In this document: piece after piece, positions 1 through 64,000 of the stretch | Layout of the letters: the number at the start of each line of letters is the position of its first letter | Position numbering within the stretch: the stretch's first letter is position 1 | NCBI GenBank assembly: GCA_017470715.1 | Contig: JAFUYE010000119.1 | Coordinates: 7,024 to 71,023, forward strand | Length of the DNA stretch: 64,000 bases | Source: Selenomonadaceae bacterium | Lineage (GTDB): Bacteria > Bacillota > Negativicutes > Selenomonadales > Selenomonadaceae | Direction of reading: 5' to 3' | Made by a program: the position numbers and the translations under genes | The notes under the pieces: model-generated | Database searches by the model: none | Seen by the model: only the letters and a program-made list of their open reading frames with translations | Told to the model about the DNA's origin: nothing

Positions 1-789
1 ATGTTCGGCTTCAATCGCGTCCGTAAATTCTTCGGATTCGCAACCCGCATCAAAAAATATCGGATACGAATAAGGAAAATATCTGTCGTTCAAAAGTGAA
101 TCAAAAATTCTTTTGAGCATTGCGGCAAGTTCTTCGCGCCGATAAATTTCGTAGAAAATAATTTTCTCGCGAACAAGTTCTACGACAAAACGAAATTGCC
201 CGTTCGTCCACAGCTTGAAGTCAACTTTGTCGTCGTAATCTTTTATTTCCGTTTCGGCAAAATCGTCGCCGGCACGTACCGCATTGAAAAATTTCACCAG
301 CGCAGGCAACGGGTCATCCAAAATTTCGTCGAAGTAAAAGTTTTCAGCCTGCGCGCCTTTTTTGACGAGCAAAGTTATATAGCCGCCCGCAACGCCGCCG
401 TATTCGACGGTCAGCGAATCGGTTTCGCTCCAACGTTTGAGCTTGTCGACTTCGCGAAAATATTGCTCCCCGTCGAAAACAAATTCGTCAAAAATTTTCG
501 GGCTGTTCTGCGGCGTGACAAAATTTTTCCAAACGACGGTGTCCGCGCAGATTTCGACGGTGACGAACACGGGAAAACTTTCGGGCACTCCGCAACCGAG
601 AATCGCAACCGAATCGACTTTGTATTTAGCGGACAAATTTTCGTGAAGTTCGGCGACGGGAATTGACGCGTGCACATTGAAAAAATTTTCCCACAAAGGA
701 TGTCCGTTGATAAAAATATCGGCGACCGCCGTTGAAATTTCACGACCGAACTTATTTGACGCGCTCAACCGAAATTCAATCGTGTCCAT
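1..789 (-). CDS. hypothetical protein; C-terminal end lies beyond the window edge
   Basis: Absent from the ORF track because there is no stop inside the window. Hand translation of the minus strand from ATG 789-787 gives MDTIEFRLSASNKFGREIST..., and I found no stop down to position 1 (263 codons). It starts 3 nt after the rtcB stop. No family recognised. Confidence 0.45.
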   Translation of the reverse strand, partial: MDTIEFRLSASNKFGREISTAVADIFINGHPLWENFFNVHASIPVAELHENLSAKYKVDSVAILGCGVPESFPVFVTVEICADTVVWKNFVTPQNSPKIFDEFVFDGEQYFREVDKLKRWSETDSLTVEYGGVAGGYITLLVKKGAQAENFYFDEILDDPLPALVKFFNAVRAGDDFAETEIKDYDDKVDFKLWTNGQFRFVVELVREKIIFYEIYRREELAAMLKRIFDSLLNDRYFPYSYPIFFDAGCESEEFTDAIEAEH

Positions 790-792
790 GAT

Positions 793-1998
793 TCAACCCG
801 CCTTGAAGTTGTAAACGGGCTTCATGACTTCGACAACGTCAACCGTTTCGCCGATAACGTCGATAATGTCGTCAAGCGTCTTGTAAGCTTGCGGACTTTC
901 GTCGAGCGTGCCTTCGCTGATTGAAGTCGTGTAAATGCCCGCCATTGAAGTTTGATAATCGTCCATGCTCAAAACTTCTTTGGCTTGGGAACGCGACATA
1001 ATTCGACCGGCACCGTGCGGCGCGCTGAAATTCCAATCGGCATTTCCTTTGCCGACAGCAAGAACAGATCCGTCACGCATGTTAATCGGAATCAAAACTT
1101 TTTCGCCCGCGTGCGCGGCAATGGCACCTTTGCGGATAATCAGTTCGCCAACGTCAATGTAGTTGTGAATCGTGTGGAAAGATTCGACGCCCGTCAAGCC
1201 CGATTTGCCGAGCAAAATTTTCGCGATAAGTTCACGGTTTCGCCGTGCAAATTGTTGGCAAATTTCCATGTCGTGCAAGTATTGATGAAAATATTTCCCG
1301 TAAACGAAACATAAATCTTCGGGCATTGAAGTTTTGCGCCCGCGATATTCTTTTTGCAGTTCGTCAAGCTTCGACTTAATTTCCGTCTTGCGACCGAGCG
1401 ATTTATACACGGCAATAATTTCGTCGCGCTGTCGAAAATATTTGTCCTTGCCGATGTTCAAATCAATCGCGAGCCGCTGATAAATTTCGGCGACCTGCTT
1501 GCCCAAATTGCGTGAACCGGTGTGAATCACCAGATAAAAAGTTCCGTCCGCCGATTTATCAATTTCGATAAAGTGATTTCCGCCGCCCAAAGTTCCGAGA
1601 CTTCGTTCAAGCCGTCGCGAATCTTTGAGACTGCGAAAACAATTTAAATCGCTCAACGTGAATTTTTCTTGCCGAAAGTCCCAAACATTTTTTGCCGACG
1701 GAATATAATGAGCCGCTTCGTCGACGCGTGCAAAATCAATCCGGGCGTCCGCAAGCTTGACGGTGTACATGCCGCAACCTATGTCGACGCCGACGATATT
1801 CGGGACGGCTTTATCGGTGACGGTCATTGTTGTGCCGATTGTGCAACCTTTGCCCGCGTGCACGTCCGGCATGATTCGGATTTTGCTACCGGCGGTGAAT
1901 TCGTGATTGCACATGCGGCGAATTTGTTCGCGAGCTTCGTCCTCGATAACTTTGGCAAAAGAAATTGCCGTATTGAACTTGCCGATAATCTGTTCCAT
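793..1998 (-). CDS. rtcB: RNA 3'-phosphate/2',3'-cyclic phosphate ligase RtcB
   Basis: 401 aa with RtcB hallmarks: IMPDVHAGKGCTIG, GGGNHFIEID, HTGSRNLG, SAPHGAGR. Confidence 0.93.
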   Translation of the reverse strand: MEQIIGKFNTAISFAKVIEDEAREQIRRMCNHEFTAGSKIRIMPDVHAGKGCTIGTTMTVTDKAVPNIVGVDIGCGMYTVKLADARIDFARVDEAAHYIPSAKNVWDFRQEKFTLSDLNCFRSLKDSRRLERSLGTLGGGNHFIEIDKSADGTFYLVIHTGSRNLGKQVAEIYQRLAIDLNIGKDKYFRQRDEIIAVYKSLGRKTEIKSKLDELQKEYRGRKTSMPEDLCFVYGKYFHQYLHDMEICQQFARRNRELIAKILLGKSGLTGVESFHTIHNYIDVGELIIRKGAIAAHAGEKVLIPINMRDGSVLAVGKGNADWNFSAPHGAGRIMSRSQAKEVLSMDDYQTSMAGIYTTSISEGTLDESPQAYKTLDDIIDVIGETVDVVEVMKPVYNFKAG

Positions 1999-2002
1999 GA
2001 TA

Positions 2003-2036
2003 AATTCCTAACTCCTAATTCCTAACTCCTAACTGA
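2003..2036. repeat. heptamer array (TAATTCC/TAACTCC)x~5
   Basis: Read directly; it fills the corA-stop/rtcB-start gap. Confidence 0.9.
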
Positions 2037-2038
2037 AT

Positions 2039-3100
2039 TCAGCCCCAGAACATGTGTTTTTTCCAGAAAACAATCGCCGCGATAATCGACGCGATAAGCG
2101 CAATTCCGATGACGATGATAAATCCGAAAGTGTTTTCGGCAAGCGGAACCGGCACGTTCATTCCGAAAAAACTTGCGATAACGGTCGGCACCGCGATAAT
2201 AATCGTCATTGCCGCCAAAAATTTCATAACCATGTTTTGGTTGTTTGAAATTATTGACGAAAAAATATCCGCCATCTGCGACAAAATTTGGCTGTACATC
2301 TCAACCATTTCGCGAGCTTGCTTGTTTTCGATGATAACGTCTTCGAGTAAGTCTTCGTCCTCTTCGTAAATTTCCAAAATGCCTTCGACACTGCGGCTGT
2401 TGCGAAGTCGCAAAAGTTTTTCAAACACGGCATCATTTGAGCGCAACGACGCGTTGAAGTACGTCAAACCTTTTTGCAGTTCCATCAGCCGTAAAATATC
2501 CGAATTTTTCATTGAACGGCGAAGTTGTTCTTCGATTTCGTCGGACAGCTTGTTGATTTGTCGCAGGTAACGCAGATAAAAAGTCGCCGAACGATACAAA
2601 ATCTCGAACAAAAATTGCGTGCGCTTGTACGTGTGGAAAAGCCGCGCCGTGCGTTGGTTGAAACTTGACATAACGGGCGTTTCTTCCAGGCAAACCGTGA
2701 TGATAAATTGTTTCGTCAAGATGATTGCAAGTGGCAACGTGTCGTAACTTTCCTCTTCGTAGACAATCGGCACGTTCGTCAAAATCATGACAGAATCGCT
2801 TTCCGTGTCCAAATGTGAGCGTTCCTCTTCGTCCAGTGCGGCGCGCAAAAAATCCGGCTCAACCTGCGTCAGCGAGCTGACTTCGCGCAATTCATACGGC
2901 GTCGGGTCGACGATGTTTATCCACGAGCCTTTTTGCAACGTTTTTAGCGTCAACTTCTCCAAATGACCCGACTCTTGCGATTTGTAAACTTCAACCAACG
3001 GTATCACCTGCCATTTCGTTCGCGTTATGGAAAATTCATAATACCGCCGCCCGTTTTTGTCAATAGCCCGCGAAAATTTTTCCGACAGTATTCGTGACAT
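2039..3100 (-). CDS. corA: CorA-family magnesium/cobalt transporter
   Basis: GMNVPVP (GMN) motif followed by a C-terminal TM pair. I prefer the ATG at 3100 (MSRILSEKF...) because the 22 extra track codons overlap a repeat hairpin. Confidence 0.85.
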   Translation of the reverse strand: MSRILSEKFSRAIDKNGRRYYEFSITRTKWQVIPLVEVYKSQESGHLEKLTLKTLQKGSWINIVDPTPYELREVSSLTQVEPDFLRAALDEEERSHLDTESDSVMILTNVPIVYEEESYDTLPLAIILTKQFIITVCLEETPVMSSFNQRTARLFHTYKRTQFLFEILYRSATFYLRYLRQINKLSDEIEEQLRRSMKNSDILRLMELQKGLTYFNASLRSNDAVFEKLLRLRNSRSVEGILEIYEEDEDLLEDVIIENKQAREMVEMYSQILSQMADIFSSIISNNQNMVMKFLAAMTIIIAVPTVIASFFGMNVPVPLAENTFGFIIVIGIALIASIIAAIVFWKKHMFWG

Positions 3101-3114
3101 TGCGCGTTTATTAT

Positions 3115-3295
3115 CTACTTTCTTTGTGCAGACAAAGAAAGTAGCAAAGAAAACGCGAACGCTCACCAGTTCGCCTTCGCCTACGCGGCGGGCGTTGCTA
3201 GTTCGTAATTCGGAGTAGTCGGCAACGCGTGCCGCTCATGCCCGCAAGTGAAACATCCTGTTTCAATTGCGGGCGCGGTCGTCATCCGTGACGGC
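3115..3295 (+). repeat. structured ~200-nt repeat, copy 1
   Basis: Modules: hairpin CTACTTTCTTTGT/ACAAAGAAAGTAG plus CAAAGAAAA; nested hairpin GCCCGCAA[TGAAACA-TCC-TGTTTCA]TTGCGGGC; terminal hairpin GTCGTCA-TCCG-TGACGGC. Confidence 0.7.
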
Positions 3296-3347
3296 TCCTA
3301 ATTTCGCATTACGAATTCCGCGTTGCGCACGGCATTTTATTTTCCGA

Positions 3348-3376
3348 TTGAATAACGGGCTTGCCTTTGATATAAT
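3348..3376 (+). promoter_or_regulatory. sigma70-like promoter upstream of dnaE
   Basis: TTGAAT (3348-3353), 17-nt spacer, TATAAT (3371-3376). Confidence 0.45.
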
Positions 3377-3448
3377 CGCGCCAAAATTTTTCGCAGGGAG
3401 GAGATTGTTACGGACTTCGCGCATCTGCACGTTCACACCGAATACAGC

Positions 3449-6400
3449 TTGCTTGACGGCGCGGCACGAATCGGCGACCTGCTTGACGCGGCAAAAAATC
3501 TCGGCATGACAAGTTTGGCGATAACCGATCACGGCACGATGTACGGCATTATCGATTTTTACAAAGCGGCACAAAAACGCGGTATCAAGCCGATTATCGG
3601 TTGCGAAGTTTACGTTGCGCCCAAATCCCGATACCTGCGCGAAGAAGTTGACGGCACGAAATATTTTCATCTGGTTTTGCTTGCCGAAAACGACACCGGT
3701 TACAAAAATTTGCTCAAGTTGACTTCTGCGGCGGCGATTGAAGGTTTTTATTATCGTCCGCGTGTCGACAAGGAATTGTTGCGAAAATATCACGACGGTT
3801 TGATTGCGTTGTCGGCGTGCGTTGCGGGCGAAATTCCCCGTGCGATTTTGCAAAACGACATTTCGCGTGCAGTTGAGCTTGCGAAAGAATACGTCGACAT
3901 TTTCGGGCGGGAAAATTTTTTTCTGGAGTTGCAGAATCACGGGCTTGACGAAGAATTTAAAGTTCGTGACGCGCTCAAAAAAATTTCCGCCGAGTTGAAC
4001 ATTGAACTTGTCGCAACAAACGATTCGCATTACGTTCGCCGCGAAGATTACGAGTTTCATGATTTGCTTTTGTGTTTGCAGACGAACAGGACGGTTGCCG
4101 ACAAACACCGCATGAGATTTTCTTCCGACGATTATTTTTTGAAGTCACCCGCCGAAATGCGCGAACTTTTTGCCGACACGCCCGAAGCTTGCGATAACAC
4201 GTTAAAAATTGCCGAACGTTGCAACGTGACGATTGAATTCGGCAAATTTCAGATGCCCGAATTTCCGTTGCCCGAAAATTATTCCGACGCCGCAACTTAT
4301 CTGCGCGACCGGTGTAACGAAAAAATTTCCGCACGCTATCCGACCGTCACCGAAGAAATTCGCGACCGTTTGAATCACGAATTGGAAATTATTCACGGCA
4401 TGGGTTACGACGGATATTTTTTGATTGTCTACGACTTCATAAATTTTGCGCGACGAAAAAAAATTCCCGTCGGTCCCGGACGCGGTTCGGCGGCGGGCAG
4501 TCTCGTCGCTTACGTGCTGGAAATTACCGAACTCGACCCGTTGAAATATAATTTGCTGTTTGAAAGATTTTTGAATCCCGAACGCGTCACGTTGCCCGAT
4601 ATTGACGTTGATTTGTGTTACATTCGCCGCGATGAGGTTATCGAATACGTTCGCAACCGCTACGGCGCGGACAGAGTTTCGCAGATTGCAACTTTCGGGA
4701 CGCTCGCCGCCAAAGCCGCAATTCGGGACGTTGTGCGCGTGTTGAATTTGGATTTCAACATTGGCACGAAACTTGTCAAAATGCTCCCCAACGTGCTGAA
4801 CATTACGCTTGATGACGCAATGGCAAAATCCAACGCTCTGCGCAACGAATACGAAACGAATCCCGACGCGAAAAAAATTTTGGACTTCGCGCGCAAACTC
4901 GAAGGACTTCCGCGACATATTTCCGTTCACGCGGCGGGCGTCGTCATTTCGCAACGGCCGCTTGTCGAAGTCGTTCCGTTGCAAATGTCAAACAACGTTT
5001 TGATTACGCAATTCGACAAAGACAAAGTCGAAGAACTCGGCTTGCTGAAAATGGATTTTCTCGGACTGCGCACGTTGACGATTATCGACGAAACAATTTC
5101 CAATGTCCGAAAATCTCACGGCTTTGAATTGAAAATTTCCGACATTCCGCTTGTCGACGAATTGACGGCGAAAATGTTATCGGACGGAAAAACCGGCGCG
5201 GTGTTTCAAATGGAGTCGCCCGGCATGACGAATTTGGTCAAAGACTTGCAACCGACCGGCTTTGAAGATTTAATTCCGACCGTCGCGCTGTATCGACCGG
5301 GGCCGCTCGGTTCCGGCATGGTTGAAGATTTCATCGCGGGCAGACACGGACGCAAAGTCACGAATTATTTGCACCCGAAACTTGAGCCGATTTTGCGCGA
5401 AACTTTCGGCGTGATTTTGTATCAGGAACAAGTCATGCAAATCGTTCAGACGCTGGCGGGATTTTCGCTCGGACAAGCTGACATTTTGCGGCGCGCAATG
5501 GGTAAGAAGAAAGCCGAAATTTTGCTCGCACAGAAAGAAAATTTCTTGTCGGGTTGCGAAAAAAACGGCGTCGACAAAATTCTTGCGGAAAAAATTTTCG
5601 AGTTGCTTACTCACTTCGCGGACTACGGCTTCAATAAATCGCATTCGGCGGCATATGCTTTGCTTGCCTGGCAGACGGCTTATCTCAAGGCGCATTTCCC
5701 TGCGGAATACATGGCGGCGATGATGTCGTCCGTTGGCGACGCGGACAAAGTTGCGGCTTACGTCGAACTTTCGCGGAGCATGGGCATAAAAGTTTTGCCG
5801 CCCGATATAAATTTTGGTGACGTGCATTTTTCCGTTGACGACGGGGCAATTCGTTTCGGCTTGTCGGCGGTAAAAACTGTCGGCGAAAGTGCGTCGGAAA
5901 GCATTATCGCTGAACGCAAACGCGGCGGCAAATTTAAATCGCTTGAGGATTTTTGCGCACGCGTGGATGTAAAAAGTTGTCCGCGTCGCAGTCTCGAAAA
6001 ACTTATCAAGTGCGGTGCCTTCGACAGCTTGGACACTCGGCGCACGGCTCTGCTTGAATCGCTCGACATTGCCATTGCTTCCGGCGCGAAGAAACAATTC
6101 AATCGCAAAAGCGGCGCGATAAGTTTGTTCGGCGACGACGAAATTCCTTTCAAGTTGCTCGACGTGCCCGAACGTCCGAAAAATGAAATTCTCGCGTGGG
6201 AAAAAGAAATTTTGTGCTTTTACGTTTCCGGTCACCCGCTTGACGATTTTCGCGAAAAATTTTCGGGACTTACCACAAGTGCGGAAATCAACGACGGAAA
6301 ATTTTTGGGCAAGCGTGTCAAAATCGGCGGCATTGTAACGGACGTTCGACGAATCATGACAAAACGCGGCGACCCGATGGCGTTCATGCAACTCGAAGAT

Positions 6401-6775
6401 TTTTACGGCAAAGTTGATGTGACGCTCTTCACGAGAATTTTTTATGACGCGATTAACATTGCCGTGCCCGATGAAATTGTCGTTGTCTGCGGCAAAGTCG
6501 ACAACAATAACGATTCGATTGGAATTTTGGCGGATTCGGTCATTGCGGCGGAAAATTACGCGCCCGATTTTTATTTGACGTTGCCGGAAACTTTGGACAC
6601 GCCCGCGACGTTCGACGAACTGAAAAAAATTTCCGCAGTTCACGAAGGCGACCGAAAAATTTTTGTCAAGCGTGACGGATATTGGCGACGAACTCAGCTG
6701 AAAATTTCCGACACGCCCGACGTTCGCGCCGCGCTGAAAAATTTATTCGGCGAAAAAAATTTCCGTGCGTACTGA
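3449..6775 (+). CDS. dnaE: DNA polymerase III alpha subunit
   Basis: 1108-aa ORF with a PHP domain, polymerase core and OB fold. The conserved N-terminus (TDFAHLHVHTEYSLLDG) continues in frame upstream of the first canonical start, so the true start is probably near 3404-3410 (see finding). Confidence 0.93.
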   Translation: MLDGAARIGDLLDAAKNLGMTSLAITDHGTMYGIIDFYKAAQKRGIKPIIGCEVYVAPKSRYLREEVDGTKYFHLVLLAENDTGYKNLLKLTSAAAIEGFYYRPRVDKELLRKYHDGLIALSACVAGEIPRAILQNDISRAVELAKEYVDIFGRENFFLELQNHGLDEEFKVRDALKKISAELNIELVATNDSHYVRREDYEFHDLLLCLQTNRTVADKHRMRFSSDDYFLKSPAEMRELFADTPEACDNTLKIAERCNVTIEFGKFQMPEFPLPENYSDAATYLRDRCNEKISARYPTVTEEIRDRLNHELEIIHGMGYDGYFLIVYDFINFARRKKIPVGPGRGSAAGSLVAYVLEITELDPLKYNLLFERFLNPERVTLPDIDVDLCYIRRDEVIEYVRNRYGADRVSQIATFGTLAAKAAIRDVVRVLNLDFNIGTKLVKMLPNVLNITLDDAMAKSNALRNEYETNPDAKKILDFARKLEGLPRHISVHAAGVVISQRPLVEVVPLQMSNNVLITQFDKDKVEELGLLKMDFLGLRTLTIIDETISNVRKSHGFELKISDIPLVDELTAKMLSDGKTGAVFQMESPGMTNLVKDLQPTGFEDLIPTVALYRPGPLGSGMVEDFIAGRHGRKVTNYLHPKLEPILRETFGVILYQEQVMQIVQTLAGFSLGQADILRRAMGKKKAEILLAQKENFLSGCEKNGVDKILAEKIFELLTHFADYGFNKSHSAAYALLAWQTAYLKAHFPAEYMAAMMSSVGDADKVAAYVELSRSMGIKVLPPDINFGDVHFSVDDGAIRFGLSAVKTVGESASESIIAERKRGGKFKSLEDFCARVDVKSCPRRSLEKLIKCGAFDSLDTRRTALLESLDIAIASGAKKQFNRKSGAISLFGDDEIPFKLLDVPERPKNEILAWEKEILCFYVSGHPLDDFREKFSGLTTSAEINDGKFLGKRVKIGGIVTDVRRIMTKRGDPMAFMQLEDFYGKVDVTLFTRIFYDAINIAVPDEIVVVCGKVDNNNDSIGILADSVIAAENYAPDFYLTLPETLDTPATFDELKKISAVHEGDRKIFVKRDGYWRRTQLKISDTPDVRAALKNLFGEKNFRAY

Positions 6776-6831
6776 TAATTTTTGCGACGCGATTTTTATT
6801 TGACGTTGCTCGTGCGTATTGAGGAGGACTT

Positions 6832-8106
6832 ATGAAAAAATTTTTTCTTGCGTTGACTTTGATTGCGTTGATGTTCGGTTCCGCGCAGGCTGTTCCCGAT
6901 GGTCGAATGCCCGCTTCGGAAATAACACATTTGGACAGAGCACCTCAAGGCGAAACACCTAAGGCGTTGGAAACTTGGACAAGCGAAAATTCGGGACTCA
7001 ATCCGGGCTACTCCGTCACGCAAATTCAAAACACGCGACCGGTTGACCCTGCCGACGTGTTGCCAAACGTCACCGCGACTTCCGCGATTGTAATTGAGGC
7101 TTCGACGGGGCACGTCCTTTACGAACGCAATGCAGATGCCCGAATGTTCCCCGCAAGCACGACGAAAATGATGACGTTGATAACCGCGCTGGAAAGTAAC
7201 AAACTCGACGAAATTGTTACCGTCGGGGCGGGCGCGTACAACGCGGAAGGTTCAACGCTGTGGCTCGACGTGAACGAAAAAATTCCGTTGGGCGAATTGC
7301 TTTACGGCATGATGTTGATTTCGGGCAACGACGGCGCGATTGCCATTGCCGAACACGTCGACGGGACTGTTGCACAATTTGCCGAACACATGACGCGGCG
7401 GGCTAACGAACTCGGCGCAACGAACACGCATTTTGTCAACGCGAACGGTCTGCCCGATACCGAACATTACACAACGGCGAGGGATTTGGCGATTATGGCA
7501 AAGCACGGATTCAGCTTGCCGCACTTTGAGGAAATTTGCTCGGCGAAGGAAGTTTCTTTCCCGTGGATTCACGACGACACAAAACTTTACCGCAACGAAA
7601 ATCAGATGCTGTGGCTTTATCGCGGCGCAAACGGAATCAAGACGGGCTACACGGAGGCTGCGGGACGTTGCCTTGTCAGCTCGGCGAAACAAAATGGCGT
7701 GCAATTAATCGCGGTCGTTTTGGACAGCTTGTACATTTGGAATGATTCGGTTCAGTTGCTTGATTACGGTTTCGGGCGCGTGTCCAGTCAAACGTTGATT
7801 AAAGCGGGCGATGTCGTCAAAACTTTGCCGATAATTTCCGGTCGCAGAAAATCCATGCCGGTAAAAACTTCGGGCGAAATTATCATGCCGGTTTTCACGG
7901 GCGACGATAACGCTTACAAAATTGTTTACGACTTGCCGAACGAACTCAGCGCGCCGATAACTGCGGGCGAAACGATTGGCAAAATTCGCGTGGTGTTGCC
8001 CGACGGACGCGAGGCGGCTTCGACGGACATTGTCACGACGGTTGACGTTGAGCAGAAATCTTTTTTCCGGTTGCTGCTTGACAAGTTGAAAAGTTTCTTC
8101 GCGTGA
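6832..8106 (+). CDS. D-alanyl-D-alanine carboxypeptidase (low-MW PBP, PBP5/DacF-like)
   Basis: Signal peptide; SxxK (STTK), SxN (SGN) and KTG (KTGYT) motifs. Confidence 0.88.
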   Translation: MKKFFLALTLIALMFGSAQAVPDGRMPASEITHLDRAPQGETPKALETWTSENSGLNPGYSVTQIQNTRPVDPADVLPNVTATSAIVIEASTGHVLYERNADARMFPASTTKMMTLITALESNKLDEIVTVGAGAYNAEGSTLWLDVNEKIPLGELLYGMMLISGNDGAIAIAEHVDGTVAQFAEHMTRRANELGATNTHFVNANGLPDTEHYTTARDLAIMAKHGFSLPHFEEICSAKEVSFPWIHDDTKLYRNENQMLWLYRGANGIKTGYTEAAGRCLVSSAKQNGVQLIAVVLDSLYIWNDSVQLLDYGFGRVSSQTLIKAGDVVKTLPIISGRRKSMPVKTSGEIIMPVFTGDDNAYKIVYDLPNELSAPITAGETIGKIRVVLPDGREAASTDIVTTVDVEQKSFFRLLLDKLKSFFA

Positions 8107-8110
8107 AGGT

Positions 8111-8168
8111 TAGCTTTAAGCTTTAAGCTTTAAGCTTTAAGCTTTAAGCTTTTAGCTTTTAGCTTTTA
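8111..8168. repeat. heptamer array (AGCTTTA)x5 (AGCTTTT)x3
   Basis: Read directly. Starts 5 nt after the carboxypeptidase stop and is followed by CATTACG x2. Confidence 0.9.
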
Positions 8169-8211
8169 AACATTACGCATTACGAATTAATTTTTTGGGA
8201 GATGTTTTGAT

Positions 8212-8616
8212 ATGAGCGAAAGAATTATTTTGGCGGACGAACTTCACCGCAAAGGTTACAGTTGTTCGCAATCGGTGGCAGTCGCCTGTGCGGATTTTGT
8301 TGACGTGCCGAAAGAAATTTTGTTCCGTGCAACCGAAGGCTTTGGCGCGGGCATGGGCACTATGGACGGCGTTTGCGGCGCGTTGACGGGCGGACTGTTA
8401 ATCGCGGGCTTGAAAAACAGCACGGGCAATCTCGACAACCCGAAATCCAAAGCGTCGACGATGAAAATTTCCAAAGCAATGTTGACCGGTTTCCGCGAAA
8501 AATGCGGCTCGATTATTTGTCGCGAACTCAAGGGCGTCGACACGGGCAAAATGCTTTGTCCCTGCCCCGAATGTATTCGTCACGGCGTTGAAGTTGTCGA
8601 GGAGAATTTTGTTTGA
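8212..8616 (+). CDS. C_GCAxxG_C_C family redox protein
   Basis: 134 aa; GVCGALTGG plus the C-terminal CPCPEC pattern typical of this family. Confidence 0.8.
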   Translation: MSERIILADELHRKGYSCSQSVAVACADFVDVPKEILFRATEGFGAGMGTMDGVCGALTGGLLIAGLKNSTGNLDNPKSKASTMKISKAMLTGFREKCGSIICRELKGVDTGKMLCPCPECIRHGVEVVEENFV

Positions 8617-8617
8617 C

Positions 8618-9901
8618 ATGCGAAAAATATTTTTGACGGCAATAATTTTCCTGCTGAGTTTTCAAACCTGCGCGGCGGTTTCGGACGAAGAATTTGACGC
8701 GGCGGAAATGCGATTCATGTGCGCGATATGTTCGTTCGGAGCTTACAGCGACGACAAAAGCGTTTGGCTTCGCTCGGCGTTGACCTCTCGCGGTTGTCAA
8801 GTCGAAAAATTGTCGCAAAGCACCAATCGTGCCGACGCAAAAGTTTTTCTGATAAGCAAGGACAACAAAAAAATTTTGACGATTGCGGGCACCGAGTCGT
8901 TCAAAGATATTGAAGTCGATTTCCGCACGGATCGTGTTCCGTTGAATTCCGACACGCCGATTCAAACCACCGGCAAAAAGGCGGGCGATGAAATTTTCGT
9001 GCACCGCGGTTTTCGCGATTATGCCGACGTGATTTTGAAAGACGGACTTATCGAACGTCTGAAAAATTCTCTTGAACAAAATCCCGACGAAACGCTTTAC
9101 TTGACGGGACACAGCTTGGGCGGTTCCGTGGCGACGATTATGGGAATTCGTCTAATCGAGGCGGGCGTTGACAAAAATCGTTTTAAAGTCATAACTTTCG
9201 CTGCTCCCGCAATCGGTTCGCGTGCTTTGGCGGACGAGTATAAGGACAAACTCGATTTAACCCGCGTCGTCATAAAAGGTGACATTATCGAATCCACCAC
9301 ACGCGCTTTGGGCTTTAAGGAATTCGGCAACGTGATTAAATGGGAGCCTGCCGGTTCAACCACTCAAAACGAACACAAAATGGCGGTTTACCTTGACTGT
9401 GCGATTCGTGATTATTATTCGGCGGGCGGCGATTTGCGCGAAGACATGCTGGAGCAAGTCAACGCGTCGATTTACGTTGCGCCGATTTTGATTGCCGAAA
9501 AACACTTCAAAAGTTCCGACGCGAAAATTATTGTGAACGTTCTCAACGACAGCATTTTGAATCATTTCGGGCACGCGATTTTGGCGAAACCGATGAGCAT
9601 TGACATCAACGAGAAAAAACTTTTCGAAGCGGATTTCGACGCGGAAATTGATTCGGCAGTTGCCGCCGCCAAAGAGTCGGGTTGCAAATTCATTGTGTTT
9701 CGGGTTCTGCACGCAAAAAAAATACGCGACTCTCGTTCGGGTGAACGACACGTCACGTTGGAAGAAACAGTTTTCAATGCCGACGGATTTCCGTTGTTGA
9801 TGCAAACTTCGGGTTCGTCGACGGCGAATTTAACTTTGATTGAGGCGGCTTTGAGCGCGCAGGAAGTTTTGAACGAAGCCGCAAAAGATACTTTCAAATA
9901 A
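8618..9901 (+). CDS. secreted class-3 lipase-like protein
   Basis: ATG at 8618 gives a signal peptide (MRKIFLTAIIFLLSFQTCAA). GHSLGG nucleophile elbow. TGA-c-ATG junction with the upstream gene. Confidence 0.75.
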   Translation: MRKIFLTAIIFLLSFQTCAAVSDEEFDAAEMRFMCAICSFGAYSDDKSVWLRSALTSRGCQVEKLSQSTNRADAKVFLISKDNKKILTIAGTESFKDIEVDFRTDRVPLNSDTPIQTTGKKAGDEIFVHRGFRDYADVILKDGLIERLKNSLEQNPDETLYLTGHSLGGSVATIMGIRLIEAGVDKNRFKVITFAAPAIGSRALADEYKDKLDLTRVVIKGDIIESTTRALGFKEFGNVIKWEPAGSTTQNEHKMAVYLDCAIRDYYSAGGDLREDMLEQVNASIYVAPILIAEKHFKSSDAKIIVNVLNDSILNHFGHAILAKPMSIDINEKKLFEADFDAEIDSAVAAAKESGCKFIVFRVLHAKKIRDSRSGERHVTLEETVFNADGFPLLMQTSGSSTANLTLIEAALSAQEVLNEAAKDTFK

Positions 9902-11153
9902 TGATTTTGTCGAAGACTTCGGCGACGGGAACCGTTTCCTGCGCGGAAGTCTCCAAATTTTTTACGGTGACGGTCGAGTTTGCAACTTCGTCGTCGCCGA
10001 CAATCAACGCGAATTTTGCACCGGATTTCGCCGCCTGTTTCATTTGGGCTTTCAAACTTTTTTTGCCGAAGTCCATAGCCGCAGAAAAATTTTTCCGACG
10101 TAAATCCGTCAACAATTTGAACGCGTAAACTTGAGCCGCCTCGCCGCTTGAAACGACGAACGCGGTAATTTTTTTTGTCGATTCGGGCAAAACTCTTTGC
10201 AACTCAAGCGCAAGCAAAATTCGTTCCAAGCCCGCCGCAAAACCGACAGCCGGAGTGTCGTCGCCGCCGATTTCGCGAATCAAGCCGTCGTAACGTCCGC
10301 CGCCCGCAACCGCAGATTGAGCACCCAACGGCGCGTATTGAATTTCAAAAGCGGTTTTCGTGTAATAATCCAGCCCGCGCACAAGTCGATTGTCCACCGT
10401 GAATTCAACGCCCGCCGCAGTCAGCAAATTTTTCACGCCCGAAAAATGTTCGCGGCAGTCGTCGCAAAGACAAGTTTCAATTTTCGGCGCGTCGTCCATG
10501 AATTCTTTGAGCCCGTCGATTTTGCAGTCGAGAATTCGCAGGGGATTTTTTTCCAAACGACGCCGACAATCTCCGCAAAGTTCGTCAGCTTCCGCCGTAA
10601 AAAATTCGGTGAGTTTGCGGCGGAAAATCGGTCGACACGCAGGACAACCGACGGTGTTAATTTTCAACTTCAAGTCGGTCAATCCCAAATCGCGCAGAAA
10701 ATTCCATGCCAACAAAATTATTTCCGCGTCGACGGCGGGATTTTTTTCGCCCAAAGCTTCGACGCCGAATTGATGAAATTCGCGAAGTCGTCCCGCCTGC
10801 GGTCTGTCGTAGCGGAACATTGAGCCGATATAAAAAAGTTTCACCAAGCCCGCGTTGGCGTAAAGTTTGTTCTGCAGATAAGCGCGAACGACCGACGCCG
10901 TGTTTTCGGGTCGCAACGTAATCGAGCGGTTGCCTCGGTCGGTGAAAGTGTACATTTCCTTATCGACAACGTCCGTGCCTTCGCCGATGCCGCGTTGAAA
11001 AAGTTCCGTGTGCTCAAAAGTCGGCGTGCGAATTTCTTCGTAACCGTACAGTGCGCAAAGTTCGCGGATTTTTTTTTCGAGCAACTGCCAGCCCGCGATT
11101 TGTTCGGGCAAAATATCTTTCGTGCCTCTCGGTGCATTCGTCAGCAAAGTCAT
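9894..11153 (-). CDS. hisS: histidine--tRNA ligase
   Basis: 419 aa; class II HisRS motifs RPENTASVVR, FRYDRPQAGRLREFHQ, GGGRYD. Confidence 0.93.
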   Translation of the reverse strand: MTLLTNAPRGTKDILPEQIAGWQLLEKKIRELCALYGYEEIRTPTFEHTELFQRGIGEGTDVVDKEMYTFTDRGNRSITLRPENTASVVRAYLQNKLYANAGLVKLFYIGSMFRYDRPQAGRLREFHQFGVEALGEKNPAVDAEIILLAWNFLRDLGLTDLKLKINTVGCPACRPIFRRKLTEFFTAEADELCGDCRRRLEKNPLRILDCKIDGLKEFMDDAPKIETCLCDDCREHFSGVKNLLTAAGVEFTVDNRLVRGLDYYTKTAFEIQYAPLGAQSAVAGGGRYDGLIREIGGDDTPAVGFAAGLERILLALELQRVLPESTKKITAFVVSSGEAAQVYAFKLLTDLRRKNFSAAMDFGKKSLKAQMKQAAKSGAKFALIVGDDEVANSTVTVKNLETSAQETVPVAEVFDKIII

Positions 11154-11159
11154 ACCTCC

Positions 11160-11933
11160 TCAGATTTTCAATTCGGCGACGGCAAAAAGTACCGCGTTGC
11201 CTGAAATTTTTACACGTTCGCCCGCAACTTCGCAATGCAAAATTCCGCCGCGTTGTGACGCTTGACGTGCAAAAATTTTTGTCTTGCCAAGTTTGTTCGC
11301 CCAATACGGCGCGATTAAACAATGCGTCGAACCGGTCACGGGGTCTTCGGGAACTTTTATTTTCGGCGCGAAGACACGCGACACGCAATCGAAATTTTCA
11401 CCGGCGGCAGTCACGGCTTGCGTCAATCCGTCAAGTTTGCTCAACTTATTCATGTCGGGCGAAAGTTTTTCGACAGTTTCCGCAGAATCCAAAACCATCA
11501 ACAAATCGCGGGCGATATACGCTTCCGAAACCTGCGCGTTGACGGCTTCGCACATTTCGGCTGTTACGGGAATTTTTTTCGGCACATACGCGGGAAAATT
11601 CATCTCGAAAAAATTTCCGTGACGTTCGACGAAAAATTTTCCGCTCAACGTGTCGAAAGTTACTGCGGACAAGTTTCTGTCAATCTGCGTCATGAGCACG
11701 AACGCGGTCGCAAGTGTGGCGTGTCCGCAAAAATTCACTTCGGCGGCGGGCGTAAACCAACGCAAACGAAAAATTTCACCGTCGCGCATGACGAAAGCCG
11801 TTTCGGAAAAATTATTTTCCATTGCAATATTCTGCATTAAATCTTCGGGCGGAAAATTTTCGACGACGCAAACCGCCGCAGGATTTCCGCCGAAAATTTT
11901 TTCCGTGAAGGCGTCAACAATAAATTGTTTCAT
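11160..11933 (-). CDS. PhzF-family isomerase
   Basis: MKQFIVDAFTEKIFGGNPAAVCV N-terminus. GGGAG SD before the ATG at 11933. Confidence 0.8.
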   Translation of the reverse strand: MKQFIVDAFTEKIFGGNPAAVCVVENFPPEDLMQNIAMENNFSETAFVMRDGEIFRLRWFTPAAEVNFCGHATLATAFVLMTQIDRNLSAVTFDTLSGKFFVERHGNFFEMNFPAYVPKKIPVTAEMCEAVNAQVSEAYIARDLLMVLDSAETVEKLSPDMNKLSKLDGLTQAVTAAGENFDCVSRVFAPKIKVPEDPVTGSTHCLIAPYWANKLGKTKIFARQASQRGGILHCEVAGERVKISGNAVLFAVAELKI

Positions 11934-11947
11934 GTAAAAATCTCCCG

Positions 11948-13000
11948 TCAAACAAATTTCAGTCGCCGCAATTCGTTGAGCAAAACTTCAACCTCGTTAT
12001 CTTTGGTCGCCCAGCTTGTCGCCAAACGAACGACAACTTTGTCGGGCGGAAGTTTTTCCCACGTGCGGAATGCTATGTGCTCGGAAAGTTTTCGTGCCTG
12101 CGTTTCGGTCATCGTGACGAAAATTAAATTCGTCGGCGTGTCAACGTAAAGTTCAAAGCCCTGTTTTTTGATTTCGTCGCGAATCTTGTCCGCCGTGTCG
12201 ATTGCCCGTCGCCCGATTTTCATATACAGATCGTCCGTGAACAGCGTATAAAATTGCACGCCGAGAATTCGTCCTTTGGCAAGTAACGCGCCGTGTTGGC
12301 GGATAATCGTCGTGAAATGCGGGATAAGATTTTTCCGCGTAACAACAGCTTCACCGAAAAACGCGCCGCATTTCGTGCCGCCGATTGTAAACGCGTCCGC
12401 AAGTTCGCAAAGATTTTTCAAGGTGACATTGTTTCGCGGATAAGCCAACGCGTAGGCAAGTCGTGCCCCGTCGACGTAAAGCGCAAGATTTTTTTCGCGG
12501 CAAACGGTGCTGAGTTTTCGCAATTCCTCAAGCGTGTACAACGTGCCGTATTCCGTCGGTTGCGAAATATAAACCATGCCCGGAACCGACATATGTTCAT
12601 GCAGTTCGTTGGCGTAAAAATCTTCGACGAAAAGTTTCACGTCGCCCGCCAAAATTTTTCCGTCAACGTGCGGGAGCGTCAAAACTTTGTGCCCCGTGGC
12701 TTCGATTGCGCCCGCTTCGCGAAAGTTGATGTGTCCGCTGTCCGCCGCGATAACACCTTCGTAAGATTTCAAAAGCGCGCTGATGACGACGAAATTTGCC
12801 TGAGTGCCGCCGACCATAAAAGAAATATCGGCTTCGGAAGTTTTGCACGCGTCGCGAATTTTTTTGCGTGCCGCCTCGGAAAATTCGTCTTGCCCGAAAC
12901 CGGCAGTTTTCAGCAGATTTGTTCGGTTGAGATTTGAAATAATCGTGTGGTGTGCGCCTTCCTCGTAATCAGACGCGAAAGAAGTTTTTTTCTCGTTCAT
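11948..13000 (-). CDS. threonine aldolase / beta-eliminating lyase family PLP enzyme
   Basis: GGTQANFVV, LALYVDGARL and FTIGGTKCG (PLP lysine) resemble LtaE-type enzymes. Confidence 0.75.
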   Translation of the reverse strand: MNEKKTSFASDYEEGAHHTIISNLNRTNLLKTAGFGQDEFSEAARKKIRDACKTSEADISFMVGGTQANFVVISALLKSYEGVIAADSGHINFREAGAIEATGHKVLTLPHVDGKILAGDVKLFVEDFYANELHEHMSVPGMVYISQPTEYGTLYTLEELRKLSTVCREKNLALYVDGARLAYALAYPRNNVTLKNLCELADAFTIGGTKCGAFFGEAVVTRKNLIPHFTTIIRQHGALLAKGRILGVQFYTLFTDDLYMKIGRRAIDTADKIRDEIKKQGFELYVDTPTNLIFVTMTETQARKLSEHIAFRTWEKLPPDKVVVRLATSWATKDNEVEVLLNELRRLKFV

Positions 13001-13857
13001 GTCGGTTCACCTGTAAGAATTTTTTTAAACACTTCAAAGTTGGTAAGTTCTTGCGGGCGACAATAAATCGCGAAAACAATTTCCTTAAAGTAACCGTCGA
13101 ATTCGGGCAGAATTTTTTTGTAAGCGCGGGCGACGACTTCGGGATTGTTGCTGAACGCGCCGCAACCGAATGCGCCCGTCACGAAAATTTCTGCACCGTT
13201 GTGAGCGACAACCGTAAACATGTGGCGAAGTCGTTTTTCCTGCAACGCAAAAAGTTCCTCGTCGGAAATCTGCGCGGGATTTGCGTGACCGGGATTGTAA
13301 GCGTTATTCGGACGTTCCCGCAAATTTGGCGCGGCAATCGTGATAACGTCGACTGTGTCCCATTTGTCACGCGGCAGGCGCGCAGGTTTGTCAACGTCGC
13401 TTTTGCAGATGATAATTTCGGGCGTGTAAATGCAGGCGTCGTCGTAAAGCGAATCGGCACGTTCGCGATTGACTTTGTAATAGCGTCGAAAATTTTCGTC
13501 GGTGTTGAGCGCGGGATAGAGCGTCGAACAACGGCAAAGAGCTTCCTCCTGCGCACGCGAACCGTGTTTGACGCCGCCGCCGGGGTTTGTCGCCGATGCG
13601 AAATTGTGAACTGCGATTCGCGCTTCCAAATGTTTTCGCTGAGCGGAAACGGCTGCCTCGAACGAACGCTTGCGAACGACCGTCACGGCTGTTTTTTTGA
13701 ATTTTTTCGCGGGCAACGACGGATAATCTTGTGCGCCGTAAAATTTCGTGCCTGTAATCGACGTGCGTACCGCCTCGCGCAGAAATTCATCTGTCGTGTA
13801 AAATTTTTCCGTGTCGAAAAAAATATCAACCAAATTGTCTTTGCTCACGTAAGCCAT
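12997..13857 (-). CDS. bacterial-type poly(ADP-ribose) glycohydrolase-like macrodomain protein (DUF2263/TIGR02452)
   Basis: PARG signature GGG-X7-QEE (NPGGGVKHGSRAQEE). GGAGGT SD 7 nt before the ATG at 13857. Confidence 0.75.
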   Translation of the reverse strand: MAYVSKDNLVDIFFDTEKFYTTDEFLREAVRTSITGTKFYGAQDYPSLPAKKFKKTAVTVVRKRSFEAAVSAQRKHLEARIAVHNFASATNPGGGVKHGSRAQEEALCRCSTLYPALNTDENFRRYYKVNRERADSLYDDACIYTPEIIICKSDVDKPARLPRDKWDTVDVITIAAPNLRERPNNAYNPGHANPAQISDEELFALQEKRLRHMFTVVAHNGAEIFVTGAFGCGAFSNNPEVVARAYKKILPEFDGYFKEIVFAIYCRPQELTNFEVFKKILTGEPT

Positions 13858-15421
13858 CAATGTTACCTCCGTTCTCGGCAATTTCGGGCGGGCTGTCGAC
13901 GGGTTGATAAACCGCCGCAAGAGCCGCCTCGCGTCTCGCAATGTACCTGTCCACGTCGCGCATGTAAGTCAATAAATCTTTGGCGTTAAAGGCGGTATGC
14001 AGGAAAACTTCTTTTTGATCGGGCACTTTCGTCGACGCTGCCGAACCGACGCCCAAAATCGTTTGACGTTCGCCGATAATCTGCACGTTGTAAAGTCCCG
14101 CGCCGCCTTTGTGACACCAGCCGACATTTTCAATTTGCCCGCTCATGGAACTTTGTCGGTAAAGATAGTACGGCAAATAATTTTCGTCACGCAAAACTTT
14201 ATCCGCGAACGTCGCCATTTTTTGAACTTCGTTGTCGGCGGGCAAGCGAAAATCTTCCGGCGTGTTTATTTCATCCGCCAAAAGTTTTTGTATCGTCGAG
14301 CCGCGTTTAATCGCCAGCGCGTGCAAAGTTATATCGTCGGGCTTGAGCGACAAAACTTTTTGCAAACTGTCTTTGAAGTCCGCAAAATTTTCGCCGGGCA
14401 AGCCCAAAATTAAATCCGTGTTGATGAGCCAATCGCCCGAATTTCGCAGTTCGTTAAAAACTCGCGTGACATCTTCGACGGTGTGAGCGCGTCCGACAAG
14501 GTCAAGCGTGCGTTGTTGCATTGTCTGGGGATTGACGCTGACACGCGTGACGCGAAATTTTTTCAACGCGGAAATTTTTTCGGCGGTAATCGTATCGGGT
14601 CGCCCGCATTCGACGGTAAATTCTTCAACGTCGTCCGTGTGAAAATTGTCGAAAACTTTGGCAAGCATTTCCGCAAAAAATTTTTCGGGCAACGCAGTCG
14701 GTGTGCCGCCGCCGATATAAATCGTCTGAACTTTCAGCCCGTAACGTTTAATCGAATTCGCCGCCGCTTCAATGTCGCGTGTCAAAACTTTCATGAAGTC
14801 CGCAACTTTTTCGTCCGACGGCAACACGAACGACGGGAACGAGCAATACAGGCAACGCGTCCTGCAAAACGGAATTCCGACGTAAACGCCGACGGTTTTC
14901 GCGTCGCACTTGATTAGCGGCAGTTGACGGGTCGCAACTTCGGTCAATAATGCGGCTTTGTCCAAGTCCGTCAAAAAATCCTTGCAAAGTCGTCGCGAAA
15001 TTTTGTCGCGGTCAATGACGCCGTGACTTGTTATGCCGAAACCCGAATCAAGCCAGCGTTGAATAATTTTCGTGGGACGCACGCCGAATAAAATTCCGTA
15101 AGGCACCGTGTCGAGCCCGAAGTTGTCGACGAGCAAGACATAAAGATTTTTTTTGACGAGACGATTTATTTCCGCGCCGAGTCTTTCGTCACGACGAGCC
15201 ACGGAAATTGTGCGGAAAAATTTTGTCGAGCCGCCGATGACGATTTTTATTCGCGTGATGACTTTGTCGCCGAAAACTTCATTAAAAATTTCCAGCGCGT
15301 CCAAATCCGCCGATTCGTTCGCACGTGCCTGAACGACGTTGAGCGAATTGAGAACTTCGACGATAATTTTTTCAAAGTCACCGCCGCCGAGGAGTTTCAA
15401 AACTTTAAACGTGACACGCAA
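13826..15421 (-). CDS. HemN/HemZ-like radical SAM protein (oxygen-independent coproporphyrinogen oxidase family)
   Basis: CxxxCxxC (CRTRCLYC) radical-SAM cluster motif. ~530 aa with an N-terminal extension as in HemZ. TTG start with a GGGGAGG SD. Confidence 0.8.
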   Translation of the reverse strand: MRVTFKVLKLLGGGDFEKIIVEVLNSLNVVQARANESADLDALEIFNEVFGDKVITRIKIVIGGSTKFFRTISVARRDERLGAEINRLVKKNLYVLLVDNFGLDTVPYGILFGVRPTKIIQRWLDSGFGITSHGVIDRDKISRRLCKDFLTDLDKAALLTEVATRQLPLIKCDAKTVGVYVGIPFCRTRCLYCSFPSFVLPSDEKVADFMKVLTRDIEAAANSIKRYGLKVQTIYIGGGTPTALPEKFFAEMLAKVFDNFHTDDVEEFTVECGRPDTITAEKISALKKFRVTRVSVNPQTMQQRTLDLVGRAHTVEDVTRVFNELRNSGDWLINTDLILGLPGENFADFKDSLQKVLSLKPDDITLHALAIKRGSTIQKLLADEINTPEDFRLPADNEVQKMATFADKVLRDENYLPYYLYRQSSMSGQIENVGWCHKGGAGLYNVQIIGERQTILGVGSAASTKVPDQKEVFLHTAFNAKDLLTYMRDVDRYIARREAALAAVYQPVDSPPEIAENGGNIDGLREQRQFG

Positions 15422-15439
15422 AAAAATCGCCTCCCCGTG

Positions 15440-15898
15440 TCAAGCGTTCTTTTGGCAGTCCTTGCAGTAGCCGAAAAATTTCACTTCGTGGTTGAGAATT
15501 TGGAAGCCGGATTTTTTTGAAATTGTCGCCTCCAAATCGTCAAGCAAGTCCTCTTCAAACTCGATAACTTTTTTGCACTTCACGCAAATCAAATGGTGGT
15601 GGTGATGAACGTTCGGGTCGGCGGTGTTGAGTTCGTAGCGTGCGCAACCGTCGCCGAAGTCGATTTTTACGAGGATGCCCAATTCGCTGAGCAAATCCAA
15701 GGCACGATACACCGTCGCCAAACCGATTTCCGAATCTTGTTCCCGCAAAATGTTGTAAACGTCTTCCGCGCTCAAATGTTCGGGGTGCTCAACAAAAATT
15801 TGCAGAATTTGCTTGCGTTGCGGCGTCATTTTATAACCGCGTTCGTACAATTTCCCGCGCAGGTCTTGCAGGGCAAACAGTTGATGATTTTCGCTCAT
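15440..15898 (-). CDS. Fur-family metalloregulator
   Basis: wHTH N-domain; HHHHLICVKCKK...CKDC metal sites. SD GGAGGG before the ATG at 15898. Confidence 0.85.
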   Translation of the reverse strand: MSENHQLFALQDLRGKLYERGYKMTPQRKQILQIFVEHPEHLSAEDVYNILREQDSEIGLATVYRALDLLSELGILVKIDFGDGCARYELNTADPNVHHHHHLICVKCKKVIEFEEDLLDDLEATISKKSGFQILNHEVKFFGYCKDCQKNA

Positions 15899-15943
15899 GG
15901 AAATTCCCTCCAAAAGTTTATGTCGCGCCGATTATAACAAATT

Positions 15944-15976
15944 AAGGGGCAAGGGAAAAGGGACAAGGGACAAGTT
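15944..15976. repeat. heptamer array (AAGGGRM)x4
   Basis: AAGGGGC AAGGGAA AAGGGAC AAGGGAC, upstream of the fur-family gene. Confidence 0.85.
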
Positions 15977-15998
15977 GTGATGCCGCAAAAAAATTCCC

Positions 15999-16080
15999 CG
16001 GTTACTTTTAAAAAGTAACCAAACAGTTGACGCGATTAATTTACCGACAACCGAAATTTTATTTCCGCGCCGTGACGTTT
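15999..16080 (+). repeat. TTTTAAAA-palindrome element, copy A
   Basis: CCGGTTACTTTTAAAAAGTAACC + AAACAGTTGACGCGA ... CCGCGCCGTGACGTT. Flanked by 17-bp direct repeats CGCAAAAAAATTCCCCG. Confidence 0.75.
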
Positions 16081-16085
16081 TCGCA

Positions 16086-16111
16086 AAAAAATTCCCCGTG
16101 CGTGACGGGGA
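16086..16111 (-). terminator. intrinsic terminator after recO
   Basis: Minus strand reads CCCCGTCACGCACGGGG followed by AATTTTTTT. Confidence 0.6.
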
Positions 16112-16124
16112 GTTTGTCAAAGTT

Positions 16125-16865
16125 TCAGATTAAAAATTCGCGAATAAATTGCGCTGATTTTAAGCCGCTGCCCAAAATCGAATGCAGGTAATCGATAAAA
16201 AAATTTTCCGCCGCGTTCAGTTGTTTTGAGTTGAAAAATAATTTCGTGTCGTCGCGCCAATCAAAGCCGAGCATCGTTTCAAAAGTTTTGCGCAAACCTT
16301 CCGAATACGGACGACATTCCGTAACGAAATCGACGCAATTTTTACAGACAGCCCCGCCGTCAATCAAACTAATCGCCGCGTCGCCGACAATTTTTTTTCC
16401 GCAGTGAACGCAACGTTCAAAATTTAATTGCACGCCGCTTGTCTCCAAAAATTGGCACGCACCGATTAACGCAATAATTTTCGGCGTCCGTGAATTCAGC
16501 GCGGGCAAAGATTTTTTCAGCAAGTCGAAAGTTTCCGGCTCAACCTGTCGCGGCAAAGTCATGCGGTTGACAATTTCAAACAGTAATGACGCGTAAGCCA
16601 GCCGATTTAAATCTTTCGTCAAGGCGTCATAAAAATGCAAAACGTCCGCTTCGCGAAGTGTGTCGACCTGCGCGCCGCGTGAAAGTTCCGCCGAAATGTG
16701 ATTGAACATTTGCGTTGCGCCCGAAAGAGGACTGCGCGAACGTCGACAGCCGTAAGCGTTGACTTCGAGCTTGCCGAATTCTTTCGTAAAGAGCGTGACG
16801 ACCCGATTTGCGTCGCCGAAATCGTCCGTCTTCAACACAATGGCTTCAACTGTGAACGTTTCCAT
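16125..16865 (-). CDS. recO: DNA repair protein RecO
   Basis: N-terminal OB-fold region (METFTVEAIVLKTDDFGDANRVVTLFT) and a C-terminal CxxC...CxxC zinc motif. Confidence 0.85.
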   Translation of the reverse strand: METFTVEAIVLKTDDFGDANRVVTLFTKEFGKLEVNAYGCRRSRSPLSGATQMFNHISAELSRGAQVDTLREADVLHFYDALTKDLNRLAYASLLFEIVNRMTLPRQVEPETFDLLKKSLPALNSRTPKIIALIGACQFLETSGVQLNFERCVHCGKKIVGDAAISLIDGGAVCKNCVDFVTECRPYSEGLRKTFETMLGFDWRDDTKLFFNSKQLNAAENFFIDYLHSILGSGLKSAQFIREFLI

Positions 16866-17496
16866 TTTTAGCCAACTTTTCAAATTCTGCGGGGATTGTG
16901 CCGCCGGGTGCCGTGATTGTGCCTGCCGTCAAAATAAATTGCAACGCGTCCTGCGGCAACATGTTCAGCGGGATAACGTCCGACTTCTTGACGAAAAAAT
17001 TCATGCCCGCCGTCATGTTCATGCTCCACGGCATGTAAACGCAAACATAATCGTCGCCGAGTCGTTGTTTGACCGCTTCGGGCACGGTGAGCAACAAAAA
17101 TCCGATGACGTAACTTTGATTGTACGGGACGAGCACGACGCTTTTAAACATTGTGTCGGACTGCAACACGGCTTTGGAAACTTGCTTGACCGATTTATAA
17201 ATGACTTTGACGACGGGGATTTTATTCAGCAGTGATTCAAAAAAGCCGAGAATTTTTTTCGAGAAATAATTTCCACTCAGCACGCCGACAATCCAAATCG
17301 CCACGAGGACAAGCAACAATCCCAGACCGGGAAATTTCACGGGCATGTATCGACTGATAAGCCGTTCCGTCAAATCGAACAGCCACACGACGACGAAAAC
17401 CGTTATCGCGGGCGGAATGACAATCAACAGCCCTTTGAAAAAACTGCTGGAAATTTGTTCGGTGAACGACTTCGGTTTGTCTTTATCTTCAGCCAA
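16846..17496 (-). CDS. DUF502 membrane protein
   Basis: Two N-terminal TM helices plus the conserved IPVVKVIYKSVKQV segment. TTG start. Confidence 0.7.
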   Translation of the reverse strand: MAEDKDKPKSFTEQISSSFFKGLLIVIPPAITVFVVVWLFDLTERLISRYMPVKFPGLGLLLVLVAIWIVGVLSGNYFSKKILGFFESLLNKIPVVKVIYKSVKQVSKAVLQSDTMFKSVVLVPYNQSYVIGFLLLTVPEAVKQRLGDDYVCVYMPWSMNMTAGMNFFVKKSDVIPLNMLPQDALQFILTAGTITAPGGTIPAEFEKLAKNGNVHS

Positions 17497-17525
17497 AAGT
17501 TAAACCTTCTCTCAAAACTTATTTA

Positions 17526-17602
17526 ACGTCACGGCGCGGCGATAACGTTTGAAAAAATTTCGGATGCGTCGCGACAATTGTTCCCCCGCTTTTAAAGCGG
17601 GT
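17526..17602 (-). repeat. TTTTAAAA-palindrome element, copy B
   Basis: Minus strand ACCCGCTTTAAAAGCGGGGGAACAATTGTCGCGA ... CGCCGCGCCGTGAC. Flanked by diverged copies of the DUF502 gene 5' end. Confidence 0.7.
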
Positions 17603-17628
17603 CGGTGAACGATTTCGGCTTGTCGTTG

Positions 17629-18927
17629 TTATCGCTCATAATTTTTCTCCGTCAAAATCAGTTCAATAGCGTTCAAAACGTCGTCAATATCTTTTTCGGT
17701 GATGACGAGCGGCGGTTGGAATGCCAAAACATTTCTGCCGACACCGTTCTTGCCGACGATAAAGCCGCGATTTTTCAGCTCCTCAAGTAATGCGTCGAGT
17801 TCTTTGAATGCGGGCGATTTATCCGCGTGAACGAATTCCGCACCGACCATTAAGCCGATACCGCGCACGTCGCCGATAATCGGGAATTTTTTTTGCAAAA
17901 GTTTCAAGCCCGTCATTAATTGTTCGCCGCGAGCTTTGGCGTTGGACATAAGATTTTTTTCGGCAATGTAGTCGAGTACCGCAAGCCCCGCCGTCGACGA
18001 AACCGGGTTGCCGCCCAAAGTCGACGCACCGGGTCTGGTGTACGTGTCGGCAATTTTTTTCGTCGAAATAAACGCGCTTATCGGTTGCCCGTTGCCGAGA
18101 GCTTTTGCGACGCTCATAATGTCGGGCGTCACGTCGAAATTTTCAATCGCGAACATTTTGCCCGTCCGTGCAAAACCGGTTTGAACTTCGTCGGCAATCA
18201 GCAACGCGCCGTATTTCGACAAAATTTCTTTGACGCGCTTGAAATAACCTTTCGGCGGGACGACGATACCGGCATTGCCCTGAATCGGTTCGGCAATCAA
18301 CGCGGCAATTCGTCCGGATGTCGCAGTCTGAATAATCGTTTCGATTTTGTCCGCGCAGGCAAGATCGCAAGTTTCGGGATTTTTTCCCAACGGACAACGA
18401 TAGCAGTACGGATTGGGCGCGAAATTAATTCCGCCGACGGGATTCGTGTCCGTTCGCCACATGCCGATACCGGTTAAACTCATCGTCAATTTCGTGCGCC
18501 CGTGCAAGCCGCTTTGCAACGCGATAAATTCGGAACTGTGCGTGTAAATCGACGCAAGCAACAACGAACCTTCGTTAGCTTCGGTGCCGGTGGAGCAGAA
18601 AAAACTTTTTTGCAAATCGCCGGGCGTGACTTCCGCCAAACGTTCCGCAAGATTAACAAAATTTTCCGTGAGATAAATGTTGCACACGTGTTGAAGAGTT
18701 TTAATCTGCTCAATCATGCGTTCGGTGATAAACGGGTTGCAATGCCCGCAGTTGATAACCGAAACTCCCGCGTAACAGTCGAGATATTTTTTGCCCGTCG
18801 TGTCGAAAAGATATTGCATTTCACCGCGCACAAATTGCGGCGGGTCGCTGTAAAAATGTCCGAGGCACGGCATTATATATTCGCGTTTCTTCGCCAAAAT
18901 TTTTTCTGCACCAATATATTTTTCCAT
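17629..18927 (-). CDS. class-III (acetylornithine/GABA-type) PLP aminotransferase
   Basis: Typical class III pattern (LIADEVQTGFARTG, SVAKALGNG with the PLP lysine). GAGGAG SD favours the ATG at 18927 over the track start. Confidence 0.85.
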   Translation of the reverse strand: MEKYIGAEKILAKKREYIMPCLGHFYSDPPQFVRGEMQYLFDTTGKKYLDCYAGVSVINCGHCNPFITERMIEQIKTLQHVCNIYLTENFVNLAERLAEVTPGDLQKSFFCSTGTEANEGSLLLASIYTHSSEFIALQSGLHGRTKLTMSLTGIGMWRTDTNPVGGINFAPNPYCYRCPLGKNPETCDLACADKIETIIQTATSGRIAALIAEPIQGNAGIVVPPKGYFKRVKEILSKYGALLIADEVQTGFARTGKMFAIENFDVTPDIMSVAKALGNGQPISAFISTKKIADTYTRPGASTLGGNPVSSTAGLAVLDYIAEKNLMSNAKARGEQLMTGLKLLQKKFPIIGDVRGIGLMVGAEFVHADKSPAFKELDALLEELKNRGFIVGKNGVGRNVLAFQPPLVITEKDIDDVLNAIELILTEKNYER

Positions 18928-18941
18928 GTCAACCAAGCTCC

Positions 18942-19790
18942 TCAAAAAATTATTTCGTGCGGGACAACTTCGGCGTCGTGATTTGCCAAAGATTCAATGC
19001 AATTTTCCGACAAACTCATTTCGCGAATCCACAGCAACGATTTAAACGCAAGTTCTTCGTCCAAAGCCGTACCGGGCGGAATTAAATCCTGCCACGATTT
19101 TGACGCATAACCGCCGTCCGAAAACAGCAAAACGAATTTGCCGCCGCTGTTTAGTTTCACCGCCGTCAAGCCGCTTGTGTGACCGGGAATATTTACCAAC
19201 TCGATACTGCCGTCGCCGAACAAGTCGAAACTTTTGCCGACTGAACCGACGCCCGTATTTTTGAAATGAAACGTCTCGAATTTGATGCCGTCCCACATGC
19301 TTGACACGTAGCGAATCGGATATTTTTCGGTATCTTGAAGTTCAGCCGCGCTCACGAGAATTTTTTTCGCATTCGCCACGGATTTTAAACCGCTTGCATG
19401 ATCCGTGTGCAGGTGCGTCATTATGACAAAATCCAAATCTTCGGGCGCGATATTCAAAGCCGCAAGTTGTTCGACAATCGATTGACCTTCGGGCAAAATT
19501 CCTTGATTCAACAAAAAATGTCCAAGCCCCATGTGTTTGACTTGTGCGCGTCGATTGTATTCGCCGTCGGGGCTTATGTCGCGGTGCCAGCCCGTGTCGA
19601 CAAGAATTTTATAATTGCCGTGCTCAATCAAGTAAGCCGAAACGGGCAACCAAATTCGATTTCGCCGCCCGTAAAGCGACAGCAACGACATTTGAAACGG
19701 ATTGGGATTTTTCTGCGCGTCTTTGAACGGCAACGCGTGCGAAACATAAACTTTGCCCGTATGAAACACTCGGATTTTCAAAGTAATCAC
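18942..19790 (-). CDS. MBL-fold metallo-hydrolase (lactonase-like)
   Basis: HLHTDHASG (HxHxDH) motif. The start codon is uncertain within the first 4 codons. Confidence 0.75.
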   Translation of the reverse strand: MITLKIRVFHTGKVYVSHALPFKDAQKNPNPFQMSLLSLYGRRNRIWLPVSAYLIEHGNYKILVDTGWHRDISPDGEYNRRAQVKHMGLGHFLLNQGILPEGQSIVEQLAALNIAPEDLDFVIMTHLHTDHASGLKSVANAKKILVSAAELQDTEKYPIRYVSSMWDGIKFETFHFKNTGVGSVGKSFDLFGDGSIELVNIPGHTSGLTAVKLNSGGKFVLLFSDGGYASKSWQDLIPPGTALDEELAFKSLLWIREMSLSENCIESLANHDAEVVPHEIIF

Positions 19791-20046
19791 TCCGTGAATT
19801 TTTCAAAAGCCTAACACACGACGAATCAAATGGCAAGCGCGGCAAAAATTTTCAGCTTAAATACATGTCGCAAGGCAAAATTGTTGATATTATACATTTA
19901 ATCGAAGCCTATAAAAAATAAAGGAGTGATTCAAATTGCCGAATCAAATGATGCGCCAAATCATGATTGAAAATTTTCAGGATTCGTTGCGGCTTGTTCG
20001 TCACTTGATGAATTTCAGCGTCTAGGATTTTGCTGCGGCACTCGGC

Positions 20047-20922
20047 GTGACGAGCGAAACCGTCAATCATCTTGAGACGAAAAAAATCAAAATGACCGCG
20101 ACGCAATATCTTGCAATCGCCGCGTTGACGGACAGTTATTTCGCGAATCATGCGGAACTTTTGCCGAAACTCAAGGCGGTTATCGACAGCGACGGAAAAA
20201 GTTACGGCGAAGAATACGAAACATCTTTTCGCGGCAATTCGCTGTTGCAACGCTGGTTTGAAGATTTTATCGACTTCGACGACGTGACGGACGATTTCCC
20301 TGCGGACGAAGAATTTTTCGACGACGATGAAGTTGATTCGGACGACGAAGATTTTCCCGACGAAAAACTTTGGGGCTTGGCGCAGAATTATAAAGTTTTC
20401 CTTGACGCCGAAATTTTGCTTGCCGAGGACGCGGAAAATTTCACCGAAAATCTGACTGCGGCATTTGAAGCGGCGAACGATAAAGTCATCATGCCGTTGC
20501 GCTCCGTCGAACAACTTCAAGATTCGGCAAATCAAGACACGGAATTTCAAGAAAATATTTCGCAGGCAATGTTGCTTATCAAAAAACTGCAAGCGAACGG
20601 CGTTTTGCAAATTCACGGCGAAGAAACCGACCCCGACTTTCATGACACGATTATTCAAGTTTTCGGGCGTTTCAAAAGCAAATATCCGCTTTGCCTCGTC
20701 ACGCCGAACGAACAACTTGCACGCGAAATTTTGTCGCTCAACGATTCCGACGACGAGGACGCTTTTGAAATTGCGGCGGCTTTCGTCGAAGACGGCATGA
20801 TTAACTTTTATGTCGCGGAAGAAGATTCTGCGGAAGATTTTGCAGATGACGCGGAAACTGATTCGGACGCGCCCGAAGAAAATTTTACGGACAAAAAGTT
20901 TAACGGTTGGTCGGAACTGTAA
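20047..20922 (+). CDS. acidic protein with a truncated XRE-type HTH and a degenerate PIN-like domain; first gene of the kinase/vWA/PP2C cassette
   Basis: Track ORF. The reading frame continues upstream to TTG 19936 (AAGGAG SD) but is broken by TAG 20023-20025 inside the HTH. D/E-rich linker. The C-terminal half aligns by eye with the N-terminal domain of the next gene. Confidence 0.6.
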   Translation: MTSETVNHLETKKIKMTATQYLAIAALTDSYFANHAELLPKLKAVIDSDGKSYGEEYETSFRGNSLLQRWFEDFIDFDDVTDDFPADEEFFDDDEVDSDDEDFPDEKLWGLAQNYKVFLDAEILLAEDAENFTENLTAAFEAANDKVIMPLRSVEQLQDSANQDTEFQENISQAMLLIKKLQANGVLQIHGEETDPDFHDTIIQVFGRFKSKYPLCLVTPNEQLAREILSLNDSDDEDAFEIAAAFVEDGMINFYVAEEDSAEDFADDAETDSDAPEENFTDKKFNGWSEL

Positions 20923-20936
20923 GGGAGTGTTCGCTC

Positions 20937-23312
20937 ATGGTGAAAAATCCCAACGAAATTCAATCGGAATTTTTGGAACGTTGCGTCCGCGATTGCGACA
21001 GGATTTTTATCGACACGTGCAGTTTTTTGGAAGAAACCATGTACGATTTTTTTCAAAACATTGTGCCGATTCTTGAGCGCGAACAAAAAACCGTCATTGT
21101 TCCGCTGGCGGTTTGCCAAGAATTGGAGCGATTCGCGAACAATCCCGCCGAATGCCGAAAAGAACATCCCGATAATCCCAACTTGAACAAATTGGCGATT
21201 CATGCCTGCGAAACAATTAACGTCCTGAAGCGGGCTAATATCGTTCAAATTTTTGCCGACCCCGACGATAAAAAATTCGCCGACAATATTTTTCTGTATG
21301 TGTTCCTGAAAATCCGGCTGAAATACAACGTGTTGTTTATCACGCAGGACAACGGGCTTGCACACGACGCATGCGACATTTTCAAAGACAGTCGTTCCGT
21401 CAAAGGCGTCAAAAAAATTCTGGTCTGCAAGATTGTCAAAAACGGTTACCTGAAAAATTTTTCCGACGACAAGCCGAAAAAATTTCCGCAACCGGTCAAG
21501 CCGTCATCCGAAAATATTCCGCCGAATGAACGCTTTGCATTTGCCAATGAAGTCGTCGATATCGAAGGAAATTTGCCCGTCACTAAAATTCCCGTCGAAG
21601 GCGAATACGTTACGGCGGTTCGCAACGGTCAAACGAAACAAATTCGCCTGATTGAAGAAGTCGGCTCCGGCGGCGAAGGTTCCGTTTACAAAACCGATTT
21701 CGACGGTTATGTCGCGAAAATTTACAAGCCCGAAAAAATTACGCGCCTGCGTCACGAAAAACTTAAACTTATGCTCTCCAAAGACATCAACTGCGAAGGC
21801 GTCTGTTTTCCGCTTGCAATGATTCACAATCAACGCAACGAATTTGTCGGTTATCTTATGCGTGCGGCGTCCGGTAAAGATTTGGGCAAAAGCGTTTTCA
21901 TGCCGATGTTGCTGAAAAAATATTTCCCGAAATGGAACAGAGTCGACACCGTTCAACTTTGCGTGACGATTCTCAAAAAAATTAAGTATCTGCATGACCG
22001 CAACGTTATTCTCGGCGACATCAACCCGTACAATATTTTGGTCGTTTCGCCGACGGAAGTTTATTTCGTCGACACGGACAGTTATCAGGTCGAAGGTTTC
22101 ATTTGTCCCGTCGGAATGCCGCTTTTCACCGCGCCCGAACTTCAAAAGAAAAAATACGGTCTGCGAACTTTGGGCAACGAAAATTTTGCGGTGACGACTT
22201 TGCTGTTCATGATTATGCACCCCGGCAAGCCGCCTTACGCAATGCAGGACGGCGAAGGCATCGTCGAAAACATTATCAAGGGCGAATTTTCTTACCCGCT
22301 CGGCGAACGCAAGACCGGCAAAGTGCCGCAAGGTCCGTGGCGTTTTTGCTGGAGCCATTTGACGTACAAAATCAAAGAGGCGTTCTACGAAACTTTTTGG
22401 CGCGACGGCATGTATCACGACGAAAAAAATCGTCCCGGCACGGGCTTTTGGCTCAGGCTGTTTGAGTACTATCTCAAGTTGCTTAAAAACGGGACGATGA
22501 CTGCAAATGATGAAGAGTCAATTTTAATTTTCCCGACACGTTTCAAAAGAGAGAAAGACAAAATTTACGCCAAGTGCAAGCTTTGCGGCAAGGAATTCGT
22601 CGAGGACTCACTTGAACAGGGCATTTGCCGCGCTTGCCTTCACGACGGCGAAAAATATCAATGCGAACGTTGCGGCGGCGAAATAATTTACACCAACTAC
22701 CAAAAATACATCAAGCGTGCCAAGCGTTACAAAATTTGTCGTGCCTGCTTTGAAAGGACGAATACCATCTTTGAACGGCGCAGTTGCAAAGATTGCGGGC
22801 GCACGTTCGAGATAACTTACGGGCAAAAAGAATTTTTCGACGCGAAAGGCATGAGCTTGCCGACTCGTTGCGAGGTTTGTCGAAAAAAGCCGCGTCCGTC
22901 GCCGACGGTTCGTCACACGCCGACAACCGTGACAATGCCGCCGCGCCCGACACCGTCGCAACCCGTCGAGCCGCCGAAGAAAAACGGTTGGTGCTTTATC
23001 ACAACTGCCGTCTGCGAATATTTGGGCAAGCCCGATGATTGTTTCGAGTTGACAACGCTCAGAAATTTTCGCGACAACTGGTTGGCACTTCAAACCGGCG
23101 GCAAAGAAGAAATTCGCGAGTATTACGAAATTGCGCCGAAGATTGTCGAAAAATTGGCTGCGTCCGACGAAAAAGATTCGCTGTACGAAAAAATTCGGCT
23201 GGATTATATCGAGCCGTGTTTGGAAGAAATTTTGCACGGGCACAACGAAAATTGCCGCGCACGCTATCGCGAAATGGTTTTGATGCTCAAGCAAAAATTT
23301 TCGATTGATTAA
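20937..23312 (+). CDS. PIN-like domain / Ser-Thr protein kinase / multiple zinc-ribbon fusion protein (TerY-P-type kinase)
   Basis: ATG 20937 after an AAGGGAG SD. Kinase motifs: GSGGEGSVYK, VAKIYK, LGDINPYNIL, DTDSY, TAPE. N-terminal IFIDTCSF / VIVPLAVCQELE / LFITQDNG. C-terminal run of at least four CxxC pairs. Confidence 0.8.
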   Translation: MVKNPNEIQSEFLERCVRDCDRIFIDTCSFLEETMYDFFQNIVPILEREQKTVIVPLAVCQELERFANNPAECRKEHPDNPNLNKLAIHACETINVLKRANIVQIFADPDDKKFADNIFLYVFLKIRLKYNVLFITQDNGLAHDACDIFKDSRSVKGVKKILVCKIVKNGYLKNFSDDKPKKFPQPVKPSSENIPPNERFAFANEVVDIEGNLPVTKIPVEGEYVTAVRNGQTKQIRLIEEVGSGGEGSVYKTDFDGYVAKIYKPEKITRLRHEKLKLMLSKDINCEGVCFPLAMIHNQRNEFVGYLMRAASGKDLGKSVFMPMLLKKYFPKWNRVDTVQLCVTILKKIKYLHDRNVILGDINPYNILVVSPTEVYFVDTDSYQVEGFICPVGMPLFTAPELQKKKYGLRTLGNENFAVTTLLFMIMHPGKPPYAMQDGEGIVENIIKGEFSYPLGERKTGKVPQGPWRFCWSHLTYKIKEAFYETFWRDGMYHDEKNRPGTGFWLRLFEYYLKLLKNGTMTANDEESILIFPTRFKREKDKIYAKCKLCGKEFVEDSLEQGICRACLHDGEKYQCERCGGEIIYTNYQKYIKRAKRYKICRACFERTNTIFERRSCKDCGRTFEITYGQKEFFDAKGMSLPTRCEVCRKKPRPSPTVRHTPTTVTMPPRPTPSQPVEPPKKNGWCFITTAVCEYLGKPDDCFELTTLRNFRDNWLALQTGGKEEIREYYEIAPKIVEKLAASDEKDSLYEKIRLDYIEPCLEEILHGHNENCRARYREMVLMLKQKFSID

Positions 23313-23331
23313 TTCTGAGGAGGTTTTTTAC

Positions 23332-24111
23332 ATGAATGATTTGTTGAGGAAACAAGACCTTGAATCGAATCCGACGCCGCGAGTTCCGATTTGTCTTTGT
23401 CTGGACGTGAGCGGCTCAATGGGCAGAATTGTCGGCGGCAATGTTCAAAACACGGGACGGCGCGAATATCACGACGGAAAATGGTGGAATATCGTCGAAG
23501 GCGGAATTACCGCGTTGCAAGAGATGATTGGCGGCGTCAATCTTTTTTACGACAACTTGCTTGAAGATGACGTGGCGCGCTATTCGGCGGAAATTTGCGT
23601 CGTAACTTTCGGCGGCAATTCGCCCGAACTTATTTTGGACTTCGCGAATTTGGACAGACAAGAATCGGAACGTCAACAAAAAATTTCCGCGTTGGAAGCT
23701 CACGGCGAAACTCCGTTGGGCGAGGCTGTCAACATGGCTTTGGATTGTCTGGACACGCGCAAACGCGAATTCAAAGATGCCGGCGTCGATTATTTTCAAC
23801 CGTGGCTTGTTTTGATGACCGACGGCGAACCCAACGGCTCAACTGCCGAATTGAACCGCGCCATTTCCCGCACGAACGAATTGGCTAACAATCGCAGATT
23901 AACGATTTTCCCGATTGGTATCGGCGAAGAAGCGGATATGAATTGTCTTGCAAAATTTTCGCCGAAACGCCCGCCGCTCCGTTTAAAAGGCATGAACTTT
24001 AAAGGTTTCTTCGAGTGGCTCAGTGCCAGCGTTTCCAGAACTTCGCAATCAATGCCCGGCGACAAAATCAAGCTTGACCTTGACGGTCTTAAAGGTTGGG
24101 CAGATTTGTAA
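23332..24111 (+). CDS. vWA-domain protein (TerY-like)
   Basis: GAGGAGG SD. MIDAS motif DVSGSMG, then LVLMTDGEPNG. Confidence 0.85.
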   Translation: MNDLLRKQDLESNPTPRVPICLCLDVSGSMGRIVGGNVQNTGRREYHDGKWWNIVEGGITALQEMIGGVNLFYDNLLEDDVARYSAEICVVTFGGNSPELILDFANLDRQESERQQKISALEAHGETPLGEAVNMALDCLDTRKREFKDAGVDYFQPWLVLMTDGEPNGSTAELNRAISRTNELANNRRLTIFPIGIGEEADMNCLAKFSPKRPPLRLKGMNFKGFFEWLSASVSRTSQSMPGDKIKLDLDGLKGWADL

Positions 24112-24125
24112 GGAGCAAATTTTTT

Positions 24126-25127
24126 ATGGAATGGAAATCTGTTTGTTGCGCGGTGCAGGGCAAAGGTCACTCGAAAAAAAATATTCCCTGCCAAGACAAA
24201 GTTGCGCGGCTTGAAATGAATGGCGTACAAGTCATTGCTTTGGCGGACGGCGCGGGCTCGGCGTCAATGTCACATTTCGGCGCGGAATGTGTCGTCGACA
24301 GCGTTTCAAAATTCGTCGCGGAAAATTTTCTTGATTTAATCGCGCAGGACGACGGACGAATTGTCAAGCAAGAAATTTTGTCCGTTGCATTGCAGGCTTT
24401 GAACGACGCGGCGAAAATTCATGACTGCACGTTGAAAGATTTGGCGTCGACGTTGCTGGTTGCGGCTGTCGGTGACGGAAAATTTTTCCTTGTACATTTG
24501 GGCGACGGCGTTATCGGTTACTTAAATGACGCGGGCTTGAAGACTGCCTCGACGCCCGACAACGGCGAATTTTCCAACGAGACGGTTTTTGTCACGTCAA
24601 CAAATGCCGCCGCGCACATGCGACTTTACAAAGGCTTGCTCAAAAAAATTTCGGGCTTTATCTTGATGAGCGACGGCAGCGAACAAAGTTTGTACAACAA
24701 GCGCAATAAAAATTTGGCTCCCGCCGTCAAACGATTAATGCACCGCACATGTTTGGTCGACGCGGAAATTTTGACGCCGCAACTTGAAGACGCGATTAAA
24801 TCGGTTATCCTCGACAACACGCAGGACGATTGCAGTATCGCGATATTGGCGCGGAATTCCGAACAGTTGCCGCCGCTGAACGAATTGCCGCTGTCCGAAC
24901 GTCAAGAACTTTTTCGTATCGACGGAAGTTCTGCCTTTCGCAAAGTTCGCCGAAAAATTTTTCGATGCGATAAAATATGTGCTCTCTTGGCAAAACCTTT
25001 GACGTTAAAGCAGTTGGCGCGCAAACTTCATTTGAAACCGCATTACGCCGAAAAAAAATTACGTCGACTCACGGACGCGGGCATTGTGACACGAACGGCG
25101 AACGGCTTTAAAACTTACGGCAACTGA
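24126..25127 (+). CDS. PP2C-like phosphatase with a C-terminal winged-helix segment
   Basis: AAGGAG SD. QGKGHSKKNIPCQDKV...ALADGAGSA...LMSDG pattern of PP2C_2-type proteins. C-terminal LKQLARKLHLKPHYAEKKLRRLTDAGIV looks like a wHTH. Confidence 0.75.
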   Translation: MEWKSVCCAVQGKGHSKKNIPCQDKVARLEMNGVQVIALADGAGSASMSHFGAECVVDSVSKFVAENFLDLIAQDDGRIVKQEILSVALQALNDAAKIHDCTLKDLASTLLVAAVGDGKFFLVHLGDGVIGYLNDAGLKTASTPDNGEFSNETVFVTSTNAAAHMRLYKGLLKKISGFILMSDGSEQSLYNKRNKNLAPAVKRLMHRTCLVDAEILTPQLEDAIKSVILDNTQDDCSIAILARNSEQLPPLNELPLSERQELFRIDGSSAFRKVRRKIFRCDKICALLAKPLTLKQLARKLHLKPHYAEKKLRRLTDAGIVTRTANGFKTYGN

Positions 25128-25149
25128 AAAGTTTTTTGCATAACGAAAA

Positions 25150-25178
25150 ATCCCCGACGCGCTGTCGAGGATTTTTTT
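25150..25178 (+). terminator. intrinsic terminator ending the cassette
   Basis: CCCCGACgcgctGTCGAGG hairpin followed by ATTTTTTTAT. Confidence 0.6.
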
Positions 25179-25204
25179 ATGTCTGACGTAATAATATTCA
25201 GTTT

Positions 25205-25280
25205 TGGTGGAGACGAGGGGGATCGAACCCCTGACCTCTTGACTGCCAGTCAAACGCTCTCCCAGCTGAGCTACGCCCCC
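25205..25280 (-). tRNA. tRNA-Ala (GGC)
   Basis: The reverse complement folds as a cloverleaf: GGGGGCGTAGCTCAG...; anticodon loop CTGGCAG; TPsiC arm GGTTCGATCC; encoded CCA. Confidence 0.9.
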
Positions 25281-25357
25281 AACGCGTGCGATTATAAACG
25301 TTGCGTCGTGCGTTGTCAAGAAAAAAAATCCACCCGAAATTTCCGAGCGGATAATTT

Positions 25358-25424
25358 GTCGACGGATTTAATTTTGTGACCGCGTGCAGAAAAATTGTTT
25401 GTCAACTTTTTAAAAGTTGCGCCT
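25358..25424 (-). repeat. TTTTAAAA-palindrome element, copy F
   Basis: Minus strand GCAACTTTTAAAAAGTTGAC + AAACAA... Flanked by 22-bp direct repeats GAAATTTCCGAGCGGATAATTT (25336-25357 and 25425-25446). Confidence 0.7.
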
Positions 25425-25496
25425 GAAATTTCCGAGCGGATAATTTTTTATGTAACGTTTGAAATTCCGTGCGTTGAAAGTTGCCGTAGACAAAGT

Positions 25497-26432
25497 TCAG
25501 TCAATCTCAATCAATTCGTATTGCGGATTGCCCATGCCTTTTTCAGCCATAGCCGAAAGTTGACGCAAGCCGTGACGAGATTCAATGCGCTCCTTCATGT
25601 CGTGGCTGTCGGACGCGGCGTAAATCATATCCGCACAAGCTTGGTCAACCGCCAAAATATCCGTCGAAACTGCAATGCCGATGTCTTTCATTGTCGGTTC
25701 GGCAGCGGTGACGCCCGCACAGTCGCAATCGACGCTGATTCGGCGCATGACGTTCAAAAAGACAATGTGCTTGCCGAAATGGTCGCAAGTTGCCTGTGCG
25801 CTGTCCGCCATGAGTTCCATGAAATATTCTTTGTCCGGCCACGCTGTCCAATCGGGGACGTTGTTCGGGTCGACGCCGTGAACTTGTGCCTTGCCCAGAT
25901 GTCCGCTTGCGCAACCGATAGCGATATTTTTCATTGAGCCGCCGAAACCGCCCATTGCGTGCCCTTTGAAATGCGTCAAAACAATCAGCGAATCATAATC
26001 GGCAAGATGTGCGCCCATTGCAACTTCCTTGAGATGGAAAGGTTTGCGGACAGGGAAATTAACCGTCTTGTCGCCTTCGTCCATGATGTCCACGTCGCAG
26101 AACGTCCAGCCGTTGACTTTGAGCGTGTCGCGGTGCCCTTCGTCGGTGAAACGGTCGCCTTCGTACAGCGTGTTGCATTCGACAATTTTGCTGTCGGGAA
26201 CTTGCGCCTGAAATTCTTTGACCATGTCACGCGGCAAAATGTTGGGACCGTGTTTTTCGCCCGTGTGAAGTTTGATGCCGACTTTGCCGTAAATGTTTTC
26301 GTTGATGATTTTGTAAAGCTTGATGAGATGCGCCGCGTCGATTGTTTTTGTGAAGTAAACTTTTGCCGCCGTGCCCGAATAATTTTCGCCGGTAACGTTT
26401 TTCGAGCCGACGACGGGAGCTTGATTAGCCAT
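25497..26432 (-). CDS. DUF362-domain protein
   Basis: THFKGHAMGGFGGSMKNIAIGC motif characteristic of DUF362. Confidence 0.7.
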   Translation of the reverse strand: MANQAPVVGSKNVTGENYSGTAAKVYFTKTIDAAHLIKLYKIINENIYGKVGIKLHTGEKHGPNILPRDMVKEFQAQVPDSKIVECNTLYEGDRFTDEGHRDTLKVNGWTFCDVDIMDEGDKTVNFPVRKPFHLKEVAMGAHLADYDSLIVLTHFKGHAMGGFGGSMKNIAIGCASGHLGKAQVHGVDPNNVPDWTAWPDKEYFMELMADSAQATCDHFGKHIVFLNVMRRISVDCDCAGVTAAEPTMKDIGIAVSTDILAVDQACADMIYAASDSHDMKERIESRHGLRQLSAMAEKGMGNPQYELIEID

Positions 26433-26487
26433 AAAAATTTTCCTCCTCGTTCAGAAATTAACCCCGCGCAGGGGATTTGCTTAACAA

Positions 26488-26517
26488 ATAATATTTCTTT
26501 GAGCCGACTCAAGTCAA
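26488..26517 (-). promoter_or_regulatory. sigma70-like promoter for the DUF362 gene
   Basis: Minus strand TTGACT, 18-nt spacer, TATTAT. Confidence 0.4.
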
Positions 26518-26560
26518 GAAAAATTTTCGATAAGCGGCGTTTCACATTGCACATTACGTA

Positions 26561-26596
26561 AAAAAAATCCCCTGCCCGAAATTTTTGAGCAGAGGT
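26561..26596 (-). terminator. probable terminator after rplL
   Basis: Minus strand CCTCTGC...GCAGGGG hairpin followed by ATTTTTTTT. Confidence 0.45.
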
Positions 26597-26742
26597 TTAT
26601 AGAAATTTCCATACGCTTGCGTTGTTTGAACGCGGCGATAAAATTTAATTTTCGATAACGTTGCGGATAGCTCCAATTGGATGCAACGTCACGTTGCCGC
26701 TTGTATTTCAGCGAAGTCGCGCAGGTTTCAAGTTCGATTTGA

Positions 26743-27114
26743 TTACTTAATTTCGACGGTCGCGCCGACTTCTTCAAGTTTGGCTTTGAGAGCTTCGGCA
26801 TCAGCTTTCGAGATTTTTTCTTTGACGGGAGCGGGTGCGCCGTCAACCAAAGCTTTGGCTTCTTTGAGGCCGAGACCGGTAGCTTCGCGGACAGCTTTGA
26901 TGACTTTGATTTTTTCTTGACCGACATTGGCAAGAACAACGTCGAATTCGGTTTTCTCTTCTTCAGCTTCAGCAGCCGCCGCAGGAGCCGCCGCCGCAAC
27001 AGCAACCGGAGCTGCCGCGCTGACGCCGAATTTTTCTTCCATCGCTTTGACGAGTTCGCTGAGTTCGAGAACCGTCATGCTTTCAATAGCTTGCATAATT
27101 TCTTCTTTAGTCAT
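26743..27114 (-). CDS. rplL: 50S ribosomal protein L7/L12
   Basis: 123 aa; Ala-rich hinge and the conserved C-terminal domain ([22 protein letters not shown]). Confidence 0.95.
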
Positions 27115-27136
27115 TGTATTTTAACCTCCGTTTTTT

Positions 27137-27202
27137 AAGGGACAAGTGGTAAGGGAGAAGGGACAAGTTAATTTCTCATTCCAAATTCCACATTCCTAAT
27201 TG
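27137..27202. repeat. composite heptamer arrays (AAGGGAC type, then ATTCCNA type)
   Basis: rplJ-rplL intergenic gap; read directly. Confidence 0.8.
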
Positions 27203-27208
27203 ATTTTT

Positions 27209-27766
27209 TCACGCTGCTTCTTTTTCTTTCTTTTCGCGGATAGCATCAACCACACCGACGAAATTGCGAATAACCGCCGACAGGACGCCGACACAGTTTG
27301 CAATCGGGGCGTTCATGCTGCCCAGAAGTTTTGCGATAAGTTCTTCGCGACTCGGCAAATTCGCCAAAGCTTTAACGCCTTTATCGTCGATAACTTTGCC
27401 TTCGACCATACCGACTTTAATCGTCAGAATGCCTTTGTCTTCGAGCTTGTTTTTCTTCATGAAATCGCAAATGACTTTCGCGGGGGCAACAGCGTCCTCC
27501 GTCGAAAAAGCCATGGCGGTTGTGCCTTCCAAGTGCGAATCGAGACCTTCGATGCCCGCCGCTTTCGCCGCGATACGGAGCATTGTATTTTTGACGACTT
27601 TGTATTTGACGCCCGCCGCACGCAATTCGCGACGCAGTTGCGTATCGGTTGCAACATTGAGAGCATTGTAGCTTGTCAAAACGACGCCTTTGGAATTCGT
27701 GAGCCAATCTTTGATTTCGGCAACGACAGCTTCCTTTTTGGGCGTCACCTTGCTTGTAACTGCCAT
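27209..27766 (-). CDS. rplJ: 50S ribosomal protein L10
   Basis: 185 aa, immediately upstream of rplL; typical L10 N-terminus. Confidence 0.9.
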   Translation of the reverse strand: MAVTSKVTPKKEAVVAEIKDWLTNSKGVVLTSYNALNVATDTQLRRELRAAGVKYKVVKNTMLRIAAKAAGIEGLDSHLEGTTAMAFSTEDAVAPAKVICDFMKKNKLEDKGILTIKVGMVEGKVIDDKGVKALANLPSREELIAKLLGSMNAPIANCVGVLSAVIRNFVGVVDAIREKKEKEAA

Positions 27767-27947
27767 TAAAATTTCACCTCCCTGAGTTTAATGAAAAAAT
27801 CCTTCGACCACACAGACCGAAGGAAATTTTAACGTCAAAGTTTCTTTCGACCTGAGCAAGCACTTTAATCGGCGTGCCGAACTTACTTTCTGTGGTCTTG
27901 AATATTTTTTTGCGATTTATCGGAATATCGGGAACAGTAGCGGAAAT
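27767..27947 (-). promoter_or_regulatory. possible L10 (rplJL) leader
   Basis: ~180-nt untranslated stretch with stem-loops in the position where L10 leaders occur. Not matched to a consensus by eye. Confidence 0.3.
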
Positions 27948-27980
27948 AATTCCTAACTCCTAACTCCTAATTCCTAATTA
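27948..27980. repeat. heptamer array (TAACTCC/TAATTCC)x4
   Basis: Abuts the rplA stop. Confidence 0.85.
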
Positions 27981-28658
27981 AATCTGAATCGGGACGCCGG
28001 GACCCATTGCCGCCGCCAAAGTAATGGAGCGGATGTATTGCCCCTTCGCCGCCGCAGGTTTAACGCGAATCAGCGTATCAAGCAACGTCTGATAGTTTTC
28101 GCGAAGTTTTGCGTCCTCGAAAGATTTTTTGCCAATCGGGCAATGGACGTTGCCTTGTTTGTCGGTACGATACTCGACTTTACCGGCTTTTTGTTCGCCG
28201 ATAGCTTTGGCAATATCCGTTGTGACGGTGCCGAGTTTCGGGTTAGGCATCAAGCCGCGGGGACCCAAAAGTTTACCGAGACGACCGATAATGCGCATCA
28301 TGTCGGGTGTCGCGACAGCAACGTCGAAGTCGAACCAGCCGCCTTGAATTTTGGCAACCAAATCGTCCGAGCCGACATAATCTGCGCCCGCCGCTTCAGC
28401 TTCCTGAGCTTTTTCGCCGGTGACGAAAGCCAAAACTTTTTTCGTTTTGCCGATACCGTGCGGCAGGACAATCGCGCCGCGAACCTGTTGGTCGGCATAT
28501 TTCGGATCAACGCCCAAACGAACGTGCATTTCGATTGTTTCGTCGAATTTCGCCGTAGCGGTTTTCTTCACGAGTTCAACAGCTTCGTCGGCGGAATAAA
28601 ATTTTCCGTCTTCGACAAGTGCCTGAGCTTCGCGGAAACGTTTGCTTTGCTTTGCCAT
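27978..28658 (-). CDS. rplA: 50S ribosomal protein L1
   Basis: 226 aa; canonical L1 sequence and position. Confidence 0.95.
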
Positions 28659-28705
28659 TAAAATTTTCCTCCTCGCGGTACAAGCGATAAAATCTCCCGC
28701 GTTGA

Positions 28706-28782
28706 TTAGCTTTTAGCTTACAGCTTTTAGCGAATGAAAAATTGCAATCCTAAAAGCTAAAAGCTACCAGCTGAAAGCTTAA
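28706..28782. repeat. inverted pair of AGCTTTT/AAAAGCT heptamer arrays
   Basis: rplK-rplA gap. The two halves are imperfect reverse complements. Confidence 0.8.
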
Positions 28783-28785
28783 TTT

Positions 28786-29211
28786 TTAAGCGACGATTTC
28801 AATGCCCATTGAACGCGCAGTGCCTTCAATCATGCGTGTAGCTGCCTCGACATCAGCCGCGTTAAGATCTTTCATCTTCAATTCGGCGATTTCGCGAGCT
28901 TTGGCGCGGGGCAATTTGGCAACCTTGTTTTTGTTCGGTTCACCGGACGCTTTTTCGATACCCGCCGCTTTTTTGAGCAGAATTGCCGCAGGGGGCGTTT
29001 TGGTGATGAACGTAAACGAACGGTCTTCGTAAACGGAAATTTCGACAGGGATAATCAAGCCTGCCTGAGAAGCCGTGCGGTCATTGAACTCTTTGACGAA
29101 CGCCATAATGTTGACGCCTGCCTGACCGAGTGCCGGACCTACGGGCGGCGCGGGAGTGGCTTTACCTGCCGGAACTTGCAATTTGACGACCTTGGTAACT
29201 TTCTTTGCCAT
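28786..29211 (-). CDS. rplK: 50S ribosomal protein L11
   Basis: 141 aa; [17 protein letters not shown] motif. Confidence 0.95.
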
Positions 29212-29284
29212 GAGAACACCTCCTTTCGGTGTCGATTAAAATTTTCACGCGACCGAAATTTTCAAGCCGCAGATTTTGCACCGA

Positions 29285-29833
29285 TTAAATTTTTTCGACC
29301 TGACTGACATCCAAATCAACGGGCATGTCCTCAACCAGAACTTTGAGCCGCTGTTTTTCTGCGTCGATACCTTTGACGACCGCGAGCCGATTTTCAAAAA
29401 TGCCGTCGATAATCCGCACGTTGTCATTGATATTGAAGCCCAAAGTATTGTCGATGTCGCGTCCGTCGACCAGTTCCGTCAAAATGCGTTGTGCCTCTTC
29501 GTCGCTGAGCGGAATCGGATCTTTTTCCGAACCGACAAAGCCCGTGACGCCTTGAGTGTTTCGCACGACGAACCAAGAATTGTTGTCGACAATCATATCG
29601 ACCAAGACATAGCCGGGGAAAACTTTTTTCTGGACGAGGCGTCTTTTGCCGTCTTTGAATTCGGATTCTTCGCGCATGGGAACCACAACATCAAAAATCA
29701 CGTTTTCGAGTCCCTGCGCGGCAATTTTGCTGTCCAAAGTCGCCTTAACTTTTTTTTCGTAACCCGAATAAGTATGTACGACATACCAAGCGCGACCTTC
29801 GTGACGTTCAGAGACTGCTTGTTTTTGATCCAT
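29285..29833 (-). CDS. nusG: transcription termination/antitermination factor NusG
   Basis: 182 aa; NGN domain (WYVVHTYSGYEKKV) and a KOW domain. Confidence 0.93.
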   Translation of the reverse strand: MDQKQAVSERHEGRAWYVVHTYSGYEKKVKATLDSKIAAQGLENVIFDVVVPMREESEFKDGKRRLVQKKVFPGYVLVDMIVDNNSWFVVRNTQGVTGFVGSEKDPIPLSDEEAQRILTELVDGRDIDNTLGFNINDNVRIIDGIFENRLAVVKGIDAEKQRLKVLVEDMPVDLDVSQVEKI

Positions 29834-29846
29834 GACAAATTTCCTT

Positions 29847-30059
29847 TCAGCTCAAGAGGATACGGAACAGTTTTGCAAAAGCCGTGTCGCAAACCCAAAT
29901 CAACGCGCAGACAATCACGACCGCCAAACCGACGACGCCCGTATAGGACACCAGTTCTTTTTTTGTCGGCCACGAAACTTTGTTCAGCTCCGTGCGCACC
30001 TCTTTGATGAATTGGATAATGCCTTTTTTTTCGTCCTGTTTCTCCGACAAATTTTTCAC
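29847..30059 (-). CDS. secE: preprotein translocase subunit SecE
   Basis: 70 aa; FIKEVRTELNKVSWPTKKE followed by a single TM helix. Confidence 0.9.
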   Translation of the reverse strand: MKNLSEKQDEKKGIIQFIKEVRTELNKVSWPTKKELVSYTGVVGLAVVIVCALIWVCDTAFAKLFRILLS

Positions 30060-30071
30060 ACTCCCGGCAGA

Positions 30072-30221
30072 TTATTTCGTCTCTTTGTGAGGTGTGTGTT
30101 TCTTGCAGAAACTGCAATACTTTTTCAGCTCGATACGGTCGGGCGTATTTTTTTTGTTTTTGTTCGTCCTGTAGTTGCGGTGTTTGCATTCCGTGCAGGA
30201 CAGCGTAATATTTGTCCTCAT
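30072..30221 (-). CDS. rpmG: 50S ribosomal protein L33
   Basis: Not in the track (below 60 aa). Hand translation gives [57 protein letters not shown]. Confidence 0.9.
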
Positions 30222-30293
30222 GACTGAAGCCTCCGTAAAAATTTTTGTGTATTAACAAAACAAAACCCCTTTGGCAGGGGCATTGATCTCAAG

Positions 30294-30370
30294 TGGTGGC
30301 GGCACACGGATTTGAACCGCGGACACAGCGGGTATGAACCGCTTGCTCTAGCCAACTGAGCTATGCCGCC
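30294..30370 (-). tRNA. tRNA-Met (CAT), elongator type
   Basis: Reverse complement GGCGGCATAGCTCAGTTGG...; anticodon loop TTCATAC; CCA encoded. Confidence 0.85.
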
Positions 30371-30446
30371 TGGAGCTGATGACCAGGATTGAACTGGTGA
30401 CCTTATCCTTACCAAGGATACGCTCTGCCGACTGAGCTACATCAGC
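30371..30446 (-). tRNA. tRNA-Thr (GGT)
   Basis: Reverse complement GCTGATGTAGCTCAGTCGG...; anticodon loop TTGGTAA; CCA encoded. Confidence 0.85.
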
Positions 30447-30448
30447 GT

Positions 30449-30524
<76 letters not shown>

Positions 30525-30560
30525 GCTCACGTTAAGGACGCTTTGTCCATAACGGGGCAA

Positions 30561-30589
30561 ATGCTAACACACAGTTTTAATTCTGTCAA
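30561..30589 (-). promoter_or_regulatory. promoter of the tRNA/rpmG-secE-nusG cluster
   Basis: Minus strand TTGACA, 17-nt spacer, TAGCAT. Confidence 0.5.
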
Positions 30590-30790
30590 GAATTTTTTTC
30601 GGCGATTTGTCAGTGTGCGGTGTTTGTCGTCGAGAATTTCGGTACGTCCATAACTTTTGATTTTGTAAATCTACTTTTTGTTGCTTGCTTAAATGTATAA
30701 AGAAAAGTTGATTCAACAAAGCAATTTGAAATAGGTATGACAAGTTTTCAACAAGCCATAATCCGCATTTAAATCGGCTGCGAAAACTTC

Positions 30791-30818
30791 AAAAAAATCC
30801 CCGTCGTCTTCGACGGGG
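30791..30818 (-). terminator. intrinsic terminator after the 82-aa ORF
   Basis: Minus strand CCCCGTCGAAGACGACGGGG followed by ATTTTTTT. Confidence 0.6.
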
Positions 30819-30843
30819 TGATTTATTTTTCGGCTATGTCTAA

Positions 30844-31092
30844 TCACGCGGCATTGTCCTCTTTCAACACATAGCGCATGTACATCGGAATTTTTTCGAT
30901 CGTCTTGTCCAAACGGGGATTTTTGCGCCACAGATTGTATTTATGCAACTCGGCTTCGGAACGCCCGCTCTTGAAAAATTGATACACGCCCTTGGAAAAA
31001 TCTTGCGTGAACAAGTAATACCGCTTGCCGTTCGAGATAAGATAAAAGTGAAGTTTCTCGTTCAGCTTGTTGACCGTAATTTTGTTTTTCAT
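30844..31092 (-). CDS. hypothetical 82-aa protein (orphan, own terminator)
   Basis: GAGGAG SD ~10 nt upstream and a dedicated terminator. No family recognised. Confidence 0.5.
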   Translation of the reverse strand: MKNKITVNKLNEKLHFYLISNGKRYYLFTQDFSKGVYQFFKSGRSEAELHKYNLWRKNPRLDKTIEKIPMYMRYVLKEDNAA

Positions 31093-31214
31093 ATGGCAAC
31101 CACTCCTCTGAAATAATACTGAAAGATTTTACTTGCTTCGTTATTTTAATCGATAATTTGTCGCTTGTCCATAAGCAAAAAACGAATCTTAACCAAAATT
31201 TAATGGCGTTCCAA

Positions 31215-31238
31215 CAAAAAAACCGCCCGAAGGCGGCT
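31215..31238 (-). terminator. intrinsic terminator after the UbiA-family gene
   Basis: Minus strand CAGCCGCCTTCGGGCGG followed by TTTTTTT. Confidence 0.6.
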
Positions 31239-31253
31239 GAAAATATTTTGAAG

Positions 31254-32099
31254 TCAATCGTAGCTGAGCCACGTGAAAATGAAAATTGCCACAGAAACAA
31301 TTCCGTTACGCATGAAATAAGTCTGAGTTACCTCACGATAATCGCCTGCTCGAACAATCGAATGCTGATAGATTAACGCGAGCGCGGCTATGAAAACTCC
31401 GACAAAATACAAGTTGCCGAGCTTGAGCAGGACGCCGACCGTTACAAAACAAACGATTGAAATCACGTGCAAAATTTTCGCGATAAACAACGCGCCGGCT
31501 TGTCCGTAACGTGTCGCCAACGAATGAAGTTTCTGTGACTTGTCGAATTTTTCATCCTGCGCGCCGTAAACCGCATCGAATGCTCCAATCCACAGCGCGA
31601 CGGCCACGCACAAAATTACCGGCGGCAGAGAAATTTTTTCCGTGACGGCGACCCACGCGCCCGCAGGTGCCATTGCAATCGCCACGCCCAAAAATAAATG
31701 ACACCACGACGTAAATCTTTTCGTAAACGGGTAAATTATGAACGGTATCGCCGCAACGGGCAACAACTTTAAACAAATCGGCGGCAACTGCGCGACCGTC
31801 ACGACCAAAACAATCATGCACAGCAGAATAAAAATCAACGCTTCGGATTTTGAAATTTCGCCGCGAACCATTGCCCGATACGACAGGCGCGGTTGAAGTT
31901 TGTCGTATTTCAAATCGGCAAGGTTGTCGATTGCTATTGCCGCCCAACGCGCCGAAGTTATCGCCAACAAAATCAGAATCACCGTCCGAAAATCGGGGTG
32001 ACCGTCCGCCGCCATGAACGCGCTTGCCAATGCAAACGGCAAACTAAAAATCGTGTGCGGCAAGGCAACGTTTTTGGCATGAGCTTTAAATTTGAGCAA
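31254..32099 (-). CDS. UbiA-family aromatic prenyltransferase
   Basis: Multi-TM protein; Asp-rich NxxxDxxxD-type motif (AIDNLADLKYD). TTG start with an AGGAGG SD. Confidence 0.8.
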   Translation of the reverse strand: MLKFKAHAKNVALPHTIFSLPFALASAFMAADGHPDFRTVILILLAITSARWAAIAIDNLADLKYDKLQPRLSYRAMVRGEISKSEALIFILLCMIVLVVTVAQLPPICLKLLPVAAIPFIIYPFTKRFTSWCHLFLGVAIAMAPAGAWVAVTEKISLPPVILCVAVALWIGAFDAVYGAQDEKFDKSQKLHSLATRYGQAGALFIAKILHVISIVCFVTVGVLLKLGNLYFVGVFIAALALIYQHSIVRAGDYREVTQTYFMRNGIVSVAIFIFTWLSYD

Positions 32100-32155
32100 C
32101 CTGATTCCTCCTTTGCAAAAAATAATTGTTACCCTGAGCGTGTCGGAAAATCAGA

Positions 32156-32375
32156 GGCCGTCACGGATGACGGCCGCCCGCAGTATTTCACGTGATGTGA
32201 AATATGCGGGCACGAGCGGCATGACTTAGCCGACTACTCCGACCGGCGACAACGTAACGCCCGCCGCGCAGGCGTGCCGTTTTCTTTTGCAACTTTTCTT
32301 TTGGGCAAGCAAAAGAAAAGTTGATTCAAAAACTCAAATTCACGATTGCGCCGAATCGAAGCAACAAACTTCATT
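32156..32375 (-). repeat. structured ~200-nt repeat, copy 2
   Basis: Same module order on the minus strand. A 50-nt block (TTGAATCAACTTTTCTTTTGCTTGCCCAAAAGAAAAGTTGCAAAAGAAAA) is identical to copy 3. Downstream stems differ but remain paired. Confidence 0.7.
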
Positions 32376-32577
32376 TGTTTACCGACAACACCTAAAAAAA
32401 ATGAGCCCCTCACGCGAAGAGGCTCTGAACTTGTGTAGGTTTTTGGGTACAAACGCACGCCGCGGGTTCAGTTCGGCACGCGCTTGCAGGGGTAAATCCG
32501 CGGGACGAGGGAGCCGCTCAAAATTTGGGGAGAATCTTAAGTGGAATTCTCGTCCCGAAAGAGGTTCGTGTTACCTA

Positions 32578-35500
32578 TTAAGCTTCCTTAGTCCACTTGT
32601 TGTCGGATTCGGAATCTTTGTCGGTAACGTAAGCTTCGGTGCCGCTGTTGATGAGGAAACGAACATCGTCCGAACCTTCAACAGTCAGGCTGCCGCCGTT
32701 CTTGAAGTTGACGACGACGGAGCTGTCATTAACTTCGGTGCTTGCAATATCGTCAAGCGTGGTGTCGCCGAGCCAGACGATATCGCCTTTGTCGAGGTCG
32801 TAATTCTGAACAGTGTCGTTGCCGCCCGTGACATCGTCGTCGACGCCCTGCAAGTAAGCACCTGCATTGCGGACATAGAAGAACGTGTCTTGACCGTCTT
32901 CGGAGCCGATAAGGACGTTGTTGCCCGCGCCGCCCCACAGGTAGTTGTTGGTGCCTGCGCCGCCGCCGTAAAGCGTGTTGTCGTTGCCGTTACCCGCCAA
33001 AGAGACGTTGGTGTTGGTTTCCGCACTTGCATTGACGACCGCAATACCGCGATAGTATTGTTCGTCAGCGTTGGTGTCAGCCGTGCCGTTCGTGCCGTCA
33101 AGCCAAATATTGGCGTTGGCGATTTCGTTGCCGACATTAAGAGTATCCTGCGCGTTGTCTGCGGAGCTGCCGACGTAGTAGTCAACGTTGCTTGCATAAG
33201 TGAAGGTGTTCGCGCCGGAAGAGTTGCCGATTTTTGCAAGTTTCGTGTCGAAGTCGCCGATTTTGATCTGATAGACTTTGTCGACGCTGATACCGTCACC
33301 TTCGAAGAGCGAAACACGGTTGTTATCGTCGGTGACGAAGTCGATACGTGAGCCGCCGTTTTCGCCCGTGCCGGTGTAAATTGTACCATATTTTTCGAGG
33401 ACGATTGTATCCGCATATTGATTGTCGGGATCAATTTCGGTGCCGAGATTGTGGCTGAAATTGTTAATTGTGTCGAGACCGTCGCTTGCGCCGAAGTAGA
33501 AGGTATGACCCGCAGTAACGGAGCCGTCGCCGCCGGAAATGATGACGTCATTGCCCGCGCCGAGAGAGACTCTCTTGTTCGCGCCTGCCTCTGCACTGCC
33601 GCCGACAGCAACTGTTTCGCGTCCGCTTGTGCCGTAGACATCGGCTTTGCTGTTGTTGCCGAGTTCCAAATAGGTGATGTCTTGATAATTCGTGGGTGCG
33701 TAGTAGCGGCTGAGATGGATTTCGCCGAGATTTTCAGTAACACCTTCGCCGAAGACGAGACGACCTTCGCGTTCCGCAATGTAGAAGTCGGCAATTTCGT
33801 CGTTCGAGGCAACGTCGCCATAGCTGCTATCGTAGCCTTTGCTTTCGTCGTCGGTACGAATAGCCATCCATTTGGTTCCGTTAATGAGAACTTTCGCTTC
33901 ACCGTGCTCCTGTTCAATGGCGTTGCTGGTGTCGTCGAGGAGAATCGAGCCGGTGGAGTCGGTGATTTTGAGGCGGTCATTATCGAACTCAGCTTGATAG
34001 CCTTCACCCGCGATAAGTTCGGTTGCGCCCGCGTTTTTGTCGAAGCCGAAAGTCCAACCCGAAATGGTATCTTTGCCCGCGCTGAGAACGACGGTAATGC
34101 CCGCGTCGCCGGAGTCGGCAGAAACGGTTTCAGCTATGATGGAGTCGTTGCCCGCACCGCCGTTGACGGTATCATTTGCACCGACATAAATCGTGTCGTT
34201 TCCGCTTGTACCGGTAACGTTGTCGCCCGAAGCACCGTTGCGGTCGGAATCGGCAAGAATGAGAGCCGCAGCGTCAAGACCGGAAGCGTCAAGCGCACCG
34301 CCGTTGATGCCCGCGAGTGCCACATTGCGAGGACTGCCGACGATATCGGCGTTGGTGTCCATAACGGCAACTTTCACGAAAAGCGGATCGCTCTGGTCGT
34401 CACCAATCGTGACCATCTTGTTGCCGGTGCCGAAGCCGATTTGGTTACCCGAAGATCTGATATTTTCTTTGGTAATGTCGCTGACGGAATCAATACGCGT
34501 CGCGATAAGAACGTCGCCTTGAGTCGCGTCATAATCTTTAATGGTGTAGCTTGCAGTGTCATAGAAAGCATCTGCACCTGCGCCGCCGGTGACGATGTCA
34601 TTTGCGCCGCCCCAAATGGTGTCGTTGCCTCTGTTGCCTGCGATTGTTGCACGAGTGGTGCCGTCGTGACGAATTTGCGCACCTGCCGTGCCCGCGAAGA
34701 TGCGGTTTTGACCGGTTGCGAGCGCGCCGAGGTAAGCATAACCGCCCGCGTTGCTAAGGTGAACTTCGTGCGAAGCGTCTACTACGCCTTCCGTGCCGAT
34801 TGCAACAGTTGAAGGCACAGTCGAGCCTGTGAGGTCAAGAACAACGTCAAAGACAGAATCACTCTCGTCGGCTTGAATGTTAATCGGAGCCGCGCCGACA
34901 TTCGAGCCCGCAGTCAAAGTGACATGTCCCGCCGTAGCAAGAGCTTCACTGCCGCGAATTTCGATGCCGTTCGGGTTGGAAACTGTGTCATATGTTGTGG
35001 AATCTTCGTTAGCGAAAGTAGCAAGGGTGTTATTAATCGCGCTGGCACCGCCGAGGTTATAGAATCTCGTATAGACATCCGACTTGTTGCCGGCAACAGT
35101 GTCTTCTTCGCTGCCGACGGTCGCGATGTTTTCCCATTGGTCTTCGACGGATTGCAGTTTCTTATAGTTGGCTTCGTCAATGAAGTCGGTCACTGCGCCC
35201 GTGCCGTCAAGCGTGACATACAGGGTTTCGCCCGCGGCAACTTTGACCGCGTTGGAAGAGTCTTCGTTTTTGAAGTGGTAAGTCATACCTGCCGTGCCGC
35301 CCGCAACCGAAACGTCGTCGGTGTTCGTAAGACCCGTGACGGTGACGTTGCTGCCGTCGGTACCAAATGTAATATCCACATTTTGCCCTTCAATGTCTTC
35401 CGCGCCGATTGATGCGCCGTTGACTTCGAAGGTATGTTCGGCGTCGTCGCCGATCGGAGCATAGCTGGCTGTGAAACCGTTAGAATCGCCCGAAACGCTG

Positions 35501-52466: not shown

Positions 52467-53276
52467 TCACGGCACGACGGCGGAAATTGTTTCGGGGAAC
52501 GTCACGGGCGTCAAAAGCATGTAAGTCGAAATTAACGCCAACGCGACGAACAATCCCGCGAAGACATTGCGCTTAAATTTCAAATCGGCTTTGAGGCTGT
52601 CCGATTCTTCCGCACGAGTTTTGACGGTGAAAAATATCGTCGACGCCAAAAGCAACAATTCAGCCAATGCCGTCAAAAAAATCCTGTCGTGATGCCACAG
52701 CTTGAATTCAACGCGCATGTGTTTATCGGTGCCGCTTAAAAGTGTCGGTGCCAAATTCCACGTTAAAATTTTTTGCGCGGCGTCAAACTTGTCGGCGTTG
52801 TGTTTTTCTGCGGAGTACGGCAACTCAATCGTCAAATCGAAAGTTACCTGCGACAACATGCTTTGAATTGCGGCGGCTTCACTCGGCGAAAATTTTTGTT
52901 CGCCCGACGAAATGAAGTCGAAATTGTACGCGTCGAAAAACCAGCCGTTGCGTTGCCGAATACCGAAACATTTACCTTCGTGCGCCGCGAAGAGTGAAAA
53001 TTTTTCCGCCGCAAATTTTTCGACGCTCGGATATTGAACGCGAACTTCAAAGCCGCTCATGTTGTTTTCGACGACGGGCGAAATTTCTGCGTTCGGATTG
53101 CGTGCAAAATTTTTTTTGAACGATTCGATTTGCTCAGCCAAAAGCGGGACGCCGATAAATTTATTGCGCATGAAAACTTCACCGTCGTCCGTGACGATTA
53201 AATTTGAGCCGCCTTGAAAACAGCCCGCGCAGGTTACGCAGAAAAAAATTGTCGCGAGCAAAAGAATTTTTCTCAT
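52467..53276 (-). CDS. hypothetical lipoprotein with a C-terminal TM segment
   Basis: ATG 53276 gives MRKILLLATIFFCVTCAGC (lipobox-like). No family recognised. Confidence 0.6.
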   Translation of the reverse strand: MRKILLLATIFFCVTCAGCFQGGSNLIVTDDGEVFMRNKFIGVPLLAEQIESFKKNFARNPNAEISPVVENNMSGFEVRVQYPSVEKFAAEKFSLFAAHEGKCFGIRQRNGWFFDAYNFDFISSGEQKFSPSEAAAIQSMLSQVTFDLTIELPYSAEKHNADKFDAAQKILTWNLAPTLLSGTDKHMRVEFKLWHHDRIFLTALAELLLLASTIFFTVKTRAEESDSLKADLKFKRNVFAGLFVALALISTYMLLTPVTFPETISAVVP

Positions 53277-53308
53277 CGCGGCACCTCCGTCGTCAAAAAT
53301 TTTTCGCG

Positions 53309-54787
53309 TCAAATTTTGCTGTTGTGAACTTTGTCGAACGTCGCAAGAATTTCTTTGTCGGGTTCCGAATCCATTTTGCTGACGAGCCAAATTGCAATCA
53401 ACGCGAAAATAAATCCGGGGACAATTTCATACAGCCCGAAAAGTTCAAACTGTTTCCACGCCAAAACCGTGACGCCGCCGACAATAATTCCCGCGATAAC
53501 TCCGCGTCGTGTCGTGCGTTTCCAAAACAAACTCATCAGCAATGCAGGACCGAATGCGGCACCGAATCCCGCCCACGCGTAAGCAACCATGTCCAAAATA
53601 AAACTGTCGGGATTGAAACCCAAAAATACTGCGATTGACGCGATAATCAAAACCGATGCACGCGAAATCCAAACCAGTTCGGTTTGATTGGCATCTTTGC
53701 GAATCAAAGTTTTGTAAAAATCCTGCGCGAATGCCGACGCCGCGACCAAAAGTTGTGACGAGGCAGTTGACATTATCGCTGCCAAAACCGCGCTCAAAAC
53801 CAAACCTGCAACTATCGGCGGGAACAGCTGATTCGTCATCACGAGGAAGACCGTTTCCGCGTTCGTGCCTTCAAGCGGTGTCGACAGGTAAACCGTGCCG
53901 ACCATGCCGACCGCGACCGCCGCCGCCAAACTCAAAATGACCCACGTCATTGCGATATGCGTTGCCTGCGGAATTTCTTTCGTCGACCTTATCGCCATGA
54001 ATCTAACCAAAATGTGCGGTTGACCGAAATAACCGATACCCCACGCAAGCAGCGAAATCAATTCGATAATGCCCATTGCCGAGCCGTCCGGTTTGGTGAG
54101 CGGTTGAAACATTGATTCTTTGTACGCGGAAATTGCCGAAATCGTGTCGCCGAATCCGCCCAAACTCATTGCCGCGCATATCGGGACAAGCAAAATCGCG
54201 AAAAACATCATCACGCCTTGAATAAAATCCGTGCGACTGACCGCGAGAAATCCGCCAATCAATGTGTAAAAGACGACCGAGCCCGCGCCCAAAAATATTG
54301 CGTATTGGAACGGCAGACCGAAGACAGTTTCAAAAAGTTTGCCCGCCGCAACAAATCCGCTTGACGTGTACAAAATAAAAAATATCAAAATGAAAATCGC
54401 GGGGACGATTCGCAAAAGTCCGCTTGTGTCTTTGTAACGGTTCTGCAAAAATTCGGGCAGAGTCAACGCGTTACCGGCAAGTTCCGTGTATTGACGAAGT
54501 CGCGCCGCAACGAAACGCCAGTTCGCCCACGTGCCGATAGCAATTCCGATAGCAATCCACGCGGAATTCAATCCGGCAAGATACGCGAAACCGGGTACGC
54601 CCATCAACATCCAGCCGCTCATGTCGGACGCTTCGGCGGAAAGTGACGTGACCCACGCGCCGAGTTTGCGGTTGCCCAAAAAATAATCGCTCATGTTTTT
54701 CGTTTGGCGGTAATAATAAACGCCAATCGCCATCATCAAACCGATGTACAGGACAAAGGCGTTGATAATCATAACGTCGTTAGTCAA
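53309..54787 (-). CDS. putP: sodium/proline symporter (SSS family)
   Basis: Close resemblance to PutP (SLSAEASDMSGWMLMGVPG). TTG start with a GAGGAGGG SD. Confidence 0.85.
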   Translation of the reverse strand: MTNDVMIINAFVLYIGLMMAIGVYYYRQTKNMSDYFLGNRKLGAWVTSLSAEASDMSGWMLMGVPGFAYLAGLNSAWIAIGIAIGTWANWRFVAARLRQYTELAGNALTLPEFLQNRYKDTSGLLRIVPAIFILIFFILYTSSGFVAAGKLFETVFGLPFQYAIFLGAGSVVFYTLIGGFLAVSRTDFIQGVMMFFAILLVPICAAMSLGGFGDTISAISAYKESMFQPLTKPDGSAMGIIELISLLAWGIGYFGQPHILVRFMAIRSTKEIPQATHIAMTWVILSLAAAVAVGMVGTVYLSTPLEGTNAETVFLVMTNQLFPPIVAGLVLSAVLAAIMSTASSQLLVAASAFAQDFYKTLIRKDANQTELVWISRASVLIIASIAVFLGFNPDSFILDMVAYAWAGFGAAFGPALLMSLFWKRTTRRGVIAGIIVGGVTVLAWKQFELFGLYEIVPGFIFALIAIWLVSKMDSEPDKEILATFDKVHNSKI

Positions 54788-54858
54788 AAAAATTTCCCTC
54801 CTCAAGTCGACGAAAAAATTTAAACGCGGTCGACACGCCGAATTTATCAAGCGGTGAA

Positions 54859-54893
54859 TCGCGTCAACTGTTTGTCAACTTTTTAAAAGTTGC
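54859..54893 (-). repeat. TTTTAAAA-palindrome element, copy E
   Basis: Minus strand GCAACTTTTAAAAAGTTGAC + AAACAGTTGACGCGA, upstream of putP. No flanking duplication noticed. Confidence 0.6.
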
Positions 54894-54982
54894 TGCGACA
54901 TTATAACTGCAGAACATTTTTTGCGCAACGTTCAAGCAACGCCCGTGATATAATCGGCAAAAATTTTCGGAGGTAATTTTTC

Positions 54983-56113
54983 ATGACGAGTATTGTAAAC
55001 GGGCGATTGATTCTGCCTGACGACAACGGCGACTTTAAAATCTGCGCGGGTACAGTTTTGAACTTCGACGAGAAAATTTTTTCGATAAGCGATTCCGTCG
55101 AAGGTGAAGTTGTCGACGCGGAAAATAATTTCGTCGCGCCCGGTTTTATCAACGTGCACATTCACGGTTGCGCGGGTGCCGACACAATGGACGACGACGA
55201 AACTGCTTTGACGACAATGCGGGAATTTTTGCCGCGTTCGGGCGTCACAAGTTTTCTGCCGACGACAATGACCATGTCACTCGAAAAAATTTCAGCCGCG
55301 TTGAAAAGAATTCGTCACGAACAAAAAATTTCTCACGGTGCAAAAATTTTCGGTGCACATCTCGAAGGACCTTTTATCAGCAAAAAATTTAAAGGCGCGC
55401 AGGACGAACAATATATCATCCCCGCCGATTTCGCGTTCGTCGAAAAATTTGCGGACGTGATTAAAATCGTCACCGTTGCGCCCGAAGAAATTTCGTTTGA
55501 CTTCATCGACCGTTGCCGCGAAAAAAATATCGTCGTGTCAATCGGGCACAGCGCGGCGACTTACGAAATTGCAACTGCGGCGATTGAACGCGGAGCCACG
55601 CACGTCACGCATCTTTTTAACGCGCAAAGTCCGTTTCATCACAGGAAACCCGGCGTCGTCGGGGCGGCTCTCGATTCACATGCAAACGTTGAATTAATCG
55701 CCGACAATGTTCACGTTCACCCCGTCGCTCAACGTTTCGTAAAAAAAATCAAGCCGCTTGACGAAATTATTTTGATAACCGATTCGTTGCGGGCTTGCGG
55801 TTTGGGTGACGGCGAAAGCGAACTTGGCGGACAAAAAGTTTTCGTCAACGGAAATTTGGCGACACTTGCTGACGGGACACTTGTCGGCTCCGTCGCCACA
55901 CTTAACGACGTGCTGAAAAATTTCTGCGCGAACACCGACACGGACGTTGCTTCGGGCGTCGAACTTGTTACGAAAAATCCCGCCGTTGAATTGAAAATTT
56001 TTGACAGCGTCGGAAGTTTGGAAGTCGGCAAGTCCGCTGACATTACGATTTTCGACGACGATTTTAACGTCAAAAAAACTTTCGTCGACGGGCACAAAGT
56101 TTTCGCGCAATGA
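54983..56113 (+). CDS. nagA: N-acetylglucosamine-6-phosphate deacetylase
   Basis: FINVHIHGCAGAD metal site; HLEGPFIS; amidohydrolase fold. Confidence 0.88.
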   Translation: MTSIVNGRLILPDDNGDFKICAGTVLNFDEKIFSISDSVEGEVVDAENNFVAPGFINVHIHGCAGADTMDDDETALTTMREFLPRSGVTSFLPTTMTMSLEKISAALKRIRHEQKISHGAKIFGAHLEGPFISKKFKGAQDEQYIIPADFAFVEKFADVIKIVTVAPEEISFDFIDRCREKNIVVSIGHSAATYEIATAAIERGATHVTHLFNAQSPFHHRKPGVVGAALDSHANVELIADNVHVHPVAQRFVKKIKPLDEIILITDSLRACGLGDGESELGGQKVFVNGNLATLADGTLVGSVATLNDVLKNFCANTDTDVASGVELVTKNPAVELKIFDSVGSLEVGKSADITIFDDDFNVKKTFVDGHKVFAQ

Positions 56114-56145
56114 AAAATCGCCCGCCAAATTTCGACGAGCGAATC

Positions 56146-56313
56146 ACTTTTAAAAGGTGGGCAAACAGTTGGTTAGAAATTTTTATCAACGGCGAATCAA
56201 TTTCGCGGCAAAAAATCCGTCCGTGTTCGTGACATGCGGCACCCGCTTTAAAAGCGGGGGAACAATTAACGCGCCGCAAATTTATCGATATGTCGACGTT
56301 GACGCCGCGCCGA
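56146..56313 (+). repeat. TTTTAAAA-palindrome elements, copies G and C, with a duplicated rsmB 3' end
   Basis: G is CACTTTTAAAAGGTG + GGCAAACAGTTGG. A 65-bp DR1 (56177-56241) follows. C is CCCGCTTTTAAAAGCGGG + GGAACAATTAACGCG...CGCCGCGCCG (56241-56313). DR2 is at 56314-56378. Confidence 0.75.
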
Positions 56314-56321
56314 AATTTTTA

Positions 56322-57611
56322 TCAACGGCGAATCAACTTCGCGGCAAAAAATCCGTCCGTGTTCGTGACATGCGGCAGGAAAATTTTCGTTTCGACAAGC
56401 TCAAAATCTTCATGCGTCGACAAAAATTTTTCGACAACGGATTGATTTTCGCGCTTCAAAATTGTGCACGTCGAATAAACCAAAATCCCGCCGCGTTTTA
56501 AAGTCTCAGCCGCACTCGAAAGAATTTCCAACTGCAACGTCGGCAACTTGTCAATGTCGGCAAGATTTTTCCAACGCATATCAGCCTTGCGACGAATTAC
56601 GCCGAGTCCGGAACAAGACGCGTCAACCAAAACTTTATCTGCCTGCGCGGGAAATTTTTTGCCGAGTTCGCGAGCGTCAATCAACGTCGGTTCGATAATT
56701 TTTATTCCGAGACGTTCGGCATTTTGTTTTATGTGCTCAATTTTCGTTTCGTAAATGTCCGCCGCAACAATTCGCCCGCGATTTTGCATGAGTTCGGCAA
56801 TGTGCGTTGACTTGCCGCCGGGTGCCGCGCAACAATCGATTACGAATTCGCCCGCCTGAGGATTTAAAAATCTTGCCGCAGTCATTGAACTTTCGTCCTG
56901 AACTTGACACAATCCGTCACGCAACGGCTGAAATTTATCAAGTGCTCCGTGTCCGCGACAAATCACACCTTCGGGCGCGAAATTCGCTGGCTCCGCTTGA
57001 ATGCCGAATTTGTTCAGCGCGTCCAAAATTTTTTCCCGTGTCGTGCGCAAAAAATTCACGCGCAGACAAAGCGGCGGATCTGTGTTGTTGAAGTCCAAAA
57101 TTTTTTTCGTCGCGTCAAGCCCGAATTCGTCGACGAACATTTTCACGAGCGGCGCGGGATGAAAATTTCGCAATGCCAACGATTCAACGTCGTCGCCCGT
57201 CGGAAAATCTGATTTATCGGGCTCACGAACTGCCGAGCGCAAAACTCCGTTGACGAATTTCGACGCGCCGATACCACAGAATTTTTTTGCAAGTTCCGTC
57301 GATTCGTTGACCGCCGCAGAATTCGGCACACGATCCAGGAAAAATATTTGATACATTCCGACACGCAAAACCGCCAAAACTTTCGCGTCAACTTTTTTCA
57401 GCGGGCGATTTAAATATTTGGCGATTTTCCAATCGAGTGACGCGCCGGCTTTAACCGTGCCGTAAACCAGCTCCGTGCAAAATTTTCTGTCGAGGTCTGT
57501 AAATTTTTCTTGTCGCAAGGTCTGTGCCAAAACGACATTTGCCCACGCGCCATTTTTGGAAACTTCGTAAACGATTTTTGTTGCCGCCAATCTGACTTTA
57601 TCCACAATCAA
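56322..57611 (-). CDS. rsmB: 16S rRNA (cytosine967-C5)-methyltransferase
   Basis: NusB-like N-domain plus a SAM-MTase domain (DCCAAPGGKS, DASCSG, YSTCT). Confidence 0.88.
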   Translation of the reverse strand: MIVDKVRLAATKIVYEVSKNGAWANVVLAQTLRQEKFTDLDRKFCTELVYGTVKAGASLDWKIAKYLNRPLKKVDAKVLAVLRVGMYQIFFLDRVPNSAAVNESTELAKKFCGIGASKFVNGVLRSAVREPDKSDFPTGDDVESLALRNFHPAPLVKMFVDEFGLDATKKILDFNNTDPPLCLRVNFLRTTREKILDALNKFGIQAEPANFAPEGVICRGHGALDKFQPLRDGLCQVQDESSMTAARFLNPQAGEFVIDCCAAPGGKSTHIAELMQNRGRIVAADIYETKIEHIKQNAERLGIKIIEPTLIDARELGKKFPAQADKVLVDASCSGLGVIRRKADMRWKNLADIDKLPTLQLEILSSAAETLKRGGILVYSTCTILKRENQSVVEKFLSTHEDFELVETKIFLPHVTNTDGFFAAKLIRR

Positions 57612-57619
57612 GCTCCTAA

Positions 57620-58261
57620 CTAAATTTCAATCGCGGGATTGCCGAAAACTTTCGTGCCGGCTTTGACGCGTTTCAAAACCACGGCACCGGCTCCGACGGT
57701 TGCTCCGTCGCCGACTTTGGCTTTCGGTACGATAATCGCTCCGCTGCCGATAAAAACTTCCGCGCCAATTGTCGACCAACCCGCAATGTTCGCGTGCGGC
57801 ATGACGCAGGAAAATTCGCCAATCGTCACGTCGTGCCCGATAATCGTCATTGCGTTCGTCGCGACAAAATCGCCGATAACCGCGCTGTCACCAATGTCCG
57901 TGTGCGGGGAAATTATCACGCCGCGACCGAGTTTGACCGTCGGCATAACGTAAGCCAATTCGCTGACGAGATTTATAAATTCGCCGCCGCGAGACAAAAT
58001 TTTTTCGCACAAAATTTTTCGGGCTTTGGGAGTTCCAACCGCACAGGTAAACACGTCGTCCGCGCAGATTTCGTAATTGTTCACGTCGCCGAGCACAGGA
58101 ATATTTTCGGGCAGACGCGCATAATCTTCCGCCGAAAGTTTTATGTCGCCGTCGAGAAAACCTTTTATGTGCCAGTCAACGTCGTAACCGATTGATTTTT
58201 GCGCGTGCCAAAAAAGTTCGCGGGCAAAAGCACCCGTCCCGATGATGATTAAATTTTTCAC
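57620..58261 (-). CDS. NeuD/PglD-type hexapeptide-repeat sugar acetyltransferase
   Basis: Rossmann-like N-terminus (IIIGTGAFARE) plus left-handed beta-helix repeats. GTG start, TAG stop. Confidence 0.75.
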   Translation of the reverse strand: MKNLIIIGTGAFARELFWHAQKSIGYDVDWHIKGFLDGDIKLSAEDYARLPENIPVLGDVNNYEICADDVFTCAVGTPKARKILCEKILSRGGEFINLVSELAYVMPTVKLGRGVIISPHTDIGDSAVIGDFVATNAMTIIGHDVTIGEFSCVMPHANIAGWSTIGAEVFIGSGAIIVPKAKVGDGATVGAGAVVLKRVKAGTKVFGNPAIEI

Positions 58262-58287
58262 TGCGTATACCTCCGTAAAAACAATGT

Positions 58288-58350
58288 GGAATTAGGAATA
58301 ATTACGATTGCGAATTTAATTCCTAATTCCTCACTCCTAATTCCTAATTG
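58288..58350. repeat. inverted GGAATTA / TAATTCC heptamer arrays
   Basis: Between the RNase E/G stop and the acetyltransferase start. Contains the RNase gene's TAG stop. Confidence 0.85.
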
Positions 58351-59435
58351 CAGTTCCCGTGCCGCGTGATTTCGACAAGTCCCAACGGCGTCATGTCGAC
58401 GATTGTAGTTTTGTTTCGGTCAATTCGTGCCCGTTCCCGCAAAAAATTCATCAACGTTCGTTTGTCGTCGTCGCTTGCCATGTCGATAAAGTCCACGATA
58501 ATTATTCCGCCGATGTCGCGCAGTTTCAGTTGCCGCAGAATCAATTCTGCCGCCTCAAGATTCGTGCGCAAAATCGTTTCGTCAAAATTTCGTCCGACAA
58601 ATTTGCCCGTGTTCACGTCAATCGCGGTGAGTGCTTCGGTTTTGTCGAAAATAATTTGTCCGCCGCTGGGCAACGGCAATTCGCGCTTGTGAACGTCAGA
58701 AATTTCATCCGCAATGCCGAACGTCTCAAAAATCTGCGCGTCACCTTCGTGAAAGAAAATTTTTTCGGGCGGGACAAGTTCATTCAGTTTGCGCAAAACT
58801 TTCAGGTTATCGACGATAAAATTTTCCGTGTCGGGTTCGTTGCGCAAAATTTTTTCAATCAAATCGTTGTCGTTGTACAAAAGCGCGGGCGGCTTGCGTT
58901 TGGAATTGCGTTCGAGAATTCGTTCCCACAACTTTTGCAAGGCGGCAAGTTCGTCGCTCAAAGTTTTTTCGTCGCAACCTTCGGCGGCCGTGCGAACAAT
59001 CAAGCCCGTTTCATTCGGACGAATTTTTTTCGCCAGCGCGTGAAGTCTGTCGCGTTCGTCGCCGCGAATTTTGTTTGACACGCCGATATAACCGAGCGTC
59101 GGCAAAAAAATCAAAAATTGTCCCGCCAAACTGAAATTCAACGTCGCCCGCGCAGCTTTCGTGCCGACGGATTCTTTTTCGATTTGAATCAGGACGTTTT
59201 GCCCGACAGAAAATTTTTGCGTCGATTTGAATTGCAGAAAAACATTTTTGTCGCGCCCGATGTCAACGAAAACCGCGTTCATGCCCGGCAGAAAATTTTG
59301 CACGCGACCTTTGTAAATGTTGCCGCTCAAGCGCGGGTTGTCGTCGCTTGCGGAATAAATCGCCTCAAGTTGCCCGTCGACGAGCACCGCCGCAGTCGTT
59401 TCGCCGCGTTTGCAACTCACGAGAATTTTTTTCAT
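58344..59435 (-). CDS. RNase E/G-family ribonuclease, C-terminally short
   Basis: S1 domain (GNIYKGRVQNFLPGMNAVFVDIG) and catalytic core up to LGLVEITR. The ORF ends at 363 aa with a TAG inside a heptamer array. Confidence 0.75.
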   Translation of the reverse strand: MKKILVSCKRGETTAAVLVDGQLEAIYSASDDNPRLSGNIYKGRVQNFLPGMNAVFVDIGRDKNVFLQFKSTQKFSVGQNVLIQIEKESVGTKAARATLNFSLAGQFLIFLPTLGYIGVSNKIRGDERDRLHALAKKIRPNETGLIVRTAAEGCDEKTLSDELAALQKLWERILERNSKRKPPALLYNDNDLIEKILRNEPDTENFIVDNLKVLRKLNELVPPEKIFFHEGDAQIFETFGIADEISDVHKRELPLPSGGQIIFDKTEALTAIDVNTGKFVGRNFDETILRTNLEAAELILRQLKLRDIGGIIIVDFIDMASDDDKRTLMNFLRERARIDRNKTTIVDMTPLGLVEITRHGNCN

Positions 59436-59580
59436 AAGCTCAGCTCACTTTCCGCCGCGCATTGTATCACGGCACAAAAAATTTTTCGTGACGCCGCAGA
59501 AATTTTTTTGTAAACCGCGTGCGCAATTTCGTCGACGCCGTAAAGTTTATGTTATAATTCCGTGCAAAGGAGGAGTTTTT

Positions 59581-61029
59581 GTGGAAGCGTTACACGGCGT
59601 TATCAACGACATCAATTCGATTCTGTGGACGTACATAATCATCATCGCGCTCATCGGTTCGGGAGTCGTTTACACGTTCAAAACAAAATTTGTTCAGCTG
59701 AGGTTACTCGGCGAAATGGTCAAGCTGATTTTTTCGAGTGCGGGACAAAAAACCGGCGGCAAAGAAATCAGCGGCTTTCAGGCTTTTTGCGTGTCGACGG
59801 CGTCGCGTGTCGGTGTCGGCAACATTGCGGGCGTCGCCATTGCCATTGTGACGGGCGGTCCCGGTGCAGTTTTTTATATGTGGCTGATCGCCTTTATCGG
59901 TTGTGCTACAGGTTTTGTCGAGAGCACGCTCGCGCAGATTTACAAGTTGCCCAAAGGTGACGGAGCATTTCACGGCGGTCCCGCCTATTACATGAAAAAT
60001 GCCCTGCACATGACGGGCTTGGCGAAACTTTTTGCGATTTTAATTTCCGTGACGTTCGGTCTGATTTATGTTTCGGTTCAAGCAAACACAATCGTCGGCG
60101 CGGTTGAAACGGCTTTCGGTATTGACCACGCGATAACTGCGGTTGCAGTCGCGGCGTTGACTGCAGTCGTAATTTTCGGCGGTGCGACACGAATCGCGAA
60201 GTTTACCGAAATGCTTGTACCGTCAATGGCGGGCATTTATCTTTTGAGCGCGCTGATAATTGTCGTGATGAATTTCGACAAAGTTCCCGCAATGTTCGCG
60301 CTGATAATTCACGACGCGTTCAGTCCTCAGGCAGCTGTCGGCGGCGGTTTGGGCGCAGTGTTTATGACGGGCGTGCGACGCGGTCTGTTCAGCAACGAAG
60401 CCGGCGAAGGTTCCGTTCCGAACGCGGCGGCAACGGCAAGCGGCAAACATCCCGTTCGGCAAGGTTTGATTCAAAGTTTCGGCGTGTACGTCGACACGTG
60501 GCTTGTCTGTTCGGCTACGGCGTTTTCGGTTTTGTTGACGGGCGAATATTCAATCGGCGGCGAACTCACGGGCGTTTCACTCGTGCAACATTCGCTTGCA
60601 AGTGTTTACGGAACTTACGCGCCGGCGGTTTTGGCGGTGATAGTTTTCCTGTTCGCGTTCAGCTCAATCGTCGGCAACTATTATTACGGCGAAATTAATA
60701 TCGCGTTTTTCGAGGGCGACGAATCGGGAGCACTGCCCAGCGTCGTTGCCCGTCACGCGATGAATATTTTTCGTGTCGGCGTCGTGGCAATGGTTTTGTT
60801 CGGCAGTTTCGCTCAGCTCGGTCTTGTTTGGGACAGCGCGGATTTGTTCATGGGCTTTTTGTGCTTGACGAACCTTTATGCGATTGCGCGACTTGGCAAA
60901 TACGCGTTCATTGCTTTGGACGATTATGTTGCGCAAAAAAATCGCGGCGTCGATGAACCGATTTTTGATCCGAAAATTATTCCGACTCGCGAAGGAATTC
61001 ACGCTTGGGGAGTTGATGACAAACGTTGA
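59581..61029 (+). CDS. alanine/glycine:cation symporter (AGCS family)
   Basis: GTG 59581 after an AAGGAGGAG SD. Multi-TM with a typical AGCS N-terminus (INSILWTYIIIIALIGSGVVYTFKTKFVQ). Confidence 0.82.
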   Translation: MEALHGVINDINSILWTYIIIIALIGSGVVYTFKTKFVQLRLLGEMVKLIFSSAGQKTGGKEISGFQAFCVSTASRVGVGNIAGVAIAIVTGGPGAVFYMWLIAFIGCATGFVESTLAQIYKLPKGDGAFHGGPAYYMKNALHMTGLAKLFAILISVTFGLIYVSVQANTIVGAVETAFGIDHAITAVAVAALTAVVIFGGATRIAKFTEMLVPSMAGIYLLSALIIVVMNFDKVPAMFALIIHDAFSPQAAVGGGLGAVFMTGVRRGLFSNEAGEGSVPNAAATASGKHPVRQGLIQSFGVYVDTWLVCSATAFSVLLTGEYSIGGELTGVSLVQHSLASVYGTYAPAVLAVIVFLFAFSSIVGNYYYGEINIAFFEGDESGALPSVVARHAMNIFRVGVVAMVLFGSFAQLGLVWDSADLFMGFLCLTNLYAIARLGKYAFIALDDYVAQKNRGVDEPIFDPKIIPTREGIHAWGVDDKR

Positions 61030-61568
61030 AAAAATTTTTTCTTGCAACGGTGACGGTGCTGTTGCTTTTGACTTGCACGGCTCACGCGGCAGAAAATATA
61101 AATCTCGTTCAAGTTTCGGACTTCACGCCGAAAGAATTTATTGACCGCATGGGAGGCGGCGTCGTCTACCAAACTTTTCGGCAACGCGGTACGGTTATCG
61201 CTTTCACGCAACTGAAAAGTCGCCCGCAATTTTACGACGCGGAAAATTTCCCGGGCATGAACGTTTGGGGAACTGTTTTCGGCGCGGACGGTGACCCGTT
61301 GCCCGACGGCGAAATTCGTTTCTTCGTCAATGAAGATGAGCGCGTTTTCGTCGTGCAATTTCTCGGTATGGGCAATCCCGAAAATTCCGGCATGGTACTT
61401 TTGATGGTGATGGAAGCTCTCGGCTTGAACGAGCAGGAAGTTGCCACGCTGATTAACAAAGTTTCTCCGACCGCAGAAGTTTTTTGCAAGAACACTCACC
61501 GACGAATCATCCGACAAGTTTCCGACCGCGAAGGCAAGGTTATAACTTTTTTCGGCGCAACGAAGTAA
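61026..61568 (+). CDS. secreted hypothetical protein, tandem paralogue 1
   Basis: TTG start overlapping the upstream stop. Signal peptide. Shares NFPGM, IRF(F/Y)V, (I/V)VQ and FFGA blocks with the next gene. Confidence 0.65.
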   Translation: MKKFFLATVTVLLLLTCTAHAAENINLVQVSDFTPKEFIDRMGGGVVYQTFRQRGTVIAFTQLKSRPQFYDAENFPGMNVWGTVFGADGDPLPDGEIRFFVNEDERVFVVQFLGMGNPENSGMVLLMVMEALGLNEQEVATLINKVSPTAEVFCKNTHRRIIRQVSDREGKVITFFGATK

Positions 61569-61671
61569 AAGTTCAGTTAAAAAATTCGTGCCCGCGTTGA
61601 CTGTTGAATTGCCCCGTGATAAATTTCCCGCAGAAATTGTTCCTGAAAAATTTTCGAGGGAGTGGTCAATC

Positions 61672-62229
61672 ATGCGAAAACTTCTTTTGACCGTGTTGGC
61701 GATCTGTCTTATGAGCTTTGCAAGCGTCGCCGGTGCTCAACAACAGCCAAATTACAATTTCGTTCAGGTGACGGACTACGGAGCACAACTTTTCGTCGAA
61801 AAAATGACCGCGTGCAGGACGTATCAGCAACTCAAGCAAAGCGGCAATTTGGTTGCGTTCGTGTCGCCCGTGCGCCGTCAAGATTTGGACGATACGCAAA
61901 ACTTCCCCGGCATGAGCGTCTATAAATCCGACTTCGGCATCAAAGGCGCGCCAAATTCCGACGGGCAAATTCGCTTTTACGTCAGCCCCGACGGTTACGT
62001 TTTCATTGTGCAAGTCATCAACGAAAACGCGAACAATCCGCAAGTTTCGCAGGCGGTTTTGCTTATGACGCTTGAAACTCTCGGCTTGAGCGACCCCGAA
62101 GGAAATACGCTGTTGCAGACGCCGACGCCCGTTGCCGAAACGTGGTGCCAAAGCGCGGGACGCAAAATTATTCGCGTCGTCACCGACCAAACGGGCAACA
62201 ATATCCTGTTCTTCGGCGCGTCGAATTAA
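61672..62229 (+). CDS. secreted hypothetical protein, tandem paralogue 2
   Basis: ATG 61672 after a GAGGGAG SD. Signal peptide MRKLLLTVLAICLMSFASVAGA. Confidence 0.65.
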   Translation: MRKLLLTVLAICLMSFASVAGAQQQPNYNFVQVTDYGAQLFVEKMTACRTYQQLKQSGNLVAFVSPVRRQDLDDTQNFPGMSVYKSDFGIKGAPNSDGQIRFYVSPDGYVFIVQVINENANNPQVSQAVLLMTLETLGLSDPEGNTLLQTPTPVAETWCQSAGRKIIRVVTDQTGNNILFFGASN

Positions 62230-62236
62230 ATTTTTC

Positions 62237-62265
62237 TTGACACGCGGCAAATGTTGTGGTAACCT
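62237..62265 (+). promoter_or_regulatory. promoter of tRNA-Ser
   Basis: TTGACA, 17-nt spacer, TAACCT. Confidence 0.45.
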
Positions 62266-62283
62266 GCACAAGGTTTTTCAAAA

Positions 62284-62372
62284 GGAGCAGTACCCAAGTC
62301 GGTGAAGGGGACGGTTTGCTAAATCGTTAGGCTCGAAAGGGCGCGGAGGTTCGAGTCCTCTCTGCTCCGCCA
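62284..62372 (+). tRNA. tRNA-Ser (GCT)
   Basis: GGAGCAGTACCCAAGTCGG...; anticodon loop TTGCTAA; long variable arm; GGTTCGAGTCC; CCA encoded. Confidence 0.88.

Positions 62373-64000: not shown

Follow-up and report, generated by a model that had tools for sequence, protein, structure and literature searches.

Heptamer arrays at four gene junctions

The window, by which we mean the whole 64,000-nt stretch of DNA analysed here, carries arrays of 7-nt units at four gene junctions: between a corA-like gene and rtcB, between rplJ and rplL, after rplA, and between an RNase E/G-family gene and a hexapeptide-transferase gene. All arms described below are given on the minus strand. TRF detected period-7 arrays of the TAAYTCC/GGARTTA family at each site, with 4.1 copies and 90% match at 2006-2034 (alternatively an exact 14-mer repeated 2.1 times at 2003-2032), 3.4 copies and 82% match at 27178-27201, 4.7 copies and 92% match at 27947-27979, and 4.7 copies and 84% match at 58317-58349, the last accompanied by a short inverted arm near 58287-58304. 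The sequence-only reading had reported four to five exact units per array; arrays are indeed found at all four sites, but their units are not all exact (82-92% match) and, at 82%, the array at 27178-27201 is degenerate. The TAAYTCC dimer TAAYTCCTAAYTCC is present six times in the window and was never found in 100 dinucleotide-preserving shuffles. The concern that the arrays might be assembly artefacts was checked in the rpl operon. An ENA scaffold (ERZ28654714) and a Logan contig (SRR12529323) are 100% identical to the window over 2.8 kb, three rpl-operon arrays included. Since three independent assemblies, this MAG among them, agree base for base, the arrays are not artefacts. Contigs matching this genome come from metagenome assemblies, their ruminant-gut origin being taken from sample names.

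At 2003-2036, TRF and comparison with relatives delimited a solo G-rich arm of four units (TTAGGAG, TTAGGAA, TTAGGAG and TTAGGAA). The array occupies the whole 40-nt spacer from the corA-like stop codon (2039-2041) to the rtcB ATG (1996-1998). Read on the rtcB strand it gives TGAATTCAGTTAGGAGTTAGGAATTAGGAGTTAGGAATTTATC-ATG, exactly as first described, and its last AGGA, which ends 7 nt from the ATG, is the sole Shine-Dalgarno (SD)-like sequence before rtcB. The spacer RNA is unstructured (-3.7 kcal/mol, z +0.9). In G018, the closest relative, the array is retained with four units, three point changes and one extra nucleotide; the other congeners have no array and carry a canonical AAGGAG at the same spacing. 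At this junction, these observations favor the initial proposal that the arrays are phased SD-like repeats tuning translation initiation of the downstream gene. Here alone among the window arrays, the native SD has been replaced, and the final AGGA of the array probably acts as SD; this last unit would have been co-opted as ribosome-binding site.

Two arms lie between rplJ and rplL. A degenerate G-rich family-1 arm (27171-27202; AATTAGG, AATGTGG, AATTTGG and AATGAGA) is located 7 nt past the rplJ stop codon, where it stands in place of an ancestral 34-45-nt spacer; it is missing in G018, G036 and most congeners. Its 3' partner (27137-27167) is a family-3 arm that is C-rich on the mRNA (CTTGTCC, CTTCTCC, CTTACCA and CTTGTCC). 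We read 27137-27202 as a chimeric pair of a family-1 and a family-3 arm, an order that was seen again at at least eight loci. The window copy did not fold better than shuffled sequences (z +1.4), whereas the family-1 and family-3 composites of two relatives do fold (z -2.0 and z -3.3). An RNA-specific G·U hairpin, considered for this composite, was dropped in view of the window copy. Past both arms, and 10 nt short of the ATG, comes the true SD of rplL, GGAGG at 27125-27129. This GGAGG and its spacing are constant in 30 of 30 congeners and in all strains, with or without arrays, the preceding base making it TGGAGG in congeners and other strains and CGGAGG in the window's own strain. An SD that is unaltered across all array states argues against a role of the rplL arrays in initiation.

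The third array (27947-27979; TTAGGAA, TTAGGAG, TTAGGAG and TTAGGAA) is again a solo G-rich arm of four units. It begins at the rplA stop codon TAA (27978-27980), upstream of the L10 leader (RF00557, 27785-27913), and showed no structure over shuffles (z -0.3). In G018, a family-2 array (four GCTTTYA units) is found at the exact same base after the rplA stop codon, where the window genome has family 1, and a solo-unit footprint is kept at rplK-rplA.

The fourth site is a gene-less hairpin, as judged from TRF, folding and loop comparison. Its 5' arm (58318-58349), G-rich on the mRNA, provides the TAG stop codon (58344-58346) of the RNase E/G-family gene. The loop (58305-58317) is of a recurrent type, ATTACGNTTGCGAATT, that is found amid unrelated flanks at three other places (C102, C104 and C45). 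The 3' arm (58287-58304), C-rich on the mRNA, is followed by UUGUUUUU and then by the GGAGG SD (58270-58274) of the hexapeptide-transferase gene. The suggestion that the two orientations at 58288-58350 can pair into a long hairpin was borne out, as the 58262-58352 segment folds at -23.3 kcal/mol (z -4.25) and none of 200 shuffles folded as well. A strong hairpin followed by a U-run and an SD would suit regulatory RNA structures (stabilisers, attenuators, terminators or coupling devices) selected for host benefit, and the hairpins of cyanobacterial STRR (short tandemly repeated repetitive) sequences have been suggested to act in stability and coupling (PMC2670836). However, a simple terminator scan made no call at the 58.3-kb hairpin, and two of the four window sites as well as the chimeric pair are without significant structure.

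Genome-wide distribution, position and polarity

The genome surveyed is a 2.9-Mb rumen Selenomonadales MAG, 95% complete; loci of MAGs labelled 'uncultured Selenomonadales' are 70-80% identical to it at the nucleotide level. Exact arrays of at least three copies numbered 128 at period 7 against 32, 11, 4 and 8 at periods 4, 5, 6 and 8, and did not exceed 32 at any period from 4 to 15 other than 7. When mismatches were allowed, 188 arrays were counted at period 7 and at most 11 at periods 5, 6 and 8-11. TRF listed 578 period-7 arrays in the genome, belonging to many unit families (AATTAGG, AGCTTTA, which is family 2, AAGGGAC and others), with 194 arrays for AATTAGG.

Such numbers could reflect plain slippage, the arrays being local simple-sequence repeats (SSRs) with neither element identity nor cargo gene. 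In many prokaryotes, no long SSR class is more over-represented than heptamers, and polymerase slippage was put forward as the cause (Mrazek et al. 2007, cited in PMC4679880 and PMC4692102). The many unit families, the variation of unit number by strain, the drift of orthologous units and the occurrence of arbitrary heptamer arrays in viral contigs all agree with this explanation, but 194 arrays of one unit are left unaccounted for.

Positions were counted with gene calls from a crude caller made for this analysis. In a genome that is 87.5% coding and 12.5% non-coding, 381 of 436 arrays (87%) lie outside called genes, which answers the question of intergenic enrichment left to be checked by the sequence-only reading. 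Its emphasis on junctions between co-directional genes did not hold up: these receive 79% of the classified arrays and account for 80% of gene junctions overall, so that this placement is the base rate only. Convergent and divergent gaps also contain arrays at base-rate frequency. The arrays crowd stop codons rather than start codons, as 138 of 282 start within 10 nt of an upstream stop codon and no more than 18 have their end this close to a start codon.

Strand depends on this position. In the sense orientation, stop-proximal arrays are G-rich rather than C-rich in ratios of 33:0 (paired) and 48:4 (solo), and start-proximal arrays are C-rich rather than G-rich in ratios of 29:0 (paired) and 38:8 (solo), or 67 vs 8 in total. 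An overall strand bias relative to transcription, considered as the rule, was weak (124 vs 105) and was abandoned for the position-dependent one.

These data bear directly on translation-initiation tuning. Of the arrays whose end lies no more than 25 nt from a start codon, 104 in all, 15 contain the best SD match, as the array at rtcB does, but 85 have a separate canonical SD outside the array. The mRNA strand near starts is mostly C-rich, the stop side is preferred, and arrays also occur in convergent and divergent gaps and inside proteins. The same units are moreover present in Bacteroidota, which are not known to make much use of SD pairing. Judged by sequence, with an SD taken as a purine-rich match to the anti-SD lying 4-12 nt before the start on the mRNA strand, the arrays appear mostly not to be ribosome-binding sites; the idea of SD-like repeats before start codons probably holds for rtcB and is not supported as a general description. 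A translational role was proposed for the TAACTGA repeats of marine Beggiatoaceae (MacGregor 2015, PMC4679880); for the arrays of this genome we regard it as very unlikely.

Inverted pairs follow an equally strict order. In family 1, 45 of 46 pairs are arranged as G-rich arm, loop and C-rich arm; over all families, 121 of 122 pairs adopt one configuration per family, and the polarity agreed at 18 of 18 loci from other phyla. Arms most often have four units (130 of 222 arms), and identical loop sequences were found at several loci with unrelated flanks. The recurring loops and the four-unit peak are signs of copied elements. Slippage does not account for this fixed pair polarity, for the strand rule of solo arms, for the four-unit peak or for identical loops at unrelated loci, and the rplJ-rplL array replaced a spacer and did not grow from it.

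Stretches of four AATTAGG units were found at least 119 times over many phyla. In viral contigs, AATTAGG arrays numbered 21 against 9 and 10 for control heptamers of the same composition; with controls only about 2-fold rarer, the presence of the unit in many phyla is weak evidence alone. We consequently rejected wide occurrence of the unit as proof of a common element; the one observation that carries weight is the match between unit and protein subtype described below. The AATTAGG array as a string was not found in the literature searched.

Four G-tracts per arm are the commonest state here, as in the GGGAATC repeats that form G-quadruplexes (PMC4692102), and unit number is polymorphic between strains (4 vs 5, and 8 vs 4). 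Both features could point to G-quadruplex-forming repeats or to phase-variable contingency tracts, the latter also listed in the sequence-only reading. However, family-1 units contain GG only and those of family 2 a single G, although both families obey the same rules, and G-quadruplexes cannot be the common denominator. As for contingency tracts, the arrays are found away from promoters and reading frames, the three independent assemblies are identical at the arrays, and the neighbours are housekeeping genes (rpl, atp, secY, mur). Slippage-prone contingency tracts are therefore unlikely in spite of the variable unit number, and G-quadruplexes and contingency tracts taken together appear extremely improbable.

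PF05635 genes and turnover of the arrays

All four PF05635 ('23S rRNA intervening-sequence protein') genes of the genome are bracketed by inverted arrays, each of a different unit family. Their neighbours, confirmed by Pfam, are CheB and CheA, ATP synthase gamma and beta, a Mur ligase and MurG, and SecY and Adk. The inverted-repeat scores of their flanks (25, 21, 21 and 16) compare with a median of 8 and a 99th percentile of 15.5 over 2423 genes. In congeners, 26 of 27 PF05635 loci reached at least the 95th percentile of the flank score and 19 of 27 at least the 99th. This bracketing is another feature for which slippage has no account, and in our estimate slippage as the whole explanation is unlikely.

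The copy at C84, which has AATTAGG arms, shares 56% identity (E 2e-42) with a PF05635 ORF of a Segetibacter (Bacteroidota) that is likewise flanked by AATTAGG arms, and a similar AATTAGG-armed ORF was found in an Opitutales MAG (Verrucomicrobiota). In contrast, it is just 26% identical to the family-3-armed copy of its own genome. At the atpG-atpD junction, different species harbour PF05635 genes of three separate lineages. Clustering of the PF05635 proteins mostly follows insertion site, so that element movement is rare. All copies seen lie between protein-coding genes; the 23S rRNA gene is absent from the MAG assembly, so that rRNA copies are possible. None of the four window sites has a PF05635 gene, and their tie to the full element therefore rests on shared unit, polarity and position. 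Copy number and array load are loosely coupled: G036 has one armed PF05635 gene and no arrays in the 70 kb sampled, and G018 one PF05635 gene and 25 arrays in 91 kb sampled. No statement linking heptamer arrays to PF05635 was found in the literature consulted.

Searches of the 95%-complete MAG for the transposases Y1/RAYT (PF01797), IS110, DDE_Tnp_1, rve and DDE_3 detected none, and there are two TnpB-like ORFs only. The reverse transcriptase of this genome (C12, C127) was also considered as a driver. It is confined to G004, G008 and G014 and missing from the array-rich G016, G017, G018 and G038; as its distribution is uncorrelated with that of the arrays, this candidate was rejected. The genome does contain an RNase III gene.

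The elements turn over fast between strains. Strains that share an identical L7/L12 and are 90-95% identical in nucleotide sequence show five states at rplJ-rplL, and two of these strains differ by four vs five units; a difference of eight vs four units was also counted between strains. Units at orthologous sites drift. Arrays also occur inside a protein: the M16C peptidase loop HYE-IENADAPLT-YSG, uninterrupted in 20 congeners, is replaced in four species by a heptamer insert of 84-114 nt that forms a two-arm hairpin and in a fifth by a single-arm insert of 54 nt, the frame being kept in five of five. The insert arms pair in three species (24 pairs, with 1-2 compensatory changes).

Selection for RNA structure could explain why arm complementarity is maintained while units change, and why arrays are found in highly expressed operons (rpl, atp, sec). 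It agrees less well with a single junction at which presence, absence and replacement differ among strains of 90-95% identity, with the lack of arrays in the 70 kb sampled from the close relative G036, or with in-frame copies in proteins, which cannot fill RNA-regulatory roles. Together with the weak structure at several window sites, these results make host-selected regulatory structures quite unlikely.

Comparison with known repeats and a proposed element

Rickettsia palindromic elements (RPEs) and REP/REPIN sequences are, like the elements here, small, dispersed, gene-less palindromic repeats, but tandem heptamers do not make up their arms. The M16C peptidase case has a parallel in RPEs, which are known to insert in frame into protein-coding genes. 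REPINs depend on RAYT, a Y1 transposase, and differ in this respect from the elements of this 95%-complete MAG, in which PF01797 is unmatched.

The comparison with STRR repeats made in the sequence-only reading holds. Both consist of tandem 7-nt units in several families per genome, both are strongly intergenic and form hairpins, and both are tolerated within a structured gene. Inverted STRR hairpins lie between co-transcribed genes, for example between hupS and hupL (PMC2670836). The present host is a member of the Selenomonadales (Negativicutes) and not a heterocystous cyanobacterium, the host group for which STRR was originally defined; its units differ (AATTAGG, AGCTTTA, AAGGGAC and others), and the arrays are tied to PF05635 genes. 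Also similar are the GGGAATC arrays of Xanthomonas and the GGGGA(C/T)T arrays of Nostoc, which form convergent pairs and have mostly four units (Rehm et al. 2015, PMC4692102). In these, the coding strand is the G-rich one where an array overlaps a stop codon or follows it by up to 50 bp, and the other orientation is found upstream of ORFs. Shared with them are a GGAAT core, the four-unit mode, convergent pairs, the stop-side G-rich sense strand and variation in length and sequence between close relatives; the difference lies in their GGG or GGGG tracts, which are GG here in AGGAATT/AGGAGTT and a single G in AGCTTTA. The TAACTGA repeats resemble the present arrays in being abundant, intergenic, present in 2-6 copies and in ribosomal-protein operons, and in sharing one unit between distant phyla; they stand mostly directly upstream of starts in forward orientation where canonical SDs are rare (PMC4679880), whereas the arrays here keep close to stop codons and an SD of its own is retained by most genes downstream of them.

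The rRNA intervening sequences (IVSs) with an S23p/PF05635 ORF, as in Coxiella and Leptospira, combine a small four-helix-bundle ORF with complementary flanks that form a long stem, and cutting of these stems by RNase III is established (PMC4990558). They too are sporadic among relatives, replace a small loop by an extended stem-loop and are deemed selfish or neutral (PMC4990558). Their sites are helices 9, 25 and 45 of 23S rRNA, whereas the elements here lie between the protein genes that make up operons and, in one case, within a protein, have stems of tandem heptamers, and would be excised by RNase III by analogy. From their sequence features, the arrays look like the same kind of repeat as STRR and the Xanthomonas GGGAATC repeats, and we read them as parts of IVS-like elements of that kind.

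With anatomy, polarity, position rules, turnover and the PF05635 link established by observation, we consider it rather probable that the four window sites belong to the genome-wide heptamer arrays and that these are arms of small IVS-like insertion elements. The full form would comprise, in order, an upstream stop codon, a G-rich arm of about four heptamers, a PF05635 gene of about 120 aa with a four-helix-bundle product, the complementary C-rich arm and the SD of the next gene. A gene-less form would consist of two arms and a short loop folding into a long hairpin (58287-58349, for example), and the solo form, a single arm beside a stop codon (2003-2036 and 27947-27979), is probably a remnant. 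Arms of different unit 'dialects' could also adjoin, as appears to be the case at 27137-27202. On this reading, the window holds one gene-less hairpin, two solo arms and one chimeric pair. The elements would insert into, or overwrite, the untranslated spacer from a stop codon to the next SD and, now and then, enter a protein surface loop in frame; they would persist because little harm is done in stop-SD spacers. Slippage could then change the unit number, and concerted drift the sequence of both arms. When transcribed, paired arms would form dsRNA stems cut by RNase III, as rRNA IVSs do. The RNA-processing role put forward for the arrays in the sequence-only reading is plausible.

To our knowledge, no mobility mechanism is known for IVSs. 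A further reading, which we put forward tentatively and hold to be rather doubtful, is that STRR-type repeats are the non-autonomous progeny of an unrecognised mobile element with PF05635 as its sole gene, the product of which would recognise the dialect of its own arms and act as a binder or mobilising cofactor. It is suggested by the separate PF05635 copy of each unit family, the association of AATTAGG with one subtype in three phyla, the fixed polarity and the lack of a known transposase.

Cyanobacterial heptamer repeats of this kind have been on record since 1990, and over-representation in many bacteria has been noted since 2007. The present genus is useful for their study: relatives differ sharply in load (0 in 70 kb vs 25 in 91 kb), the same junctions are found in empty, filled and re-filled states, and the tie to PF05635 is clear. 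It makes testable an IVS-like origin of the repeats, the binding of arms by PF05635 proteins and the cutting of operon transcripts by RNase III. Annotators should expect arrays that may provide stop codons, lengthen or fuse ORF calls, introduce in-frame peptides such as ELGIRNEELGI and, on occasion, take the place of a ribosome-binding site.

Heptamer arrays in the window and across the genome

Period-7 repeats are present at all four sites at which the sequence-only reading had described TAAYTCC/GGARTTA arrays (family 1, AATTAGG/GGAATTA): 2003-2036 (rtcB), 27168-27202 (rplJ-rplL), 27948-27980 (rplA) and 58288-58350 (hairpin). The 14-mer TAAYTCCTAAYTCC occurs 6 times in the window versus 0 in 100 dinucleotide-preserving shuffles. 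The units, described as exact, are inexact in part (the 27178-27201 array is only an 82% match), and nine more heptamer arrays of other unit families lie within the window. In contigs of two other assemblies (one an ENA scaffold, the other from Logan), a 2.8-kb stretch that includes the three rpl-operon arrays is 100% identical, so these arrays are not the assembly artefacts that had been considered. These identical contigs come from metagenome assemblies, of ruminant gut going by sample names.

Two further features were seen in the window. An array of period 8 and 24, (TAGATCGATAGATCGATAGTTTTT)x5 then (CTAACCAT)x9, lies at 39987-40190, flanked by ORFs 38707..39963(-) and 40180..40896(-); possibly this is the same element in an 8-nt dialect. 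Similar 8-mers of the ATCGATCT type are found on both sides of a gene for a PF05635 protein ("23S rRNA intervening-sequence protein") in the congener G042 (L262). At 6776-6831, the window has 47 nt more than the closest relative, G018, as an insertion bordered by a 12-nt duplication (CGTGCGTAYTGA). The upstream stop codon is part of the duplicated sequence, and the corresponding intergenic gap in G018 is just 9 nt.

The MAG containing the window (2.91 Mb, 155 contigs, 48% GC) holds 128 exact tandem arrays (at least 3 copies) of period 7, compared to 32, 11, 4 and 8 of periods 4, 5, 6 and 8. With mismatches tolerated, 188 arrays were found at period 7 versus at most 11 at periods 5, 6 and 8-11, and TRF returned 578 period-7 arrays (AATTAGG 194, AAAGCTT 57, AAGGGAC 44, plus many smaller families). 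Several contigs start or end in heptamer arrays (C54:0-33, C39:18-45, C80:24-170, C89:76 and C133:29). Such arrays therefore break assembly, and all array counts for the MAG are lower bounds.

Genes were called with a self-trained ORF caller and refined for starts linked to a Shine-Dalgarno (SD) sequence (2595 genes, 87.5% coding). According to these calls, 381 of 436 well-scoring arrays are non-genic. Of the arrays, 282 lie in co-directional gaps, 48 in divergent and 25 in convergent ones, for 1955, 245 and 240 such junctions overall. Since array counts match this base rate, the earlier remark that arrays always separate co-directional genes is uninformative.

Anatomy, polarity and position of the arrays

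A typical family-1 site consists of a stop codon, (A)AAGC-AATTAGG(n), a loop and (CCTAATT)m-GCTTTT, followed by the next gene's own GGAGG. Four units is the commonest length of the family-1 arms (130 of 222). Adjacent inverted pairs run G-rich arm, loop, C-rich arm in 45 of 46 cases, the lone exception being the gap that separates two neighbouring hairpins. When all families are considered, 121 of 122 inverted pairs adopt one fixed configuration per family, and the same polarity is observed in 18 of 18 pairs at loci from other phyla. The strand on the mRNA is G-rich for arms no more than 10 nt from the upstream stop (48:4 for solo arms, 33:0 for paired ones) and C-rich for arms no more than 30 nt from the downstream start (38:8 and 29:0, respectively). 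Of 282 arrays, 138 start within 10 nt of a stop codon, 73 of them abutting or overlapping it and often providing the TAG, and only 18 have their end as close as that to a start codon. Some loops, that of the 58.3-kb hairpin among them, are found in identical form at several loci whose flanks are unrelated, which points to the copying of whole elements.

Copies of a larger structured repeat can contain family-1 hairpins whose loop is ATAACGCGAAATT(AATTACT) (MAG contigs C133:29, C30:2092, C48:14868, C62:8504 and C89:76); another copy of the larger repeat is at window 3167-3448. Two repeat classes can thus nest.

The arrays had been read as phased SD motifs. For the family this does not hold: among 104 arrays ending within 25 nt of a start, 85 have a separate SD outside the array, the best SD match falls inside the array in 15, and 4 lack an SD. 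The SD of rplL (GGAGG) does not vary in sequence or spacing among 30 congeners and 10 strain-level contigs, regardless of the upstream content, and downstream of the rplA-proximal array there is a bona fide L10 leader (RF00557). At rtcB, the 40-nt spacer from corA is wholly array, with its AGGA ending 7 nt ahead of the ATG, and the array RNA is unstructured (z +0.9). The array is also present in G018, likewise with 4 units and differing by three point changes, and the congener G036, like most others, has AAGGAG at that spacing in place of the array. Because the array is the sole SD-like sequence at this junction, is retained in G018 and is matched by AAGGAG in congeners, the SD idea is probably right for rtcB and a small minority of similar sites, as a secondary use.

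Fast turnover and in-frame tolerance

G018 and G036 are syntenic to window 1-30400 (~80-89% identity). Of six array-bearing junctions compared, rtcB alone is common and nearly unchanged. At 8107-8211, one arm of 8 units in the window corresponds to a 4+4 hairpin in G018; at the rplA stop, family 1 in the window and family 2 (AGCTTTA) in G018 occupy the identical base position. Relative to G018 and G036, the rplJ-rplL and 15.9-kb arrays exist in the window's genome only, and a single-unit footprint is retained at rplK-rplA in G018. Between rplJ and rplL the ancestral spacer was swapped for the array and not extended by it; five states, including 4 versus 5 units, occur among contigs with identical L7/L12 and 90-95% nucleotide identity. 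Loci from "uncultured Selenomonadales" MAGs are 70-80% identical to the window's genome.

Array load is patchy in the genus, with 25 in 91 kb of G018 versus 0 in 70 kb of G036, and several congener species had no arrays in the ~11 kb sampled. (AATTAGG)x3 was found in 10 of 18 congeners and in none of 12 genomes that belong to the class but to other families. Instead of heptamer arrays, G036 (C12, L065-L067) carries copies of a ~140-nt structured repeat (TCTACTTTTCTTTTGGCGCAAAAGAAAAGTAG...) at the junctions orthologous to window 1999-2038, 8107-8211 and 15914-16124. Several repeat classes therefore have these junctions as landing sites in common.

Some arrays fall inside long ORFs, where their sequence reads as peptides. 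In an M16C (PreP-like) peptidase, 20 congeners, the two closest included, share a loop (HYE-IENADAPLT-YSG) of 27 nt, or 24 nt in one of them. In its place four species have an in-frame two-arm heptamer hairpin of 84-114 nt, and a fifth has an in-frame single-arm insert of 54 nt. The MAG copy (L197, C46:16891-19878, insert at about aa 152-178) has a 90-nt hairpin encoding WNEELGIRND...NSTFQIPNFKL. In three species the arms of the insert form 24 pairs, and in G017 both arms changed, from AGGAATT/AATTCCT to GGGAATT/AATTCCC, a statistically weak observation from three sequences. The G018 and MAG proteins are 99% identical over aa 1-150 and 88% past the insert site, a drop suggesting recombination there.

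More long ORFs run through arrays (C69:588-2544, C71:12060-15729, C83:31444-33016, C24:1811-2996, C48:680-3698 and C147:6990-11949), with read-through peptides such as QLGIRNEELGI and KSFKLEALSFK...KAQSSKLKA; they are candidate single genes or neighbours fused by the caller. We take the C69 ORF to be one continuous, putative phosphoethanolamine-transferase-type protein.

Association with PF05635 genes and kinship with known repeats

Elements with a PF05635 gene are the probable full form of such hairpins, which would be versions lacking the gene. All four PF05635 genes of the MAG lie between inverted heptamer arrays, which have the usual polarity and come from a different unit family in each case: AAGGGAC/CTTGTCC (family 3) in C79, between CheB and CheA; AACTAGG in C24, between ATP synthase gamma and beta; AGCTTTA (family 2) in C83, between Mur ligase and MurG; and GGAATTA/AATTCCT (family 1) in C84, between SecY and Adk (neighbours from Pfam). 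Inverted repeats in their flanks score 25, 21, 21 and 16, against a median of 8 and a 99th percentile of 15.5 over 2423 genes. In congeners, 26 of the 27 usable loci lie at the 95th percentile or higher, 19 of them at the 99th or higher. The protein tree groups by insertion site and arm units differ among orthologous copies, so both arms drift jointly in place. Three separate protein lineages at atpG-atpD, and a family-1-armed subtype at two different junctions, show that the PF05635-bearing element moves. Two PF05635 ORFs from other phyla, one in a Segetibacter (Bacteroidota) and one in a Verrucomicrobiota MAG (Opitutales), also lie between AATTAGG-type arms; the C84 protein is 56% identical (E 2e-42) to the Segetibacter ORF and just 26% to the C79 copy. 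Bare (AATTAGG)x4 in many phyla was discarded as evidence, same-composition control heptamers being only ~2-fold rarer in viral contigs.

Five common transposase families (Y1, IS110, DDE_Tnp_1, rve and DDE_3) were undetectable in the MAG. A reverse-transcriptase ORF (motif YMDDF) is present in two 94% identical copies, C12:17049-18146(-) and C127:183-869(+); the resident reverse transcriptase was rejected as a driver, as it does not co-occur with arrays across the genus. One PF05635 protein weakly matches bAvd (PF22296), which serves diversity-generating retroelements as an accessory protein.

In five congeners, an armed PF05635 gene lies directly upstream of a gene starting MAHVVVDPITRIEGHLR (L278 in G041, L279 in G037, L280 in G007, L282 in G014 and L283 in G004), which we presume to be a putative [NiFe]-hydrogenase large subunit. 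If so, the junction is the one at which cyanobacterial STRR are reported to form hairpins, hupS-hupL (PMC2670836).

In rRNA intervening sequences, flanking complementary sequences form a stem that RNase III cuts (PMC4990558). By analogy, paired arms in operon transcripts would be likely RNase III substrates, and solo arms are probably remnants or half-elements. The MAG has an RNase III gene; only one of the four window sites forms such a stem.

The GGGAATC repeats of Xanthomonas and GGGGAYT repeats of Nostoc follow the same rules of pairing, unit number and stop-side position: they form convergent pairs, mostly have four units and, on the coding strand, lie close to stop codons (Rehm et al., PMC4692102). 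The comparison with STRR drawn from sequence alone was right. The arrays of this MAG are of the same kind as STRR, heptameric long SSRs and Xanthomonas GGGAATC, a kind known and unexplained, which they extend to a new lineage with a new set of units.

Follow-up and report, generated by a model that had tools for sequence, protein, structure and literature searches.

The 64,000-nucleotide stretch of Selenomonadaceae DNA analysed here (the window) carries three copies of an element built around a three-strand purine/pyrimidine module. Comparison of relatives indicates that this module is an H-type pseudoknot with strong covariation, and that changes in its three strands match one another in just the way an RNA triple helix of unusual length would demand. 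With moderate confidence, we read the copies as members of a dispersed, apparently mobile family that would produce a structured RNA from the strand opposite to the one followed in an earlier inspection of the sequence (the initial annotation, whose strand is called the annotated strand below), this RNA having two GGA-loop hairpins and a 3′ pseudoknot holding a triplex.

Sequence comparison over the 64-kb window found the three copies, with a common module order, exactly where the initial annotation had put them. Their location stands, but the elements are longer than it had proposed, extending over 3105-3300, 32140-32388 and 37442-37694 (∼200-250 nt each), and copies 2 and 3 have in common a flank of ∼55 nt on the hairpin side. 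Tested each against 200 dinucleotide shuffles, copies 1, 2 and 3 folded far better than the shuffled sequences (z = −7.5, −7.0 and −6.3 respectively). The three-strand pattern occurs at these three sites only in the window, even with up to 3 mismatches. As first described, it takes the 3-1-3 form in copy 1 (CTACTTTCTTTG / CAAAGAAAGTAG / CAAAGAAAA at 3115-3153) and the 4-1-4 form in copies 2 and 3 (CAACTTTTCTTTTG / CAAAAGAAAAGTTG / CAAAAGAAAA, at 32280-32323 on the minus strand and 37492-37535 on the plus strand). The compensatory change reported in the outer stem of the nested hairpin (GCCCGCAA/TTGCGGGC versus GCCTGCAA/TTGCAGGC) was found as well, the inner stems of that hairpin are unrelated in sequence and each self-complementary, and the terminal GC hairpins differ in stem sequence from copy to copy while keeping their pairing. 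Conservation of the fold despite sequence drift, proposed from the window copies, was seen in these and across ∼100 relatives. A short fragment noticed at 30689-30706 is also real, and is a relic of ∼25 nt. The features of the window are the following:

3105-3300, minus strand (proposed RNA strand): element copy 1, between a corA-like gene and the dnaE promoter.
3115-3144, minus strand: stem 2 of copy 1; on the plus strand 3115-3126 (CUAC and the U-rich tract) pairs with 3133-3144 (the A-rich tract and GUAG), around a loop at 3127-3132.
3145-3153, minus strand: third strand of copy 1, 3-1-3/4 form, UUUUCUUUG on the minus strand.
3240-3274, minus strand: nested hairpin of copy 1, with the minus-strand loop ACAGGAUGU (GGA loop).
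3277-3296, minus strand: GC hairpin of copy 1, with the minus-strand loop ACGGAU (AYGGAY).
30689-30720, plus strand: the relic, an A-rich arm and the adjoining element flank, upstream of the tRNA cluster.
32140-32388, plus strand (proposed RNA strand): element copy 2, between the terminator of a 1418-aa gene and a ubiA-like gene.
32156-32175, plus strand: hairpin of copy 2, with the plus-strand loop ACGGAU.
32176-32211, plus strand: hairpin of copy 2, with the loop GUGAU, its GGA lost by decay.
32275-32289, plus strand: third strand (32280-32289) and pseudoknot strand (32275-32279) of copy 2.
32290-32323, plus strand: stem 2 of copy 2, 4-1-4 form, loop at 32304-32309.
37398-37441, no strand assigned: left copy of a 44-bp imperfect direct repeat flanking copy 3, a displaced second copy of the neighbouring gene's final 13 codons.
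37442-37694, minus strand (proposed RNA strand): element copy 3, between the stop codon of a 289-aa gene (37696) and the terminator of that gene (37354-37373).
37492-37525, minus strand: stem 2 of copy 3, 4-1-4 form, loop at 37506-37511.
37526-37540, minus strand: third strand (37526-37535) of copy 3 and its pseudoknot strand (37536-37540, GGGCA, partner TGCCC at 37508-37512).
37601-37636, minus strand: hairpin of copy 3, with the minus-strand loop AUGGAU.
37638-37658, minus strand: hairpin of copy 3, with the minus-strand loop ACAGGAC.
37695-37738, no strand assigned: right copy of the 44-bp direct repeat, the genuine 3′ end of the 289-aa gene.

Read on the annotated strand, stem 2 consists of CUAC and a pyrimidine tract, paired with a purine tract and GUAG. 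In a gapless alignment of 42 sequences it is 99.8% paired, and the second pair of the CUAC/GUAG extension covaries (UA 26, AU 13, CG 2). The strand that follows had been described as a second copy of the purine strand. In the window it merely looks like one because the 3-1-3 and 4-1-4 forms are symmetric; across the family, it mirrors the purine arm. Two asymmetric forms make this visible: a pyrimidine arm TTTCTTTT with a purine arm AAAAGAAA and a third strand AAAGAAAA, and a pyrimidine arm TTTTCTTT with a purine arm AAAGAAAA and a third strand AAAAGAAA. In all of 96 distinct instances (3/3 in 48, 4/4 in 46 and 5/5 in 2), the pyrimidine arm and the third strand agree in the length of the run adjoining the helix base; these instances were collected with a search pattern permitting mixed run lengths. 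Copies found without the search pattern obey the mirror rule too (5-1-3 forms in L006 and L083, Pasteurella, Burkholderia and Psychromonas), and in Psychromonas two C's in the third strand are matched by two G's at the same places in the purine strand.

The initial annotation had proposed that the three-way covariation reflects either an alternative-pairing switch or a triplex. The covariation is real, and it favours the triplex. A switch of the attenuator or riboswitch kind, in which the third strand competes with the purine arm for the pyrimidine arm, would fit the symmetric 3-1-3 and 4-1-4 copies of the window, where the third strand equals the purine arm. In the parallel (mirror) register, however, the two variable columns are complementary in 42 of the 42 sequences, whereas the antiparallel register of the pyrimidine arm with the third strand always contains a mismatch, reaches 87.5% pairing against 93.7% in shuffles and displays no covariation; asymmetric members always have a C.A mismatch and a G.U there. 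The third strand being always a mirror and never a copy, the result argues against the switch and sets the register of the triplex. Moreover, the elements do not keep a constant position upstream of genes on the same strand, as would suit a switch, riboswitch or attenuator, and copy 3 comes after a stop codon. We therefore hold the switch to be very improbable.

Directly after the third strand (on the annotated strand) lie 4 to 6 bases complementary to the 3′ part of the hairpin loop. Pairing in this loop-to-flank pseudoknot amounts to 80.5%, with changes on both sides in 4 of the 5 pairs, and none of 500 shuffles matched its score. The longest Watson-Crick run between loop and flank averages 3.74, versus 2.66±0.08 when loops and flanks are permuted. 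Among the window copies, the pairing is kept in copy 2 (GGCA on the annotated strand with the loop bases TGCC at 32304-32307) and in copy 3; in copy 1 the partner beside the third strand has decayed, and the pseudoknot is kept in its relative L012. On the opposite strand, the third strand is pyrimidine-rich and runs parallel to the purine strand, with U facing A-U and C facing G-C. The initial annotation had overlooked the loop-to-flank pseudoknot, as it had the cross-phylum distribution, the signs of mobility and the likely functional strand, the opposite one being mentioned in passing.

The hairpins lying beside the module point to a known motif. Two neighbouring hairpins with AYGGAY-type loops are found on the opposite strand of each element: ACGGAU and ACAGGAU in copy 1, AUGGAU and ACAGGAC in copy 3, and ACGGAU with a decayed GUGAU in copy 2. 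Two adjacent A(Y)GGAY hairpins on one strand, in a multi-copy element that is not cis-regulatory, are also the features of the TwoAYGGAY RNA motif (RF01731), described by Weinberg et al. 2010 and judged a probable RNA by its discoverers (PMC2864571). The initial annotation could place the repeat in no known RNA family. This is true of the window copies at threshold, since the Rfam search of the window regions gave no family at the gathering threshold or at E≤10, TwoAYGGAY included (gathering score 43 bits), but it does not extend to the AYGGAY-type loops or to gammaproteobacterial relatives that bear the module and score as RF01731. Six Selenomonad loci gave no TwoAYGGAY match at E≤1; module-bearing stretches of Pseudoalteromonas (L123) and Aeromonas (L122) score 51.3 and 41.5 bits, respectively, against the gathering score. 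For the Psychromonas sequences of the original TwoAYGGAY alignment, the 3′ flank contains the module on the strand of the motif. Human-gut members of the motif are without the module. We conclude that the window copies are new sub-threshold relatives of the known, uncharacterised TwoAYGGAY motif. They differ from it in being below threshold and apparently without the long closing P1 stem, in some loops that read AGGAU or AAGGAC or have lost GGA, and in the pseudoknot/triplex module, which is not part of the published motif. Minimum-free-energy folds of the window copies contain no enclosing P1 stem; short end-to-end complementarity is visible by eye in copies 1 and 2, and it reaches 22 bp in L027. 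The last (GC) hairpin covaries at 6 of its 7 pairs, its 100% pairing being by construction as the set was chosen as hairpins. Weak Rfam matches to Flavo-1 and to miRNAs were dismissed as chance.

We found no description of the module in Rfam 15 or in the searchable literature; apart from TwoAYGGAY and Bp1_684, nothing relevant came up when the literature was searched by topic and by sequence strings. The latter, Bp1_Cand684, is a Burkholderia small-RNA candidate that adjoins the module, only a SIPHT prediction backed by RT-PCR that need not have been strand-specific.

These observations bear on which strand carries the RNA. Read on the opposite strand, the module has the order stem-1 strand, U(n)CU(m), G, CUAC, U(m)CU(n), loop, A(n)GA(m), GUAG. 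Such an order defines a canonical pseudoknot, its U-rich loop 1 parallel to the purine 3′ strand of stem 2 (U.A-U, C+.G-C), with the two AYGGAY-loop hairpins upstream, and a pyrimidine third strand parallel to the purine strand inside an H-type pseudoknot is the established geometry of RNA triplexes (PMC7583470). The two TwoAYGGAY matches, in L123 and L122, also fall on the opposite strand, directly 5′ of the module. Finally, among 55 Selenomonad copies, GGA is present in 75 of the 128 apical loops of the opposite strand, versus 1 of 129 for the annotated strand, the RUCCNU loops of the annotated strand being A(N)GGAY on the other. Some measures were neutral: G.U versus A.C counts (28 versus 24 in the hairpins, 7 versus 5 in the pseudoknot) leave the strands undistinguished, and minimum free energies did not differ between them. 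Several results count against the reading: the orientation of the elements relative to neighbouring genes is random, no promoter or terminator was evident on the proposed strand at the window copies, the human-gut TwoAYGGAY members are without the module, other phyla carry it on a body without GGA loops, and the searches near the copies gave no mobilising gene.

An RNA made from the annotated strand would instead start with a 5′ hairpin, place an A-rich loop 3 in the minor groove of the long stem (as a giant preQ1-I-like pseudoknot), and go on with two RUCCRU-loop hairpins, the last of them an intrinsic terminator. The T-rich tract following the last GC hairpin speaks for it: on the annotated strand there are 4.5 T per 10 nt, at least 3 consecutive T in 20 of 48 copies, and a proper U-run (U6-8) in a few, so that these resemble a terminator for that orientation. 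The copy 2 hairpin was also scanned as terminator-like on the annotated strand, and a −10-like TAGAAT/TTGAAT was seen by eye just upstream of the module in Selenomonads. However, a start directed by that box would fall within the CUAC arm, and this arm covaries with GUAG; transcription of copy 3 would run head-on into a gene; and the TwoAYGGAY models match the other strand. On the annotated strand the third strand is a purine strand antiparallel to the purine arm and would need the minor groove as loop 3; contacts there would not be expected to call for a G facing every G-C pair. Nor are purine third strands an established RNA triplex motif (PMC7583470). We consider an RNA from the annotated strand quite unlikely. 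For transcription from the opposite, U-rich strand, we would give about two chances in three; the null results for wobble pairs and energies, the T-rich tract and the sub-threshold TwoAYGGAY scores of the window copies are what keeps the estimate there.

The module is widespread. One genome per species was scanned with the pattern TTTCTTT-N(5-14)-AARRAAAGTNGCAAARRAAA (26 specified bases), and at least 112 loci across phyla matched it exactly, for a chance expectation well below 1. Among the matches listed, most are metagenome-assembled genomes (MAGs) of rumen Selenomonadaceae/Quinella with several copies per genome, and the closest is SRR8387720_bin.10, 86% identical to the window over 7.5 kb. 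The ∼45-nt module was also found in Chitinophagaceae, Bacteroidales, Nitrospirota, Desulfobacterales, Peribacteria, Clostridia, Elusimicrobia, Cloacimonadota, Sulfuricurvum and Haemophilus, and BLAST added Pasteurella, Aeromonas, Pseudoalteromonas, Burkholderia, Ralstonia and Paraburkholderia, the last with at least 40 places per replicon. Among the carriers in culture are Psychromonas ingrahamii 37, Pasteurella multocida, Haemophilus paracuniculus CCUG 43573, Burkholderia cepacia ATCC 25416 and Paraburkholderia caribensis MBA4. No module match was obtained in E. coli genomes, and viral contigs are nearly devoid of it (5 matches).

In Desulfobacterales, Peribacteria, Bacteroidales, Ralstonia, Haemophilus and others, the same module sits on a different, larger structured body. 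Its closing helix reads GCCCUGCG...CGCAAUGGGC on the annotated strand, and its core AAACUCG-hairpin-CUCAGACAGU; the body has no GGA loops, and searches with larger relatives gave no Rfam match at gathering or permissive thresholds. Occurring on different bodies, and being absent from the gut TwoAYGGAY members, the module behaves as a portable domain.

The elements also appear to be mobile, as judged from presence/absence differences and flanking direct repeats. L087, which is 86% identical and syntenic to the window, has a full element between the positions corresponding to 16060 and 16061, where the window has none, and in L054 a short element replaces the last codons of a gene. Look-ups of exact proteins showed copy 2 joined to different upstream genes in another sample (L002, upstream of ubiA) and yielded no empty site. 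Direct repeats of 16-50 bp flank ∼10% of the copies, and none of 16 bp or more was found in mismatched controls. Copy 3 has one of 44 bp, L106 and L035 have 41 bp each, L093 has 50 bp, and a Bacteroidales MAG has a perfect repeat of 43 bp; elsewhere they measure 16-20 bp. The element ends beside them are variable. Terminal inverted repeats are not general: the end motif was found on both sides in 3 of 89 copies, examples being seen in L027/L037 and in window copy 2, which ends in the short inverted motifs GTCGGTAAA (32377-32388) and TTTTCCGACAC (32140-32150). Long and variable flanking repeats, variable ends and rare inverted repeats together indicate that the elements were moved or copied, though not by standard cut-and-paste.

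Neighbouring genes did not point to an enzyme. Clustering of all ORFs within 3.5 kb of 117 copies gave no recurrent linked gene, only housekeeping ones such as plsX, fabK, sucD and histidine kinases, and the ORFs abutting the module are housekeeping as well, except for one RAYT near the L041 copy; that RAYT has its own, different REP and was rejected as mobiliser. The neighbours were convergent in 7 cases, tandem in 21 (11 versus 10 for the two orientations) and divergent in 3.

Like REP/REPIN, ERIC, Correia, RUP, BOX and MITE-like repeats, the elements are short, non-coding, intergenic, multi-copy, inserted in either orientation, polymorphic and rich in hairpins. They differ from these in the rarity of terminal inverted repeats, in flanking repeats that are long and variable instead of short and fixed, in a 45-nt module kept across many phyla, and in the covariation of the pseudoknot and triplex. 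We rejected a MITE on account of the 3 of 89 copies with end motifs on both sides, the lack of a fixed flanking-repeat length and the varying ends, and a REP/REPIN mobilised by a RAYT on account of the absence of a recurrent neighbour gene, the separate REP of the L041 RAYT and the presence of flanking duplications.

In a rival reading, the structure acts as DNA. Formed in single-stranded DNA, the hairpins, the pseudoknot and a triplex of T.A-T/C+.G-C (one strand) or A.A-T/G.G-C (the other) would be a REP/REPIN-like recognition structure for a transposition or recombination enzyme, the RNA having no role. A mirror repeat is the classical requirement for intramolecular DNA triplexes, and the stems are near-perfect palindromes in which G.T and A.C decay is equal. 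Insertion in either orientation, tail-to-tail doublets in Pasteurella and Ralstonia, the high copy number, the differences between related genomes and the direct repeats flanking some copies would all suit such an element. The GGA loop motif, on the other hand, is strongly strand-specific, and is so in both hairpins; no transposase, RAYT or other enzyme is recurrently linked; the flanking repeats are long, whereas HUH-type single-strand transposition proceeds without target duplication; and the family overlaps TwoAYGGAY, a probable RNA according to its discoverers (PMC2864571). A purely DNA-level element is possible, but we find it doubtful.

In the opposite-strand RNA that we favour, two A(Y/N)GGAY-loop hairpins would be followed by a variable middle and by the 3′ H-type pseudoknot. 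In stem 1 (4-6 bp), the loop of the long hairpin would pair with the bases immediately upstream of the U-rich strand, and loop 1, U(n)CU(m), would occupy the major groove of stem 2 (12-13 bp), parallel to the purine strand of that stem, giving a predicted 8-10 consecutive U.A-U triples and one C+.G-C triple. Going by A-form geometry in general, not by a computed model, the 4-bp CUAC/GUAG extension would let loop 1 rejoin the helix via a single conserved G. Our preferred role for the pseudoknot with its triplex would be that of a very stable 3′ cap, blocking 3′ exonucleases or fixing the 3′ end, and this domain may possibly also be recognised when the element is copied to new sites. The GGA loops would bind a protein, for which CsrA is the obvious candidate.

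CsrA has been proposed as a binder of TwoAYGGAY RNA (PMC4333381); csrA was not found in the window or in the relative sequences examined. As in CsrB/RsmZ RNAs, GGA is placed in hairpin loops, and the copy 1 loop ACAGGAUGU fits the known high-affinity consensus, as a putative CsrA site. Copy 2 gave a weak clan-level match to PrrB_RsmZ (12.7 bits). The elements differ from CsrB/RsmZ in having two GGA sites each and no terminator on that strand, and in their density, ∼1 element per 20 kb (3 in 64 kb) versus one to a few genes per genome.

The module shares its topology with the major-groove U.A-U pseudoknots of telomerase RNA, SAM-II/SAM-V and preQ1-II: a pyrimidine-rich loop 1 parallel to the purine 3′ strand of stem 2, no loop 2, and a short loop 3 crossing stem 1. 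It departs from them in its 8-10 predicted layers, against about 2-5, in not lying upstream of genes, in having no evident ligand pocket, and in the 4-bp extension of the helix beyond the triplex. With the ENE/MALAT1 elements, including those of plant and fungal transposable-element RNAs, it has in common a long U.A-U run broken by C+.G-C, an encoded A-rich tract near the 3′ end and an association with mobile elements (for known cases, see PMC7583470). The U strands of the module are adjacent and form a pseudoknot, however, while in an ENE a U-rich internal loop clamps the tail; the host here is bacterial, and a stabilising role would be by analogy. We rejected an ENE/MALAT1-type element on this topology, a pseudoknot with adjacent U strands and no internal loop.

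A triplex that did form would exceed by far every natural RNA triple helix so far known from bacteria and be comparable in length to that of MALAT1; the triplexes of riboswitches have about two canonical U.A-U triples and a few non-canonical ones (PMC7583470). Bacteria would thereby have a first counterpart of the triple-helix caps found on eukaryotic and viral non-coding RNAs and on transposon transcripts. For TwoAYGGAY, uncharacterised since 2010, the relationship adds a new domain at the 3′ end, greatly extends the range of hosts and ties the motif to mobility.

The usual schemes of bacterial transposition do not account for flanking duplications that are long and variable and are accompanied by neither terminal inverted repeats nor a linked enzyme. 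As a conjecture, and a rather unlikely one, the cross-phylum RNA triple helix of 8-10 layers may be the 3′ domain of a non-autonomous superfamily (with TwoAYGGAY-type and AAACUC...CUCAGACAGU-core bodies), where it would stabilise the transcript and offer a handle for copying the RNA into new sites, leaving variable ends and target duplications of 16-50 bp. Such an element would be a SINE-like bacterial retroposon, or would follow an otherwise new route of mobilisation.

A resemblance of the module to the HIV polypurine tract (AAAAGAAAAGGGG) was set aside as coincidental, the G-rich part varying freely. Cultured carriers of the element exist in Psychromonas, Pasteurella, Haemophilus, Burkholderia, Paraburkholderia and Ralstonia.

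Tail-to-tail pairs of the dispersed element were seen in other genomes. In Pasteurella multocida (L119, 1500-1915), such an inverted doublet occupies the whole dapF to DUF484/xerC spacer, and in Ralstonia (L121) a tail-to-tail inverted doublet of two elements likewise fills an intergenic spacer. A rearranged context was found in L002, a stretch from another sample: between L002 3950-4450 and window 32100-32450, the ubiA-like gene and the element are identical, whereas the neighbours on the other side differ, being PP2C, PASTA-kinase and RsgA genes in L002 and the 1418-aa repeat protein in the window. The breakpoint falls within the flank of the element.

An insertion sequence and a RAYT-like gene were detected within and near, respectively, copies of the module (the hairpin with its third and pseudoknot strands). 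On the Paraburkholderia caribensis replicon NZ_CP012748 (L118, 1540-2925), an IS256-family insertion sequence interrupts a module copy; it separates the third strand from the pseudoknot strand and has an 8 bp target duplication, AAAGAAAG. A module copy in L041 has, at a distance of 130 nt, a RAYT-like (IS200-type Y1) gene (1619-2143), whose ORF has GTAG-headed REP palindromes within it and next to it; this proximity is probably coincidental.

Besides the main element, the window contains a second, small repeat family, whose unit is a TTTAAAA-loop hairpin followed by AAACAGTTGACGCG. In other phyla, the large versions of the main element have the AAACAGT motif in their core as well. The copy at 16004 has a 16 bp direct repeat, GCAAAAAAATTCCCCG, on both sides (15985-16000 and 16083-16098); this repeat corresponds to the 5′ half of a terminator. 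A 66-nt direct duplicate (56176-56241 and 56312-56377, 98% identity) adjoins these small hairpin repeats.

Tandem repeats are also found. The intergenic region 39963-40203 carries dense arrays of 8-nt units, first of TAGATCGA-type, then of CTAACCAT-type, which jointly form an imperfect inverted repeat of ~83 nt. Heptamer microsatellites of three kinds occur in many intergenic regions of the window.

Small repeats, microsatellites and known RNAs in the window
16004-16037, 51884-51915, 56150-56176, 56241-56278: small TTTAAAA-loop hairpin repeat
54857-54890, 17565-17602, minus strand: small TTTAAAA-loop hairpin repeat
8112-8176, 28708-28789, 40913-40956, 41610-41687: heptamer microsatellite AGCTTTA
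1995-2034, 27162-27201, 27940-27979, 58310-58349: heptamer microsatellite CTAATTC
15942-15976, 27135-27169, 46922-46956: heptamer microsatellite AAGGGAC
27785-27913, minus strand: ribosomal protein L10 leader
30294-30524, minus strand: three-gene tRNA cluster (Met, Thr, Met)

In a Selenomonadaceae MAG (L014), a RAGATH-18 RNA match of 70 bits was obtained at 2046-2107, on the minus strand. Finally, short paralogous genes are arrayed at 48628-51800 of the window with their upstream regions repeated; the repeats, of 300 nt and 153 nt, are 80-84% identical and the start regions are repeated too.

Follow-up and report, generated by a model that had tools for sequence, protein, structure and literature searches.

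Bacteria commonly carry small palindromic repeats, among them REP, BIME, Correia and RPE elements, and the movement of most of them is unexplained. To our knowledge, neither REP elements nor elements of the IS200/IS605 type duplicate their targets. REP, BIME and REPIN elements are small extragenic palindromes with covarying stems, which occur in many copies and in mosaic clusters, after genes, between convergent genes and occasionally inside genes (PMC3733652); in that survey the word 'duplication' is absent, and no Firmicutes or Negativicutes are listed. Long target duplications of variable length have so far stood out as a peculiarity of restriction-modification gene units and a small number of insertion sequences. 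Those made by IS1549 and IS1634 (IS1634 family) measure 8–514 bp, and no mechanistic model had been proposed for them as of a 2008 review (PMC2266710), whereas the duplications of IS1630 (IS30 family) are given as 19–26 bp (PMC2853133) or 16–26 bp (PMC3317919), and the IS1630 paper, by its title as quoted in the latter source, states that the element targets and duplicates inverted repeats. Restriction-modification gene units, a subject of the Kobayashi group, are described as inserting 'with long target duplication' (PMC2853133). The insertion sequences are 1.4–2 kb in length, with their own DDE transposase and terminal inverted repeats, and the restriction-modification units are kilobase-scale, single-copy gene cargos with duplications of 30–400 bp; none of these systems is a high-copy hairpin repeat of 80 nt, which is what is found at the locus described here.

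The window (the whole stretch of 64,000 nucleotides that was analysed) represents the chromosome of an uncultured, Quinella-like rumen Selenomonadaceae bacterium with a G+C content of 45–55%. It carries genes for DNA polymerase III alpha, RecO, Fur, ribosomal proteins with an L10 leader, tRNAs, RsmB, glmS and RNase G, and its promoters are of the sigma-70 type, with a perfect TTGACA-17-TATAAT preceding tRNA-Ala. All RecO homologues from a named source belong to Selenomonadaceae MAGs or Quinella sp., and the closest relatives among the loci compared (denoted below by L numbers) are from Quinella sp. 1Q7, with a DNA identity of 80–81%. The seven copies of a small hairpin element (A–G) that were listed in the original prediction were all found where it had placed them, and the pattern TTTAAAAN{3,8}AACARTT matches the window seven times against 0.12 matches expected, a number that was reached in none of 100 shuffles. 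Two independent metagenome contigs match the window across copies A and B with identities of 100% and 99.94%, and the structures of these two copies are therefore not assembly artefacts of a single record.

The element is a non-coding unit of around 70–120 nt without an open reading frame of its own, and is composed, in the 5' to 3' direction, of a hairpin (H1), the motif GGAACAGTTGACGCG, a long imperfect second hairpin (H2) in most copies and a short tail with a fuzzy end. H1 has a covarying stem of 4–6 bp, the sequence of which is specific to the subfamily, and is followed by the near-invariant stretch (G/C)(G/A)AACA(G/A)TT(G/A)NCGCG (35–48 copies aligned for both). Around 30 variable, mostly self-complementary bases, which form H2, come after the motif and are closed by CGCG...CGCCGCG; H2 is sometimes lengthened by pairing of CAGTTG with the tail. 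The 3' end consists of (T)ATCGCCGCG and a subfamily-specific tail of 0–12 nt, for which CCGTGACGTT, AACTGAAA, TTCAAAC, AATCA and TGTCCRACGTT are the recurring types. The features of the individual copies in the window are as follows.

15984–15999, plus strand: H1-side target duplication of copy A (CGCAAAAAAATTCCCC), identical to 16082–16097 at 16/16 positions; it is present only once at the empty site in L131.
16000–16081, plus strand: copy A, with a two-hairpin fold (z = -3.2) and 49.5 bits in the covariance model.
16000–16020, 16021–16034, to 16069 and 16070–16081: parts of copy A, namely H1 with GGTTAC arms, AAACAGTTGACGCG, H2 up to the CCGCG at 16069 and the tail CCGTGACGTTTT.
16082–16111, minus strand: second duplication copy of copy A (16082–16097), overlapping the RecO intrinsic terminator.
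16093–16111, minus strand: RecO intrinsic terminator (TCCCCGTCACGCACGGGGA and T7).
17460–17517, minus strand: diverged tail-side duplication of copy B, from which DUF502 now takes its working ribosome-binding site, TTG start and first codons.
17523–17602, minus strand: copy B, with CCCGC arms (H1 at 17585–17601) and 77.8 bits in the covariance model.
17603–17657, minus strand: H1-side duplication of copy B, a relic of the original, ATGA-overlapped DUF502 start (ATGAGCGATAACAAC...).
25333–25356, minus strand: tail-side duplication of copy F, part of the terminator ATCCGCTCGGAAATTTCGGGTGGAT and T8, upstream of the tRNA-Ala promoter.
25357–25421, minus strand: copy F, with H1 (CAAC arms, 25403–25419) followed by an atypical 3' part; a divergent member with only 6 bits in the covariance model.
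25422–25445, minus strand: H1-side duplication of copy F, 24 nt with one mismatch.
46787–46860, minus strand: possible eighth, divergent copy in the glmS 5' leader (21.3 bits in the covariance model, E = 8e-6), with an H2-like module (ACTGACGCGCC...GTCGCCGCGTTCATG) that follows a small hairpin of another type (AAGCGTGACGCTT).
51856–51878, plus strand: H1-side duplication of copy D (AAATTTTTTGCACGAAAAAAGCC), 23–24 nt.
51879–52001, plus strand: copy D, with H1 (51880–51900, GGTTAC arms), H2, the tail TTCAAAC and a second, degenerate H2 at around 51958–51994; 52 bits, with the fold.
52002–52024, plus strand: second duplication copy of copy D, overlapping the T-run of the terminator downstream of rpsT.
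54790–54893, minus strand: copy E (H1 at 54876–54892, CAAC arms; 38.9 bits), without a flanking repeat, between the -10 box and the ribosome-binding site of a sodium:solute symporter gene.
56145–56175, plus strand: copy G, only the 5' module (imperfect H1 and GGCAAACAGTTGG), without a flanking repeat, with the shared terminator on one side and the relic RsmB 3' end on the other.
56176–56241, plus strand: H1-side duplication of copy C, 66 nt, a relic of the last ~19 RsmB codons and stop (antisense).
56242–56311, plus strand: copy C, with CCCGC arms (H1 at 56242–56258), ending in ...GACGCCGCGCC; 74.5 bits, with the fold.
56312–56377, plus strand: second duplication copy of copy C, 65/66 identical, the functional RsmB 3' end.

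The palindromes had been described as perfect and as centred on TTTTAAAA; they are clean in six copies, whereas that of copy G is imperfect (CAC TTTTAAAA GGTG), and the centre is not always TTTTAAAA, the loop being either TTTAAAA (7 nt) or TTTTAAAAA (9 nt). The claim that the arms differ between copies and yet stay complementary is borne out by the covariation of H1 over 83 covariance-model matches, in which 98.8% of the cells are paired and compensatory changes occur in six of the seven pairs; 107 compensatory cells were observed, compared with 27.8 in shuffled alignments (none of 500 shuffles reached 107), and the signal collapses in shifted controls. When single copies are folded, the two hairpins reappear (z-scores from -0.75 to -3.3). 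The 3' part has a modular build: two H2 units are present in copy D, the copies from UBA7018 have a common longer tail, copy F and those of L060 and L025 have a different 3' part, and only the head is present in copy G. Copies consisting of a head alone or of a head with a different 3' part are found in G, L060, L025, L038 and L109, units resembling H2 without a head are found in L127, in L108 and at 46787–46860 and 42196–42264 of the window, and the types of H1, H2 and tail reassort among copies. Two superficial resemblances in the motif were set aside. The GGAAC/AAAC and AGTT segments recall the inverse core (RYYYAAC) of an integron attC site; no GTTRRRY is present at the 3' end, and the copies are dispersed among housekeeping genes and not in cassette arrays. 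The TTGACG in the conserved motif has no -10 box at a suitable distance in the alignment and is thus not taken as a promoter.

The element reaches a density of about one copy per 8–9 kb, and the covariance model recovers 83 copies in 467 kb of related loci. The same family is found in about 20 related MAGs, and in a scan of one genome per species the motif was concentrated in rumen Selenomonadaceae, Selenomonadales and Quinella MAGs, which account, with full elements, for at least ~60 of at least 103 loci (both counts being lower bounds); the other loci have no palindromes and represent chance matches. As far as the scan shows, the family is confined to Quinella-like rumen Selenomonadaceae. 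No match was found in Rfam, either at gathering thresholds for the whole window or at E <= 1 for the element regions, and copy B found no match in plasmid and phage collections (blastn, distant mode). Three pattern matches in viral contigs all lack palindromes and were attributed to chance.

Alignment verified that five copies (A, B, C, D and F) are flanked by direct repeats. The repeats of A (16 nt), F (24 nt), D (23–24 nt) and C (66 nt) are close to the lengths first proposed, whereas the pair at copy B (17603–17657 and 17460–17517) extends over ~55–58 nt with ~73% identity and exceeds the ~36 nt claimed for it. The original prediction further held that these repeats are long, variable duplications of the target, and both the statistics of the family and comparisons with empty sites agree with it. 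When a repeat was counted only if the first base of H1 marked the exact end of its 5' copy and its 3' copy lay just past the tail, 35 of 67 family copies showed flanking repeats scoring at least 10, compared with 4 of 394 mismatched controls (1%), in which the flanks of different copies were paired. The duplications across the family are 11–83 nt in length, with a median of 25, whereas a fixed, short duplication is expected of a MITE; duplications of this kind are unusual among small bacterial repeats. No duplication is detectable in about half of the copies, including copy E; either the repeats of these copies have decayed or some insertions make none.

Three sites could be compared in filled and empty states. 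At the site of copy A, L131, the RecO of which is 87% identical, shows the RecO terminator, TTTTTTTGTG and the Fur promoter, with flanks nearly identical to those of the window, one copy of the segment and no element. At the site of copy B, four relatives (L127, L133, L134 and L135) have no element and one copy of the segment, and the stop codon of the aminotransferase gene overlaps or abuts the DUF502 start; in the window, the element lies 38 nt into the old DUF502 reading frame, and the second, diverged copy of the segment now serves the gene. At the RecO start, L131 carries an element, whereas the window and L133 have none; this fresh insertion in L131 lies 19 nt into RecO and is flanked by 100% identical copies of ~55 nt, which run from the 3' end of DUF502 across the ribosome-binding site and the ATG and take in 19 nt of RecO, with the junction GGTTGA|CCCGC. 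Because the three empty sites in relatives each hold a single copy of the segment, the flanking repeats are true target duplications and do not predate the element. The checks that could have refuted the original prediction thus spoke for it. At copy E, which is not flanked by a repeat, the orthologous leader of L108 lacks the element. Taken together, it is very likely that this is a mobile element that duplicates its target.

The original prediction had also taken the long, variable duplications to point to a different insertion mechanism or to repeated template switching at hairpins. The duplications themselves are real, but IS1549, IS1634, IS1630 and the restriction-modification units provide precedents for them, and a wholly new mechanism is therefore not demanded by the duplications alone. 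Like the insertion sequences, the present elements have locus-specific repeats of widely varying length, here with a single copy at the empty site, and like IS1630 they target terminator-like inverted repeats; they differ in being ~80 nt long and non-coding, with one sharp end and one fuzzy end. With the restriction-modification units they share long, variable, locus-specific duplications, the lack of a recognisable mobility gene and repeats that allow later amplification, as in the arrays in L026 and L131. Secondary unequal exchange between the repeats is the simplest explanation for the tandem arrays of element and target seen in L026, L009, L099 and L131, although the array in L131 could alternatively be partly an assembly loop. 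The length of the repeats would permit not only later tandem amplification but also precise loss by recombination.

The elements are inserted in terminators, operon spacers and gene ends and occasionally in open reading frames. They occur in either orientation, and their orientation with respect to the flanking genes is unbiased (13 sense and 15 antisense), for which reason a strand-specific RNA function was rejected. What is duplicated depends on the site. An A-run and part or all of a terminator hairpin are duplicated at copies A, F and D and in L011, L054, L099 and L125; the duplicated segment had been described as the T-run plus a half-stem of a terminator, which is accurate for copy A and incomplete for copy F, because the repeat of the latter takes in the loop and the left arm of the hairpin as well as part of its right arm. 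The last codons and the stop codon are duplicated at the RsmB 3' end at copy C and, independently, in L109 and L123, and a ribosome-binding site, start codon and first codons at copy B and in L038, L065, L077, L103 and L131. Since stop codons, or ribosome-binding sites with their starts, can fall within the duplication, both genes would stay intact at overlapping junctions. In L060 the element and a 34-nt duplication add 38 residues, in frame, inside an NFACT/RqcH-type protein, and in L007 the element itself encodes the C-terminus of a DUF502 protein. In this respect the elements resemble the Rickettsia palindromic elements (RPE), which are small palindromic repeats lying in frame inside protein genes, but the sequences are unrelated and the hosts belong to different phyla, and most copies here are intergenic and have long duplications.

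The two ends of the element differ in their precision. The H1-side boundary is exact in every young copy, whereas the tail-side boundary varies by 0–12 nt or more, even where the repeats are perfect, and abuts an A/T run. The H1 boundary follows a GC-rich stretch ending in CG, TGA or CC, and often lies inside the left arm of a hairpin or directly behind it; the bases before H1, at the end of the repeat, are C (66%) and then G (63%), and the start of the repeat is A/T-rich. The base preceding H1 also depends on the subfamily, being C in 10/10 copies with GG-type arms and G in 10/11 copies with GTCGC arms, while CG or (T)GA precedes GCCGC and CCCGC arms. As the TGA is out of frame in L131, its frequent occurrence at the boundary reflects a sequence preference and not selection for a stop codon. 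At two hot spots, independent events have a common boundary on the A/T side and differing boundaries on the H1 side. At the RecO terminator, where the strains concerned are 95% identical in RecO, the duplication is 16 nt in the window and at least 31 nt in L125, which also has a different H2 interior, and the element in L124 belongs to a different subfamily; at the RsmB 3' end, for which L123 was also compared, it is 66 nt in the window and about 38 nt in L109. New heads also insert at the feet of hairpins, with insertions into other repeats among them (L060).

These boundary features fit a process that starts precisely, with H1, on a 3' end of the target and finishes imprecisely. We consider it probable that the family represents a non-autonomous, REP/MITE-like element; its copy would be laid down hairpin-first at a nicked target. 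A new copy would be made at, or joined to, the 3'-OH left in the target by a nick after ...CG or ...TGA, beginning with the hairpin; copying would end at a variable point beyond H2, the second strand of the target would open at varying distances upstream, where an A/T tract melts readily, and the duplication would then result from filling-in. H1 would be recognised by a trans-acting enzyme encoded elsewhere, for which an HUH-type enzyme, a widely staggering DDE enzyme or a polymerase may be considered. The hairpin-first, target-primed version is put forward tentatively, as the best of several weak mechanistic options, and confidence in any particular enzyme or mechanism is low. The larger open reading frames of the window include no mobility gene, and a Pfam search of 19 of its open reading frames returned only housekeeping families. 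A Y1/HUH partner had been suggested, and tblastn searches with approximate IS200 TnpA and E. coli RAYT queries gave, as a weak test, only noise (E > 1) in the roughly 0.95 Mb searched, which amounts to ~1% of each genome. Strictly hairpin-first copying does not predict the H2-like units without a head, unless these are deletion remnants or belong to a separate repeat family.

Among the alternatives, a MITE moved by a DDE transposase with unusually wide and variable staggered cuts, as in IS1634, IS1549 and IS1630, can draw on the documented duplication lengths cited above and would explain the preference for terminators as recognition of inverted repeats; IS1630 is reported to target and duplicate inverted repeats, and several of the present insertions are in terminators. 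However, the element has no terminal inverted repeats, its two ends being different hairpins (NNCGC or GGTTAC H1 arms on one side and CGCCGCG with the tail on the other) that are not reverse complements of each other in the 35–83 copies aligned. The fuzziness of the 3' end even in young copies and the existence of head-only copies also argue against a DDE enzyme, as does the partial duplication of the hairpin at terminators, where not the whole inverted repeat is duplicated, and no transposase gene was seen among the open reading frames of the window. This explanation is therefore regarded as unlikely.

The covarying hairpin as the recognition feature and the extragenic location, in both orientations and in mosaic clusters like BIMEs, agree with a REP/REPIN-type element served by an HUH tyrosine enzyme (RAYT or IS200/IS605-like) that nicks at the foot of H1; the 5' end of the element would be joined to a free 3'-OH, for example that of a paused nascent strand, and re-annealing upstream would create the duplication. 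The subfamily-dependent flanking base recalls, by analogy, the pairing between guide sequence and cleavage site in IS200/IS605. The family also shares with REP, BIME and REPIN elements the small size, the high copy number, the occasional location inside genes and the positions after genes and between convergent genes (PMC3733652). In contrast to tagged REPs, no GTAG is present beside H1 or H2; H2 starts with GACG, the reverse complement of the CGTC tag, but this sequence is paired, and the sizes of the stems and loops are unlike those of the surveyed families (PMC3733652). The IS200/IS605-derived PATE inserts 3' of a fixed tetra- or pentanucleotide without duplication, whereas the 5' flank is biased but not fixed here and duplications are present, a feature for which neither REP nor IS200/IS605 elements are known. 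An HUH enzyme acting in this way is accordingly held to be distinctly unlikely.

It is also conceivable that no dedicated enzyme is involved, and that a stalled replisome pauses at a GC-rich hairpin, copies a resident element and returns upstream at an A/T tract, in two template switches. The H1-side junctions in or after GC-rich hairpin arms and the tail-side junctions at A/T runs would be expected from such events, as would the fuzzy 3' end, the variable length of the duplications and the reassortment of modules. What speaks against them is the 5' boundary, which is exact to the base in every young copy, together with the H1 loop and GGAACAGTT, which are nearly invariant across about 20 MAGs while the stems covary, a pattern that points to recognition by a protein. 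Random events would, moreover, insert varied sequences, and no consistent microhomology was seen on inspection of the tail junctions, so that template switching appears improbable.

A sharp end, a fuzzy end and a variable duplication together make up the classical signature of target-primed reverse transcription. Target-primed synthesis would give an exact H1 junction, a variable far end, head-only copies and variable duplications, and a SINE-like bacterial retroelement, in which a nick in the chromosome provides the 3'-OH that primes the copying of an RNA or single-stranded DNA whose 3' end is formed by H1, would fit this description. A second hairpin-headed family, represented in the window at 52039–52091 with a 27-nt duplication, behaves alike in the same genomes, and on this reading it would suggest one shared machinery of the target-primed type in the Quinella lineage. 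The analogy with non-LTR retrotransposons and SINEs may extend to the A/T-rich boundary, the truncated copies and a partner encoded elsewhere. In contrast to these elements, no poly(A) or 3' simple repeat is present here, a reverse transcriptase was not found and a DNA template is equally conceivable; we know of no bacterial example of a target-primed, SINE-like element. This specific form is considered a rather remote prospect.

A host regulatory or RNA structure (a terminator, mRNA stabiliser or protein-binding site) under selection, with incidental flanking repeats, is highly improbable, for although H1 with the duplicated T-run scores as terminator-like at copies A and D, many copies lie in operon spacers, right after stop codons and ahead of ribosome-binding sites, and the motifs are conserved across species, the presence of the element varies at orthologous sites among close relatives, different subfamilies occupy one site, the orientation is unbiased, copies occur inside coding regions and no Rfam match is found even at E <= 1. 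A secondary, co-opted role in the host may nevertheless exist.

In conclusion, the elements are best regarded as a hitherto undescribed family of small hairpin repeats from Quinella-like bacteria of the rumen, and such repeats were not found described in the literature on Quinella and Selenomonadaceae, including the Quinella genome paper. Long, variable duplications as such are not a new category, owing to the precedents of IS1634, IS1549 and IS1630. Insertions at overlapping junctions, at the 5' and 3' ends of genes and at terminators regenerate the signal that they interrupt, and a compact genome can therefore be colonised without killing genes, with precise loss remaining possible. For the assembly and annotation of rumen MAGs, the repeats explain contig breaks, spurious short open reading frames and altered gene starts. 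The family is both abundant and young: independent insertions are numerous, hot spots recur, and empty as well as filled alleles occur in public metagenomes from the rumen. Since the insertions record both break points of the target, the mechanism is approachable from the data, and the family is well suited to learning how long duplications arise.

Modules resembling the second half of the main element, in which a 5' hairpin head (H1) is followed by a long imperfect second hairpin (H2) and a short tail, occur elsewhere in the window, and a second type of hairpin-headed repeat and a large ORF were also recorded, as follows.

42196-42264, within the conserved ORF 41694-42425, minus strand: H2-plus-tail-like sequence, AAACAGTTCCCGCGCC...CTTGCCGCGTTCAAA
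46787-46860, minus strand: H2-like module behind a different small hairpin, in the glmS 5' leader
52012-52118: second hairpin-headed repeat with its duplications
32578-36834, minus strand: 1418-residue ORF in the highest-G+C region of the window (52-55%)

The module in the glmS leader scored 21.3 bits with the covariance model built on the main element, and Rfam models applied to the whole window turned up no glmS ribozyme. The intragenic sequence, which aligns without gaps to Quinella sp. 1Q7, is either an old copy or a resemblance by chance (18.5 bits). For the 1418-residue ORF, Pfam gave nothing at E <= 1e-5.

The repeat near rpsT is distinct from the main element. It spans 53 nt (52039-52091) and reads GCAACGTGACGTTGC and then ATCCAATTTGG.... 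The terminator that follows rpsT is duplicated over 27 nt on either side of it (52012-52038 and 52092-52118; 26 of 27 positions agree). Its motif TTGGATGCAACGTCACGTTGCC recurs at 26677-26698 and in seven related loci, and is joined with an H1 head in L025, L060 and L084.

In the related locus L108 (1480-1610), near-identical 41-nt H2 units flank an H1 head and AAACAGTT, so that the modules run H2, H1, H2; this arrangement arose either by insertion of a head beside a resident H2, with duplication of that H2, or by rearrangement of a tandem pair. Positions 1-335 of L131, which reach the contig end, form an exactly periodic array in which three copies of the target alternate with two elements, with a period of 140 nt; this could represent a genuine tandem amplification or an assembly loop. 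In L127 (3750-3885), which is 'empty' for copy A, two H2-like relics without a head, GATAACGCG...GGACGCCGCGTTGAC and ...GCGACGCCGCGTTGT, lie one on each side of the RecO terminator, which suggests that elements had already inserted and decayed at this hot spot in earlier rounds.

At copies A and D, the insertions at the RecO terminator and downstream of rpsT, H1 and the duplicated T-run together score as an additional intrinsic-terminator-like site (15997-16023 and 51876-51904, minus strand), in both cases immediately 3' of the original terminator, and thus these insertions make tandem terminators.

Follow-up and report, generated by a model that had tools for sequence, protein, structure and literature searches.

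The four-gene cassette described here belongs to a variant of the TerY-P triad that is widespread and spreads horizontally, and of which we found no published description; in it, a kinase fused to a PIN ribonuclease domain is encoded together with a vWA protein and a PP2C phosphatase. The reading that we favour, with some caution, is that the cassette is a self-contained, mobile phospho-switch of the TerY-P class that gates the kinase-fused PIN RNase in a conflict or anti-phage-like role; the defence function is one that we infer. The window (the whole stretch of DNA analysed, 64,000 nucleotides of a Selenomonadaceae contig) contains the following features at the locus.

19885..19893, plus strand: putative extended -10 promoter element TGATATTAT, read from the sequence, lying some 45 nt before the start of gene 1
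19936..20922, plus strand: gene 1, XRE-type HTH, poly-acidic linker, degenerate PIN-like domain and C-terminal GWSEL tail, with a premature TAG
20023..20025, plus strand: in-frame TAG nonsense codon, codon 30 of gene 1, within the HTH
20937..23312, plus strand: gene 2, a 791-aa PIN / Ser-Thr kinase / triple zinc ribbon / CFI-box protein
23332..24111, plus strand: gene 3, a 259-aa TerY-like vWA protein with a C-terminal GWADL tail (Pfam VWA/VWA_2; VWA 8e-8)
24126..25127, plus strand: gene 4, a 333-aa protein with a PP2C phosphatase domain (about residues 1-250; PP2C_2 2.2e-46) and a C-terminal winged helix
25147..25179, no strand assigned: hairpin between an A-run and a T-run, probable bidirectional terminator (dG -18.9 kcal/mol, z -2.75)
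25205-25280, convergent to the cassette: tRNA-Ala(GGC)

The four co-oriented reading frames are separated by gaps of only 14, 19 and 14 nt, and each is preceded by a strong Shine-Dalgarno sequence (AGGAG, GGGAG, GAGGAGG and AGGAG, respectively). The cassette is thus a genuine, closely packed operon. The earlier note had described four plus-strand genes with their own terminator; the tight gaps and the hairpin with its T-run bear this out, but gene 1 has no intact reading frame from 19936. A consensus promoter scan upstream of gene 1 returned no canonical -35/-10 pair. Comparison of upstream regions showed that TGnTATTAT is kept in the closest relative, L007, while the spacer around it has diverged, and the extended -10 element may act as the gene-1 promoter. 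The hairpin probably serves as a terminator from both sides, for gene 4 and for the convergent tRNA-Ala. A search for att-like repeats of the tRNA-Ala on either side of the cassette found none, and related Selenomonadaceae have the same locus occupied, at a chromosomal position that is stable and syntenic amid housekeeping genes. The cassette is therefore not a recent integration at tRNA-Ala, and the suggestion of a fresh insertion beside this gene is withdrawn.

The product of gene 2, named by NCBI only as “zinc-ribbon domain containing protein”, resolves into four parts.

20994..21461, plus strand: PIN domain, about residues 20-175, SMG6/Fcf1-like (PIN_4)
21639..22556, plus strand: protein-kinase domain with helical extension, about residues 235-540
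22575..22880, plus strand: three CxxC...CxxC zinc-ribbon / treble-clef modules, residues 547-648
22986..23309, plus strand: CFI-box C-terminal domain, residues 684-791 (NCBIfam NF041770, 2.6e-16, 59 bits, cut-off 40)

When the N-terminal domain was searched alone, Pfam PIN_4 scored 24.2 bits (gathering cut-off 21.9), and the profile also matched 19 of 20 homologues. The acidic residues D26, E62, D116 and D138 are invariant in alignments of 30 and of 20 homologues. The AF2 model of the domain (pLDDT 81.9) has an alternating beta-alpha pattern, and its best Foldseek matches are the PIN domains of SMG6, Utp24 and EST1A (probability 1.00, TM 0.44-0.61). In its fold, and in having an active site of four acidic residues, the domain matches the PIN_4 / SMG6-Fcf1(Utp24) nucleases. 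It is a PIN ribonuclease domain, predicted from the sequence and the model to be catalytically competent. The kinase domain is ePK-like (Pfam Pkinase 2.4e-6; family profile against PDB kinases 1.1e-7), and the catalytic residues within its motifs, G245-G-E-G248, K261, G360-D-I-N-P-x-N366 and D379-x-D-S, are invariant. The cysteine pairs that follow it (C547/550/564/567, C576/579/601/604 and C617/620/645/648) are invariant or nearly so; zf_Tbcl matches at 27.9 bits against a cut-off of 24, and DZR_2 matches too. The CFI-box is a predicted five-helix bundle (AF2 pLDDT 81.3) with five invariant cysteines, C686, C693, C702, C761 and C773, and structure searches with its model found no relatives, the best E being 1.8 in PDB and 4.5 in BFVD. 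The proposal that the kinase is flanked by an N-terminal PIN domain and a C-terminal zinc-ribbon/Cys-helical region is upheld; PIN_4, zf_Tbcl and NF041770 all exceed their cut-offs. Matches to gene 2 at E<=1e-30 form 826 clusters (50% identity) among 1.84 billion representatives, and relatives of the kinase carry other N-terminal modules typical of conflict systems, namely NACHT, or TPR ahead of PIN.

Genes 3 and 4 also proved to be what had been read from the window. The MIDAS of gene 3 (DVSGSM) is complete, with D25-x-S27-x-S29, T127 and D164 each at least 95% conserved in 77 homologues, and the protein carries a conserved Ser/Thr-rich segment, FEWLSASVSRTSQSMPG. In gene 4, conservation across 75 homologues is 95% or higher at each of the metal-binding residues D24, D41, D127, D183, D234 and D235, and the phosphatase does end in a winged-helix-like segment.

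24960-25112, plus strand: winged-helix domain of gene 4, residues 279-329 (MarR, HTH_20 and ArsR-type matches, E 1e-4 to 1e-3)

A C-terminal GWxEL tail is common to gene 1 and the vWA protein and is specific to the cassette. The pattern GW-x-[DE]-[LI] closes 61 of the 2455 reading frames in the examined loci, every one of them inside the cassette, and the vWA tail motif was found at 78 of 84 loci. This tail did not figure in the earlier note and was added by the follow-up.

To place the triad, we compared it with that of ter-operon plasmids (Anantharaman, Iyer & Aravind 2012, summarised in PMC11090510 and PMC4978471), using as reference the IncHI2 plasmid CP067063, which carries terW, three TerY vWA genes, PP2C and kinase. 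Gene 3 is 25% identical over 88% to ter-plasmid TerY (E=4e-7 by tblastn, TerY genes of 2299 ter plasmids) and has the same C-terminal TerY-specific motif, FxW[LV]SxS[VI]S. BLASTP against CP067063 gave E=3e-13 for gene 4 with the PP2C and E=2e-6 for gene 2 with the triad kinase, the latter over residues 298-505. All three core proteins are thus remote homologues, detectable by sequence, of the ter-plasmid TerY/PP2C/kinase triad, as had been claimed. The cassette combines a MIDAS vWA with an adjacent PP2C, an adjacent zinc-ribbon kinase and conserved co-occurrence, which is the composition of a TerY-P triad. In both sets the kinase is followed by a zinc ribbon, a module listed for the C-terminus of TerY-P kinases (PMC11090510), and both are found on mobile elements. 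However, the gene order is kinase-vWA-PP2C in the cassette and vWA(s)-PP2C-kinase on the ter plasmids, and the cassette kinase has two domains that its plasmid counterpart lacks, PIN at the N-terminus and the CFI-box at the C-terminus. At 333 aa, the cassette PP2C is shorter than the 545-aa plasmid protein, and it ends in a wHTH; the vWA ends in GWxEL rather than PPPPPExxxVL. No ter genes were seen adjacent to the cassette, and its optional upstream HTH-pseudo-PIN gene is foreign to the ter-plasmid triad. No paper joining TerY, PIN, PP2C and vWA was found in the literature searched, which excluded Anantharaman et al. 2012 itself, and the main text of a 2017 survey of the PIN superfamily does not mention kinase, vWA or PP2C. 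The view that the PIN-kinase fusion and its degenerate PIN paralogue are undescribed agrees with the accessible literature, where we found no account of them.

Published proposals cast TerY-P triads as phospho-switches coupled to systems of restriction or suicide, and protection against T7-like phages is described for one TerY-P-like triad (PMC11090510, PMC4978471, PMC7699616). For the anti-phage system (Gao et al. 2020), the comparison used the homologue in E. coli G3/10 (NZ_CP060075 59618-62877, PGAP-named). There, too, a vWA protein with a DxSxS MIDAS, a PP2C-type phosphatase and a Ser/Thr kinase share one operon, which adjoins a type I R-M system. BLASTP of the cassette against these proteins gave nothing significant (vWA E=5.2, phosphatase E=0.22, kinase E=0.81). 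The anti-phage evidence of Gao et al., on which the earlier note had drawn, is therefore not transferable by homology. The G3/10 gene order is vWA-PP2C-kinase, in contrast to kinase-vWA-PP2C in the cassette; the C-terminus of the anti-phage TerY-P kinase is reported to be an OB fold (PMC11090510), whereas that of the cassette kinase consists of three zinc ribbons and the all-helical CFI-box; and PIN, CFI-box, wHTH and fourth gene all lack a G3/10 counterpart. The NCBIfam HMM library returned no TerY-P model, even for the G3/10 proteins, and PADLOC gave no TerY-P-named match for the window proteins and likewise none for the canonical ter-plasmid triad. For the cassette proteins, PADLOC returned no defence-specific model beyond generic kinase matches, which for gene 2 were weak and confined to the kinase catalytic core (PD-T4-6, MkoA, mad6 and Stk2; E 1e-5 or weaker). 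The stand-alone defence kinases Stk2 and PD-T4-6 resemble gene 2 in being ePK-like Ser/Thr kinases; unlike the cassette kinase, they and the kinases of PADLOC systems are unpaired with vWA/PP2C and have no PIN domain.

Related modules occur in other settings. Type II/III-A CoCoNuT (McrBC-related) systems embed TerY-P modules (Bell et al. 2024, PMC11090510) with the same vWA, PP2C and STK with C-terminal zinc ribbon, proposed to be a signalling add-on to nuclease effectors (PMC11090510). In CoCoNuT, however, the nucleases (HEPN and others) are proteins in their own right within a large McrBC/helicase system, whereas the cassette carries its nuclease, PIN, as part of the kinase and has neither McrBC nor CnuH genes next to it. 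The Deinococcus radiodurans DRA0331-0334 operon (vWA, STPK, FHA, PP2C), which acts in DNA-damage signalling (bioRxiv 10.64898/2026.01.23.701218), and the actinobacterial GAP1-N2 GTPase-linked kinase(ZnR)/PP2C/vWA sets (Kaur et al. 2020, PMC7159879) resemble the cassette in gene composition, an operonic vWA, kinase and PP2C for push-pull phospho-signalling. They differ in their FHA docking domains or GTPase partners, respectively, and both are without PIN fusion, CFI-box or GWxEL tails.

Gene 1 starts at a TTG with AGGAG 7 nt upstream, and its 30th codon is the stop. This codon is GAG (Glu) in L007, the closest relative, and GAG in L008, and all 24 other gene-1 homologues are intact. Because the identical TAG recurs in the ENA re-assembly ERZ28654714 and in Logan SRR12529323, three assemblies in all, gene 1 is truncated in this genome, its DNA-binding head lost by nonsense mutation. 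TAG is an ordinary stop in the window, where it ends 3 of 48 long ORFs. The NCBI annotation covers only the 291-aa remainder from GTG 20047 (MBR1647212.1, “hypothetical protein”); a product of 276-291 aa with the pseudo-PIN and tail could still start there or at ATG 20092. The HTH_3 profile exceeds its cut-off in intact homologues, some of which also match Xre-like antitoxin HTH weakly. The C-terminal domain and the kinase PIN domain are paralogues (BLASTP 6e-9; hhalign probability 99.8, E=7e-30). In 25 family members, acidic positions 1 and 2 are invariant while positions 3 (D/N/S/G) and 4 (D/N/E/S) vary, the window copy having N at the fourth; the four-acidic active site is therefore incomplete and the domain is a pseudo-PIN. 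Thus the fourth gene does encode an HTH, an acidic linker and a degenerate PIN paralogue, but its reading frame is broken by the TAG.

The order PIN-kinase, vWA, PP2C is kept in essentially all of about 80 species-level loci, wherever the contig allows. These loci span at least 8 phyla, with examples in Bacillota, Spirochaetota, Bacteroidota, Campylobacterota, Actinomycetota, Pseudomonadota, Verrucomicrobiota, Desulfobacterota and Planctomycetota. Evolution has held the three core genes together as one unit of fixed order, and their catalytic and metal-binding residues are all strongly conserved. Co-occurrence of the four genes holds for the three core genes together in about 80 genomes, but a gene-1 homologue is present at only about 24-28 of 80 loci (about a third). 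The core unit moves among plasmids, conjugative and integrative elements and the chromosomes of many phyla. A Lysinibacillus plasmid carries it between IS1182 and a MobQ relaxase, one copy lies on a TraG/VirD4 conjugative element, and some adjoin large serine recombinases. One identical four-gene unit recurs in several contexts: with relaxases, with a type I R-M system with AAA_15/HNH, and with an integrase and primase. The cassette was not found in phage genomes or IMG/VR contigs, which indicates a host or plasmid gene set and not a phage one. Immediate neighbours in the species-level genomes are mostly ordinary housekeeping genes; at some loci they include defence genes (PsyrT, CARF-HEPN/Csx1, MkoA/MkoC, HerA, mad genes and REase). 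In weighing the conflict reading, the conserved gene order, the remote homology to the ter-plasmid triad, the mobile contexts, the defence-gene neighbours, the NACHT/TPR kinase variants and the absence from phage genomes were counted for it, and the housekeeping-rich neighbourhoods, the stable Selenomonadaceae site, the lack of G3/10 TerY-P similarity and the generic-only PADLOC matches against it.

The same observations leave a real, if smaller, chance that the cassette serves non-immune stress or physiology signalling, with kinase and PP2C toggling the vWA protein on a metal, redox or damage cue. Sensing would then fall to the MIDAS or to the Cys-rich ribbons together with the CFI-box, and the module would act on transcription (through the PP2C-wHTH and the gene-1 HTH) and on RNA processing (through PIN). 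Parallels for such a role would be the function in tellurite/stress that has been proposed for the classical TerY triads, or the Deinococcus DRA0331-0334 vWA-STPK-FHA-PP2C operon. It would fit the nearest detectable relatives, which are the ter-operon triads and not the anti-phage one, the two DNA-binding domains within the cassette, the stable site amid housekeeping genes in Selenomonadaceae, the mostly housekeeping neighbour census and the DNA-damage signalling of the similarly composed Deinococcus operon. It accords less well with the patchy spread over at least 8 phyla, with near-identical units in differing mobile contexts, with a fused nuclease whose intact active site is typical of effectors, with the NACHT and TPR variants of the kinase, and with defence-gene neighbours that were judged, without a formal statistic, to exceed random-locus expectation.

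We consider it improbable that the cassette is a toxin-antitoxin-like addiction module stabilising mobile elements, with PIN as the toxin restrained by the phosphatase and/or by an HTH-pseudo-PIN protein doubling as operon repressor in the manner of VapB-VapC. Copies do occur on plasmids, ICEs and IMEs, and gene 1, with its XRE-type HTH (weakly Xre-antitoxin-like in some homologues) and PIN-like interaction domain, loosely resembles VapB with VapC; yet it differs in being one fused protein with a degenerate site, and optional. A type II TA system would have an obligatory antitoxin always paired with PIN, whereas here the intact PIN-kinase is evidently tolerated with gene 1 truncated. Many copies are chromosomal, at a stable site, and the cassette is far bigger and more elaborate than type II TA pairs. 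The stop in gene 1 and its absence from about two thirds of the family mean that it cannot be an obligatory antitoxin or decoy; the toxin/decoy or effector/regulator pair suggested earlier is abandoned, and any model that needs gene 1 is weak. Equally doubtful is a non-functional, decaying remnant in this genome with the gene-1 nonsense mutation as the first step of pseudogenisation: the premature TAG in three assemblies against 24 of 24 intact homologues would suit it, but genes 2-4 run to full length, retain each of their catalytic and metal-binding residues and are preceded by strong ribosome-binding sites, the majority of the family functions with gene 1 absent, and the shorter gene-1 product may still be made.

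Returning to the phospho-switch of the TerY-P class, we infer its trigger, its substrate, the gating of PIN by phosphorylation and the role of the tail. At rest, PP2C would hold the system dephosphorylated, until the kinase is activated by a trigger, which is most likely an invading element. Candidate sensors of the trigger are the nucleic-acid-binding zinc ribbons, the CFI-box with its many cysteines and the MIDAS of the vWA protein. Once active, the kinase would phosphorylate the vWA protein on its conserved Ser/Thr-rich C-terminal segment, and perhaps also itself or host targets. Where present, gene 1 would be an accessory XRE-type autoregulator whose degenerate PIN domain probably pairs with the kinase PIN domain and whose GWxEL tail may dock at the same site as the vWA tail. 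Phosphorylation would license the fused PIN domain to cut RNA, leading to growth arrest or destruction of invader transcripts, as in abortive infection. In this genome, the switch would act with a gene 1 that has lost its DNA-binding head and with the three core genes intact.

The four genes form a same-strand cassette with short gaps and a terminator of its own, in agreement with the earlier note, and the cassette is a genuine, strongly conserved operon.

Features of the cassette and its 3' neighbour (window coordinates)
19936-20922, plus strand: gene 1 (XRE-type HTH and pseudo-PIN), ORF with a TTG start and an in-frame TAG inside
20937-23312, plus strand: gene 2 (PIN-kinase), ORF of 791 aa
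23332-24111, plus strand: gene 3 (vWA), ORF
24126-25127, plus strand: gene 4 (PP2C), ORF
20905-20919 and 24094-24108, plus strand: C-terminal tails of gene 1 (GWSEL) and gene 3 (GWADL)
24007-24060, in gene 3 (residues ~226-243): nearly invariant Ser/Thr-rich segment FEWLSASVSRTSQSMPG, just before the tail
25147-25179, 3' of gene 4: hairpin and T-run, dG -18.9 kcal/mol, z = -2.75
25205-25280, convergent to gene 4: tRNA-Ala(GGC), its 3' end facing the hairpin at 25147-25179

The gaps between the genes are 14, 19 and 14 nt, a strong Shine-Dalgarno sequence abutting the preceding stop lies ahead of every start codon, and the base composition is that of the surroundings. An operator search 5' of gene 1 returned a weak A/T-rich inverted repeat and nothing more. 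The hairpin is probably a bidirectional terminator common to gene 4 and tRNA-Ala(GGC), and the tRNA gene has a perfect TTGACA-17-TATAAT promoter (25291-25319, minus strand). Further along the window, a tight Met-Thr-Met tRNA cluster (30294-30524, minus strand) lies downstream of ribosomal-protein genes. Directly upstream of the cassette is a metallo-beta-lactamase-fold gene (18942-19790, minus strand) with a weak precomputed Pfam match to the Anti-Pycsar Apyc1 family. The closest relative (L007/L008) lacks this gene at a locus that is syntenic in other respects.

Gene 2 places a kinase between an N-terminal PIN domain and a C-terminal zinc-ribbon and Cys-helical region, an architecture that had been proposed before and was confirmed by profile matches. 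The PIN domain alone scores 24.2 bits against Pfam PIN_4 (gathering cut-off 21.9), and 19 of 20 homologues match as well. Its AlphaFold model (pLDDT 81.9) shows an alternating beta-alpha pattern and has its best PDB matches in the PIN domains of SMG6, Utp24/Fcf1 and EST1A, and the acidic residues D26, E62, D116 and D138 are invariant in 30 homologues. The kinase, a divergent ePK, matches Pkinase at 2.4e-6 (1e-7 for the family profile against PDB kinases), and its Gly-loop, K261, GDINPxN and DxDS are invariant. It is followed by three CxxC...CxxC zinc ribbons, with a zf_Tbcl match above cut-off, then by a Pro/Ser/Thr linker and a match to NCBIfam 'CFI-box-CTERM' (2.6e-16). The confident model of the CFI-box is a predicted five-helix bundle with five invariant cysteines; it has no structural neighbour in PDB or BFVD, and we found no description of the CFI-box in the accessible literature. 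A CFI-box with 31% identity to gene 2 residues 686-790 also forms the C-terminus of a 994-aa hypothetical protein of podovirus MW202701 (L096, 412-3396), whose gene sits between the portal and major capsid genes, and in Agathobaculum phages the zinc-ribbon segment occurs alone. In close relatives of the kinase-zinc-ribbon core (P0222, P0254, P0149 and P0210), the PIN domain is replaced or preceded by a NACHT NTPase, by TPR repeats or by long stretches without annotation; this is the modular pattern usual for conflict systems.

Gene 3 encodes the expected vWA protein. Its MIDAS is complete, with at least 95% conservation across 77 homologues. Gene 4 matches PP2C_2 at 2e-46 and keeps the metal-binding aspartates. 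The winged-helix-like segment suspected at its end was recovered as a MarR/ArsR-like winged helix.

The assignment of these three genes to the TerY-phosphorylation triad was upheld by comparison with ter plasmids. Gene 3 matches TerY of 2299 enterobacterial ter plasmids (25% identity over 88% of the length, E=4e-7) and has the C-terminal FxW[LV]SxS[VI]S motif in common with it. On the IncHI2 plasmid CP067063, where the TerY genes adjoin terW, a PP2C and a kinase, the PP2C matches gene 4 at E=3e-13 and the kinase matches gene 2 at E=2e-6. A zinc ribbon has been described on the kinase of the TerY-P triad (PMC11090510), and gene 2 has one too. With these homologies and the ribbon, the cassette shows all the features by which Anantharaman et al. 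define the TerY-P triad. The earlier note had also invoked the anti-phage activity reported by Gao et al. We located the TerY-P system of E. coli G3/10, which is of this type, via a sequence from a bioRxiv supplement. Its proteins have no significant similarity to any of the three core proteins, its gene order differs from that of the cassette, and an OB fold is reported in kinases of its type where gene 2 has the zinc ribbon (PMC11090510). Given these differences, the anti-phage evidence bears on the cassette by analogy and not by homology-based transfer.

PADLOC returned only generic kinase matches for genes 1-4 and no TerY-P system. This negative carries no weight, because the canonical ter-plasmid triad was missed as well, as was a second triad at locus L001. 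The NCBIfam HMMs hold no TerY-P model, and the E. coli G3/10 proteins match none there, so the 'TerY-P' names given by PGAP must come from other rules. The main text of the 2017 PIN-superfamily survey mentions no kinase, vWA or PP2C partners, and a PIN-kinase TerY-type triad is not described in the accessible literature (Anantharaman et al. 2012 lies outside that scope). The cassette is a new, unnamed variant within the TerY-P class.

The family is large. Full-length relatives of the kinase number more than 120 among 90%-identity clusters at E<1e-228. At E<=1e-30, a search of 1.84 billion 50%-identity representatives yields 826 relatives, and of the best 150 roughly two thirds align from the PIN domain onward. 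A scan with one genome per species gave 80 loci, with hosts in Selenomonadales, Lachnospiraceae, Oscillospiraceae, Clostridium, Epulonipiscium and Bacilli on the Bacillota side, and elsewhere in Treponema and other spirochaetes, Prevotella, Campylobacterota, Coriobacteriia and other Actinomycetota, several Gammaproteobacteria, Desulfovibrio, Akkermansiaceae and Thermoguttaceae. Co-occurrence of the four genes in other genomes was thus borne out in part: essentially all 80 loci keep the order PIN-kinase, vWA, PP2C, but gene 1 stands upstream of this core in only about 24-28. The most distant members show no detectable zinc ribbons, CFI-box or winged-helix tail. Single cassette alleles recur in hundreds of gut metagenome assemblies. 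One cassette, 69% identical to that of the window and with a gene-1 homologue, lies on a contig labelled Candidatus Saccharibacteria (L009, CAMZGF010000009.1); this looks more like a binning error than a real occurrence in Patescibacteria.

Gene 1 had been described as an HTH, a poly-acidic linker and a degenerate copy of the PIN domain of the kinase, and these domains were found in that order. The HTH is of XRE type (HTH_3 above cut-off in intact homologues, but only 17 bits in the repaired window gene), and the C-terminal domain matches the gene-2 PIN by BLASTP at 6e-9 and by hhalign with probability 99.8 and E=7e-30. Its acidic positions 1 and 2 are invariant, and positions 3 and 4 vary across the family (N/S/G/E); with the homology to the kinase PIN, this variation makes 'degenerate PIN paralogue' the correct term. 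The intact reading frame was not sustained. In the frame from the TTG at 19936, a TAG at 20023-20025 (codon 30) falls in the middle of the HTH, and the NCBI annotation comprises only the 291-aa remainder, as a 'hypothetical protein'. All 24 other gene-1 homologues extracted are intact ORFs of 267-354 aa. Recoding or read-through was rejected, since the closest relative (a Selenomonadales MAG with the same flanking genes and an 82% identical kinase) has GAG here, the family varies at this position, and TAG serves as an ordinary stop in the window, ending 3 of its 48 long ORFs. An assembly error is unlikely because three assemblies agree, the TAG being identical in an ENA re-assembly and a Logan assembly, though possibly all come from one sample. 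Most loci of the family do without gene 1, and here it is truncated, so it cannot serve as an essential antidote.

Gene 1 and the vWA protein have in common the extreme C-terminal peptide G-W-x-[DE]-[LI]-COOH. In its strict form the motif ends 61 of the 2455 ORFs of loci L001-L087, all within the cassette and none outside it; a looser form is present in 78 of 84 vWA homologues and a slightly relaxed one in nearly all gene-1 homologues. The canonical TerY C-terminus differs (PPPPPExxxVL). The tail may serve both proteins as a docking peptide. In the Ser/Thr-rich segment of the vWA protein, S231, S233, S238, S240, P242 and G243 are almost invariant, and the segment is recognisable in ter-plasmid TerY as FKWVSASISVGSQ. 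It offers itself as a candidate phospho-acceptor for the triad kinase. Some cassettes contain insertions; at L004 (8389-9933), the kinase and vWA genes are separated by two further genes, one for a second vWA paralogue, which likewise ends in GWAEL, and one for a 249-aa protein whose S1 and beta-propeller matches are weak.

From architecture and context alone, we infer that the kinase and phosphatase of the cassette would form a switch whose target is the vWA protein and whose built-in effector is the PIN RNase. The resting state would be maintained by the PP2C until a trigger, perceived through the zinc ribbons and CFI-box or else through the MIDAS, activated the kinase; phosphorylation of the vWA tail region would then re-arrange the complex and license RNA cleavage. 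Where present, gene 1 would most simply be an autoregulator, its pseudo-PIN pairing with the catalytic PIN and its tail competing for the vWA docking site. The joint reading, which we put forward tentatively and consider rather unlikely to hold as a whole, is that of an unrecognised, widespread kinase-gated ribonuclease immune family, abundant in gut and rumen Bacillota, with assembly controlled by the GW-x-[DE]-[LI] peptide, phospho-control at the vWA protein and a pseudo-PIN decoy. The docking site for the tail of the vWA and HTH-pseudo-PIN proteins would be the vWA MIDAS, the kinase or the phosphatase; a second control would come from reversible phosphorylation of the Ser/Thr-rich segment of the vWA protein next to the tail; and the pseudo-PIN would be a decoy partner that silences the catalytic PIN until infection.

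The rival with most weight is that the module serves stress signalling and not immunity. In a census of the two nearest ORFs per side at about 45 loci, the neighbours were mostly unrelated housekeeping genes, with a few recombinase or mobilisation genes, and PADLOC recognised a minority of the neighbours as defence genes: PsyrT, CARF-HEPN/Csx1, MkoA/MkoC, HerA, mad genes, a type II REase and Cas7. Second in weight is an addiction module of mobile elements. A Lysinibacillus plasmid carries the unit between IS1182 copies and a MobQ relaxase, a TraG/VirD4 conjugative element carries it with a second, divergent triad behind it, and elsewhere the unit has two large serine recombinases as neighbours. 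An identical four-gene allele recurs in 288 assembly blocks, next to relaxase/NikA, or type I R-M with AAA_15/HNH, or integrase and primase. At L001 10469-13975, on the conjugative element, the second triad lies immediately 3' of the first; its kinase has 433 aa and its PP2C 455 aa, and its third protein, of 263 aa, combines a DTSGSM MIDAS with an acidic GW-rich tail. Such tandem triads may work together. A phage origin was rejected, as no full-length match was found in 50,697 phage genomes and none in IMG/VR. The cassette of the window had been taken for an insert beside tRNA-Ala. This view was abandoned, because no tRNA-derived direct repeats flank it and several Selenomonadaceae species have it at the same chromosomal site, with RecO/DUF502/aminotransferase genes upstream and a downstream gene in common; here the cassette is an old, vertically kept resident. 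Local decay of the cassette in this genome, where gene 1 carries the TAG, comes last.

To our knowledge, TerY-P triads, a class of bacterial conflict systems that work by phospho-signalling, have long been predicted and are mechanistically opaque, and we know of nobody who has identified the substrate or the output of the kinase. In the kinase-gated ribonuclease reading, the PIN-kinase variant has its output built onto the kinase itself, in the form of a PIN RNase whose active site is intact, and a candidate phospho-acceptor segment and a common docking tail can be read straight from the alignments, so that the switch is testable with a handful of point mutants. The cassette is moderately interesting for the fusion of effector and kinase and for a large family (826 clusters at 50% identity, spread over at least eight phyla) that goes unrecognised by PADLOC, the only defence library tested. 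Eukaryotic RNase L and Ire1 combine a kinase with a nuclease. If it is a defence system, the PIN-kinase family would be a sizeable blind spot and, by analogy, may offer a prokaryotic example of the same kinase-plus-nuclease logic.

Follow-up and report, generated by a model that had tools for sequence, protein, structure and literature searches.

A TerY-P-type phosphorylation switch with a predicted kinase-borne PIN nuclease domain and a decayed paralogue of that domain in a Selenomonadaceae bacterium

The TerY-P triad of Anantharaman, Iyer and Aravind (2012) consists of a kinase, a phosphatase, and a vWA protein, and is represented in E. coli by YegI, PphC, and YegL. Kinases of the TerY-P type carry a C-terminal Zn ribbon, according to PMC11090510 (citing Anantharaman 2012). 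Experimental support for this kind of signaling comes from the E. coli relatives only, in which YegI is reported to be an active Ser/Thr kinase that is dephosphorylated by PphC (10.1101/819920; PMC13232886 citing Rajagopalan et al. 2018 and 2020). Furthermore, TerY-P-like modules are described as acting as anti-phage systems (PMC11090510 citing Gao 2020), and in the TerY-P system of Gao et al. 2020, a stand-alone defence cassette, the kinase is fused to an OB-fold, as stated in PMC11090510.

The locus studied here is a four-gene cassette on the forward strand of a window of 64,000 nucleotides, the window being the whole stretch of DNA that was analysed. It comprises gene 1 (19936..20922), a multidomain kinase gene (20937..23312), a TerY/YegL-type vWA gene (23332..24111), and a PP2C_2 phosphatase gene (24126..25127), and is directly followed by a tRNA-Ala(GGC) gene on the reverse strand (25205..25280). 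The triad is complete, with the vWA and PP2C genes lying downstream of a YegI-type kinase gene, and the three adjacent proteins are homologous to those of E. coli. Since it combines this known TerY-P kind of signaling with a PIN-bearing kinase and a neighbour that holds a decayed PIN copy, the cassette is a widespread variant of kinase/phosphatase/vWA signaling and not a new kind of system. The original prediction had called the kinase architecture unusual, a view that does not hold: the architecture is that of a large conserved family, with 926 word-seeded hits and a presence in 184 species genomes spread over many phyla, and the cassette is recognisably kin to YegI/PphC/YegL. The order kinase, vWA, PP2C is kept in ~77 of 80 loci.

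The kinase ORF encodes 791 amino acids from its ATG, and its N-terminal region contains the motifs IFIDTCS, CQELE, FADN, and ITQD, whose acidic residues had been thought to have the spacing of a PIN-fold nuclease. Sequence and modeling evidence supports the assignment of residues ~20–178 to the PIN fold. Pfam PIN_4 scores 20.9 bits on the full-length kinase, slightly below its cut-off of 21.9, and 24.5 bits, above that cut-off, on the isolated N-domain; it is matched by 51 of 60 members of the family. Since a profile of 60 PIN domains retrieved nothing significant from the PDB sequences (best 3i8o with E 0.11, SMG6 with E 0.33), a fold search was required for the assignment. The AlphaFold2 model of the domain (pLDDT 92.7) returned solved PIN domains as the top Foldseek matches in the PDB, namely 3ix7, SMG6 (2hww), Utp24 (5yz4), EST1A (2dok), and MJ1533 (3i8o), with a probability of 1.0 and target-normalised TM-scores of 0.53–0.66 at moderate E-values of 2e-4 to 1e-2. 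Structure prediction and the Pfam profile, by either of which the PIN-like reading might have been refuted, came out for the PIN fold.

The predicted domain spans residues ~22–178 (21000..21470, + strand) with D26, E62, D111, D116, T136, and D138 intact. D26, E62, D116, and D138 are found in 71–72 of 73 sequences, a range that becomes 71–73 of 73 kinases from many phyla when the first-motif Thr/Ser is counted with them; D111 is present in 66 of the 73, and T27 and T136 are likewise near-invariant in the alignment of ~70 homologues. The near-invariance of D26, E62, D116, and D138 across phyla argues for selection for catalysis. With the PIN_4/SMG6/Fcf1-Utp24-type endoribonucleases the domain shares its fold and its set of acidic residues (D, E, D, D; T-x-D as the last motif), whereas it differs from them in being fused to a protein kinase that is encoded in a kinase/phosphatase/vWA operon. 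The word 'kinase' is absent from the main text of the 2017 classification of PIN-like domains (PMC5499597), and no work joining a PIN domain, TerY, a kinase, and PP2C was found in the literature covered, to which the full text of the 2012 TerY-P paper did not belong.

The PIN domain is followed by a Hanks-type Ser/Thr kinase core with a helical extension (residues ~233–525; 21633..22511, + strand), and this core with its extension is common to YegI and the cassette kinase. The region is 26% identical to residues 17–313 of E. coli YegI (E 4e-25), and its catalytic motifs, GGEG at 245–248, K261, D361, N366, D379, and APE at 399–401, are invariant in the alignment of homologues. Pfam Pkinase scores 27.6 bits, under its cut-off of 31.7, which is usual in such a divergent family. 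Of the CxxC pairs that had been noted after the core, the presence stands and the count rises, from at least four to six; all are invariant and lie between C547 and C648 in three Zn-ribbon/treble-clef units (22569..22886, + strand), the last of which is Pfam zf_Tbcl (residues 616–652, 27.9 bits against a cut-off of 24), so that the kinase carries the Zn ribbon of the TerY-P type at its C-terminal side. The Pro-rich linker seen in the original prediction lies beyond the CxxC region, at residues ~651–684.

The kinase ends in a module that opens with CFITTAVCEYLGKPDDC from residue 686 (22989..23309, + strand). It had been described as a ~130-aa module that also occurs as small stand-alone proteins, with no name given for the family; it is ~106 aa long, and the family is NCBIfam CFI-box-CTERM, since model NF041770 matches residues 686–752 with 59.2 bits against a curated cut-off of 40. 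Stand-alone proteins of ~200 aa in other Selenomonadaceae are 56% identical to kinase residues 677–782, and many CFI-box representatives of 105–250 aa exist. In its position at the extreme C-terminus, the module resembles other NF041770 proteins, and a plasmid homologue is so named by RefSeq. The cassette differs in the partner of the module, which is a kinase here and mostly Sel1/TPR repeats in other members: among the 97 closest CFI-box representatives with a length of 200 aa or more, the partner on the N-terminal side includes Sel1 repeats in 44, zf_Tbcl in 11, a kinase in 8, and a dynamin-like GTPase in 4. A common partner of the CFI-box was also sought among the two 460-aa neighbours of the two other CFI-box genes in the genome, which proved to be unrelated to each other. 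The AlphaFold2 model (pLDDT 92.0) predicts a five-helix bundle with five conserved Cys. It found no fold match among PDB and viral structures (best E 3.4 and 3.7), and a function is therefore not inferable from these searches; the term 'CFI-box' occurs in no searchable paper.

The vWA protein (Pfam VWA, 33 bits; alternative start TTG 23305) is 35% identical to E. coli YegL (E 9e-35), with its MIDAS motif DVSGS aligned, and its homologues are named 'YegL' or 'toxicity protection region of plasmid R478' in JGI. It ends in ...SQSMPGDKIKLDLDGLKGWADL, so that both the MIDAS motif and the ...S-x-S-x-P-G...G-W-x-x-[LV] C-terminus of YegL are kept; it also has a conserved segment S-x-T-S-Q-S-x-P-G. 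The phosphatase matches PP2C_2 (E 2.4e-46) and is 25% identical to E. coli PphC (E 1e-14). However, PphC is a protein of 253 aa, whereas the cassette PP2C (333 aa) has an additional ~80-aa winged-HTH-like tail, a C-terminal extension whose MarR and HTH_20 matches fall below cut-off.

A further difference from E. coli, where no such gene accompanies the triad, is gene 1. In the product of its full-length frame, an XRE-type HTH is joined by an acidic linker to a degenerate PIN-like domain, after which come an acidic tail and the C-terminal ...NGWSEL. The original prediction had placed the gene at 20047..20922. The motifs VFLDAE, VEQLQ, FHDTII, and VTPN are indeed found there, but 20047 is only the start of a remnant ORF, and the gene begins at TTG 19936, with AAGGAG 9 nt before it; the DNA is 97% identical to that of an intact orthologue (L001) over 19920–20110. 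Codon 30, within the HTH, is an in-frame TAG (20023..20025, + strand) where the L001 orthologue has GAG (Glu). Recoding of this TAG is rejected because TAG also terminates three other long ORFs in the window; thus, on account of the nonsense codon in the HTH, the product in the source genome would be at best an HTH-less remnant. In other orthologues the XRE-type HTH scores above cut-off (HTH_3, 37 bits, in the L007 sequence; HTH_31, 39 bits, in L050).

The PIN-like domain of gene 1 (20392..20817, + strand) had been proposed by eye to be a degenerate paralogue of the kinase N-domain, and the alignment of the two segments now supports homology well beyond chance. BLASTP aligns them over 123 aa at 26% identity (E 6e-9), an HMM of 30 gene-1 sequences (that of the window and 29 relatives) hits kinase N-termini at E 1e-15 to 1e-46, and hhalign of the two profiles gives a probability of 99.9 and E 3.8e-34 over 158 columns. 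In the tree, the gene-1 PINs form one clade with a support of 0.995 and a depth of 1.88 versus 1.13 substitutions per site. The decay is wider than first seen: the replacement of the last Asp (TQD to TPN) is confirmed as Asn at the D138 equivalent, E62 has additionally become Gln, and neither the Thr nor the Ser of the IDTCS motif remains, so that the domain lacks the full set of active-site acidic residues of an active PIN nuclease. Across the family (n=30), the catalytic Glu position is mostly Q, A, N, C, or Y, Asp stands at the D116 position in ~13 sequences, and at the D138 position 14 sequences have D and 12 have N, while the residues matching D26, D111, and T136 are retained. Homology of the gene-1 domain to the kinase PIN domain is certain from these comparisons, and the domain is a decayed paralogue that has lost the catalytic Glu and, in many sequences, one or two Asp as well.

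The reading that we consider moderately probable is that the locus belongs to a branch of the TerY-P (YegI/PphC/YegL-type) phosphorylation switches in which the kinase bears a PIN domain. The soluble Hanks-type Ser/Thr kinase and the PP2C phosphatase would set the phosphorylation state of the module, with the TerY-like vWA protein as a partner or substrate of the switch. The output would lie within the kinase polypeptide itself, in the N-terminal, catalytically intact-looking endonuclease domain, which is most likely an RNase because it is of the SMG6/Fcf1-like PIN_4 type, while binding of nucleic acid is the probable task of the three zinc ribbons on its C-terminal side. The switch may be thrown by a phage infection or some other stress, upon which the PIN domain would cut RNA and the cell or the invader would be arrested; phosphorylation control of the PIN domain and an anti-phage function are thus parts of the proposal that we infer. 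Gene 1, an XRE-type repressor joined to a catalytically decayed PIN duplicate, would be an optional fourth component and most likely a regulator of the cassette, through binding of the operon DNA, through PIN–PIN pairing with the kinase, or through contact with the kinase by way of a C-terminal tail shared with the vWA protein.

The distribution of the cassette bears on whether it serves defence or the metabolism of the host. The kinase occurs in Bacillota, Bacteroidota, Spirochaetota, Campylobacterota, Desulfobacterota, Planctomycetota, and Pseudomonadota. Within the family of the source genome only ~4 of 120 others have it, and within the genus 1 of 6 that were sampled; some genomes hold several copies, and the one plasmid copy that was examined, on pFN9B of Lysinibacillus, lies between IS1182 copies and a MobQ relaxase, while the copy in the window adjoins the tRNA gene. 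The distribution of the cassette is thus patchy and mobile. Since a search for an empty insertion site in five same-genus genomes gave no match for the flanks, either downstream of rplL or around the closest homologues of the gene at 25497–26432, the case for mobility is made by this distribution and the plasmid copy. In the window, the neighbours of the cassette are housekeeping genes and no defence-island context is apparent, and no copy of the cassette was found in the phage collection. The PADLOC v2 models gave no match to the vWA protein (E up to 10) or gene 1, no defence-system assignment for the PP2C (only PDC-M21C at E 3.6e-4), and for the kinase only weak matches of the kinase core to the PD-T4-6, MkoA, and Stk2 models; the TerY-P anti-phage system (Gao 2020) as catalogued in PADLOC was not matched. 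That system and the cassette share the logic of a vWA protein, a PP2C, and a Ser/Thr kinase with a nucleic-acid-binding domain at its C-terminus, as described in PMC11090510, but the cassette kinase differs in its C-terminal Zn ribbons and CFI-box and in its predicted N-terminal PIN nuclease.

The housekeeping neighbours and the lack of any PADLOC system match are also compatible with a cytoplasmic stress or RNA-metabolism module, in which the kinase and phosphatase would tune a site-specific RNA-processing PIN enzyme, as Fcf1/Utp24 and SMG6 are in eukaryotes, to a physiological signal, for example metal or redox state, that the vWA MIDAS or the Cys-rich CFI-box could sense. Among solved PIN folds, those closest to the domain come from RNA-processing enzymes, and the five conserved Cys of the CFI-box module would suit such a sensor. 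Moreover, TerY-P triads were first proposed as metal-sensing switches, according to PMC11090510 (citing Anantharaman 2012), and yegI, pphC, and yegL of E. coli are described as barely expressed and without a known physiological role in 10.1101/819920 and PMC13232886. We nevertheless regard this explanation as somewhat unlikely, given that a cassette patchy within its family, spread across phyla, present in several copies in some genomes, and carried on a plasmid between IS elements fits accessory mobile cargo better, and that related TerY-P-like modules are reported to be anti-phage (PMC11090510 citing Gao 2020).

A new finding of the analysis is that the vWA proteins and the gene-1 family have a C-terminal tail in common. 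The tail G-W-x-[E/D/S/T]-[L/I/V], at the extreme C-terminus, is found in 88 of 98 vWA proteins and 28 of 29 gene-1 proteins, as opposed to none of 79 PP2Cs, none of 87 kinases, and 9 of 2972 other ORFs. Gene 1 of the window carries it as G-W-S-E-L (20905..20919, + strand), the same type as the vWA tail, and E. coli YegL ends in KGWTSV. One use of the shared tail would be to let the HTH-pseudoPIN protein and the vWA protein occupy, in alternation, a single docking site on either the kinase or the phosphatase. The decayed PIN would then serve as both a phospho-regulated decoy and a repressor, through which the state of the switch governs transcription of the cassette and perhaps also masking of the active PIN domain. 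This docking arrangement is, in our estimate, unlikely; if true, it would imply a pseudo-enzyme-controlled, kinase-gated RNase and give a first clue to the way in which TerY/YegL vWA proteins, E. coli YegL included, engage their kinase.

The position of gene 1, directly upstream of the kinase and ending 14 nt before its start, recalls type II VapBC modules, in which a PIN nuclease likewise has a DNA-binding-protein gene upstream. Gene 1 and the kinase PIN domain could then form a toxin–antitoxin-like pair, in which the HTH-pseudoPIN protein heterodimerises with the PIN domain and represses the operon as VapB does for VapC, while the kinase, phosphatase, and vWA functions are modulatory only. 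Gene 1 joins a DNA-binding HTH to a PIN-like fold able to pair with an active PIN, its long acidic stretches could mimic nucleic acid, and the cassette is found on a plasmid. However, of the 68 loci with room for it, only ~30 have gene 1 immediately before the kinase, so that about half of the intact PIN-kinase loci are without it, and it is far less strictly conserved than the kinase, vWA, and PP2C genes. In the source genome it bears a nonsense codon while the kinase is intact, which indicates that the PIN domain is tolerated without it. Being absent from about half of the loci and broken here, gene 1 is not an indispensable antitoxin. The VapBC antitoxin is a short peptide, whereas the upstream protein of the cassette is optional and holds a dead PIN copy; similarly, the PIN domain of the cassette sits inside a 791-aa signaling enzyme and is not a stand-alone toxin. 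The cassette thus has neither the obligatory antitoxin nor the stand-alone PIN toxin of VapBC, and the toxin–antitoxin-like pairing is quite improbable.

The kinase PIN might instead lack catalysis and only bind nucleic acid or act as a scaffold, as the PIN domains of SMG5 and Utp23 do, with phosphorylation of other proteins as the only output. Inactive PIN domains are common, and both SMG5 (2hwy) and Utp23 (4mj7) are among the fold matches of the model. This reading is nevertheless very improbable, since the four acidic residues and the first-motif Thr/Ser are kept in 71–73 of 73 kinases across phyla, and it is the gene-1 duplicate, free of that constraint, that has lost them.

The TerY-P/YegI-PphC-YegL triad is widespread. 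Its PIN-bearing branch carries a presumed output, the PIN nuclease, on the kinase itself; it also offers a naturally inactivated copy of this nuclease, joined to a repressor, and a short C-terminal motif common to the vWA protein and that copy. Experiments on this branch would provide the first functional context for the very common CFI-box module, and they could reveal how the whole switch family works and whether it is a phage-defence effector.

The cassette consists of four closely spaced genes on the + strand, flanked by a metallo-beta-lactamase-fold gene and tRNA-Ala(GGC), and the motifs quoted for it in the original prediction were all found in ORFs of the window. Its second gene (20937-23312, +) encodes a 791-aa kinase with three Pfam matches: PIN_4 (residues 25-142), Pkinase (238-449), and zf_Tbcl (616-652). 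The proposal that the N-domain adopts a PIN fold is borne out by both profile and structure. The isolated 190-residue domain scores 24.5 bits against PIN_4, above the gathering score of 21.9, and 51/60 homologous N-domains match the same Pfam family. An AlphaFold2 model based on an alignment of 60 sequences is confident (pLDDT 92.7, pTM 0.86), and its best fold matches in the PDB are nearly all PIN domains, comprising 3ix7, SMG6 (2hww), Utp24/Fcf1 (5yz4 and 9n7a), EST1A (2dok), MJ1533 (3i8o), and MCPIP1 (3v34), with a probability of 1.0 for most and 0.96 for MCPIP1, target-normalised TM-scores of 0.42-0.66, and E-values of 2e-4 to 1e-2. When the PDB was searched by sequence profile alone, the N-domain had no significant match. 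D26, T27, E62, D116, and T136 are invariant in the 60 aligned PIN domains, and 71 of the 73 kinases, which come from many phyla, retain D138. The kinase motifs GGEG, K261, D361/N366, D379, and APE are invariant as well. A subset of PIN-kinases (L015, L016, L024, L035, L038, L040, L045, L048, and L056, all fetched comparison loci) bears an extra N-terminal domain of ~55 residues (MSITVERIAKTLSIS...QGIEV...), which may be of the small HTH-like IF2_N type.

Gene 1, directly 5' of the kinase gene, was first read as 20047-20922 (+); the frame is longer and opens at TTG 19936, 9 nt 3' of AAGGAG. The added stretch encodes an XRE-type helix-turn-helix, for which orthologues score above cut-off with HTH_3 or HTH_31, and is interrupted by an in-frame TAG at 20023-20025. 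In L001, the closest relative (from an uncultured Selenomonadales genome, with a kinase 82% identical), this codon is GAG, and identity across the gene-1 5' stretch is 97%. Recoding of TAG is unlikely since the same codon terminates three other long ORFs of the window.

The PIN-like domain of gene 1 is homologous to that of the kinase, as BLASTP (E 6e-9), a gene-1 family HMM that matches kinase N-termini (E 1e-15 to 1e-46), and profile-profile alignment by hhalign (probability 99.9, E 3.8e-34, 158 columns) all indicate. An unrooted tree of 100 PIN domains places all 29 gene-1 copies in a single clade (support 0.995) of greater depth than that of the kinases (1.88 vs 1.13 substitutions per site); the data fit one duplication followed by faster change. 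The family retains the equivalents of D26, D111, and T136; the first motif has lost its Thr and Ser, most members have Q, A, N, C, or Y in place of the catalytic Glu, and the equivalents of D116 and D138 persist as Asp in only ~13/30 and in 14/30 members, respectively. Gene 1 of the window carries Gln and Asn at the Glu and D138 equivalents. The description of gene 1 as a degenerate PIN-like paralogue was therefore right, and the decay extends beyond the single residue originally pointed out.

The last module of the kinase, described in the original prediction as occurring in small stand-alone proteins, is CFI-box-CTERM (NCBIfam NF041770; 59 bits vs a cut-off of 40). It is modeled as a confident five-helix bundle (pLDDT 92.0), for which a fold search of the PDB and viral structures gave no match, and its five invariant or nearly invariant Cys suggest a metal site. 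A profile of the module matched 11,554 cluster representatives, proteins of 105-1332 aa that nearly always carry it at their very C-terminus. In 97 close representatives that are at least 200 aa long, its partners are mostly Sel1/TPR repeats (44 Sel1); zf_Tbcl (11), kinases (8), and dynamin-like GTPases (4) also occur. Small stand-alone proteins do occur: three representatives (P0243, P0298, and P0319) have a zf_Tbcl-type zinc ribbon followed by a CFI-box, and nothing else, i.e., the C-terminal end of the kinase as an independent unit. The host genome encodes two further CFI-box proteins: one with a Zn-ribbon and Sel1 repeats (L084, contig C19, 1670-3544, -), and one of 855 aa with no Pfam match (L085, contig C143, 5037-7604), whose gene lies 3' of three dynamin-like GTPase genes and 5' of a PAPS-reductase/4Fe-4S gene and a >1200-aa ORF, possibly a conflict island.

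Downstream of the kinase lie the vWA gene (23332, or TTG 23305, to 24111, +; Pfam VWA) and the PP2C gene (24126-25127, +; PP2C_2, E 2.4e-46, with weak matches to winged-HTH families). Nearly all cassette vWA proteins end in ...S-x-T-S-Q-S-x-P-G-E...G-I-K-G-W-[A/G]-E-L and the gene-1 family in ...G-W-[E/D/S]-[E/T]-[L/I], so that an extreme C-terminal G-W-x-[E/D/S/T]-[L/I/V] is common to both (20905-20919 and 24094-24108 in the window; also loci L001-L080). Counted as [GSDKE]-W-x-x-[LIV] at most two residues from the C-terminus, the tail occurs in 88/98 vWA copies and 28/29 gene-1 proteins, and in 0/79 PP2C proteins, 0/87 kinases, and 9/2972 other ORFs of the same loci. The tail may be a peptide that docks onto the kinase or phosphatase; the CFI-box is not its obligatory receptor, since loci without this module retain it.

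The architecture, originally called unusual, turned out to be common, with 926 word-seeded matches, many of them full length at identities down to 46%, and 184 loci among species-representative genomes (Selenomonadales, Clostridia, Bacilli, Campylobacter, Treponema, Prevotella, Desulfovibrio, Thermoguttaceae, and Succinivibrionaceae). Kinase versions of ~680 aa without the CFI-box also occur. In ~77/80 loci the kinase gene is followed by one or two vWA genes and then by the PP2C gene; tandem vWA genes (L007-L009, L012, L013, L015, L019-L021, L023, L026, L033, L039, L041, L056, L070, and L079) bear the G-W tail on both copies. Two cassettes per genome occur in Bacillus niameyensis (L045 and L052, ~16 kb apart), Campylobacter gastrosuis (L071, L072), and Selenomonas massiliensis (L017, L075), and in Megasphaera massiliensis a shorter PIN-kinase ORF of 544 aa (L033, 4313-5947) directly precedes the full one. 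The kinase is present in 1/6 sampled genomes of the host genus and in only ~4/120 other genomes of the family. On a Lysinibacillus plasmid, the cassette is flanked by IS1182 copies and a MobQ relaxase, its kinase named 'CFI-box-CTERM domain-containing protein' in RefSeq; no copy turned up in the phage collection. Window positions 25497-27114 were compared with stretches fetched next to rplL from five same-genus genomes (L105-L110), where the gene at 25497-26432, the tRNA-Ala, the cassette, and the MBL-fold gene were all missing beside rplL; the present genome is thus rearranged or variable on this flank of the ribosomal-protein cluster.

The vWA protein, kinase, and PP2C have E. coli homologues in YegL (35% identity, E 9e-35), YegI (E 4e-25), and PphC (E 1e-14), respectively, and YegL ends in KGWTSV, a tail of the same type. 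YegI has Ser/Thr kinase activity, and PphC removes phosphate from it (10.1101/819920; PMC13232886). PMC11090510 terms the kinase/PP2C/vWA trio the 'TerY-P triad', its kinase typically with a terminal zinc ribbon (citing Anantharaman 2012), and describes anti-phage defence as demonstrated for TerY-P-like modules (citing Gao 2020). Judged by these three homologies, the cassette is a member of the triad family, to which it adds an N-terminal PIN domain, a C-terminal CFI-box, and an optional HTH-pseudoPIN gene. PADLOC recognised no cassette component as a catalogued system, and no description of a PIN-kinase fusion was found in the literature searched, whose coverage did not extend to Anantharaman 2012.

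A physiological RNA-processing or stress switch is an unlikely, if serious, reading of this gene set. A toxin-antitoxin-like pair is improbable; gene 1 stands directly 5' of the kinase in ~30/68 loci with room for it. That the kinase PIN domain is non-catalytic is very doubtful, and with its acidic residues kept it looks active. We lean towards a phosphorylation switch whose output would be the PIN nuclease built into the kinase, and in which the HTH-pseudoPIN protein would be a regulator that the cassette can do without.
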